Assembly: GCF_003334815.1 (NCBI RefSeq) | Contig: NZ_QOWO01000087.1 | Reading direction: 5' to 3' (one strand) | DNA length: 2,241 nt | DNA from: Escherichia coli | Lineage (GTDB): Bacteria > Pseudomonadota > Gammaproteobacteria > Enterobacterales > Enterobacteriaceae | Notes under the pieces: generated by a model | What the model was told of the DNA's origin: nothing | Databases searched by the model: none | The model's input: the letters and a program-made list of their open reading frames with translations, nothing else | Position numbers and translations under genes: made by a program | Part shown: in pieces, positions 1-2,241 of the stretch | How the letters are laid out: the number at the start of each line of letters is the position of its first letter | How positions within the stretch are numbered: position 1 is the stretch's first letter

Positions 1-183
1 GTCCTCAAAATTCCAGGAGCGCCAGATCAACGTGCCATCCTGACGGACAACCAGGCGAAAATGCGTTCCCTGATCATCCTCGATAAAGACATTCCGGTAC
101 TGTGTAACAACGGTTTCAGCACACTCGCGGGTGAATGCCCCATCGGGTAGTTCATGAATCATTTCATCGGATTTGTTCATCAT
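1..183 (-). CDS. Partial CDS (N-terminal ~60 codons; 3' end lies beyond position 1) of a hypothetical plasmid leading-region protein immediately downstream of ssb
   Basis: Minus-strand frame is open from ATG at 180 (alternative ATG at 183) to the window edge with no stop: [60 protein letters not shown]... GGAG (complement of 188-191) lies 7 nt upstream of the ATG at 180. Amino-acid composition is ordinary, not GC-artefact-like. Same strand as ssb, 53 bp downstream. Not in the supplied ORF track, presumably because no stop is in the window. Family not recognised. Confidence 0.55.
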
Positions 184-197
184 CGTTCTCCGGTAAT

Positions 198-216
198 GCC
201 CCACACATGGTGGGGC
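198..216. other. Intercistronic hairpin (7-bp stem 198-204/210-216, 5-nt loop) between the ssb stop and the downstream ORF start
   Basis: GCCCCAC-acatg-GTGGGGC is perfectly self-complementary by direct base pairing. On the minus-strand RNA it is not followed by a U-tract, so it is not a canonical intrinsic terminator. Confidence 0.6.
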
Positions 217-236
217 TGTCAGAAAAATCAGCCAGA

Positions 237-764
237 TCAGAATGGCGCATCATCGTCGTAGCCATAAGGAGGTTCTGGCTGTTGTTGAGGCTGAGGCTCT
301 GGCTGCGCGGCCTTACGTCCACGGCCTTTCGTTTTCGCGCCACCTTTTTTCGTCGCGTCAGCACTCTGTGGCTGCCCATTCTGCTGAGGCTTCGGTTGCG
401 CCTGAGCGTTCTGCTGTGGTGCACGTCCCAGCATCTGCACGGTGCCCGTGGTCTTAACAAGAATTTCAGTGACGTAACGGGTGATACCGTTATCTTCCCA
501 GCTACGGGTGCGAAGCTGACCTTCGATGTAGACCTGCGCACCCTTGCGCAGATATTCACCTGCCACTTCCGCGAGCTTGCCGAACAGCACCACGCGGTGC
601 CATTCCGTCTGCTCCCGCATCTCCCCCGTCTGTTTGTCACGCCAGCTTTCTGATGTGGCCACCTGCAGGTTTGCCACTGCGCCCCCGTTGGGGATGTAAC
701 GGACTTCCGGATCATTGCCCAGACGCCCGACGAGGATGACCTTGTTGATACCACGTGCACTCAT
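237..764 (-). CDS. ssb: Single-stranded DNA-binding protein, plasmid-type SSB (175 aa)
   Basis: The translation matches the E. coli SSB OB-fold block nearly residue for residue as I recall it ([81 protein letters not shown]), followed by a Gln/Pro/Gly-rich disordered linker and the acidic C-terminal tip DDDAPF (E. coli: DDDIPF). AGGAGG (complement of 770-775) sits 5 nt upstream of the ATG at 764. Stop TGA is the complement of 237-239. Confidence 0.95.
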
Positions 765-769
765 AAGAA

Positions 770-775
770 CCTCCT
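770..775 (-). promoter_or_regulatory. Shine-Dalgarno sequence of ssb (AGGAGG, 5-nt spacer)
   Basis: The minus strand reads CAGTCAGGAGGTTCTT-ATG. Confidence 0.85.
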
Positions 776-833
776 GACTGAAAGATGTGAGATAAACCGG
801 ATACCGGCGACGGGACGTTCATGTGCCCCTTCA

Positions 834-851
834 GAGGAGCGAAAGCTCCTC
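834..851. other. Hairpin with 7-bp stem and GAAA tetraloop (GAGGAGC-gaaa-GCTCCTC)
   Basis: Perfect complementarity 834-840/845-851 with loop 841-844. On the plus strand the loop is a GNRA-type sequence. Confidence 0.6.
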
Positions 852-856
852 CTGCC

Positions 857-890
857 GTCCACTTCACAGGGGTTTCTCCCCGCAGTGGAC
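857..890. other. Imperfect two-part hairpin (outer stem 857-863/884-890, inner stem GGGG 869-872 / CCCC 878-881, loop tttct)
   Basis: GTCCACT...AGTGGAC outer arms are perfectly complementary (7 bp); the inner GGGG/CCCC stem is separated from it by an internal loop. Confidence 0.5.
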
Positions 891-922
891 CTTTCCGATG
901 GGGGCCCGTTTACCGCCTCACG

Positions 923-934
923 GGACAGCTGTCC
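923..934. repeat. 12-bp perfect palindrome GGACAGCTGTCC (contains CAGCTG)
   Basis: The sequence equals its own reverse complement. A second CAGCTG-centred palindrome, GCAGCTGC, occurs at 1270-1277. Confidence 0.7.
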
Positions 935-939
935 GGGGG

Positions 940-987
940 CGGACGCAAAATTTTTAGCCGGGTTCATGGCTAAAAATTTTGTGGCCG
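940..987. repeat. Perfect 14-bp AT-rich inverted repeat (946-959 / 968-981) with 8-nt spacer, extendable imperfectly to 940-987
   Basis: CAAAATTTTTAGCC-gggttcat-GGCTAAAAATTTTG: every one of 14 positions pairs. Flanking 940-945/982-987 add four Watson-Crick pairs with one G-T and one mismatch. It is the only AT-rich perfect hairpin in an otherwise GC-rich region. Confidence 0.85.
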
Positions 988-1092
988 GTGCATCTCACCC
1001 TGGACAGATGGAACGGGAGGGGGTTACGTCTGCCCCCCGGAAAGTCCACAGCGGGAAACAGGCCGCAGGGGTGGCGGCAGGAGGGAAGACTG

Positions 1093-1134
1093 CTGCGCCA
1101 TCAGGCGCAGTTTCCTCACACACCGTCAGGTGTG
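1093..1134. other. Two adjacent tetraloop hairpins (CTGCGCC-atca-GGCGCAG at 1093-1110; CACACC-gtca-GGTGTG at 1119-1134)
   Basis: Perfect 7-bp and 6-bp stems confirmed by base pairing, separated by 8 nt. Confidence 0.6.
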
Positions 1135-1150
1135 CAGGGAGCGCAGGTCA

Positions 1151-1185
1151 CGGCGCGACAGGGGCGGCGCGACCGGAACGGTCGC
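1151..1185. repeat. Direct repeat CGGCGCGAC x2 (1151-1159, 1165-1173); the second copy overlaps a hairpin GCGACC-ggaac-GGTCGC (1169-1185)
   Basis: Exact 9-bp direct repeat with 5-bp spacer, read directly. The hairpin has a 6-bp perfect stem. Confidence 0.6.
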
Positions 1186-1358
1186 TGCAAGCCGGGTTTT
1201 CACGCATCGGACCGTAGCGGCAGCCCGAAACCGCGCCAGCGGGTTCGGCGGAGACTGGCGGGTGCGCCAGCAGCTGCCTGTCGGAGTCGGGCCTGACGAC
1301 CGGATGCCGCCAGGCAGCCGGGAGCCGAAGTGGGCGCAATAAAAGACAGCCAGAAACG

Positions 1359-1371
1359 GTGACAGTGTCAC
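1359..1371. repeat. 13-bp palindrome GTGACA-g-TGTCAC; candidate operator for a dimeric DNA-binding protein
   Basis: Six-bp arms are perfectly complementary around a central G. It lies in the only AT-richer patch (about 1331-1410) of the intergenic region. The operator role is inference. Confidence 0.45.
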
Positions 1372-1373
1372 GG

Positions 1374-1382
1374 AATATCACA
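1374..1382 (-). promoter_or_regulatory. Possible extended -10 element (TGtGATATT on the minus strand) for conventional transcription toward ssb
   Basis: Minus strand reads TG-t-GATATT. The hexamer keeps the A at -11 and T at -7 but has G at -12, and there is no good -35. A start site about 7 nt downstream would fall inside the 1359-1371 palindrome. Weak, by-eye call. Confidence 0.2.
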
Positions 1383-1434
1383 CCTGTTCCCTGCATACAG
1401 CCATACACTACCTTCTGACCGGAAAGCCGGGCCG

Positions 1435-1453
1435 GCAGCGCCGCAGGCGCTGC
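1435..1453. other. Hairpin with 8-bp GC stem and 3-nt loop (GCAGCGCC-gca-GGCGCTGC)
   Basis: Perfect pairing 1435-1442/1446-1453. Confidence 0.6.
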
Positions 1454-1466
1454 ACCCCGCATTTCC

Positions 1467-1525
1467 GGCAGGCGTCAGCCTGCCAGGGGTTTTCGCGCGG
1501 GCTGACAGGCGGCCTCCACCGCCTG
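1467..1525. other. Two GC-rich hairpins in the 3' untranslated region of the 63-aa ORF (1467-1484 GGCAGGC-gtca-GCCTGCC; 1506-1525 CAGGCGG-cctcca-CCGCCTG), the second nested inside CAGGGG (1484-1489) / CCCCTG (1526-1531)
   Basis: Perfect 7-bp stems confirmed by pairing. Neither is followed by a U-tract on the minus-strand RNA, so an intrinsic terminator is not supported. Confidence 0.5.
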
Positions 1526-1533
1526 CCCCTGTA

Positions 1534-1725
1534 TCACCTGTTTCTGCTGCCCTGAAGGATGTAGTGACCGCCGAGGAATACAGCCTGCTGATTCGCCACA
1601 AAATCGCAGATTTCATCAACAATCTGCGCAGTGGTGAGCGGTTTCTGCCCCATTTCACGACGCCGCGCATTAATCACGGCTTTGTAATTGCGCAGAATTT
1701 CGCGGGTTTCTGTGCTGATATTCAT
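1534..1725 (-). CDS. Small hypothetical protein (63 aa, mildly basic), translationally coupled to the upstream 140-aa ORF
   Basis: The ATG (complement of 1723-1725) overlaps the upstream stop TGA (complement of 1722-1724) in an ATGA arrangement. GGGGAG lies 8 nt upstream of the ATG. Composition is ordinary. It may belong to a small leading-region protein family (DUF905-like is a recollection of typical plasmid annotations, unverified). The competing track ORF 1368-1670 is GC-artefact-like. Confidence 0.6.
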   Translation of the reverse strand: MNISTETREILRNYKAVINARRREMGQKPLTTAQIVDEICDFVANQQAVFLGGHYILQGSRNR

Positions 1726-2144
1726 GACATGTGCTCCCCGTCCAGCGCCTGTAACACAACGTCCATTGCTTCGCGTTCTTCCCTGACGAATGCGTCACCG
1801 TCGCCCCCGTTCTCGCTCCCGACGGCATACAGGCGCTTCATTTCACTGCCTGCCAGCGCCATCACTTTTTCCAGCATCACCGCCGGAACTGTCACCTGAC
1901 GGCTGGCGCGCTTTTCTTCCATCAGCTCACGAACAACGTCGTGAACAATGCTGACATCCGCACCATGCTCAAAGGCATCGTCCAGTCGCTGCATGACGGT
2001 TTCCAGCTCATCGTCTGTCAGACTCCAGTCCTGGGCTATGTGACGCACATCCCCACGGGTCAGCACCACGGCAAAAACGCATTCACTGTCCGGCACGTCT
2101 GTGTTCAGCACTTCGCGGATAATTTCTTTAACAGTACAGTACAT
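1722..2144 (-). CDS. Hypothetical strongly acidic protein (140 aa; about 30 Asp+Glu vs 14 Lys+Arg by my count), leading-region gene of unknown function
   Basis: Long clean ORF with AAGGAG (complement of 2153-2158) 8 nt upstream of the ATG at 2144. Same orientation as ssb. Family not recognised with certainty (DUF1380-like is a recollection, unverified). Confidence 0.75.
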   Translation of the reverse strand: MYCTVKEIIREVLNTDVPDSECVFAVVLTRGDVRHIAQDWSLTDDELETVMQRLDDAFEHGADVSIVHDVVRELMEEKRASRQVTVPAVMLEKVMALAGSEMKRLYAVGSENGGDGDAFVREEREAMDVVLQALDGEHMS

Positions 2145-2152
2145 GTTCTCGT

Positions 2153-2158
2153 CTCCTT
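2153..2158 (-). promoter_or_regulatory. Shine-Dalgarno sequence (AAGGAG) of the 140-aa ORF
   Basis: Minus strand reads AAGGAGACGAGAAC-ATG, an 8-nt spacer. Confidence 0.8.
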
Positions 2159-2162
2159 TACA

Positions 2163-2181
2163 GGGGCGGCATTGCCGCCCC
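2163..2181. other. Intercistronic GC hairpin (8-bp stem GGGGCGGC / GCCGCCCC, 3-nt loop) just upstream of the 140-aa ORF ribosome-binding site
   Basis: Perfect pairing 2163-2170/2174-2181. On the minus-strand RNA it is followed by UGUAAAGGAG, not a U-tract. Confidence 0.6.
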
Positions 2182-2190
2182 GTCCGTTAA

Positions 2191-2241
2191 TCAGTCCAGT
2201 GCCGCGTAAATCGCGTTGCATTCGGGGTGAAATTCGATGTG
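2191..2241 (-). CDS. Possible 3' end of an upstream minus-strand gene (fragment only)
   Basis: One minus-strand frame is open from the window edge to a TGA at 2191-2193 (...HIEFHPECNAIYAALD*). A second frame is open to a TAA at 2188-2190 and the third frame is also open, so the true frame cannot be decided from about 50 nt. Supported only by the downstream hairpin and the operon-like context. Confidence 0.25.
   Translation of the reverse strand, partial: HIEFHPECNAIYAALD

Follow-up and report, generated by a model that had tools for sequence, protein, structure and literature searches.

The reading of leading-region genes from the entering strand, in the direction of oriT, has been established since 1999 and was confirmed between 2020 and 2025 by oriT inversion, promoter deletion and RNA-seq of transconjugants. 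The rule that relates the template strand to the transferred strand has been stated and was put to the test with an IncI1 plasmid whose oriT had been inverted (PMC7736820), and in F, deletion of Frpo2 was found to abolish the early expression of ssb (PMC9849209). For pESBL, six single-stranded-DNA promoters including ssi1 to ssi3 were mapped by 5' RACE, genes of the leading region were induced up to ~500-fold, and early transient expression from ssi1 to ssi3 was observed in transconjugants by 5' RACE and RNA-seq (PMC12672017). In IncI-gamma plasmids, the ssi3 operon has been described as SSB, YfhA and PsiB-PsiA (PMC10104558). The orientation reported here for the window, by which we mean the whole 2,241-nt stretch of Escherichia coli DNA analysed, is established biology, already known from Bates 1999, PMC7736820 and PMC12672017. 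Its value is one of annotation only: the polarity of the window is fixed, with position 1 ~9.8 kb from the nick, positions 831 to 1161 are named ssi3, and the gene at 237 to 764, ssb, is the first downstream of this putative single-stranded-DNA promoter and the first of the ssi3 operon.

The leading regions of ColIb-P9 (IncI1, AJ238399; Bates et al. 1999), R64 and pESBL-EA11 were identical in gene order and orientation to those of the plasmids matching the window. The order in common with ColIb-P9 was klcA-like, DUF1380, 63-aa ORF, ssi3, ssb, ykfF, yfhA, psiB, psiA, ardA, oriT and nikAB; the ssi3 elements were nearly identical (Table 1), and the three dispersed ssi copies of ColIb-P9 likewise lie in one orientation. 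The closest full-length matches, however, were by type not IncI1 but IncI-gamma/K1 or IncK2/Z, and there were small sequence differences from ColIb-P9, none of them in organisation. In F, whose leading region carries Frpo2 (Masai & Arai 1997; Couturier et al. 2023), synteny was kept from the klcA-like gene to psiB, the transferred strand is likewise transcribed in the direction of oriT, window positions 1463 to 2241 were 96.9% identical, and the apex and architecture of the hairpin were conserved with compensatory changes. F differs in its MOBF relaxase and in the sequences of its oriT and nic; its ssb segment was only 80.5% identical, and blastn matched the hairpin only in patches. A sequence-only reading had derived transcription towards oriT by analogy with F and I1, and the F and IncI-complex records share this layout. 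That reading had also expected a hok/sok-like flm locus at lower coordinates, which is true of F, where flm lies between psiA and Frpo1, but not of these IncI plasmids, in which the stretch from the window to oriT contained none. In NZ_CP019173.1, the Hok/Gef gene was located beyond nikB-trbABC, on the last-transferred side.

Among the matches listed, five plasmids, typed IncI-gamma/K1 or IncK2/Z, aligned with the window from end to end, with one mismatch (C1268 vs A). Because every best match differs from the window at this position, its flanks were inferred from near-identical plasmids, principally NZ_CP019173.1, which was turned to the orientation of the window (L001) and contains it at 20001 to 22241. 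A search of 50,697 phage records gave no real match, and a phage origin was therefore rejected.

Every supported gene in the window was found on the minus strand (Table 1), as had been claimed from the letters alone. The gene ykfF, the second of the ssi3 operon, begins with a start codon at 180 to 178 and leaves the window at its low end. At the other end, the KlcA/ArdB-like gene contributes its 16 last codons and stop, with the rest past the high end; the full gene in L001 matched phrog_10132, "anti-restriction protein" (E 9.2e-20). The 63-aa ORF overlaps the stop codon of the DUF1380 gene by ATGA, and the klcA operon ends with it. The annotated 104-aa ORF is probably spurious: it had no family match, the paralogous repeat copy has a broken frame and lacks the N-terminal half, and the ORF annotated at the equivalent place in F is on the other strand. 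The statement on strand is unaffected either way. Two long plus-strand ORFs, at 135 to 653 and 885 to 1217, lie antisense to ssb or within the hairpin region and gave no match in family searches. Across the entire window, a scan for sigma-70 double-strand promoters gave no match, shuffled sequences had terminator-like sites at least as often, and an Rfam scan (E up to 1) returned two chance snoRNA-like matches and nothing else.

Table 1. Features of the window and of its low-coordinate flank. Positions are those of the window unless L001 (NZ_CP019173.1 in window orientation) is given; a slash marks the assigned cleavage position.
Feature	Position	Strand	Match or basis
ykfF (DUF905 family), 5' part	1..180	-	WP_001042947.1, L001 19947-20180; phrog_8779 E 1.3e-34
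ssb, plasmid, 175 aa	237..764	-	WP_001276123.1; NCBIfam NF010292 368.4 bits, cut-off 265
ssi3 ("Frpo3") homologue, putative class 1 single-stranded-DNA promoter	831..1161	+	329/331 identity to ColIb-P9
Dispersed direct repeat carrying ssi element, full extent	834..1510	+	blastn
Long imperfect ssi3 hairpin (predicted)	848..1083	+	ssDNA fold, covariation
"Hypothetical protein" ORF, 104 aa	1148..1462	-	annotated; without family match
63-aa ORF	1534..1725	-	WP_001027495.1, annotated here in IncI record and F
DUF1380 family gene, 140 aa	1722..2144	-	WP_000271763.1; phrog_9024 E 1.4e-5
KlcA/ArdB-like antirestriction gene, 3' end	2191..2241	-	WP_001198928.1, L001 22191-22616
psiB	L001 17438-17872	-	NZ_CP019173.1
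psiA	L001 16722-17441	-	NZ_CP019173.1
ardA	L001 15166-15666	-	NZ_CP019173.1
R64-type oriT core GGCAATTGTAATAGCGTCGCGTGTGACGGTATTACAATTGCACATCCTG/TCCC	L001 10110-10163	+	NZ_CP019173.1

The layout of the flanks was compared in five records covering four replicon types (NZ_CP019173.1, an IncI-gamma/K1 E. coli plasmid, IncK2/Z, IncI1/B/O and F). Towards lower coordinates, the order was ParB-like yfhA, psiB, psiA, ardA and then oriT with nikA/nikB, the latter replaced in plasmid F by the relaxosome genes traM/traY. The predictions that oriT lies past the low-coordinate end and that psiB and psiA come beyond position 1 were thus both borne out, with psiB and psiA located between the window and oriT. 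A DNA methylase was present at higher coordinates in the flanks checked, in agreement with a methyltransferase predicted there, whereas a ParB-like gene placed on the same side was found instead at lower coordinates, between the DUF905 gene and psiB. In NZ_CP024481.1, ISEc12 is inserted within this ParB-like gene, and a group II intron insertion occurs in this region in IncF relatives.

The oriT is of the R64/RP4 MOBP type, in which ATCCTG/Y comes 8 nt after an inverted repeat, beside nikA and nikB, and the same arrangement was found in four plasmids. In NZ_CP019173.1, the inverted repeat and then CACATCCTG/T occur on the window-plus strand, outside the window and 9.84 kb below position 1, with nikA and nikB directly below the core and the window on the opposite, first-transferred side. 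The core (inverted repeat plus CACATCCTGTCCCGTTTTTC) was on the window-plus-equivalent strand in 4/4 IncI-complex plasmids; in IncK2/Z the repeat arms differ and the nick region is identical. The position of the nick within the core is the one that we take to hold for R64. NikB cleavage at G/T is known for R64 (Furuya & Komano 1991, cited in PMC3817090). From the strand and distance of the core, it follows that the plus strand is transferred and that position 1 enters the recipient before position 2241, as the sequence-only reading had proposed.

The strand of the genes led to the same assignment. In NZ_CP019173.1, the nick site and the DUF1281 gene delimit 16.3 kb with 22 to 23 annotated genes, of which ~20 were on the window-minus strand, and ssb, psiB, psiA and ardA are co-oriented there, with the transferred strand as their template. 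As the plus strand is the template, it is by this rule also the transferred strand; both parts of this earlier claim agree with the location of the nick motif. In F, used as a control, the nic motif GGGGTGT/GGTGCTTT was on the strand that serves its leading-region genes as template.

The ColIb-P9 counterpart of positions 831 to 1161 was AJ238399.1:11381-11711, on the same strand (PMC11541004, Supplementary file 4), and this segment also aligned with F Frpo1 and Frpo2. Its predicted hairpin has an apex loop at 960 to 967 (GGGTTCAT), an A/T-rich apex stem (940-959 / 968-987) and, in its 3' arm, a bulge (~988-1000) that is conserved and unpaired; this bulge and TGGAC on the 3' arm were present in 5/5 class 1 copies. 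As single-stranded DNA, positions 830 to 1110 folded at -90.7 kcal/mol (z = -10.4, 0/200 shuffles as good) vs -77.1 for the complement, and positions 831 to 1161 at -103.7 on the plus strand vs -88.1. Seven leading-region hairpins were compared in this way (three IncI ssi copies, F Frpo1 and Frpo2, and the klcA and ardA class 2 elements), and in all seven the inferred transferred strand folded better than its complement, by 4 to 17 kcal/mol. Compensatory changes were observed at 25 of the 64 consensus pairs (7 homologues), and the conserved pairs include several of the G-T type, which are possible on the plus strand alone. Neither inspection by eye nor a scripted linear scan gave a consistent -35/-10 hexamer pair common to the five class 1 copies, and the promoter assignment of 831 to 1161 therefore rests on homology to characterised elements. 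By that homology, the segment is predicted to be a promoter active on the plus (transferred) strand, with transcription towards lower coordinates into ssb. Gene strand and hairpin strand bias can orient such an isolated fragment without its flanks.

Taken together, these data leave us highly confident that the window belongs to the leading region of an IncI-complex conjugative plasmid (ColIb-P9/R64-like; MOBP relaxase, MPF_I), with the plus strand transferred and ssi3 on that strand. On the transferred strand, with the oriT nick as the starting point of the count, the window would represent approximately nt 9,842 to 12,082.

Transfer of the minus strand, with the co-orientation reflecting ordinary operons whose double-stranded promoters act once the complementary strand has been made, would be compatible with the genes of the window, whose co-orientation alone does not tell which strand is transferred, and the strand of the nick is here deduced from a motif. 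In four IncI-complex plasmids, that motif nonetheless occupied the plus strand, the F control agrees with the plus strand, the plus-strand hairpins folded better in every comparison, and the window had no match to a double-strand promoter. In addition, TTGCAT-N15-TAAGAT is present on the plus-strand 3' arm of the class 2 element that lies just above the window, and the experimental literature favours the plus strand (PMC12672017, PMC9849209, PMC7736820). We consider transfer of the minus strand extremely improbable.

Slightly less remote, though still very unlikely, is that the window is a leading-region module that no longer sits beside a working oriT in its actual source, having come to lie in a non-mobilizable or rearranged plasmid or in a chromosomal insertion; in that case, the strand logic would apply to the ancestral arrangement alone, and oriT would not literally lie beyond position 1. 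The one-base difference from every best match leaves room for this, as do the insertions known in the region (ISEc12 in NZ_CP024481.1, the group II intron in IncF relatives), and 466 among the 5000 best-scoring plasmid records were typed non-mobilizable. In E. coli genomes, 278 of 13,673 places were chromosomal, but the 98% that were on plasmids make a chromosomal origin unlikely. Moreover, the five near-identical full-length matches, NZ_CP019173.1 among them, were all complete plasmids, and the three that were inspected (H1, H2 and H5) were typed conjugative, MOBP and MPF_I and had the canonical layout. An intact conjugative plasmid remains the preferred source.

On such a plasmid, the NikB relaxase would nick the window-plus strand at ...CACATCCTG/T... 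and remain on the 5' end, and the strand would be fed 5' to 3' into the recipient, window position 1 before 2241. There, while the plus strand is single-stranded, positions 848 to 1083 may fold into the ssi3/Frpo hairpin and act as a promoter for the host RNA polymerase, which would read the plus strand 3' to 5', towards oriT. The ssi3 mRNA would be expected to cover ssb, ykfF, ParB-like yfhA, psiB and psiA. The genes at 1534 to 2241 (klcA, DUF1380 and the 63-aa ORF) would form the preceding operon, for which a hairpin promoter of the second class, just above the window, would presumably act in the same manner. Once the complementary strand is made, the hairpins would be lost and the promoters switched off. 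In this scheme, gene content and strand, oriT synteny, the strand of the nick motif, ssi3 identity and the strand-biased hairpin come from the present analysis; published work on close homologues supplies the position of the nick, the activity of the promoters, their transcription start sites and the transience of expression.

The ssi element is carried on a dispersed repeat, of which two further copies were found nearer to oriT in the same orientation. By blastn, window positions 834 to 1510 matched L001 14491-15137 at 82.8%, and positions 834 to 1162 matched L001 11622-11949 at 79.6%; the positions of these copies match ColIb-P9 ssi2 and ssi1. All three copies are direct and correspond to ColIb-P9 Frpo3, Frpo2 and Frpo1 in the published list. 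On the transferred strand, the hairpin is closely followed on its 3' side by a GC-rich block at ~1133 to 1336, part of the 680-nt repeat. It is doubtful that this block constitutes a separate functional single-strand element, such as a priming or protein-loading site or the homing target of the group II intron that occurs there. Two copies within one plasmid hardly differed at positions ~1160 to 1323, whereas their hairpins were only ~83% alike, and the block was ~96% conserved in Klebsiella IncF plasmids.

The window was compared by megablast with 72,556 plasmids, and at least 5000 records matched. Among the matches listed, five plasmid records covered it entirely with one mismatch. Compared base by base, NZ_CP019173.1 differed at window position 1268 (C in the window, A in the plasmid); the remaining best full-length matches scored equally, which means a one-base difference in each of them too. 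Three of these five were examined and were conjugative, of types MOBP and MPF_I, with IncI-gamma/K1 or IncK2/Z replicons. Nearly all places found in complete E. coli genomes were plasmid (13,395/13,673), and phage records gave no real match. The exact source record was not found, and the flanks were therefore taken from near-identical plasmids rather than the window's own replicon, which is the main residual uncertainty.

The plus strand of the intergenic stretch beside nikA in NZ_CP019173.1, turned to the window's orientation (L001), reads GGCAATTGTAATAGCGTCGCGTGTGACGGTATTACAATTGCACATCCTGTCCCGTTTTTC. This is an R64-type oriT core, comprising a 17-bp inverted repeat and, 8 nt further, ATCCTG|T, the nick region of the IncP/IncI type. 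Cleavage presumably falls at the R64 position, reportedly established by Furuya and Komano in 1991, a study cited in PMC3817090. The motif sits on the window-plus-equivalent strand in 4/4 IncI-complex plasmids, and the plus strand would therefore be the one transferred, starting at L001 10160, with window position 1 entering as nucleotide ∼9,842 and position 2241 as ∼12,082. The two repeat arms of the IncK2/Z plasmid are different (GGGAATGTC...GACATTCCC) but its nick region is the same, a pattern that a genuine oriT should show. As a control, the TraI nic sequence of F, GGGGTGT|GGTGCTTT, was located on the template strand of the F leading-region genes. These data support the sequence-only reading, in which the plus strand is transferred and oriT lies beyond the low-coordinate end.

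Below the window, L001 carries DUF905, yfhA, psiB, psiA, ardA, small genes, the intergenic stretch, nikA, and nikB, all on the minus strand except two small genes near oriT (MobC-like and HTH regulator). Above it, the minus-strand run continues through the remainder of klcA, a DNA methylase, and a DUF1281 gene, beyond which the orientation reverses at DinI-like and umuDC-like genes, followed by partition and replication genes. The order was identical in an IncI-gamma/K1 E. coli plasmid, the IncK2/Z plasmid, and an IncI1/B/O plasmid. The anticipated psiB and psiA below position 1, methyltransferase at higher coordinates, and transcription toward oriT were thus all found, the last in F likewise, where synteny is conserved and the order toward oriT is klcA-like, DUF1380, 63-aa ORF, Frpo2, ssb, DUF905, ParB-like, psiB, hok, Frpo1, oriT, and traM. 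The ParB-like gene, expected at higher coordinates, is at lower ones in IncI plasmids and F alike. A hok/sok locus, predicted between the window and oriT, is absent there in these IncI plasmids, which have their Hok/Gef gene past nikB-trbABC, on the side transferred last; in F, by contrast, hok lies between psiB and Frpo1. For some IncI relatives, hok-mok has been reported within the leading region (PMC3817090). In the IncI-gamma/K1 plasmid, the otherwise near-identical NZ_CP024481.1 (L004), ISEc12 (IS21 family) interrupts yfhA at 9932-12234, which increases the window-to-oriT distance. Changes to yfhA that cause loss of function have been seen in evolution experiments (PMC10104558).

Coordinates of features in the window (L001 20001-22241), in L001, and in two IncF plasmids (L008, L009)
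Feature	Coordinates	Strand	Remarks
ykfF (DUF905)	window 1-180	-	first 60 codons
ssb, plasmid type	window 237-764	-	NCBIfam NF010292, 368 bits (cut-off 265)
RefSeq hypothetical protein	window 1148-1462	-	104 aa, inside ssi repeat
63-aa ORF	window 1534-1725	-	
DUF1380 gene	window 1722-2144	-	
KlcA/ArdB-like antirestriction gene	window 2191-2241	-	last 16 codons
nikB	L001 7025-9724	-	
nikA	L001 9735-10067	-	
Intergenic stretch beside nikA	L001 10068-10300		oriT core
ssi repeat, ColIb-P9 ssi1 position	L001 11622-11949		
ssi repeat, ColIb-P9 ssi2 position	L001 14491-15137		
ardA	L001 15166-15666	-	several small genes between it and the oriT side
Region upstream of ardA	L001 15667-16128		
psiA	L001 16722-17441	-	
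psiB	L001 17438-17872	-	
yfhA (ParB-like)	L001 17927-19885	-	below window, after DUF905
Region upstream of klcA	L001 22617-23027		just above window
Homologues of window 1133-1336 and 1337-1533, ltrA group II intron between them	L008 4001-6468		
Homologues of window 1133-1336 and 1337-1533, ltrA group II intron between them	L009 2252-4197		

Window 831-1161 matched ssi3 of ColIb-P9 ("Frpo3"; AJ238399.1:11381-11711) on the same strand at 329/331 positions; Frpo3 is among five reference single-stranded-DNA promoters (Supplementary file 4, PMC11541004). Folded as ssDNA, plus-strand 830-1110 formed a single long imperfect hairpin (848-1083, apex loop 960-967) at -90.7 kcal/mol (z = -10.4, 0 shuffles as good), versus -77.1 for the complement. 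The inferred transferred strand folded better by 4 to 17 kcal/mol in three IncI ssi copies, F Frpo1, F Frpo2, and two class 2 hairpins (upstream of klcA and of ardA). A consensus fold of seven homologues kept 64 pairs, 25 with compensatory changes, and several of its conserved G-T pairs are possible only on the plus strand. An unpaired 3'-arm bulge at window ∼988-1000 (+) reads GGTGCATCTCACC, with GTATATCTT in the middle copy and TTCATTTAC in F Frpo2; each of the five class 1 copies has this bulge, and it may contribute to promoter recognition. No -35 or -10 hexamers could be placed in the class 1 hairpin.

By analogy with close homologues, from which promoter activity is taken, the best-supported mechanism is one already published. 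In it, the plus strand would enter the recipient with NikB on its 5' end, and the ssi3 hairpin would form while the strand is single stranded. Host RNA polymerase would initiate on it and read the plus strand toward oriT through ssb, ykfF, yfhA, psiB, and psiA, until complementary-strand synthesis abolished the hairpin. This mechanism is preferred because of four lines of work: 5' RACE and RNA-seq of IncI1 pESBL transconjugants, showing six ssDNA promoters including ssi1-3 (PMC12672017); Frpo2 deletion in F (PMC9849209); oriT inversion in pESBL (PMC7736820); and the ssi3 operon as described for IncI-gamma plasmids (PMC10104558). All findings have already been described for ColIb-P9, R64, pESBL, and F and are therefore not new.

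The klcA operon, which precedes that of ssi3, includes the genes at 1534-2241 and has its class 2 hairpin promoter immediately above the window. Between the region upstream of klcA and the one upstream of ardA, identity is 92.4% over 355 nt; each folds more stably as the plus strand, carries TTGCAT-N15-TAAGAT on its plus-strand 3' arm, and corresponds to the "class 2" single-stranded-DNA promoters of the literature.

ORF listing and family searches placed every supported gene of the window on the minus strand, as had been claimed, and long plus-strand ORFs had no family match. The 769-nt GC-rich stretch between ssb and the 63-aa ORF (765-1533) gave no double-strand promoter or Rfam match. The hypothetical protein within it is probably an annotation artefact: it had no family match, the paralogous repeat copy has a disrupted frame and lacks the N-terminal half, and at the equivalent place F is annotated with an ORF on the other strand. 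Short GC-rich hairpins were noted in the ssb/ykfF (GCCCCAC-ACAT-GGTGGGGC, window 198-216) and klcA/DUF1380 (GGGGCGGCA-TT-GCCGCCCC, 2163-2184) intercistronic gaps.

The ssi element occurs as three direct repeats, the other two lying between the window and oriT. The repeat shared by window 834-1510 and the ssi2-position copy spans ∼680 nt, twice the listed 331-nt Frpo3; window ∼1160-1323 is almost identical between them and the hairpin part ∼83%. Both Frpo elements of F have flanks that share 92% identity with window 1133-1204. Relative to F (L003), window 1463-2241 (the klcA, DUF1380, and 63-aa ORF part) is 96.9% identical, with one accession common to the 63-aa protein of F and of the window's plasmid record; window 1-755 (ssb and DUF905) is only 80.5% identical, and the hairpin gives blastn matches in patches only. 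This mosaic identity suggests that IncF and IncI plasmids have exchanged leading-region segments, the breakpoints falling within the repeat. Many database matches split at 1336/1337 because, in IncF plasmids from K. pneumoniae and E. coli, an ltrA group II intron parts homologues of 1133-1336 from those of 1337-1533. Another ltrA lies elsewhere in the IncK2/Z plasmid's leading region (L005 8638-10362).

What the first reader, a model, noticed from the sequence alone, without database searches (positions are those of the whole stretch)
237..257. SSB C-terminal tip reads DDDAPF rather than the canonical DDDIPF
In E. coli SSB the last residues, especially the terminal Pro-Phe and the preceding Ile, dock into partner proteins of the SSB interactome. 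Here the Ile is Ala (codon complement of 246-248), with the acidic triplet and Pro-Phe retained. This could tune which host partners the plasmid SSB engages, or simply be a tolerated variant. I cannot tell from memory whether it is typical of plasmid SSBs.
Basis: partly seen in the sequence, partly recalled or inferred. Interest (0 to 1): 0.3.

Follow-up and report, generated by a model that had tools for sequence, protein, structure and literature searches.

The report
Plasmid SSB tail variant DDDAPF
The plasmid's single-stranded-DNA-binding protein really does end in DDDAPF instead of DDDIPF, but this ending is carried by thousands of enterobacterial plasmids, so it is a lineage-typical and still untested variant, not an oddity of this sequence.

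Summary
The complement of window 237-764 encodes a 175-aa SSB ending YGYDDDAPF, and the Ala codon GCG is the complement of 246-248. The window is 100% identical to the leading region of IncI-gamma/K1 conjugative plasmids. The protein passes the NCBIfam plasmid-SSB model.

DDDAPF is not peculiar to this plasmid:
- The same tail occurs in 123 PLSDB plasmids and in 76 of 5,426 complete E. coli genomes, always on plasmids.
- A second, much larger plasmid SSB family (Klebsiella/Enterobacter/Salmonella F-like) has Ala at -3 as its consensus. Its tail region is found in about 2,400 plasmids.
- Among 66 diverse SSB representatives ending in PF, -3 is I/V/L in 61 and Ala only in this family.

The tail reached this backbone by recombination. 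The gene is identical to an IncI1 ssb (SDDIPF) up to nt 476. It then diverges sharply for about 215 bp, into the next gene.

The main reported docking determinants (acidic residues, Pro, terminal Phe) are kept. I found no paper in the searchable library that mentions DDDAPF or an Ile-to-Ala mutant. The most likely reading is a working, tolerated docking tip. Adaptive tuning of partner choice is not excluded. Interest is low.

The parts
237..764 (-). ssb, the plasmid single-stranded-DNA-binding protein. It is 175 aa: an OB fold (residues 1 to about 113), a Gln/Pro/Lys-rich linker and an acidic tip.
   Evidence: ORF and translation. NCBIfam NF010292 scores 368.4 bits against a cut-off of 265, full length 1-175/175. 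Matches solved SSB structures at E = 2e-60, and the stretch carrying the ssDNA-contacting aromatic residues of E. coli SSB (assignment from my own knowledge) is identical. Annotated as WP_001276123.1 in NZ_CP024481.1.
240..257 (-). Codons for the tip D-D-D-A-P-F. The Ala (GCG) is the complement of 246-248. The stop codon TGA is the complement of 237-239.
258..260 (-). Tyr at position -7 (TAC). Relatives with the same tail have Phe (TTC), which matches the Phe of E. coli DFDDDIPF.
   Evidence: Only 7 of 123 records reach 99% identity or more with the window over the 60-nt tail.
75..288 (.). Recombination patch. It covers the last 17 codons of ssb, the 56-bp spacer and about the first 105 nt of the DUF905 gene. 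It is strongly diverged from an IncI1/B/O plasmid that is otherwise identical on both sides.
   Evidence: Window against L002: 0 mismatches in ssb nt 1-476, then 53% identity to the stop codon, 74% in the spacer, 72% in the DUF905 5' part and 100% again from about nt 691.
1..180 (-). 5' part of the DUF905 gene directly downstream of ssb. It starts at 180 and runs off the window.
   Evidence: Annotation of NZ_CP024481.1 (WP_001042947.1). Its first 35 or so codons lie inside the patch.
845..1090 (+). Long imperfect hairpin in the 770-bp non-coding stretch upstream of ssb. It is a candidate single-stranded-DNA promoter or initiation element (Frpo/ssi-like) that would drive early ssb expression in the recipient.
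   Evidence: Fold of 770-1140 as DNA gives -105.6 kcal/mol, z = -7.95, and 0 of 100 shuffles fold as well. The core inverted repeat is 940-959 / 968-987. Assigning it to Frpo/ssi is an inference from position and from PMC9849209. It was not tested.

Best explanation
The feature is the C-terminal docking tip (SSB-Ct) of the SSB encoded in the leading region of an IncI-gamma/K1-type conjugative plasmid.

Inferred role, from work on F and pED208. The protein is made early in the recipient. As a tetramer it coats the incoming single strand through its OB folds. Its flexible tail offers an acidic, Phe-terminated tip to host genome-maintenance proteins. It helps damp the mating-induced SOS response.

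Inferred working of the tip. The terminal Phe side chain and its free carboxylate, the preceding Pro and the three Asp residues make the main contacts, and all are present here. The residue at -3 adds hydrophobic surface at the rim of the pocket in only some complexes. Ala instead of Ile should therefore leave docking intact. At most it should weaken docking modestly and unevenly among partners.

Shown here. The Ala is not a private mutation. It belongs to a roughly 215-bp cassette (ssb 3' end, spacer, DUF905 5' end) that was recombined onto an otherwise IncI1-identical ssb. It is typical of sampled IncI-gamma/K1 plasmids. The same tip is the consensus of a separate large plasmid SSB family.

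I read it as a long-standing, tolerated plasmid-type form of the SSB tip.
For: Identity and context:
-.

The tip keeps D-D-D, P and F.

Frequency:
- 123 PLSDB plasmids carry this tail: 88 Escherichia, 21 Salmonella, 12 Klebsiella and 2 Shigella, and 120 of them are conjugative.
- 76 of 5,426 complete E. coli genomes carry it, with 79 places on plasmids and 0 on chromosomes.
- 6 of 7 typed examples are IncI-gamma/K1, and all six sampled relatives read DDDAPF.

Independent second lineage:
- The Klebsiella-type plasmid SSB WP_004182056.1 ends PPMDDDAPF on an unrelated linker. The tail DNA is 46% identical to the window's and uses different Asp, Pro and Phe codons.
- Its tail region is in 2,399 PLSDB plasmids.
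- Of 118 cluster representatives of that family, 103 have Ala at -3, 10 have Val, 1 has Ile and 4 have no tip.
- The Ala codon varies synonymously, GCG against GCC, within the family.

Recombination:
-.
- The same tail sits on two different N-terminal backbones.

Literature:
- The determinants named are the Phe side chain and carboxylate, Pro176 and the Asp residues (PMC3159472, PMC10238739).
- Ile175 is poorly ordered in the RecO complex (PMC3152348).
- Position 6 tolerates Leu and norleucine (PMC10143822).

Further support:
- The tip DDDAPF also ends DnaB, TopA, TopB and RdgC proteins of other phyla. This is consistent with the Ala version being used as a working C-terminal motif, although no function was tested for them.
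Against: No binding or genetic data exist for an Ala at -3. No paper in the searchable library contains DDDAPF, or I175A/I176A together with SSB.

Ala is rare outside plasmids. Among 66 diverse SSB representatives ending in PF, -3 is I in 52, V in 5, L in 4, P in 2, M in 2 and A in 1, and that one belongs to this family. Chromosomal SSBs therefore appear to select for a larger hydrophobic residue, and the loss may cost affinity.

Ile is resolved in the ExoI complex, and Ile to Leu changes ExoI affinity (PMC10143822). The position is therefore not inert.

The long retention of Ala in the Klebsiella-type family could equally reflect positive maintenance.
Confidence: 0.68

Rival explanations
1. 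Adaptive tuning. Ala at -3 (together with Tyr or Phe at -7) is selected in plasmid SSBs to shift partner choice. One possibility is weaker binding to host nucleases or helicases, or to the replisome, so that a burst of plasmid SSB in the new host does not titrate host partners. Another is better binding to a plasmid-encoded partner such as a primase or PsiB.
For: Ala at -3 is close to absent among diverse non-plasmid SSB representatives. It is nevertheless the consensus of one large plasmid family, with synonymous variation at the codon. It also recurs on an unrelated tail in IncI-gamma/K1 plasmids. Ile to Ala needs two base changes, and the Val intermediate is seen in 10 clusters. Klebsiella chromosomal SSB carries DDDIPF (PMC4137731; the alignment shows a DDDIPF tip on the best-matching solved SSB), so host differences in pocket shape are an unlikely explanation. 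Substitutions at this position do alter ExoI affinity (PMC10143822).
Against: Closely related plasmids with the same backbone, hosts and neighbouring genes carry SDDIPF or DDDIPF tails. The tail arrived with flanking non-coding DNA and part of the next gene, as expected for hitch-hiking in a recombination patch. Deleting ssb from F has no significant effect on conjugation efficiency (PMC9849209), so selection on fine tuning may be weak. No partner has been identified.
Confidence: 0.2
2. Relaxed constraint. The plasmid SSB only needs to coat DNA, partner docking is dispensable, and the tip is drifting.
For: Plasmid ssb is dispensable for transfer in the laboratory (PMC9849209). 27 of 120 cluster representatives from the first search have frameshifted, read-through or truncated ends that lack the tip. 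In the Klebsiella-type family the terminal Phe is Tyr in 23 of 118 representatives.
Against: In intact alleles D-D at -5/-4, Pro at -2 and an aromatic last residue are kept across four unrelated tail sequences, and across 70-100% protein divergence. This is the opposite of drift. The changes seen at -3 stay within small hydrophobic residues (A, V, I).
Confidence: 0.07
3. The tail variant alters a signal for export through the conjugative type IV secretion system, not host-partner docking.
For: SSB of the F-like plasmid pED208 is translocated to recipients through the T4SS (PMC8406263). That secretion signals of many T4SS substrates lie at the C-terminus is my own knowledge, not something tested here.
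Against: No evidence ties SSB export to its tip. The DDDAPF tip occurs on plasmids with both MPF_I and MPF_F transfer systems.
Confidence: 0.03

Closest known systems
IncI1/B/O plasmid SSB (WP_001276120.1, for example on NZ_CP054413.1; the ColIb-P9/R64 type)
   Same: The DNA is identical over ssb nt 1-476, and so are the upstream non-coding region and the neighbouring genes (DUF1380, 63-aa ORF, DUF905, psiB). The length is the same, 175 aa.
   Different: The last 17 codons differ: PQPPEGEDYGFSDDIPF against [16 protein letters not shown]. The DNA is 53% identical there. The spacer and the first 35 or so codons of DUF905 are also replaced.
Klebsiella/Enterobacter/Salmonella F-like plasmid SSB (WP_004182056.1, 180 aa)
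   Same: It is a plasmid leading-region SSB followed by DUF905 and parB-like genes. Its tip is DDDAPF, with Ala at -3 as the family consensus.
   Different: The OB fold is only 67% identical at the DNA level. The linker is unrelated (…PLPDDFPPM). The tail DNA is 46% identical. Some members end in Tyr (DDDAPY).
E. coli chromosomal SSB (tip MDFDDDIPF)
   Same: It has the same OB fold, and the stretch carrying the DNA-contacting aromatic residues is identical. It has a disordered linker and an acidic tip ending Pro-Phe. The interaction mechanism comes from this protein (PMC3159472, PMC3152348, PMC10143822).
   Different: It is essential and chromosomal. It has Ile at -3 and Phe at -7. The window protein scores below the cut-off of the NF006533 (PRK09010) SSB model, 244.6 against 260; I take that model to represent the enterobacterial chromosomal SSB.
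F-plasmid SSB (SsbF) and pED208 SSB
   Same: Both are leading-region genes downstream of a single-strand promoter. They are produced early in recipients and contribute to suppressing SOS (PMC9849209, PMC8406263).
   Different: The F-type tip is SDDIPF. This rests on my own knowledge for F itself, and it was seen here on L003 and in 46 of 120 cluster representatives. There are no data on tips.

Membership tests
Bacterial homotetrameric SSB (Pfam PF00436, TIGR00621) | N-terminal OB-fold ssDNA-binding domain | tested here: met
   TIGR00621 scores 184 bits against a cut-off of 54. PF00436 is recorded on all close relatives. E = 2e-60 to a solved SSB, and the segment [36 protein letters not shown] is identical apart from one conservative Arg/Lys difference.
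Bacterial homotetrameric SSB (Pfam PF00436, TIGR00621) | Low-complexity disordered linker followed by an acidic tip that ends in Pro-Phe with a free carboxylate | tested here: met
   Residues from about 114 to 166 are rich in Gln, Pro, Lys and Gly. The last six residues are DDDAPF, followed by the stop codon.
Bacterial homotetrameric SSB (Pfam PF00436, TIGR00621) | Tetramer formation, ssDNA binding and partner binding | not testable with these tools
   These need biochemistry.
Enterobacterial plasmid SSB subfamily (NCBIfam NF010292 / PRK13732) | Full-length match above the curated cut-off | tested here: met
   368.4 bits against a cut-off of 265, covering 1-175 of 175.
Enterobacterial plasmid SSB subfamily (NCBIfam NF010292 / PRK13732) | Location in the leading region of a conjugative plasmid, alongside psiB/psiA and antirestriction genes | tested here: met
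   In NZ_CP024481.1 the neighbours are ardA, psiA, psiB, DUF905, ssb, DUF1380 and an antirestriction gene. The plasmid is typed MOBP/MPF_I and conjugative.
Canonical SSB-Ct hexapeptide D-D-D-I-P-F | Ile (or Leu/Val) at position -3 | tested here: not met
   The residue is Ala (GCG). Among 66 diverse representatives, -3 is I/V/L in 61.
Canonical SSB-Ct hexapeptide D-D-D-I-P-F | Three acidic residues, Pro at -2 and Phe at -1 | tested here: met
   The tip reads D-D-D-x-P-F.
Frpo/ssi-type single-strand promoter upstream of ssb (context only) | A long stem-loop in the transferred strand that rebuilds -35/-10 boxes and recruits RNA polymerase | tested here: inconclusive
   A strong hairpin is present, z = -7.95. 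The simple sigma-70 scan found no hexamer pair. Activity is not testable here.

The most novel reading that the evidence does not exclude
Ala at -3 marks a plasmid-specific class of SSB tips (DDDAPF/DDDAPY). This class has been selected, at least twice on unrelated tails, to dock differently from the host's DDDIPF tip. One example would be weaker engagement of host nucleases, helicases or the replisome during the burst of SSB after DNA entry. The plasmid SSB would then protect the incoming strand without competing with host SSB for its partners.
Probability: 0.15. Interest if true: 0.5.

Novelty: already known. Interest (0 to 1): 0.18.

Why it matters
The SSB tip is the hub through which about 20 genome-maintenance proteins are recruited, and it is a proposed antibacterial target. 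If Ala at -3 changed partner choice, it would be a natural experiment in how a mobile element re-wires that hub while it establishes itself in a new host.

As things stand, the gene and the protein are already in RefSeq, with identical copies on several plasmids. The variant is frequent. Nothing here shows a functional difference.

The useful outcomes are modest:
- The finding that plasmid ssb tails are exchanged as short recombination cassettes.
- A ready set of natural tips for binding studies: SDDIPF, DDDIPF, DDDAPF, DDDVPF and DDDAPY.

Tried and rejected
- **Literature.** Full-text searches found no paper for 'DDDAPF' and no paper for I175A/I176A together with SSB. 'SSB + Ile175' gave only irrelevant hits. 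The Lu & Keck ExoI structure paper and Howland et al. 1989 (ColIb-P9 ssb) are not held. The contacts of Ile in the ExoI complex are therefore cited only second-hand, through PMC10143822.
- **Donor of the tail.** I tested whether the window's tail was copied from the Klebsiella-type gene and rejected this. The tail DNA is 46% identical, the linker is unrelated and the synonymous codons differ. No donor at intermediate identity was found, because every hit to the 60-nt tail is 95% identical or more.
- **Genome-wide scan.** I searched for DDDAPF followed by a stop codon to find chromosomal SSBs with this tip.
- **Cluster sizes.** I did not use cluster sizes from the 90%-identity protein search as counts of DDDAPF. 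A 9-residue tail difference fits inside a 90% cluster, so members may carry other tips.
- **RNA families and promoters.** The Rfam scan of the window found nothing meaningful. The sigma-70 scan of the upstream region found nothing.
- **Structure modelling.** I considered modelling a partner-peptide fusion and dropped it. Such a model would not rank affinities, and I could not obtain partner sequences from the tools without relying on memory.
- **Artefact.** Sequencing error was rejected.

Full report
**1. What is in the window**

The minus strand of window 237-764 is a 175-aa ORF. It has three parts:
- an N-terminal OB fold;
- a Gln/Pro/Lys-rich linker;
- the end …[16 protein letters not shown].

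The reverse complement of 237-257 reads GAC GAT GAT GCG CCA TTC TGA, so the Ala codon is the complement of 246-248, as reported.

The protein matches NCBIfam NF010292 (PRK13732, single-stranded DNA-binding protein) over its full length. The score is 368 bits against a cut-off of 265. It falls just below the cut-off of the NF006533 (PRK09010) SSB model, 244.6 against 260; I take NF010292 to be the plasmid-type and NF006533 the chromosomal-type model. It aligns to a solved enterobacterial SSB at E = 2e-60. The segment that carries the DNA-contacting aromatic residues is identical, apart from one conservative Arg/Lys difference.

The whole window is 100% identical to five plasmids of E. coli and Salmonella. 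It is at least 80% covered in 1,488 of the 5,000 best-scoring PLSDB records. In NZ_CP024481.1 (IncI-gamma/K1, MOBP, MPF_I) the gene lies in the leading region. The order is antirestriction gene, DUF1380, 63-aa ORF, about 770 bp of non-coding DNA, ssb, DUF905, then psiB-psiA and ardA.

**2. How common is DDDAPF?**

*(a) The same tail.* A 60-nt query covering only the tail finds 123 PLSDB records, all at 95% identity or more. They comprise 88 Escherichia, 21 Salmonella, 12 Klebsiella and 2 Shigella, and 120 are conjugative. A 189-nt query gives the same set. It also finds 76 of 5,426 complete E. coli genomes, always on plasmids. Of seven typed examples, six are IncI-gamma/K1 and one is IncFIA/FIB. 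All six sampled relatives read …PPYGFDDDAPF. The window's Tyr at -7 is a minor sub-variant, because only 7 of the 123 records reach 99% identity or more with the window over the 60-nt tail.

*(b) Close relatives.* Among the 120 best 90%-identity cluster representatives, the tips are SDDIPF in 46, DDDIPF in 29 and DDDAPF in 15. The rest are frameshifted, read-through or truncated ends.

*(c) A separate family.* One of the DDDAPF hits was a Klebsiella protein on an unrelated linker. Its gene encodes WP_004182056.1 (180 aa, …PLPDDFPPMDDDAPF). It lies in the same ssb-DUF905-parB arrangement on IncFII/FIB Klebsiella plasmids. Its tail region is present in 2,399 PLSDB plasmids, 1,753 of them at 99% identity or more. 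Of 118 cluster representatives of that family (70-100% identity), 103 have Ala at -3, 10 have Val, 1 has Ile and 4 lack a tip. The Ala codon is GCG in Klebsiella and Raoultella and GCC in Enterobacter sp. Ag1, while the Asp, Pro and Phe codons also vary.

*(d) Beyond plasmids.* Among 150 representatives at 50% identity, 66 end in PF. In these, -3 is I in 52, V in 5, L in 4, P in 2, M in 2 and A in 1, and that single Ala belongs to this very family.

DDDAPF is typical of particular plasmid SSB lineages and rare in SSBs generally.

**3. How this plasmid got the tail**

Against an IncI1/B/O plasmid (L002), ssb is identical for nt 1-476. The 550 bp upstream has a single mismatch. From nt 477 the identity profile is:

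| Segment | Identity to L002 |
|---|---|
| ssb nt 471 to the stop codon | 53% |
| 56-bp spacer | 74% |
| first ~105 nt of DUF905 | 72% |
| from about nt 691 | 100% |

This is a recombination patch of about 215 bp (window about 75-288).

The same tail also occurs on a different N-terminal backbone, MAVRG…GKDPE…, in the protein database. Some plasmids carry the DUF905 part of the patch without the ssb tail (hits H129 and H130). Plasmid ssb tails therefore behave as exchangeable cassettes.

At least four such cassettes circulate on near-identical OB folds:
- …EGEDYGFSDDIPF
- …SEPAYDFDDDIPF
- …SEPEYNFDDDIPF
- …PEPPYGFDDDAPF

Across all four, Tyr at -9, an aromatic residue at -7, Asp-Asp at -5/-4, Pro at -2 and Phe at -1 are kept.

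The Klebsiella-type tail is not the donor. Its DNA is 46% identical to the window's tail.

**4. Mechanism**

What is established for E. coli SSB:
[quoted passage not shown] The upstream Asp residues meet basic surfaces (PMC3159472, PMC10238739).
- Pro176Ser (ssb-113) and changes to the last Phe are severe (PMC3159472, PMC3045619).
- In the RecO complex only Pro-Phe is well ordered, and Ile175 is poorly ordered (PMC3152348).
- In ExoI the last four residues are resolved. A peptide with Ile to Leu binds ExoI better, and RecO tolerates Leu or norleucine (PMC10143822).

I found no data for Ala at this position.

From these facts I infer that DDDAPF still docks, with at most a modest, partner-dependent loss of hydrophobic contact.

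The role of the protein is inferred from F and pED208. It is expressed early from the incoming single strand. It co-localises with host SSB and cooperates with PsiB in limiting SOS. It is dispensable for transfer efficiency in the laboratory (PMC9849209, PMC8406263).

**5. Rivals**

*Adaptive tuning of partner choice* cannot be excluded.
- For it: Ala is rare outside plasmids. It is stable across a diverged plasmid family. It is present on two unrelated tails.
- Against it: sister plasmids with the same hosts and neighbours carry Ile tips. The tail also arrived together with flanking non-coding DNA.

*Pure decay of the tip* is unlikely, because the other tip positions are strictly kept.

*An artefact* is excluded.

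**6. Novelty and score**

The protein is an annotated RefSeq entry with identical copies on several plasmids. The variant is frequent. No functional difference is shown. The tip variant itself appears undiscussed in the searchable literature. This makes it a small, testable gap and not a surprise. Interest is 0.18.

**7. Side observations**

- *Upstream hairpin.* The non-coding DNA upstream of ssb folds into a long hairpin at about 845-1090, z = -7.95. It sits where Frpo/ssi-type single-strand promoters are described.
- *DDDAPF on other proteins.* Most loci from the DDDAPF-stop scan are not SSBs. They are the C-termini of long proteins. Four representative proteins were identified by NCBIfam: DnaB (Ferruginibacter, Bacteroidota), topoisomerase I (Lysobacter), topoisomerase III (Pandoraea) and RdgC (Paracidovorax). 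Other Bacteroidota, Xanthomonadales and Burkholderiales hits have similar lengths and C-terminal sequences but were not identified. This is consistent with the Ala-containing tip being used as a C-terminal motif on other DNA-metabolism proteins. A targeted search did not find it described.

Noticed in passing
window 845-1090 (core inverted repeat 940-959 / 968-987): A long imperfect hairpin lies in the 770-bp non-coding stretch upstream of ssb. Folded as DNA it gives -105.6 kcal/mol, z = -7.95. It sits where Frpo/ssi-type single-strand promoters lie in F and ColIb-P9. A simple sigma-70 scan found no hexamer pair.
   Followed up: partly
loci L063, L087, L111, L029 (Pandoraea); L016, L018, L094 (Xanthomonadales); L078, L033, L021, L057 and others (Bacteroidota); L053, L071 (Paracidovorax): Non-SSB DNA-metabolism proteins end in the same SSB-like tip DDDAPF, often after a disordered extension. 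One representative of each kind was identified by NCBIfam: topoisomerase III (L063), topoisomerase I (L016), replicative helicase DnaB (L078) and RdgC (L053); the other listed loci were grouped only by similar length and C-terminal sequence. About 600-aa Pseudonocardia proteins of unknown family also carry it. This may be tip mimicry. A targeted literature search did not find it described.
   Followed up: partly
proteins P0275, P0341, P0347, P0353-P0355, P0358, P0363, P0377, P0378 and others: In the Klebsiella/Enterobacter/Salmonella plasmid SSB family, 23 of 118 cluster representatives end in Tyr instead of Phe (DDDAPY, DDVAPY, DDNAPY, EDDAPY, DDDALY). The last Phe is regarded as the key anchor of the tip.
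   Followed up: no
proteins P0009-P0011, P0017-P0019, P0027, P0032, P0033, P0036, P0040 and others: 27 of 120 cluster representatives of the E. coli-type plasmid SSB lack the tip, most by a frameshift or read-through near it (for example …YGFSDDTRSDWPD…, 193-229 aa) and one by truncation. These are either real inactivated tails or assembly errors.
   Followed up: no
window 1148-1462, minus strand: RefSeq annotates a 104-aa hypothetical protein (WP_001434357.1) inside the GC-rich, structured non-coding region between the 63-aa ORF and ssb. Its Ala/Arg/Pro/Gly-rich sequence looks like translated non-coding DNA.
   Followed up: no
L001 4932-7234 (NZ_CP024481.1), downstream of the window: In this plasmid an IS21-family element (ISEc12, istA/istB) lies between DUF905 and psiB. 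Relatives have a 1.96-kb ParB/RepB/Spo0J-like gene there.
   Followed up: no
loci L035, L061, L084, L118, L125 (rabbit-gut Clostridia MAGs): SSBs of 161-179 aa end in …SDFE(D/G)VIGDDDAPF. This is a third, unrelated SSB lineage with Ala at -3. The Ala codon is GCG or GCA.
   Followed up: partly
proteins P0281, P0369: Two database proteins carry both DUF905 (PF06006) and SSB (PF00436) domains. These are apparent fusions or read-throughs of the adjacent ssb and DUF905 genes.
   Followed up: no

Follow-up and report, generated by a model that had tools for sequence, protein, structure and literature searches.

Class-1 single-stranded DNA (ssDNA) promoters, which include Frpo1 and Frpo2 of F and ssi1 to ssi3 of ColIb, act in the zygotic induction of ssb and psiB and in complementary-strand priming. 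Early expression of ssb in F requires Frpo2 (PMC9849209). For ssi1 to ssi3 of pESBL, start sites have been determined by 5'-RACE, and these promoters are active only until conversion to double-stranded DNA (PMC12672017). Complementary-strand synthesis is primed in vivo by Frpo transcripts (bioRxiv 10.64898/2026.01.09.698686), and the operon controlled from the ssi3 position is described in PMC10104558. Through ssDNA promoters, genes for protective functions (SSB, the SOS inhibitor PsiB and anti-restriction proteins) are expressed minutes after plasmid entry, before the DNA is double-stranded. This early protective expression aids the establishment of resistance plasmids in new hosts.

The minus-strand origin of filamentous phages and the ssoA origin of rolling-circle plasmids are likewise folded ssDNAs, on which the sigma-70 holoenzyme makes a primer RNA. 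Such RNA-polymerase-dependent single-strand origins have been likened to ssDNA promoters of the type considered here (PMC7690428). They differ in that only a short primer is made and no genes are driven, and they have no sequence relationship to the element described below, which also found no match when used to search a phage collection.

The window analysed is a stretch of 2,241 nucleotides from Escherichia coli (NZ_QOWO01000087.1), belonging to a plasmid of type IncI-gamma/K1. All of its genes are on the minus strand; positions upstream of ssb thus carry larger window numbers, and the template strand, which is also the one transferred, is the plus strand. Between ssb and a co-oriented 63-aa open reading frame (ORF) lies a non-coding gap of 769 bp (765-1533) with a GC content of 0.60-0.70, compared with 0.50-0.58 in the flanks. 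A first-pass annotation made from the letters alone had already remarked on the length and GC-richness of this gap, and on both points it was right. The features of the window, in order of position, are as follows.

237-764, minus strand: plasmid ssb, 175 aa, first gene of the ssi3 operon
765-830, minus strand: proximal ssb leader, as read from the sequence
831-1161, plus strand: ssi3/Frpo3 class-1 ssDNA promoter (very probable), assigned by identity to ColIb-P9 Frpo3 and by ssDNA fold
852-1080, plus strand: main imperfect hairpin with 82 base pairs, from the pair table and an alignment of five copies
988-997, plus strand: conserved bulge of about 10 nt in the 3' arm (GTGCATCTCA), just before the CCC-TGGACA helix
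1001-1006, plus strand: candidate -35 element, TGGACA, matching TTGACA at five of six positions
1024-1031, plus strand: mismatched internal loop (TTACGTCT), a candidate pre-melted -10-like region 17 nt after TGGACA
1093-1110, 1119-1134 and 1141-1156, plus strand: small perfect hairpins, of which the published element has three at its 3' end
1133-1204, plus strand: block A, a conserved flank also present in F Frpo1 and Frpo2 (92%)
1205-1340, plus strand: block B (type B1), GC-rich with multiple hairpins, not included in published ssi3
1341-1420, no strand assigned: block C, a variable A-rich spacer in which homologues align poorly and differ by many indels
1421-1533, no strand assigned: block D, with three neighbouring hairpins immediately beyond the 63-aa ORF stop codon
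1534-1725, minus strand: conserved 63-aa ORF, last gene of the upstream klcA-like/DUF1380 operon
1722-2144, minus strand: DUF1380 gene, overlapping the 63-aa ORF

The ssb product matches the plasmid SSB family NF010292 of NCBIfam with 368 bits (cut-off 265 bits) and is annotated as SSB in NZ_CP024481. Its Shine-Dalgarno sequence, AGGAGG, is the reverse complement of 770-775 and is located 5 nt ahead of the ATG. On the other side of the gap, the 63-aa ORF is annotated in all related plasmids, and its counterpart in Citrobacter braakii is stop-free with 62% amino-acid identity.

Nucleotides 831-1161 are identical to Frpo3 (ssi3) of ColIb-P9 at 329 of 331 positions (99.4%), where the reference is AJ238399.1:11381-11711 as given in Supplementary Table 2 of PMC11541004. 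Identity is 86.6% to Frpo2 and 79.8% to Frpo1, and the published T-strand sequences match the plus strand of the window. One of the two differences from ColIb-P9, T to A at 956, makes an A-T pair from a T-T mismatch near the apex, and the other, A to G at 1069, affects an unpaired position. The element also occupies the place and orientation that ssi3 has on the transferred strand of the IncI1 plasmid ColIb-P9, upstream of ssb in an IncI leading region with psiB, psiA and ardA. The co-oriented array runs ssb, DUF905, psiB, psiA and ardA, and a second promoter copy in the same leading region shares 99.7% identity with Frpo2. The plasmid with the best match is a conjugative one (MOBP, MPF_I), and the element is found in more than 5000 enterobacterial plasmids, most of which are conjugative.

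These observations, together with the fold described below, make it very probable that 831-1161 is the IncI-plasmid ssDNA promoter ssi3 (Frpo3), a member of 'class 1' in the scheme of Wen 2025. It is homologous to an experimentally characterised Frpo/ssi member of this class and, as is typical of the class, it lies in the leading region upstream of genes templated by the transferred strand. The first-pass annotation had proposed an Frpo-like ssDNA promoter upstream of ssb, and the identity, context and plus-strand fold support this proposal. It had further allowed for a diverged variant with a differing architecture; this is not the case, as the element is the described IncI promoter itself. 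The window adds no new biology; it demonstrates that a reading from sequence alone can recognise an ssDNA promoter, and the present analysis marks which part of the intergenic region corresponds to the known one. The annotation had treated all of 765-1533 as the element, which holds for 331 of the 769 bp and fails for the distal portion of about 370 bp (1162-1533), which is outside the published ssi3.

The same annotation suggested a comparison with the F Frpo regions as well as those of ColIb-P9, and here the similarity is confined to the apex of the hairpin and block A. Frpo2 of F (ssp1b), found upstream of ssbF, has the genomic position and role assigned to the window element and shares with it an architecture consisting of an apical AT-rich helix, a 3'-arm bulge, a CCC-TGGAC helix, an internal loop and a GCCCC helix. 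BLAST alignment to the window is limited to two segments, the apex (925-1007, about 80%) and block A (92%). The lower stem of Frpo2 has an unrelated sequence and is longer, and its distal block is of type B2 rather than B1. Frpo1 (ssiD), the founding member of the family, has the apex (929-1016, 77%) and block A in common with the window, and is located upstream of ygeA/ygeB rather than ssb. A PhiX174-type primosome assembly site such as ssiE of F was also considered and set aside: this PriA-dependent ssi has no similarity to the window and matches only its own F locus (L002:17373-17562).

When folded as ssDNA, 831-1161 reaches -103.7 kcal/mol (z = -11.25), and the plus strand contains a long imperfect stem, which the first-pass annotation had advised looking for together with -35 and -10 boxes in its 3' arm. 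A stem-loop of this length, imperfection and stability on the transferred strand is characteristic of class 1. The apical loop (960-967) closes a perfect AT-rich helix formed by 946-959 and 968-981 (AAAATTTTT), which resembles an UP element. There are 86 consensus pairs in the alignment of five IncI-type copies, of which eight exhibit compensatory changes, and the same hairpin architecture is present in 11 class-1 homologues. The bulge at 988-997 is mostly unpaired in all 11 of these homologues when folded; its sequence, with a CATYT core in most copies, is conserved in most homologues and not in a Serratia candidate. For the main hairpin, the plus strand is more stable than the minus strand by 10.6-15.5 kcal/mol. 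This advantage exceeds the effect of composition (z = -2.7 to -5.2 against composition-matched shuffles).

Hairpins are also abundant in the gap as a whole. Counting perfect local hairpins with a stem of 6-14 bp and a loop of 3-12 nt, there are nine in the gap versus 2.24 +/- 1.40 expected, and only one of 500 dinucleotide shuffles reached nine or more. This corresponds to 11.7 hairpins per kb, compared with 3.3-3.8 in the flanking genes, and the whole-gap ssDNA fold is -219.6 kcal/mol (z = -9.1). The earlier description of the gap as hairpin-dense is therefore correct; its figure of at least ten takes in loop-less palindromes as well.

Two explanations other than an ssDNA promoter deserve mention. 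Perhaps a protein-coding gene was disrupted and left the gap as its remnant, or the gap codes for a 104-aa 'hypothetical protein', which PGAP places at 1148-1462 on the minus strand (RefSeq WP_001434357.1). Mechanical ORFs of 68-110 aa are indeed present, but none of the seven gap ORFs matches NCBIfam, and in a tblastn frame test the homologues display stop codons in frame, switches of frame, and indels whose lengths are not divisible by three. Every frame appears to align merely because the DNA is conserved, and the adjacent conserved 63-aa ORF behaves quite differently in the same test. We consider a coding function extremely improbable, in agreement with the earlier statement that the gap holds no credible ORF. 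The homology found is to ssi3 rather than to a broken gene or a known unrelated element, either of which the first-pass annotation had named as an outcome that would speak against its proposal. The hairpins might instead act as RNA, in the form of a structured 5' leader, a riboswitch or an sRNA of the ssb mRNA. Under any promoter model the leader transcript includes some of the 5' arm, and as RNA this leader has modest structure (z = -2.4). However, no Rfam family is matched: a scan of the whole window at E <= 1 returned only two chance matches (E about 0.7-1), to an archaeal snoRNA model with 15 bits compared with a gathering score of 45. Moreover, the excess stability of the main hairpin is on the template and not the mRNA-sense strand, invariant G:T pairs are kept that would be C-A mismatches in RNA, and the literature places the activity in ssDNA. 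An RNA-level function thus appears very unlikely.

The sequence identity, the genomic context and the strand-specific, conserved fold are direct observations on this locus. By analogy with the literature on Frpo1/2 of F and ssi1 to ssi3 of pESBL, 831-1161 would be expected to support ssDNA-specific transcription and priming. During conjugation, the plus strand of the window would arrive in the recipient as ssDNA, and 852-1080 would snap back on itself, mimicking a double-stranded promoter with its long imperfect hairpin. This hairpin would be bound by the sigma-70 RNA polymerase of the host, which would transcribe toward lower coordinates with the 5' arm as template. The result would be early, short-lived expression of ssb and of the genes that follow it (ykfF, yfhA, psiB and psiA), and the transcript may double as a primer from which the complementary strand is synthesised. 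Completion of that strand would abolish the hairpin and turn the promoter off.

The promoter elements of ssi3 and the Frpos were reportedly mapped by Nasim in 2004, Masai and Arai in 1997, and Bates in 1999. For promoters of this class, the -35 and -10 boxes would be expected to be rebuilt within the stem, with mismatches near the -10. In the window, a sigma-70 consensus scan of both strands found no site and no canonical -35/-10 pair, and the best scores of position weight matrix (PWM) scans of both strands in eight homologues are below 6 bits with no positional conservation. These results reproduce the earlier failure to locate such a pair in the long stem, and consequently any assignment of promoter boxes is weak. 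Our best guess, made with low confidence from the sequence, is that TGGACA (1001-1006) might serve as the -35 and the mismatched TTACGT (1024-1029) as the -10. TGGACA lies in a fully paired helix opposite 930-935, and at its position the homologues have TGGAC[AGT] in nine of 11 cases and TGGATG in the other two. In the candidate -10, T1025 and T1029-T1031 are unpaired according to the pair table. An equivalent internal loop is found in all 11 class-1 homologues with a weak consensus, YTRYNT, and the PWM score is 2.7 bits. These candidate boxes would imply, again with low confidence, a start site at about 895-900 on the minus strand.

Two other arrangements were rejected. The bulge at 988-997 could serve as an alternative -10 (model B, with 989-996 as the -10 and a -35 beside the loop), but this -35 is unconserved and is missing in the insect and Citrobacter copies. 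Model B, which predicts a start at about 930-935, is compatible with the Frpo construct of Samuel 2024. In model C, the boxes would lie in the 5' arm. There, F-type copies carry a much better promoter-like pair, TTGAGA-N17-CATACT, which was noted by eye and is not among the top PWM-scan matches. IncI copies lack it, and the window counterpart, TGGACC-N17-TTTACC, is weak. Model C is thus convincing in F-type copies only, and it is hard to square with the truncated but still functional construct of Samuel 2024.

The distal region (1162-1533) is pieced together from conserved hairpin blocks, which accompany class-1 promoters in many cases, though not in all. Block A includes the hairpin GCGACCG-GAA-CGGTCGC at 1169-1185 and was found by exact-pattern scan in contigs of Citrobacter, Lelliottia and Klebsiella. 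Homologues of block B with 77-79% identity are present in Citrobacter braakii (three copies) and Citrobacter sp. FP75. Together, A and B form a module of about 200 nt (1133-1340), which in IncI, IncF and Citrobacter plasmids adjoins many class-1 promoters on their 3' side (template strand). Block D is probably the 3' end of the upstream operon. Its portion at 1463-1533 is 98.6% identical to F and continuous with the upstream genes. Block D has a fold as RNA of the minus strand (z = -2.7) and another as ssDNA of the plus strand (z = -3.9), with no U-tract terminator.

What this mosaic means can be viewed in two ways. It may be a non-functional spacer, composed of recombination debris between promoter repeats and the 3' untranslated tail of the upstream operon, in which similarity is kept through gene conversion and not selection; we give this explanation a probability only slightly short of even. 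The alternative B1 and B2 blocks and the hypervariable A-rich block C point in this direction, as does the homology in L007, which ends at about 1330, just after block B, with a group II intron ltrA gene some 600 bp further on. So does the continuation of block D identity into the upstream genes, and the distal region folds with no more than moderate significance, z being about -3.3 for both strands. Less easily accommodated are several hairpins with compensatory changes between E. coli and Citrobacter versions, and the order of hairpin, block A and block B, which is kept in distant hosts.

The other view is that the entire 769 bp is one functional unit, with A and B as an accessory ssDNA element of class-1 promoters, perhaps an insulator against mispairing of the promoter hairpin or a polymerase barrier or termination zone. 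We regard this as doubtful. A and B belong to a 680-bp unit repeated at ssi2 and ssi3, and the hairpins that they adjoin are of differing types, both in IncF plasmids and in each of the three copies from Citrobacter braakii. Furthermore, across the 5000 best plasmid records the identity of block B never falls below 95%, against a divergence of 13-20% for the hairpins next to it, although gene conversion between repeats could instead explain this high identity. The consensus structure of block B has 59 pairs, including 10 with compensatory changes, and the template strand of the Citrobacter A/B copies folds better than composition predicts (z = -1.9 to -2.5). In the window, by contrast, the strand preference of blocks A and B is fully explained by composition (z = -0.4). 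An ssi1-type copy is without block B and F carries B2 in its place, the F ssiD fragment listed as a known active element stops before block A, and the timing of conversion in F is similar on both sides of Frpo2, with no roadblock seen at that site. The published roadblock is ssp2, of class 2, and not the Frpo2 locus, and a roadblock role for the module was accordingly discarded. A binding site for YfjB/HerB was likewise dropped, there being no sequence motif from ChIP-seq. That the A/B module is a functional ssDNA element in its own right, outside the published Frpo/ssi definitions, is in our estimation unlikely, though with some real chance. Such an element might protect or insulate the hairpin of the promoter, or deal with polymerases coming from the upstream operon and, if functional, would widen what counts as a class-1 promoter unit.

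In pESBL and F, the ssDNA promoters of classes 2 and 3 likewise lie in the leading region and consist of large hairpins on the template strand (Wen 2025, PMC12672017), and like class 1 they are active only before conversion to double-stranded DNA (PMC12672017). They have no sequence similarity to the element at 831-1161. The plasmid also carries class 2 repeats, which occupy other positions (L001:1323-1676 and 10860-11211).

There are only two nucleotide differences, in 331 positions, between window 831-1161 and Frpo3 (ssi3), the class-1 single-stranded-DNA (ssDNA) promoter of ColIb-P9 (329/331 identical). This bears out the first-pass annotation, which had proposed that the gap upstream of ssb is an ssDNA promoter. 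Identity of the element to ColIb-P9 Frpo2 is 86.6% and to Frpo1 79.8%, F ssiD (Frpo1) matches at the apex only (75% over 80 nt), and F ssiE aligned to the window gives no match. Judged from sequence, the window element is the described ssi3/Frpo3 class-1 ssDNA promoter, essentially the same as the ColIb-P9 reference, and given this near-identity it is not novel. The Frpo/ssi reference sequences, taken from Supplementary Table 2 of Samuel et al. and given there as the transferred strand, align to the window plus strand, which is therefore both the transferred strand and the template of ssb. The genes in the window are all on the minus strand.

1-180, minus strand: DUF905 gene, start only
237-764, minus strand: ssb, plasmid SSB family NF010292 (368 bits)
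765-1533: gap between ssb and the 63-aa ORF, 769 bp
1534-1725, minus strand: 63-aa ORF, overlapping the DUF1380 gene
1722-2144, minus strand: DUF1380 gene, overlapping the 63-aa ORF

Deletion of Frpo2, the F counterpart of the window element, which lies upstream of ssbF, abolishes early expression of ssb and yfjA in transconjugants (PMC9849209). The elements ssi1-3 of the IncI plasmid pESBL are 'class 1' ssDNA promoters with starts mapped by 5'-RACE, and this class is the strongest of three, its activity ending at conversion to dsDNA (PMC12672017). Frpo1/2 (ssp1a/b) transcripts are in vivo primers of complementary-strand synthesis (bioRxiv 10.64898/2026.01.09.698686), and the ssi3 operon (ssb, ykfF, yfhA, psiB, psiA) has been recognised as a unit and as a target of evolution (PMC10104558). 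By analogy with this literature, the window element belongs to a described family whose mechanism is known, its activity being taken from its relatives.

The gap had also been described as GC-rich, hairpin-dense and devoid of a credible ORF, and all three descriptions hold. Its GC content is 0.60-0.70 versus 0.50-0.58 in the flanks, and its 769 bp contain 9 perfect local hairpins (stem 6-14 bp, loop 3-12 nt) versus 2.24 +/- 1.40 expected from dinucleotide shuffles, wherein 9 is reached in 1 of 500. Hairpin density is 11.7 per kb, compared with 3.3-3.8 per kb for the genes on either side, and the plus strand of the gap folds as ssDNA at -219.6 kcal/mol (z = -9.1). Mechanical ORFs are present in the gap, the longest being 110 aa. 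They have zero matches in NCBIfam, and in homologous DNA stops, frame switches and indels interrupt every one of their frames; the gap is read as non-coding. Unlike these, the 63-aa ORF is cleanly conserved, with 62% amino-acid identity in Citrobacter braakii. One of the mechanical ORFs is annotated in RefSeq/PGAP as a 104-aa 'hypothetical protein', WP_001434357.1, within this hairpin-rich non-coding DNA (window 1148-1462, minus strand; 9384-9698 in NZ_CP024481, the best-matching plasmid, hereafter L001). Because stops and frame shifts break its frame in homologous DNA, it is very probably a spurious gene call, now propagated across thousands of plasmid records.

For the plus strand of 831-1161 the predicted folding energy is -103.7 kcal/mol (z = -11.25), with the following features.

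852-1080, plus strand: long imperfect hairpin, 82 pairs
960-967, plus strand: apical loop, 8 nt
Apical helix, plus strand: perfect, 14-bp, AT-rich
988-997, plus strand: bulge of ~10 nt in the 3' arm, GTGCATCTCA
998-1007 with 929-938, plus strand: CCC-TGGACA helix, fully paired
Between the CCC-TGGACA helix and the internal loop, plus strand: partly mismatched stretch
1024-1031, plus strand: internal loop
1032-1037, plus strand: GC helix
1093-1110, 1119-1134 and 1141-1156, plus strand: three small hairpins 3' of the long hairpin

This fold is kept in five IncI-type copies, among which several G:T pairs are invariant and 8 of 86 consensus pairs carry compensatory changes. The plus strand is favoured over the minus strand by 10.6-15.5 kcal/mol in all five, whereas composition-matched shuffles give a strand bias of only about -3 to -4 kcal/mol (observed z = -2.7 to -5.2). 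According to these folding models, the hairpin belongs to the template strand. The order of its features recurs in 11 class-1 homologues (IncI ssi1-3, F Frpo1/2, and versions from an R100-like plasmid, Serratia, an insect metagenome, Salmonella and Citrobacter). Of the two substitutions relative to ColIb-P9 ssi3, the one at 956 (T to A) puts an A-T pair where the reference has a T-T mismatch beside the apical loop, extending the perfect apical helix to 14 bp.

The earlier failure to locate a -35/-10 pair was reproduced: a sigma-70 consensus scan returned 0 sites, and PWM scanning of 8 homologues, on both strands, found no canonical pair. Three models for the location of the boxes were compared. 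In the favoured one, to which we give an even chance, the boxes would reside in the 3' arm of the hairpin, which would serve as the non-template strand, and the AT-rich apex would work like an UP element. The candidate -35 is the paired TGGACA at 1001-1006 (5/6 match), and TGGAC[AGT] occupies this position in 9 of the 11 class-1 homologues. A -10-like TTACGT (1024-1029) would follow 17 nt beyond the -35, within the pre-melted internal loop, and the predicted start would be at ~895-900 on the minus strand. This model fits literature that describes the boxes as 'reconstructed' within the stem and puts an A+T-rich UP element upstream of the -35. It is also consistent with a truncated Frpo construct that ends 17 nt past the internal loop and is still functional (Samuel 2024). 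A model that takes the bulge as the -10 has no conserved -35 to offer, and one that places the promoter in the 5' arm is convincing in F-type copies only. The bulge is mostly unpaired in all 11 folded class-1 homologues, with a CATYT core in most copies, and has no assigned role if TGGACA is the -35.

Positions 1162-1533 fall outside the ssi3 element as published. Four blocks emerge when the window is compared with F, R100-like IncF plasmids, the ssi2 copy and contigs from Citrobacter.

1133-1204: block A, 92% identity with the DNA flanking each of the two F Frpo copies; hairpin GCGACCG-GAA-CGGTCGC
1205-1340: block B (type B1), at least 95% identical in the best 5000 plasmid hits
1341-1420: block C, A-rich, variable, many indels
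1421-1533: block D, three hairpins directly past the 63-aa ORF stop

Block D is 98.6% identical to F, with identity continuing into the upstream genes, and is probably the 3' end of the upstream operon; we read block C as a spacer. In the Klebsiella IncF plasmid L007, the match to the window ends at ~1330, just past block B, and ltrA, a gene for a group II intron reverse transcriptase, is annotated ~600 bp beyond that end (L007 about 1370-1970). If the intron interrupts this region, then blocks C and D tolerate disruption.

The conserved distal module formed by blocks A and B is the sole loose end, and is not described in the Frpo/ssi literature consulted here. It might serve the promoter unit as an accessory ssDNA structure, or its blocks might be repeats homogenised by gene conversion, without a function of their own. 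The consensus fold of the two blocks has 59 pairs, 10 of which show compensatory changes. Block B shares 77-79% identity with its counterparts in Citrobacter sp. FP75 and in C. braakii, which has three copies, and is replaced in F by an alternative type, B2, which also occurs in C. werkmanii, Lelliottia and C. portucalensis. The motif GGC(G/A)GAGAC at 1247-1255 (GGCGGAGAC in the window) is near-invariant across the otherwise unrelated types B1 (IncI, R100-like, C. braakii) and B2 (F, C. werkmanii, Lelliottia). The motif sits between hairpins and could not be linked to any known protein or primase signal. An essential role for the module is disfavoured because block B is missing from the ssi1-type copy, the F ssiD fragment given as the known active element stops short of block A, blocks A and B in the window show no strand preference beyond that expected from composition (z = -0.4), and folding significance of the distal region overall is moderate and alike for the two strands (z = -3.3 and -3.4). 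In C. braakii, a gene start, a long hairpin, block A and block B follow one another in this order three times, with three different hairpin types. We consider an accessory structure unlikely, while homogenised repeats are a credible reading that falls just short of probable.

The closest plasmid match, L001, is IncI-gamma/K1, MOBP and MPF_I, and its leading-region array reads klcA-like antirestriction gene, DUF1380, 63-aa ORF, gap, ssb, DUF905, (IS21), psiB, psiA, ardA. The IS21-family element ISEc12 (istA/istB; L001:5168-7470) separates the DUF905 gene from psiB, a site that is occupied in other plasmids by a ParB-like yfhA/yfjB gene; as reported by Benz 2023, yfhA loss can increase transfer rates in some hosts. 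L001 also carries a second copy of the window element (L001:138-463), which matches Frpo2 at 99.7% identity. There is also a pair of ~355-bp repeats, 92.7% identical, located upstream of ardA and of the klcA-like gene (L001:1323-1676 and L001:10860-11211). They are the counterparts of the 'class 2' ssDNA promoters of Wen 2025 and have no sequence relationship with the window element.

The gap DNA is found in >5000 plasmid records from Escherichia, Klebsiella, Salmonella and Shigella, with 2-3 copies per record among the matches listed, and 4327 of the best 5000 records are typed as conjugative. Enterobacterial leading-region DNA, 92-99.7% identical, also appears in three GTDB contigs labelled Oscillibacter, Streptomyces morookaense and Erysipelotrichaceae (L010-L012), which represent Firmicutes MAG contigs and one Streptomyces genome. 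Contamination or mis-binning, rather than true host range, is the most likely explanation for these.

Follow-up and report, generated by a model that had tools for sequence, protein, structure and literature searches.

The window analyzed here, 2,241 nucleotides from an Escherichia coli contig (NZ_QOWO01000087.1), comes from the leading region of a conjugative plasmid of the IncI-gamma/I1 type. It matches more than 5000 plasmid records, most of them conjugative IncI and IncF plasmids. The element described below has ardA, psiA, psiB, ssb, klcA-like and MTase genes around it, and in the near-identical record NZ_CP024481 every one of these is on the - strand. The position of oriT, to the left together with traM or nikAB, identifies the + strand as the transferred strand (T-strand), and it serves as the template for the leading-region genes, all of which are on the - strand. 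Gene ssb, for the plasmid single-stranded-DNA-binding protein, occupies 237-764 on the - strand (ORF of 175 aa; annotated as SSB in NZ_CP024481) and is the first gene of the ssi3 operon, ssb-yfhA-psiB-psiA (PMC10104558). On the other side, a small - strand ORF of 63 aa (1534-1725; annotated WP_001027495) is the last gene of the upstream klcA-DUF1380 operon. The cassette that concerns us lies between that operon and ssb. The region is 63-70% G+C and is crowded with overlapping ORFs on both strands; RefSeq annotates one of these in NZ_CP024481 as a hypothetical protein of 104 aa (1148-1462, - strand), and the strand of the annotated ORFs differs from record to record.

Positions 831-1161 are identical at 329 of 331 bases (99.4%) to AJ238399.1:11381-11711, which is the ssi3 entry in Supplementary Table 2 of PMC11541004. 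This is the ColIb-P9 single-stranded-DNA (ssDNA) promoter ssi3 ("Frpo3"), read from the + strand, that is, with the T-strand as template. The class-1 assignment, together with 5' RACE and mapped transcription start sites, comes from the IncI1 plasmid pESBL (PMC12672017). Single-strand-dependent transcription and zygotic induction have been demonstrated both for Frpo1/2 of F (PMC9849209) and for ssi1-3 of pESBL (PMC12672017). The window shares with ColIb-P9 ssi3 (which is accompanied by ssi1 and ssi2) and with the pESBL class-1 promoters its sequence, its position immediately upstream of ssb, its strand and its large hairpin; the two base differences from ColIb-P9 are at 956, where the tip stem is perfect in the window, and at 1069. 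Homology, a leading-region position upstream of early genes and a long imperfect T-strand hairpin are among the marks of a class-1 ssDNA promoter, and these three are found here. We regard the element as almost certainly the ssi3 cassette.

The main imperfect hairpin of ssi3 spans about 230 nt (851-1081, + strand) and ends in a tip stem at 944-983 with the loop GGGTTCAT; a hairpin scan picked up this tip as a 14-bp stem at 946-981. Folded as DNA, 830-1140 reaches -98.6 kcal/mol on the + strand (z -11.0) and -84.4 kcal/mol on the - strand, so that the + strand fold is the more stable by 14 kcal/mol. In an alifold analysis of 38 distinct copies, 6 pairs of the main hairpin show changes on both sides, and the main stem contains 204 G·T against 7 A·C on the + strand, from which we conclude that the + strand is the one that folds. 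Within the hairpin, the hexamer TGGACA at 1001-1006 (+ strand; a 5/6 match to TTGACA) lies in duplex stem, paired with 930-935, and is conserved in alignments of ColIb-, F- and Serratia-type elements. Judged by its sequence, it is a candidate -35 element; a second TGGAC is found on the left arm at 885-889. Both boxes are 17-18 nt from positions 1024-1033 (+ strand), the right side of an internal loop (904-911/1025-1033) that is predicted to be unpaired and may represent a pre-melted -10 region (TTACGT/TACGTC). A convincing -10 hexamer was not found; indeed, a linear sigma-70 consensus scan of the window returned no promoter, and a cross-family scan gave no consistent -35/-10 pair across six class-1 elements.

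An earlier note on this DNA had singled out four small hairpins, each a perfect stem with a 4-nt loop, and all four are present exactly where it placed them. It also held that they were not random, and this was borne out. Among 5000 dinucleotide-preserving shuffles of 765-1533, perfect stems with 4-nt loops and a length of 6 bp or more averaged 0.28, against 5 observed (P = 2e-4), the fifth being a hairpin at 1255-1270 with the loop GGTG that emerged from the scan; for stems of at least 7 bp the corresponding numbers were 0.075 and 3 (P = 4e-4). The recurrence of the loops, for which the note had called for such a control, likewise exceeds chance, with 3 RTCA loops observed, a shuffle mean of 0.0016 and 0/5000 shuffles reaching the observed number. 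In isolation, the small hairpins fold as predicted, at -6.2 to -10.3 kcal/mol (z -3.3 to -5.3). Their energies on the two strands are nearly equal because the ViennaRNA DNA parameter set has neither special-loop terms nor a loop bonus, and the strand asymmetry of these hairpins therefore rests on the motif rule and published measurements considered below. The covariation that the note had proposed as a check is clear for the large hairpin and modest for the small stems, which are near-invariant within the ColIb-type family and for that reason give thin support of this kind: one compensatory pair in hairpin 1, and one compensatory variant of hairpin 2 in a distant copy.

Hairpins 1 to 3 form part of the published 331-nt ColIb-P9 ssi3 sequence, where they flank the promoter hairpin. 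Hairpin 1 (834-851, + strand; GAGGAGC-GAAA-GCTCCTC, 7 bp) adjoins the 5' base of the promoter hairpin and contains GCGAAAGC, a canonical mini-hairpin DNA. Its pair 838-847 is A:T in 27/38 copies and G:C in 11/38, the compensatory change mentioned above, and 35 copies have a GAAA loop against 17 with GAA, always within GCGAAAGC or GCGAAGC. Hairpin 2 (1093-1110, + strand; CTGCGCC-ATCA-GGCGCAG, 7 bp) starts 12 nt beyond the 3' base of the promoter hairpin and is the most invariant of the four: all ColIb-type copies have the ATCA loop, the five inner stem pairs do not vary, and one or two of 38 copies have mismatches at the two outer pairs. The compensatory variant, in L197, retains the loop (CAACGCC-ATCA-GGCGTTG). 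Hairpin 3 (1119-1134, + strand; CACACC-GTCA-GGTGTG, 6 bp) carries CCGTCAGG, a weaker CC/GG variant of the mini-hairpin, with GTCA loops in 48 copies and GTAA in 4; in other class-1 lineages (IncF, Klebsiella, Citrobacter) its position is taken by unrelated hairpins. Hairpin 4 (1467-1484, + strand; GGCAGGC-GTCA-GCCTGCC, 7 bp) carries GCGTCAGC, which fits GCGNNAGC. It lies about 300 nt from the published ssi3, just past the stop codon of the upstream operon, and a paralogous copy follows the ardA stop codon (L001, 3744-3761). Its loop in 60 copies is GTCA (32), GTAA (17), GCCA (6), GCA (3), GAAA (1) or ATCA (1).

Other hairpins accompany these four on the + strand. At 1141-1156, the imperfect hairpin GCGCAG-GTCA-CGGCGC provides a fourth loop of the RTCA type; its paralogues are perfect (GCGCCG-CATC/TTTC-CGGCGC), and the loop of IncF copies is GCCA. 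P0 (1167-1188; core GCGACCG-GAA-CGGTCGC at 1169-1185, 7 bp) is common to all class-1 elements, including the IncF Frpo copies. In P0 (helix 1 in A1), 6 of 7 pairs show changes on both sides, and the loop, closed by a G-C pair, is unconstrained to the point of GAA/TTC inversion. An extended hairpin at 1419-1468 has the cap CAGCGCC-GCA-GGCGCTG at 1435-1453 (8 bp), which was absent from the list in the earlier note and forms CCGCAGG, a GNA triloop with a C-G closing pair. Finally, a 7-bp hairpin with a 6-nt loop (1506-1525; CAGGCGG-CCTCCA-CCGCCTG) lies 9 nt past the stop codon of the upstream ORF.

The mini-hairpin DNA motif is GCGNNAGC or GCGNAGC, with CC/GG stems accepted as weaker versions, and it constrains only the first G and last A of the loop, which form a sheared G·A pair, and the C-G closing pair (PMC13037366). 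Exceptional resistance to heat and nucleases characterizes the DNA form, and RNA versions are far less stable. Melting temperatures are 76.5 C for GCGAAAGC and GCGAAGC, 71.5 C for GCGTAAGC and 65 C for CCGAAAGG (PMC13037366). Such hairpins are poorly bound by SSB, cause polymerase pausing, and are found in the G4, St-1 and alpha3 origins, RSF1010 ssiA and the N4 promoters (PMC13037366). In the window, hairpins 1, 3 and 4 and the hairpin at 1435-1453 are capped by GCGNNAGC, CCGNNAGG or CCGNAGG motifs, on the + strand only: hairpin 1 by GCGAAAGC, hairpin 3 by CCGTCAGG, hairpin 4 by GCGTCAGC and 1435-1453 by CCGCAGG. Compared with the mini-hairpin DNA of Hirao and colleagues, hairpin 1 and its paralogues, with GCGAAGC, provide both canonical sequences, a paralogue of hairpin 4 has GCGTAAGC, and hairpin 3 and 1435-1453 are CC/GG variants. 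The GTCA loop of GCGTCAGC is not among the measured 4-nt loops, which are GTAA, GTTA and single substitutions (PMC13037366). Moreover, mini-hairpin DNA stands alone, whereas here the motif caps stems of 6-8 bp, and hairpin 2, with its ATCA loop (GCCATCAGGC), falls outside the motif. For stems of at least 5 bp, the + to - strand ratio of mini-hairpin caps is 4:0 in the window, 11:2 in L001, 7:2 in L003 and 9:0 in L088, counts that include paralogous copies and hence events that are not independent.

The earlier note had read the shared loop as a repeated recognition unit, and the loop censuses do not support this. Among the GTCA, GTAA, GCCA, GAAA and GCA loops of hairpin 4, what 59 of the 60 copies retain is G...A and nothing more, as do all copies of hairpins 1 and 3, where the loops vary between GAAA and GAA and between GTCA and GTAA, respectively; neither the middle bases nor the length of the loop is fixed. 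Caps closed by C-G are constrained in this way, in contrast to P0, which is closed by G-C and has a free loop. Loop drift with a retained G...A, together with the unrelated replacements at the position of hairpin 3, is the signature of mini-hairpin DNA and not of a protein-binding word. The recurring loops are best explained by the physical chemistry of DNA, not by a shared recognition word. Hairpin 2, the only one with an invariant loop, could be sequence-specific.

Between P0 and hairpin 4 lies a multi-helix "cloverleaf" of about 135 nt (1203-1335, + strand), identified from alignment and covariation, which we call B1. Its helices are P1 (1203-1208/1330-1335), P2 (1209-1214/1288-1293), P4 (1225-1232/1241-1248), P5 (1253-1258/1277-1282) and P6 (1294-1307/1314-1327). 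In an alignment of 30 representatives of less than 93% identity, 21 of the 40 pairs show compensatory changes, and 96.5% of cells are paired, compared with 83.5% in shuffles (none of 500 as high as observed) and no more than 46% when the pairing partners are shifted; G·T outnumbers A·C by 61 to 12. B1 is always in the T-strand sense and adjoins a subset of the class-1 promoters, and its most frequent upstream neighbor is the small ORF found here at 1534-1725 (48 copies). In Rfam 15, neither B1 nor ssi had a family match in 8 loci; a scan of the window at E values up to 1 gave only two chance-level snoRNA matches (E of about 0.7-0.95), and none that fell on the hairpins, on ssi or on B1. No description of B1 turned up in full-text searches with blocks of its sequence or in the ssDNA-promoter papers. 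A different module follows IncF Frpo2/Frpo3. The B1 covariance model finds no match there, and we therefore claim no homology between the two modules.

In the ssi3 literature consulted, the published element stops at 1161, short of P0, B1 and hairpin 4, and we found the side hairpins and the chemistry of their loops discussed nowhere in it. The F plasmid has P0 as well, and B1 is also present next to Frpo1. The F Frpo element (ssiD; Frpo1/Frpo2 = ssp1a/ssp1b) is likewise a T-strand hairpin promoter upstream of ssb and ygeA, with about 77% identity to the window in the core (912-1007) and about 87% in the right block (1133-1200). The F-type flanks, in contrast, are unrelated in sequence: F has no homologues of hairpin 1 or hairpin 2, and at the position of hairpin 3 it has a different hairpin, CATCCCGGC-GGCCTTTT-GCCGGGATG. 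A more distant likeness is to complementary-strand origins (G4/St-1/alpha3 oric, the M13 minus-strand origin, RSF1010 ssiA/ssiB and rolling-circle ssoA), where stable hairpins are likewise clustered on a single strand that is entering or has been displaced, SSB is kept out and primase or RNA polymerase is brought in; mini-hairpin motifs occur in hairpin I of G4 and St-1 and in RSF1010 ssiA. By blastn of 1085-1540 against phage records, there is no sequence similarity to these origins, and the element here differs in mainly driving mRNA synthesis by sigma-70 RNA polymerase.

The small hairpins might act in RNA instead of DNA. Since the leading-region genes are all on the - strand, read-through would transcribe every one of the hairpins. 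Hairpin 1, which precedes the ssb start codon by about 70 nt and likely lies in the 5' UTR, would then be a stem-loop that stabilizes or regulates the ssb mRNA, and hairpin 4 with 1435-1453 and 1506-1525, possibly also hairpins 2 and 3, would be 3'-end stabilizers or terminators of the klcA-DUF1380 operon; 9 nt separate the stop codon of the upstream ORF from the group formed by hairpin 4 and its neighbors, and the paralogue is similarly placed after that of ardA. However, intrinsic (Rho-independent) termination was rejected, as none of the hairpins has a U-tract on the - strand and the terminator scan was blank at all four. The loops in the RNA sense (UUUC, UGAC and UGAU) are not stable RNA tetraloops, the G...A rule applies to the + strand only, and the RNA version r(GCGAAAGC) melts at 39 C, compared with 76.5 C for the DNA (PMC13037366). 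Moreover, the large neighboring structures have far more G·T than A·C on the + strand, and would therefore contain C·A mismatches if folded as - strand RNA. An RNA-level role is, on this evidence, unlikely.

We give a slightly lower probability still to the idea that the RTCA loops are a sequence-specific ssDNA recognition unit, bound by host DnaG (as a G4-type signal), the IncI Sog primase, PriA or another hairpin binder. The excess of RTCA loops over shuffles speaks for it, as do the fourth GTCA loop at 1141-1156, the invariant GCC-ATCA-GGC of hairpin 2, which persists through the stem change in L197, the two CTG triplets ahead of that hairpin, further CC-ATCA-GG hairpins elsewhere in leading regions, and the mini-hairpins at the primase-dependent origins of G4, St-1, alpha3 and RSF1010 ssiA. 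Set against these are the drift of the loops in hairpins 3 and 4 and the unrelated loops, such as GGCCTTTT, AGTCCTTC and CCGG, at the hairpin-3 position of other lineages. As linear motifs, CGTCAG and CATCAG were discarded: CGTCAG has no strand bias in leading regions (19 vs 23 in L001), and for CATCAG the T-strand bias cannot be separated from the effect of coding sequence lying on the - strand. A G4- or phiX174-type priming signal recognizable by similarity was rejected too, since blastn of 1085-1540 against 50,697 phage records gave no match. The reading that the hairpins arose by chance, as palindromes of GC-rich non-coding DNA, or came about as by-products of the 104-aa ORF (1148-1462) would suit the base composition and the abundance of overlapping ORFs on both strands, one of them annotated. 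Nevertheless, shuffles (P <=2e-4) and the conservation of the hairpins over paralogues and plasmid families refute a chance origin, and for the ORF, homologue indels are not multiples of three, RNA-like covariation runs across it, and different records annotate ORFs on different strands; we consider these explanations extremely improbable. A scan of genome contigs with CGACCGNNNCGGTCGCWGCAA returned mostly chance matches in GC-rich genomes and about 12 relevant loci.

The hairpins belong to an already known element, the ssi3/Frpo-type promoter, and the suggestion in the earlier note that they act on single-stranded DNA fits this placement. Its proposal of a single-strand initiation signal holds for the region, which is an ssi sequence, and fails for the four small hairpins: the signal is the hairpin at 851-1081, which three of them flank and which that note did not contain. 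We think it probable that the hairpins are accessory stem-loops of a composite T-strand ssDNA control cassette with ssi3 as its core, and somewhat more cautiously favor a part for them as structural elements of that cassette in its single-stranded state. By the mechanism that the literature has shown for F Frpo, ColIb-P9 and pESBL, the promoter would work as follows. As the T-strand enters the recipient, 851-1081 would fold into the imperfect hairpin, which would mimic a duplex sigma-70 promoter, and host RNA polymerase would transcribe leftward into ssb-yfhA-psiB-psiA. The RNA from ssi3 may also prime complementary-strand synthesis, and conversion to duplex would erase the hairpin and switch the promoter off. 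Along the cassette, the order is hairpin 1, the promoter hairpin, hairpins 2 and 3, P0, B1, and hairpin 4 with its neighbors at the upstream stop codon. We infer that the mini-hairpin caps could snap these side-arms shut on strand entry, and that the closed arms might keep SSB off, set the register in which the big hairpin folds and shield that hairpin from the GC-rich sequence on either side. They might also delay the polymerase that makes the complementary strand as it comes in from the right, which would keep the promoter single-stranded for longer. In F, the stem-loop of an ssDNA promoter is a replication roadblock (bioRxiv 10.64898/2026.01.09.698686), although that promoter is class-2 (ssp2) and the cassette here class-1. 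Any single sub-role for the small hairpins, be it fold nucleation, SSB exclusion or roadblock, is doubtful when taken by itself.

More tentatively, and with somewhat less than even confidence, we propose that leading-region ssDNA promoters are larger cassettes than they have been drawn, with hyperstable T-strand mini-hairpin caps (GCGNNAGC and related) and, beside a subset of the class-1 promoters, with B1 as a dedicated ssDNA device. B1 could be a site for priming or primosome loading, a roadblock to polymerase or helicase that times duplex conversion, or a landing pad for a protein.

For the four hairpins, the finding is mainly an explanation, in that they belong to the textbook-adjacent ssi3/Frpo element, through which the SSB, SOS inhibitor and anti-restriction genes of resistance plasmids are expressed within minutes of entry. 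The restriction of the mini-hairpin rule to the T-strand offers a simple sequence signature for a strand that functions as ssDNA, and the rule specifies precise loop mutations (G to T, A to C) for probing whether fold nucleation, SSB exclusion or polymerase stalling tunes zygotic induction. B1 is a conserved, well-supported structure beside the promoter and a concrete deletion target for work on plasmid establishment; if the proposal made for it is true, it would join the few conserved structures with covariation that work at the level of DNA.

The window almost certainly carries the ssi3 cassette ('Frpo3'), the class-1 single-stranded DNA (ssDNA) promoter upstream of ssb in ColIb-P9. Positions 831-1161 differ at only 2 of 331 positions from the ColIb-P9 Frpo3 reference (AJ238399.1:11381-11711) in Supplementary Table 2 of Samuel et al. 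(PMC11541004). Thus, of the four small stem-loops described in an earlier note, hairpins 1, 2 and 3 lie within a published, functionally characterised element; hairpin 4 lies outside it. One of the two differences, A for T at position 956, replaces a T·T mismatch of the tip stem with an A-T pair and makes the window tip a perfect 14 bp. In IncI-gamma plasmids, the ssb-yfhA-psiB-psiA operon is driven by the ssi3 promoter (PMC10104558). Together, ssi1-3 and F Frpo1/2 constitute the 'class 1' ssDNA promoters, and 5' RACE in the IncI1 plasmid pESBL has located the transcription start sites of ssi1-3 (PMC12672017).

More than 5000 plasmid records have a match to the interval, the majority conjugative and from Escherichia, Klebsiella or Salmonella. 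The top match, an IncI-gamma/K1 plasmid, places the window between ssb and a small DUF1380 ORF, and the surrounding gene run (ardA, psiA, psiB, ssb, klcA-like antirestriction, DNA methylase) is entirely on the - strand. Once IncF and IncI records are oriented like the window, oriT is on the left, beside traM or nikA-nikB. Read 5' to 3', the + strand (the strand given) therefore leads from nic into the leading region and is the transferred strand (T-strand), the template for all these genes. IncF/IncI leading-region sequence with 97-100% identity to the window also occurs in assemblies that carry the names Streptomyces, Oscillibacter, Collinsella and Erysipelotrichaceae (L021 and L022, Streptomyces morookaense; L006, L012, L039 and L050, Firmicutes/Actinobacteria MAGs), most likely through contamination or mis-binning.

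All four hairpins are present on the + strand exactly where the earlier note placed them: hairpin 1 at 834-851 (GAGGAGC-GAAA-GCTCCTC), hairpin 2 at 1093-1110 (CTGCGCC-ATCA-GGCGCAG), hairpin 3 at 1119-1134 (CACACC-GTCA-GGTGTG) and hairpin 4 at 1467-1484 (GGCAGGC-GTCA-GCCTGCC). Besides these four, a scan of 765-1533 found a fifth perfect stem of 6 bp or more with a 4-nt loop, at 1255-1270, and further hairpins at 946-981 (14 bp), 1169-1185, 1435-1453 and 1506-1525. The dinucleotide-preserving shuffle proposed in that note puts both the stem count and the loop recurrence beyond chance: 5000 shuffles of 765-1533 gave a mean of 0.28 such stems (P = 2e-4 for five or more), and none contained three RTCA loops (mean 0.0016). 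The 765-1540 fold is also far better than those of its own shuffles on both strands (z = -7.7 and -6.5).

When 38 distinct ColIb-type copies, drawn from plasmids, genomes and metagenomes, are aligned, a single structure dominates: a long imperfect hairpin (851-1081) whose tip stem lies at 944-983. Six of its pairs change Watson-Crick type, there are 204 G·T cells against 7 A·C cells, and the + strand fold is more stable than the - strand fold by 14 kcal/mol. The G·T excess and the more stable fold identify + as the folding strand, as expected for Frpo. Hairpin 1 adjoins the 5' base of the large hairpin. Past its 3' base come a 12-nt gap, hairpins 2 and 3, an imperfect + strand hairpin at 1141-1156 (GCGCAG-GTCA-CGGCGC) and then the hairpin P0 (core 1169-1185, +). 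All IncF Frpo copies share P0 and the block 1133-1200 with the window at about 87% identity, and the core 912-1007 at about 77%. A -35-like TGGACA at 1001-1006 lies within duplex and is kept across families; a second TGGAC box is on the left arm (885-889), and both are 17-18 nt from one internal loop (904-911 / 1025-1033). As candidates, these motifs would place the promoter boxes in the 851-1081 hairpin; scans of the window and of class-1 elements assigned neither a -10 hexamer nor a direction from sequence alone. Competing pairings are also available in the window (848-857 with 1075-1084; 1474-1483 with 1497-1506). Matches to Rfam AS-pc01 ('antisense to pHK01_035') in three comparison loci (L003 11379-11480 (+), L047 6295-6391, L171 2089-2185) fall at the start of a ygeA-like gene directly downstream of IncF Frpo1, so a known antisense RNA adjoins another class-1 cassette.

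Among ColIb-type copies, hairpin 1 occurs in three forms: that of the window, GGAGGGGC-GAAA-GCCCCTTC, with a compensatory A:T to G:C change (11/38 copies), and GGAGGAGC-GAA-GCTCCTTC. Hairpin 2 has an ATCA loop in all of them, and only its two outer pairs are ever broken, in one or two of 38 copies; in the distant hybrid element L197 (CAACGCC-ATCA-GGCGTTG), two stem positions are altered with compensation and the loop is unchanged. The stem of hairpin 3 is constant, with a GTCA (48 copies) or GTAA (4) loop. IncF-, Klebsiella- and Citrobacter-type cassettes have unrelated hairpins at that position (CATCCCGGC-GGCCTTTT-GCCGGGATG; GTGCCGGC-AGTCCTTC-GCCGGCAC; ATCCCGTCG-CCGG-CGACGGGAT). Hairpin 4 keeps its stem while its loop varies (GTCA 32, GTAA 17, GCCA 6, GCA 3, GAAA 1, ATCA 1).

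In the variable loops, only the first G and the last A are constant, and the closing pair is C-G, which matches the rule for mini-hairpin DNA (GCGNNAGC / GCGNAGC), a motif that Kimoto and Hirao have reviewed (PMC13037366). According to that review, GCGAAAGC and GCGAAGC, through two G-C pairs and a sheared G·A pair, reach a Tm of 76.5 C; GCGTAAGC melts at 71.5 C, CCGAAAGG at 65 C and the RNA version at only 39 C. Mini-hairpins bind SSB poorly, cause polymerase pausing, and occur in the G4, St-1 and alpha3 complementary-strand origins, RSF1010 ssiA and the N4 virion-polymerase promoters (PMC13037366). The motif is GCGAAAGC in hairpin 1 (GCGAAGC in paralogues), CCGTCAGG in hairpin 3, GCGTCAGC in hairpin 4 (GCGTAAGC in a paralogue) and CCGCAGG in the 1435-1453 hairpin. 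On stems of at least 5 bp, such motifs are distributed 4:0 between the + and - strands in the window, 11:2 in L001, 7:2 in L003 and 9:0 in L088. In contrast, P0 has a G-C closing pair, outside the rule, and its loops are free, of many kinds including a GAA/TTC inversion. Hairpin 2 is an exception to the rule. Taken together, the loop rule, the strand counts and the free P0 loops indicate that the recurrence is best explained if hyperstable DNA hairpins have been selected for on the transferred strand.

Several related features were noted. The 3-nt P0 loop is GAA in most copies and the exact inverse, TTC, in 12 (GCGACCG-TTC-CGGTCGC), as if flipped by intrastrand template switching (window 1169-1185, L003 3252-3270, L197). 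In the oriT region of IncI, GCGAAGC caps a 6-bp T-strand stem between nikA and the gene that follows it (L088 about 4120-4135), and GCGAAAGC caps a 5-bp T-strand stem upstream of an M.EcoGIX-like methylase gene (L001 16590, L003 18597, L088 13580), the site of a reported class-3 ssDNA promoter. Other perfect C-ATCA-G hairpins, outside the rule like hairpin 2, recur in leading regions (L001 15577-15592, L003 17583-17598 and other loci), for example TGCCTCC-ATCA-GGAGGCG (11 copies) and TACACAC-ATCA-GTGTGTC (7 copies). A + strand direct repeat, GGGTTTTC(A/G)CGC, at 1194-1205 and 1487-1498, lies 8-10 nt past the P0 stem and 2 nt past that of hairpin 4, in a layout like a hairpin plus T-run.

The side hairpins are conserved, strand-specific and of DNA type. 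Chance palindromes or a coding by-product are excluded by the shuffle tests, by this conservation and by homologues with frame-breaking indels. The RefSeq 104-aa 'hypothetical protein' WP_001434357 (1148-1462, -), which spans P0, the B1 structure described below and the spacer, is probably spurious: its homologues have such indels and structural covariation, and in other records the annotated ORF is another one, on the opposite strand. Three observations disfavour a role in RNA, whether as a 5'-UTR hairpin or as stabilisers of a 3' end beyond the upstream stop codon: U-tracts are absent, the loop rule is strand-specific and G·T is in excess on the + strand. Also disfavoured is a primase signal or a recognition unit specific for the RTCA sequence, which survives mainly for hairpin 2: loops drift, replacement is lineage-specific, and blastn of 1085-1540 against 50,697 phage records revealed no similarity to phage origins. 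The earlier note's ssDNA-signal reading is partly right: the hairpins are probably ssDNA structures of the ssi3 cassette, and a shared RTCA word is disfavoured by the drifting loops.

We consider it somewhat probable that the small hairpins are ssDNA structural elements of the ssi3 cassette; any single sub-role is tentative at best. A T-strand hairpin recruits sigma-70 RNA polymerase, and the promoter is silenced by conversion to duplex DNA (PMC9849209, PMC12672017). F ssp2, an ssDNA-promoter stem-loop, stalls complementary-strand synthesis until UvrD resolves it (bioRxiv 10.64898/2026.01.09.698686). The side hairpins would close at once on strand entry, resist SSB, and set the register of the 230-nt hairpin amid GC-rich competing pairings; they may also slow a polymerase coming from the right.

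Between P0 and hairpin 4 lies B1 (1203-1335, +), a multi-helix 'cloverleaf' of roughly 135 nt. Scanning metagenomes with GCCCGAAACC-N(6-14)-TTCGGCGGAG yielded matches at no fewer than 120 loci, and 30 representatives below 93% identity were aligned from among the matches listed. These share the invariant blocks CATCRGAC, CTAGC, GCCCGAAACC, GGTTCGGCGGAG, GACGAC and GAGCCGAAGG, and the structure predicted by RNAalifold consists of three arms, a closing helix and a further long-range helix. In this structure, 21 of 40 pairs are changed on both sides, and 96.5% of cells are paired versus 83.5% in shuffles (0/500 reach the observed value); sliding the 3' partners by 1-3 columns leaves at most 46% paired. 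G·T cells number 61 versus 12 for A·C. Around 142 copies, all 508 of 508 matches to neighbouring leading-region genes are on the opposite strand; therefore, B1 is always in T-strand sense. Some, but not all, class-1 ssDNA promoters have B1 beside them: with a covariance model, B1 is detected once or twice per plasmid, each time adjoining such a promoter (further copies at L001 3503-3644 and 12436-12578, L002 9053-9194, and L052 5057-5194 and 7838-7974). Rfam gave no match to B1 in the window and eight related loci, and the literature searched held no description of it.

The window copy has a weakened closing helix (1330-1335 versus 1203-1208; C·C, G·G, T·T). Its sequence there is GCCGAAGTGGGCGC, whereas nearly every homologue has GCCGAAGG(G/T)G(G/T)CC, and it has lost the otherwise invariant CCGAAGG mini-hairpin motif at the end of B1. 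Group II introns (Rfam D1-D4 and domain V-VI matches; ltrA) are inserted at L003 about 12190-14532 (+) and L002 2742-4523 (-). One lies a few bases past a B1 3' end (GAGCCGAAGGTGCGC|GTGCGAC), in T-strand sense, and another upstream of ssb in an IncF plasmid; the structured ssDNA regions of these cassettes may be group II intron homing sites.

The recurrent hairpins are a correct observation of the side-arms of an already known element, so the novelty of the finding itself is low. Only the mini-hairpin reading and B1, both undescribed as far as we have checked, may be of specialist interest.

Follow-up and report, generated by a model that had tools for sequence, protein, structure and literature searches.

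The inverted repeat and the hairpin that carries it

The stretch of DNA analysed here (the window) is 2,241 nucleotides long. It carries the plasmid ssb gene on the minus strand and, to the right, two overlapping open reading frames (ORFs) on the same strand. A GC-rich intergenic region of 769 bp (765–1533) separates ssb from the two right-hand ORFs, and an inverted repeat lies within it. The repeat is the tip of the ssi3/Frpo hairpin promoter of IncI plasmids, which has already been described, and it is not a new element. The features of the window are as follows.

237–764, minus strand: plasmid ssb, first gene after the promoter, with the plus strand as template
831–1161, plus strand: ssi3/Frpo3 repeat unit of 331 nt, identical at 329 of 331 positions to AJ238399.1:11381-11711
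879–1055, plus strand: long imperfect hairpin of the single-stranded DNA (ssDNA) promoter, approximately 177 nt with 66 predicted pairs; the inverted repeat is its tip
940–987, plus strand: extended apical stem-loop, as delimited by the first-pass annotation; the perfect part is 946–981
946–959, plus strand: left arm of the perfect apical stem (CAAAATTTTTAGCC), with A at 956 where ColIb-P9 ssi3 has T
960–967, plus strand: apical loop (GGGTTCAT), variable among homologues in sequence and in length (4 to approximately 20 nt)
968–981, plus strand: right arm of the perfect apical stem (GGCTAAAAATTTTG), including an UP-like match at 972–982
988–997, plus strand: right-arm bulge (GTGCATCTCA), sequence-conserved and predicted to be largely unpaired; it faces a single unpaired left-arm base (939)
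1001–1006, plus strand: putative -35-like hexamer TGGACA, assigned from conservation and published descriptions; 5 of 6 consensus positions, fully paired with 930–935
approximately 1024–1031, plus strand: probable -10 region (TTACGTCT), a weak match to the consensus
1534–1725, minus strand: ORF overlapping the next one
1722–2144, minus strand: ORF for a DUF1380 protein, overlapping the previous one

The left arm is the exact reverse complement of the right arm, giving 14 pairs out of 14 around an 8-nt loop. A repeat finder extended the arms to 20 nt (940–959/968–987) with 90% complementarity, and it also reported the arms as direct repeats. Moving outward from the perfect stem, there is a G·T pair (945·982), a C-G pair (944-983) and an A·G mismatch (943·984), and positions 940–942 pair with 985–987. 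Not one of 300 dinucleotide shuffles of 765–1533 contained a perfect stem of 14 pairs with a loop of 3–12 nt (mode 6, maximum 12), and the longest perfect stem in 300 shuffles of the whole window was 10. The GC content is 33% at the apex, compared with 64% for the intergenic region and 72% and 64% for the adjoining arm segments. The first-pass annotation had described a perfect 14-bp stem with an 8-nt loop, far longer than chance would give and AT-rich within GC-rich DNA; each of these points was borne out. Folded alone as ssDNA, the segment 940–987 has a predicted energy of -18.0 kcal/mol on the plus strand (z = -6.4) and -13.7 kcal/mol on the minus strand.

The plus strand of 765–1140 folds as ssDNA with a predicted energy of -106.2 kcal/mol (z = -8.5). 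The predicted fold of 879–1062 has 66 pairs, running from 879/1055 at the base up to 959/968 next to the loop. Going down the right arm away from the loop, the AT-rich stem (968–981) is followed by an irregular segment (982–987), the bulge (988–997), TGGACA and then the weak -10-like segment. The bulge separates the AT-rich stem from the -35 helix. The -10-like segment lies approximately 18 nt beyond TGGACA, where the stem is unpaired at 906, 910–911, 1025 and 1029–1031. Since both box-like regions lie further down the right arm, the inverted repeat is upstream of the promoter boxes. All promoter-relative positions given here are counted from the -35-like hexamer. A scan of 760–1540 for canonical sigma-70 promoters on both linear strands returned none.

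Several other structures were seen in the intergenic region. A small perfect GC hairpin, GGAGGAGC-GAAA-GCTCCTCC (832–851), lies within the ssi3 repeat unit, with the base of the long hairpin on one side and the ssb ribosome-binding site on the other, and it would fall in the 5′ UTR of the early transcript. An alternative mini-hairpin, GTCCG-GGGG-CGGAC (930–945), is located directly 5′ of the left arm. Followed by the T-rich arm, it was the one terminator-like hit of the scan of 760–1540, on the plus strand, and its formation would compete with that of the -35 helix. For the bulge (988–997) no pairing partner was found. Its complementarity to 787–800 is at chance level (p approximately 0.15 against shuffles) and is not kept in other copies, and this pairing was rejected. 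An Rfam search of the window gave only two sub-threshold, snoRNA-like chance matches; therefore no RNA family accounts for the region. The right half of the intergenic region (1133–1533) is a separate conserved module, matched at 96–97% by many IncF and Klebsiella plasmids that have no megablast match to the hairpin. Its plus strand has more structure than shuffles (z = -4.9), and it holds inverted repeats at 1273–1291/1300–1318 and 1443–1465/1504–1526. The RefSeq annotation places a hypothetical ORF of 104 aa on the minus strand at 1148–1462.

Identity with ssi3 of ColIb-P9

Reference Frpo/ssi sequences, including that of ColIb-P9 Frpo3, were taken from Samuel et al. 2024, Supplementary Table 2 (PMC11541004). 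A profile of published Frpo/ssi sequences matched the window with E = 6.5e-48. The ColIb-P9 ssi3 occupies the same place upstream of ssb on the same strand and forms the same hairpin as the window element, and over 831–1161 the two differ at 956 and 1069 only. Position 956 is A in the window and T in ColIb-P9 and R64. The stem is perfect here because A956 turns the T·T mismatch of ColIb-P9 into an A-T pair, with a predicted gain in stability of approximately 2.5 kcal/mol. Exact matches over 925–1005 in plasmid records number 645 for the window (A) allele and 1,034 for the T allele, the latter including ColIb-P9 and R64. Both alleles are common; whether the stem is perfect is therefore a matter of polymorphism, and perfection is not required. 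The ssi3 (Frpo3) of the IncI1 plasmid ColIb-P9, upstream of ssb, was reportedly described by Bates and co-workers in 1999 and by Nasim and co-workers in 2004. The element was published in 1999 and has been studied repeatedly since. The feature is real, functional-looking and already known.

The intergenic region was matched by more than 5,000 plasmid records. The top match is the region upstream of ssb in an IncI-gamma/K1 conjugative plasmid, in which ssb is followed by DUF905, psiB, psiA and ardA, all on the strand opposite to the hairpin. This layout, with the hairpin upstream of leading-region genes on the opposite strand, is repeated in 12 other plasmid loci. That the plus strand is the one transferred follows from established knowledge and from how the genes are ordered with respect to nikA/oriT. 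The window element has several of the features that mark a class 1 ssDNA promoter: homology to the Frpo/ssi references (the identity and profile match given above), a leading-region position on the template strand of establishment genes, and a long, stable, imperfect hairpin that has been kept in evolution, as judged from the folding energy and from the covariation described below. As for boxes in the stem, TGGACA is fully paired and conserved as TGGAC/TTGGA, and the weak -10 match lies in a mismatched segment.

The ssDNA promoter activity and the zygotic induction of ssb that we refer to come from the literature. PMC9849209 and PMC7690428, in summarising Masai & Arai 1997, describe the Frpo of the F plasmid as a stem-loop that, as ssDNA, rebuilds -35 and -10 boxes and recruits E. 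coli RNA polymerase; the RNA it yields can also serve as a primer for DNA synthesis. Transcription from ssDNA has been reported in vitro for F Frpo and in vivo for F Frpo1/2, and deletion of F Frpo2 led to loss of early Ssb production in transconjugants (PMC9849209). PMC12672017 presents ssi1-3 of ColIb-P9/pESBL as homologous to Frpo and as class 1 ssDNA promoters, the strongest class, and gives start sites for pESBL ssi1-3 mapped by 5′ RACE. The ssi3 is the head of the ssb operon (PMC10104558). Inactivity in double-stranded DNA (dsDNA) has been put down simply to loss of the hairpin (PMC9849209; PMC12672017). In pESBL and F there are also ssDNA promoters of class 2 and class 3 (PMC12672017; 10.64898/2026.01.09.698686). 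The earlier suggestion that the repeat belongs to a stem-loop promoter on ssDNA controlling early ssb had the biology right, and the promoter in question is the published ssi3/Frpo. The minus-strand origin of f1/M13 and the ssoA of rolling-circle plasmids are further hairpins that serve host RNA polymerase as promoters or primer sites on ssDNA. These, the class 2 and class 3 hairpins and Frpo/ssi all work as folded ssDNA that imitates a duplex promoter, and all lose activity in dsDNA, but none of the others has sequence similarity to Frpo/ssi.

Comparison across homologues

The profile built from published Frpo/ssi sequences identified 35 copies in 14 sequences, namely 13 loci and the window. 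The fetched plasmids came from Escherichia, Raoultella, Klebsiella, Enterobacter, Leclercia, Hafnia, Erwinia and Serratia. All 35 copies lie on the strand opposite the leading-region genes. We aligned 24 distinct upper hairpins and scored them on the window structure, with 500 shuffles and slid alignments as controls. No shuffle (0/500) reached the observed covariation on any of five measures, and all slid controls were lower. In the -35-box helix, 11 of 12 pairs show double changes among the 24 homologues. Cells that are not Watson-Crick are more often G·T (50) than A·C (21), as expected if the plus strand is the folding strand.

Each plasmid has 2–4 ssi/Frpo copies, arranged as direct repeats at kilobase spacing; one locus (L124) has four. 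In a 24.7-kb locus (L001), copies were located at 3182–3372 and 12112–12303, and the exact half-site AAAAWTTTT occurs within the ssi2 and ssi3 copies only. In E. fergusonii pEF45-3 (L122; 15017–17738), an ssi2-type copy has a group II intron (ltrA) behind it, and the leading region lacks ssb, psiB and psiA; this suggests a rearrangement between repeated ssi copies. Another locus (L123) has a hybrid copy, in which an ssi1-type apex is joined to different flanks. A pattern scan of genome contigs with TGTCCGGGG...CCCTGGAC was too permissive. In the fetched loci it found one real homologue (L086), and the others were chance matches in GC-rich genomes.

The Frpo (ssiD/Frpo1) and Frpo2 of the F plasmid, reportedly characterised by Masai and Arai in 1997 and by Couturier and co-workers in 2023, share with the window the long hairpin, the AT-rich apical stem, the conserved bulge, TGGAC(A/T) and the mismatched -10, and Frpo2 is also upstream of ssb. 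F-type copies match the upper hairpin only (912–1007 of the window), at approximately 77–78% identity in a distant-mode search. Next to the loop, Frpo2-type copies have TACC/GGTA, whereas the window has AGCC/GGCT, a difference of two compensated pairs. F Frpo1, unlike the window, has a mismatch or bulge within the AT-rich stem. In other copies the bulge corresponding to 988–997 is 9–10 nt long and reads G(T/C)GCATTTCAC or GTTCATTTCAC (also given as GTGCATTTCAC).

The upper hairpin has 11 invariant columns in the 24 homologues, and ten of them lie within 946–981. The tract pairs, four A:T and five T:A, almost never vary, and they therefore give no covariation signal, yet they are under strong sequence constraint. 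The pairs adjoining the loop do covary: one is GC in 19 copies and AU in 2, another is CG in 18 and UG in 2, and a further one is CG in 12 and GC in 4. The centre of the apex (columns 29/57 of alignment A1; 951/976 in the window) is unpaired in 16 of the 24 distinct homologues, across several genera. These unpaired centres are mostly G·G, and the change is compensated to G-C in one copy only. Most of the copies concerned have both arms as AAAA(A)GTTTT(T) when read 5′ to 3′ (AAAAAGTTTTT). Arms identical in this direction, with G opposite G at the centre, form a direct repeat in duplex DNA and not a true palindrome. The first-pass annotation had proposed conservation of both arms with compensatory changes as a check. 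The arms are kept in nearly all homologues, and there is covariation on the loop side, but non-compensated mismatches are frequent (the 1,034 T·T records and the 16 unpaired centres).

It had also thought of an operator bound by a dimeric regulator. The allele in the window has symmetric arms, and in the 24.7-kb locus the half-site is confined to ssi copies; judged from the unpaired centres, the homologues argue against an operator. No cognate regulator for a palindromic operator was identified. In one Frpo candidate, from an insect metagenome, a short GC hairpin stands in for the AT module, which is missing altogether; the module is therefore dispensable for the fold.

The role of the AT-rich apex

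After transfer, the plus strand, which is the template for ssb, would fold into the hairpin of approximately 177 nt. The right arm of the hairpin would act as the non-template strand and the left arm as the template. Host RNA polymerase would start near the hairpin base and transcribe leftwards into ssb. Because ssb is read from the plus strand, the polymerase would move away from the loop and out via the hairpin base into the gene. Synthesis of the complementary strand would then remove the hairpin and switch the promoter off. The AT-rich stem would most likely serve in two ways, as an UP-element-like contact surface for the C-terminal domains of the RNA polymerase alpha subunits (alpha-CTD) and as a contiguous helix that nucleates folding in register.

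The distal subsite of UP elements has the consensus AAAWWTWTTTT, reportedly derived by Estrem and co-workers in 1998. The segment 972–982 (AAAAATTTTGT) on the plus strand, which would be the non-template strand, is the only match in the window with one mismatch. With up to two mismatches, the window has 10 matches, compared with 1.1 expected by chance, and eight of them are within the two arms. Upstream of the -35-like hexamer, the right arm runs from an A-tract into a T-tract, as does the UP element of sigma-70 promoters such as rrnB P1. In rrnB P1 the distal UP subsite occupies 11–21 bp upstream of the -35 hexamer. Among the copies that allowed a measurement, the right-arm A-tract starts 29–32 nt before the -35-like TGGAC/TTGGA. 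The distance from the T-tract to the hexamer is 19–24 nt on the right arm and 11–13 nt on the left arm, and the sequence-conserved bulge of the right arm accounts for this difference. Measured along the right arm, the A/T tract lies 21–29 nt upstream of the hexamer, approximately 8 bp beyond the canonical UP position. Measured through the helix, with the bulge (988–997) assumed to be extrahelical, it lies 12–20 bp upstream. The apex thus differs from a sigma-70 UP element in that its duplex forms intramolecularly through the hairpin, in that the linear distance is approximately 8 nt too long unless the bulge loops out, and in that its centre is mismatched in most homologues.

The Frpo structures in Samuel et al. 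(PMC11541004) are annotated with -10, -35 and UP elements. In the accessible literature this figure annotation is the sole mention of an UP element for Frpo, and we found there no experiment on the apex and no published test of alpha-CTD binding or stimulation for the Frpo/ssi apex.

On the whole, we favour with moderate confidence a reading in which ssi3/Frpo3, a class 1 ssDNA promoter, has the inverted repeat as its apical stem-loop, and the AT-rich stem of this repeat is most likely both UP-like and a folding nucleus. The apex would then be the upstream, UP-like end of the promoter duplex and at the same time a cap for folding. We infer this role from the tract sequences and their spacing, with the assumed geometry of the bulge and a putative -35 as the points of reference. 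The conserved G·G centre is not predicted by the UP-element model. A bolder form of the model, which we put forward tentatively, is that the apex might be an intramolecular UP element in which an extrahelical bulge of 9–10 nt sets the through-helix distance and the central purine·purine mismatch is itself selected. Such selection may act, for example, on flexibility, or against a perfect palindrome in the duplex plasmid.

A different account of the apex makes it a purely structural cap, whose helix would nucleate folding, set its register and exclude SSB, and whose base composition would have no recognition role. We consider this less likely. The apical helix is the longest uninterrupted helix of the hairpin in every copy folded, the pairs adjoining the loop covary while the loop itself is free in sequence and length, and the insect-metagenome candidate puts a short GC hairpin in the same place. 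Selection on stability alone, however, should allow the tracts to drift, as the -35 helix has done, and should favour G:C pairs. In fact, no columns of the upper hairpin vary less than the A/T tracts, 16 of 24 copies keep a central mismatch that destabilises the stem, and the spacing to the -35-like element is fixed. We consider it unlikely that the constraint acts on the duplex, in which two AAAA(A)NTTTT quasi-palindromes approximately 26 bp apart might bind H-NS, Fis, IHF or a plasmid regulator, for example in silencing. The apex is an AT island within 64% GC DNA, and in the 24.7-kb locus its half-site is found inside ssi copies only; the arms are also direct repeats, so conservation of both could reflect recognition of the duplex. 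On the other hand, no regulator of such a site is known, loss of the hairpin alone is how the literature accounts for inactivity in dsDNA (PMC9849209; PMC12672017), and the loop-side covariation together with the excess of G·T over A·C points to selection on the folded single strand.

The first-pass annotation had suggested for the repeat a promoter core or melting element, with the TAAAAAT of the right arm as a -10-like string and, as a speculation, a likeness of the weak base of the stem (940–945/982–987) to a partly unpaired -10. In the published structures, the UP element is placed upstream of the -35, and the apex is the sole AT-rich stretch in the Frpo/ssi reference sequences. The boxes (1001–1006 and approximately 1024–1031) sit further down the right arm, downstream of the tract, where the TGGAC is conserved and paired, and the mismatched -10 region is near 906–911/1025–1031 and not at the base of the apical stem. 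AT-rich DNA melts easily, and initiation at the loop could be imagined from either arm. On the right arm, however, TAAAAAT and the loop are only three pairs apart, too little for a -35 to fit, and T971 is C, A or G in most homologues (GCAAAAAG). On the left arm, GGGACA (922–927) and CAAAAT (946–951) each match the consensus at 4 of 6 positions, with an 18-nt spacer, but GGGACA is not conserved and the critical T951 is G in most homologues, and this candidate was rejected on conservation. With no canonical sigma-70 site on either strand in the scan of 760–1540, a core at the apex is very improbable. A chance palindrome or an intrinsic terminator has in its favour the presence of a stem-loop alone and can hardly be maintained: no shuffle reached 14 bp, and the repeat is conserved in plasmids of Escherichia, Salmonella, Klebsiella, Enterobacter, Leclercia, Erwinia, Serratia and Hafnia. 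A terminator would have a GC-rich stem and a T/U run. The stem here is 33% GC, and this candidate was rejected because no T run follows the stem on either strand.

Frpo/ssi promoters drive the first genes of an incoming plasmid, which include ssb, psiB, anti-restriction genes and other anti-defence genes, and this makes them relevant to how resistance plasmids spread. Finding the repeat amounts to finding the tip of ssi3 again and is no new discovery. Points of modest scope that lend themselves to experiment in this established system are the probable UP-like role of the apex, and the central mismatch and bulge that homologues have conserved. The conserved A/T tracts, the fixed distance to the -35-like element, and the conserved central mismatch and bulge suggest a recognition role that is probably UP-like. 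Such a role could account for the superior strength of class 1 among ssDNA promoters. If the intramolecular UP element were real, class 1 ssDNA promoters would be three-part (UP, -35 and -10) mimics of strong sigma-70 promoters.

Follow-up and report, generated by a model that had tools for sequence, protein, structure and literature searches.

A conserved stem-loop between klcA and a DUF1380 gene in the leading region of enterobacterial plasmids, a candidate mRNA stabiliser or processing boundary

Introduction

What does a stable G/C hairpin do in the few nucleotides between two plasmid genes, directly upstream of a strong ribosome-binding site? The question is raised by one end of a stretch of 2,241 nucleotides from Escherichia coli (hereafter the window, meaning the whole stretch that was analysed), where such a hairpin follows klcA. 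Few pieces of plasmid DNA are as widespread in the Enterobacteriaceae as the one that contains it, and the antirestriction gene next to it is switched on within minutes after a plasmid has entered the cell. An earlier reading of the letters (the sequence-only reading) had left several options for it: a determinant of RNA processing or stability, a site of pausing, or a single-stranded DNA structure of the transferred strand.

Stable stem-loops of G/C pairs hinder the exonucleases PNPase and RNase II, and stem-loops between cistrons stabilise upstream parts of the message in operons such as malEFG, pap and puf; known examples are the REP hairpins of the malE-malF spacer and the hairpins of papB-papA and of the puf operon. 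We consider here how far the hairpin after klcA resembles these elements, and what else it might be.

Results

The spacer between klcA and the DUF1380 gene

The window matches the IncI-gamma/K1 plasmid NZ_CP024481.1 at 100% identity; the klcA product is annotated there as a 141-aa 'antirestriction protein', and PF03230 was found on KlcA homologues. This KlcA/ArdB/YubI-type antirestriction gene runs off the window, which holds its 3' end (2191..2241, minus strand); the end reads GCA CTG GAC TGA on the minus strand, with the TGA at 2193-2191, and its translation ends ...HIEFHPECNAIYAALD*. What had been put down as a possible upstream gene end is real, being the 3' end of the 141-aa PF03230 gene, and the interval singled out earlier (2145-2190) is precisely the 46-nt intergenic spacer between the two ORFs.

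All elements of the spacer read on the minus strand. The stop codon is followed by 9 nt, UUAACGGAC (2182..2190), which are invariant in nine aligned relatives, and then by the 19-nt hairpin (2163..2181), composed of the 5' arm GGGGCGGC (2181-2174), the loop AAU (2173-2171) and the 3' arm GCCGCCCC (2170-2163). The four nucleotides UGUA (2162-2159) separate the stem from the Shine-Dalgarno sequence AAGGAG (2158-2153) of the DUF1380 gene, and a further spacer, ACGAGAAC (2152-2145), leads to the ATG (2144-2142) of its 140-aa ORF, 18 nt from the hairpin. The stem as first described, 8 bp of G/C pairs only with a 3-nt loop and 4 nt before AAGGAG, is exact by coordinates; in a repeat search the element also reads as 9-nt arms around 1 nt.

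The hairpin is predicted to be very stable, both as RNA (-18.4 kcal/mol, z -3.9, with 0 of 200 dinucleotide shuffles as stable) and as DNA (-11.4 kcal/mol, z -4.4, again 0 of 200 shuffles). The fold of the first 45 nt past the klcA stop beats 496 of 500 dinucleotide shuffles, and in a 341-nt mRNA context the pair probability of the stem is 0.86-1.0.

The DUF1380 ORF begins in a pentanucleotide repeat, ATG TAC TGT ACT G, with about 2.4 copies of TGTAC (2131-2144, minus strand). An allele with two extra units (+10 nt) is present on nine contigs (L014 1578-1600, also L015 and L016); it is frameshifted from the canonical Shine-Dalgarno sequence and ATG, with a stop after 8 codons, and gene callers give for it a 168-aa ORF that starts within klcA and runs through the hairpin. 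Variation of the TGTAC repeat could amount to slipped-strand on/off switching.

Position in the plasmid leading region

The relevant genes of the 26-kb neighbourhood all lie on the window minus strand and point towards nikA/oriT, in the order DNA methylase, DUF1380b, hypothetical gene, klcA, the hairpin, DUF1380, 63-aa ORF and a long GC-rich non-coding stretch, followed by ssb, DUF905, a ParB-like gene, psiB, psiA and ardA. The window is leading region, the first DNA into the recipient, and its plus strand is both the transferred (T-)strand and the template. An ssDNA promoter has been mapped 5' of klcA and the next one, of the ssi/Frpo class, before ssb (PMC12672017), which places the hairpin inside the klcA operon, between its cistrons 1 and 2. 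The second cistron is the DUF1380 gene (YubJ/YcjA-like, PF07128, 140 aa; 1722..2144, minus strand) and the third is the 63-aa ORF (1534..1725, minus strand), which overlaps the DUF1380 stop. In its setting the hairpin is what an intercistronic stabiliser calls for, a stable stem-loop in an untranslated spacer within one operon.

Cistrons 2 and 3 meet differently from cistrons 1 and 2: in ATGA (1722-1725, minus strand) the DUF1380 stop codon shares letters with the start codon of the 63-aa ORF, as against the structured 46-nt spacer upstream, and this overlap suggests translational coupling of the two. The F homologue of klcA is named yfgB and is 93% identical to ArdB of R64 (bioRxiv 10.64898/2026.01.09.698686); the spacer of the F plasmid is identical to that of the window.

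Large inverted repeats, such as 940-959/968-987, lie in the long GC-rich non-coding stretch of the window (about 770-1530), and the motif CTGCGCCATCAGGCGCAG occurs three times in the 26-kb locus (L001 1293-1310, 4158-4177 and 13093-13110), a number in keeping with the description of three ssDNA promoters of the ssi/Frpo class for IncI1 plasmids. An annotated 104-aa 'hypothetical protein' (1148-1462, minus strand) lies wholly within the GC-rich stretch and is probably not a gene.

Conservation among close relatives

The 65 nt around the hairpin returned 4816 records and are present in 3522 of 5426 complete E. coli genomes (~65%); 75% of the copies match exactly and 24% differ at one or two positions, and the 65 nt of the EHEC plasmid pO157 are among the exact matches. 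The places are on plasmids in 4854 of 4913 cases, with a median of 1 per genome. A REP or BIME element was rejected on this plasmid-borne distribution and on copy number, each of the 20 fetched loci with the hairpin having it once.

Nine relatives that are 88-99% identical over klcA-DUF1380 show variable columns at 66 of 426 positions in klcA and at 114 of 433 in DUF1380 (alignment gaps included). The 46-nt spacer between them has a single substitution, at the first loop base (AAU/GAU), and one 10-nt deletion; the stem does not vary. Such an invariant stem shows constraint, of a type that invariance itself leaves unsettled.

The 10-nt deletion is that of two E. albertii copies (L017/L018, 1493-1503) and takes out the DUF1380 Shine-Dalgarno sequence GGAGACGAGA; the hairpin, with a GAU loop, is intact there and stands 6 nt upstream of the remaining ...AAAACATG.

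More distant material had to come from elsewhere than the nucleotide and DUF1380 searches. PLSDB blastn, in near and distant modes, was saturated by more than 5000 matches at 90% identity or above, which made it of no use for covariation. The best 120 matches of a DUF1380 protein search were all at least 81% identical, and a contig search with the DUF1380 alignment gave nine loci, seven of them close copies and two with the paralogue. Copies of the region also turned up in assemblies labelled Streptomyces morookaense, Acinetobacter idrijaensis and Pseudomonas yangonensis and in Oscillospiraceae, Oscillibacter and Collinsella MAGs; these copies (L002, L005-L010) are 89-99% identical over DUF1380a, with L009 and L010 carrying DUF1380b, and most likely reflect contamination or mis-binning.

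The hairpin belongs to the 3' end of klcA

Natural rearrangements show to which gene the hairpin is attached. Where DUF1380 is deleted (L012), the hairpin is kept after klcA and is followed by the Shine-Dalgarno sequence of the 63-aa ORF; where a truncated methylase gene replaces klcA (L011), the hairpin is lost and the DUF1380 Shine-Dalgarno sequence is kept. The hairpin is also kept where the next gene is ArdA (L038) or another ORF (L036) and where there is none (L026, L034). The paralogue DUF1380b has almost the same Shine-Dalgarno sequence (AAGGAGACGAGA) and no hairpin before the gene. Since the hairpin stays without DUF1380 and goes without klcA, we regard it as part of the klcA 3' end.

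The ribosome-binding regions of DUF1380b (28% protein identity) and DUF1380a read GAAGGAGACGAGAATG and AAGGAGACGAGAACATG, respectively, the DUF1380b sites being at L009 2470-2510, L010 1010-1050 and L001 16284-16297; the duplication of DUF1380 seems to have taken the ribosome-binding site along but not the hairpin.

KlcA family representatives were drawn from a library of 1.84 billion proteins and their contigs compared. In every natural divergent KlcA lineage examined (38-74% identity) a hairpin begins 0-10 nt after the klcA stop. At 74% identity (L036) it is CGGGGCGGU-UAC-ACCGCCCCG, with another ORF downstream; at 63% (L026) it is GGGCGGC-AUG-GCCGCCC followed by UUUCUUU, a real terminator shape with no downstream cistron; at 59% (L027) it is GCGGGCGGC-GUU-GCCGCCUGC, with the Shine-Dalgarno sequence 40 nt off; and at 56% (L038) it is CGGGGCGC-CUG-GCGCCCCG, with ArdA as the next gene. 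The 46% lineage (L028) has ACGGGGCGGC-UCUG-GCCGCCCCGU before DUF1380, the 41% lineage (L029) has GAUCCUGACA-UG-UCAGGAUC, which overlaps the klcA stop codon, the 40% lineage (L034) has AUGGCGGG-GAAA-CCCGCCAU with no downstream cistron, and the 38% lineages (L031-33) have GGCCCCC-GUGA/GCGA-GGGGGCC. Those at 38-41% identity are non-alignable and carry different hairpins in the same place.

When seven lineages (the window, L026, L027, L028, L029, L031 and L034) were each tested against their own shuffles, six gave empirical p values of 0.002-0.03 and L031 gave 0.07. Down to 46% protein identity the core GGCGGC/GCCGCC keeps its sequence; this exceeds what structure alone would need and counts against a stabiliser. 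In one further entry, the 66%-identity cluster representative P0185 (L037, Logan SRR15242565), the sequence is the canonical one except that T stands in place of every C. Because this pattern indicates bisulfite-converted reads, it was left out, and it appears to be an artefact of a bisulfite-converted assembly.

Termination and pausing

Of the two sequence features of an intrinsic terminator, the hairpin has the G/C-rich stem-loop (8 G/C pairs, a 3-nt loop, -18.4 kcal/mol) and lacks the U run directly after the stem, for which some 4-5 U or more in 8 nt are expected: the nucleotides past the stem are UGUAAAGG, with 2 U in 8 nt, and the plus-strand flank after the stem, GTCCGTTA, has no T run. 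The missing U-tract of the sequence-only reading accordingly holds on either strand. A promoter and terminator scan called no terminator at the hairpin and found no promoter-like site in the window.

The nearest described element is in the IncU plasmid RA3, where the klcA-orf04 spacer contains a GC-rich palindrome without a T run; inserted ahead of xylE, behind the promoter, it left expression in E. coli unreduced, in contrast to three true terminators (PMC7414963). The earlier expectation that the hairpin is unlikely to terminate efficiently is supported by the lack of a U-tract, by its position within the operon (PMC12672017) and by this analogue without a drop in expression (PMC7414963). 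Judged by its sequence and by analogy with RA3, the hairpin is not a canonical terminator.

A milder effect on transcription has to be weighed. The nascent hairpin might act as a pause site or weak attenuator that slows or partly releases RNA polymerase after klcA, and so set the ratio of klcA to downstream transcript, or it might act differently on an ssDNA template. The terminator-like shape argues for this, as do the nearly identical stem with UUUCUUU at the operon end in L026 (63% KlcA), the UUU after the L038 stem and the proposal by the RA3 authors of pausing at the klcA palindrome (PMC7414963). Since the L026 element looks like a true terminator, a transcriptional role is real in some contexts, and the stem has probably arisen from a terminator stem or also serves as one. 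For the window, however, the 2 U in 8 nt, the absent terminator call, the undiminished reporter activity of the RA3 analogue (PMC7414963) and the conserved downstream cistrons that follow 4 nt off behind a strong Shine-Dalgarno sequence make pausing or attenuation unlikely as the main function.

Other classes of element were considered and rejected. An ssDNA promoter (Frpo/ssi) does not agree with a 19-nt hairpin without promoter hexamers, the published elements being upstream of klcA and ssb. An attC-like site was suggested by TTAAC/GTTAAC beside the stem; its core sites misfit RYYYAAC/GTTRRRY and the element is far too short. Rfam 15 gave no match at gathering score in the 26 kb and none at the hairpin up to E = 10 in the window. 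In the literature searched we found no account of the hairpin for IncF/IncI plasmids; papers on yfgB, yubI, yubJ or DUF1380 were unrelated and the RA3 palindrome came nearest.

The downstream ribosome-binding site

The position of the hairpin 2-6 nt 5' of a Shine-Dalgarno sequence could also matter for translation: it might insulate the ribosome-binding site, or bring the klcA stop nearer to the Shine-Dalgarno sequence and tune re-initiation or coupling. The closer KlcA clade keeps the 2-6 nt whether the next gene is DUF1380, orf63 (L012), ArdA (L038) or another ORF (L036), and the same arrangement recurs at ssb>DUF905, ParB>psiB and DUF1380b>hypothetical gene. In folding models the unpaired fraction of the stretch from the Shine-Dalgarno sequence to AUG is 0.68 with the hairpin intact and falls to 0.56 when its 19 nt are shuffled, with 1 of 60 shuffles reaching wild type. 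Deletion of the 19 nt, in contrast, gives equal or better accessibility (0.74), from which it follows that the hairpin is not needed to open the ribosome-binding site; on this modelling it is compatible with an open one. The spacing fails in L027 (Shine-Dalgarno sequence 40 nt off) and L029 (about 20 nt), L026 and L034 have no downstream cistron at all, DUF1380b has the same Shine-Dalgarno sequence without a hairpin, and the E. albertii copies without a Shine-Dalgarno sequence still have the hairpin. We rate a translational role below pausing, as a doubtful one.

Pairing and strand

Because the stem is invariant in thousands of close relatives, covariation rests on six rows only. These six homologous hairpins were cut and centred on their predicted loops, with the register set by hand; a MAFFT alignment of klcA 3' flanks was not used in the counts since its 3' arm is out of register where loop lengths differ. 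The sequence-only reading had named conserved pairing in homologues as a check; in the six hairpins 97.9% of cells are paired, which 0 of 500 shuffles reach, four of eight pairs have changes on both sides (5 of 500 shuffles), and the covariation score is 0.392 as against 0.150 (0 of 500 shuffles). Slid registers leave 46-67% paired. Compensatory changes are seen in L036, where the loop-closing C-G becomes U-A, and in L027, where an outer G-C becomes C-G; the two 'flips' of L038 are equally readable as one pair lost. By this comparison the pairing is maintained by selection.

The few imperfect pairs and the loops indicate on which strand. L027 has a G.U pair on the sense strand, and so do the sister hairpins upstream of the methylase gene, upstream of ardA and, in F, after ssb; the pair in the methylase-upstream hairpin is G-C in F, G.U in the window's plasmid and A-U in two IncI1-type leading regions. 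On the T-strand these G.U pairs become A.C mismatches. The GNRA tetraloops GAAA, GUGA and GCGA are likewise found on the sense strand only, and the sense fold is at least as stable as the antisense fold in 10 of 11 cases. With G.U pairs and GNRA loops confined to the sense strand, the mRNA is a better candidate than the T-strand, and pairing kept in evolution on the RNA strand, as a stabiliser would show, is what is found in these few rows with their hand-set register. Of the options first listed, the RNA ones are thereby favoured and the structure of the transferred strand is disfavoured.

A DNA hairpin on the T-strand (the window plus strand) would serve as a local barrier or landmark for SSB, for priming or for complementary-strand synthesis in the recipient. 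The plus strand is indeed the T-strand, its DNA fold reaches -11.4 kcal/mol, and large stem-loops (ssDNA promoters) stall complementary-strand synthesis in F (bioRxiv 10.64898/2026.01.09.698686). Beyond the wobbles, which in homologues and sisters are all sense G.U, and the sense-strand bias of loops and folds, two points make this a poor candidate: known functional ssDNA structures are far larger, the threshold of a published screen lying below -75 kcal/mol, and the position of the hairpin follows the stop codon, an mRNA feature.

That the hairpin has no present function, as the relic of a terminator stem or as a palindromic site for a protein that binds duplex DNA, is hardly credible: it is a perfect 19-bp palindrome and its core sequence is kept down to 46% protein identity, but the flanking genes vary far more than the spacer, whose sole substitution is in the loop, pairing survives double changes, the L027 DNA palindrome is imperfect, with its G.U, no promoter is nearby in the promoter scan, and unrelated palindromes stand at the same position in distant lineages, for which reason a dsDNA operator was rejected.

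Sister hairpins in the leading region

The klcA hairpin has counterparts at other junctions. Between ssb and DUF905 the window contains GCCCCAC-CAUGU-GUGGGGC (198..216, minus strand), without a U-tract, at a distance of 20 nt from the stop codon of ssb upstream and of 6 nt from the DUF905 GGAG downstream. The corresponding hairpin in F and IncI1 plasmids is GCCCCG(U/C)-...-GCGGGGC with diverged flanks, and differs by one compensatory pair (A-U/G-C) and one U.G pair. The same layout of stop codon, U-tract-less G/C hairpin and Shine-Dalgarno sequence is present at DUF905>ParB-like, ParB-like>psiB and DUF1380b>hypothetical gene; the gap from hairpin to Shine-Dalgarno sequence is 2-6 nt at three of the four sister junctions and some 20-35 nt at DUF905>ParB-like. 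Between IncI and F plasmids the stems of the sisters hold and the loops vary, with one compensatory pair in each of two sister hairpins, a non-significant number in these 3-4 sequences (111 of 500 and 327 of 500 shuffles).

The psiB-proximal hairpin, CCGCCCCG-CCGGAGA-CGGGGCGG (L001 7305-7327), contains the 7-mers of the klcA hairpin with the arms swapped, and does not differ between the five plasmids that were compared, two of them IncF and three with IncI-type leading regions.

We compared short co-directional spacers by their composition-corrected fold z. In the window's plasmid the leading-region spacers have a median z of -3.0 (n=8), as against -0.2 elsewhere (n=13; Mann-Whitney p = 0.0013), and in F they have -2.3 (n=6), as against +0.37 for tra operon spacers (n=8; p = 0.002). 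As the leading regions are homologous, the two plasmids amount to one observation against two control backgrounds and are not independent.

Discussion

The reading that we prefer, and hold at even confidence, is that the hairpin is an intercistronic mRNA stem-loop of the klcA(ardB)-DUF1380-orf63 message that acts as an exonuclease block or a processing boundary, an activity that we infer by analogy. The 8-bp G/C stem would bar 3'-to-5' exonucleases (PNPase, RNase II) that set out from endonucleolytic cuts or premature 3' ends, and the antirestriction (klcA) segment would in this way be protected. The hairpin fills the spacer and would leave single-stranded only 9 nt on its 5' side, which should be in reach of the terminating ribosome, and 4 nt on its 3' side, in reach of the initiating 30S; with both stretches within ribosome reach, little naked RNA would be offered to RNase E or Rho. 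As a likely outcome, segments of a transcript that is made only in a short burst, from the single-stranded DNA after transfer, would live longer or differ in stability.

A wider proposal is more speculative and, in our view, probably does not hold: the klcA hairpin could be one of an unrecognised class of U-tract-less G/C hairpins that stand at almost every junction of the leading region transcribed from ssDNA, are absent from the tra junctions tested in the same plasmids and might be an adaptation to zygotic induction. Such a class might prolong messages made in a burst of a few minutes; alternatively, the hairpins might help the nascent RNA to fold off its single-stranded template and so favour translation. 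The enrichment of junction hairpins, which rests on two plasmids, is the only part of the analysis that might be of specialist interest.

If the hairpin and its sisters do set the lifetime or relative dosage of early messages, they would be part of how resistance plasmids establish themselves in new hosts. If they do not, annotators still learn that this hairpin is no terminator, that klcA, DUF1380 and orf63 are one unit, and that short hairpins of the leading region are to be kept apart from ssDNA promoters.

Four known systems help to place the hairpin. The RA3 palindrome is the same kind of element in the same place, with klcA upstream, although homology of the two hairpins is not established and the RA3 klcA belongs to a stability module under ordinary promoters. 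An intrinsic terminator shares the 8-bp G/C stem and short loop, here 9 nt past a stop codon, and the 63% KlcA lineage (L026) bears nearly the same stem with a U-tract; the klcA hairpin differs in having no U-tract, a Shine-Dalgarno sequence 4 nt on and conserved co-transcribed genes downstream. The ssDNA promoters form hairpins in the same region, and the window itself holds one at about 770-1530, but they are long, imperfect hairpins that rebuild -35 and -10 boxes on the T-strand, whereas the klcA hairpin reads in sense RNA.

The closest likeness is to the hairpins of malE-malF, pap and puf: a stable G/C stem-loop in the spacer of one operon, with no termination signal and with conserved pairing, situated directly after the cistron whose product is presumably in greatest demand. 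In contrast to the malE-malF elements, the klcA hairpin is not a REP sequence, is not repeated and is nearly always plasmid-borne, and the klcA operon differs from all three in being transcribed from single-stranded DNA early after conjugation. By this analogy the hairpin is probably ordinary in kind, akin to the known intercistronic mRNA stem-loops and with a putative function like theirs.
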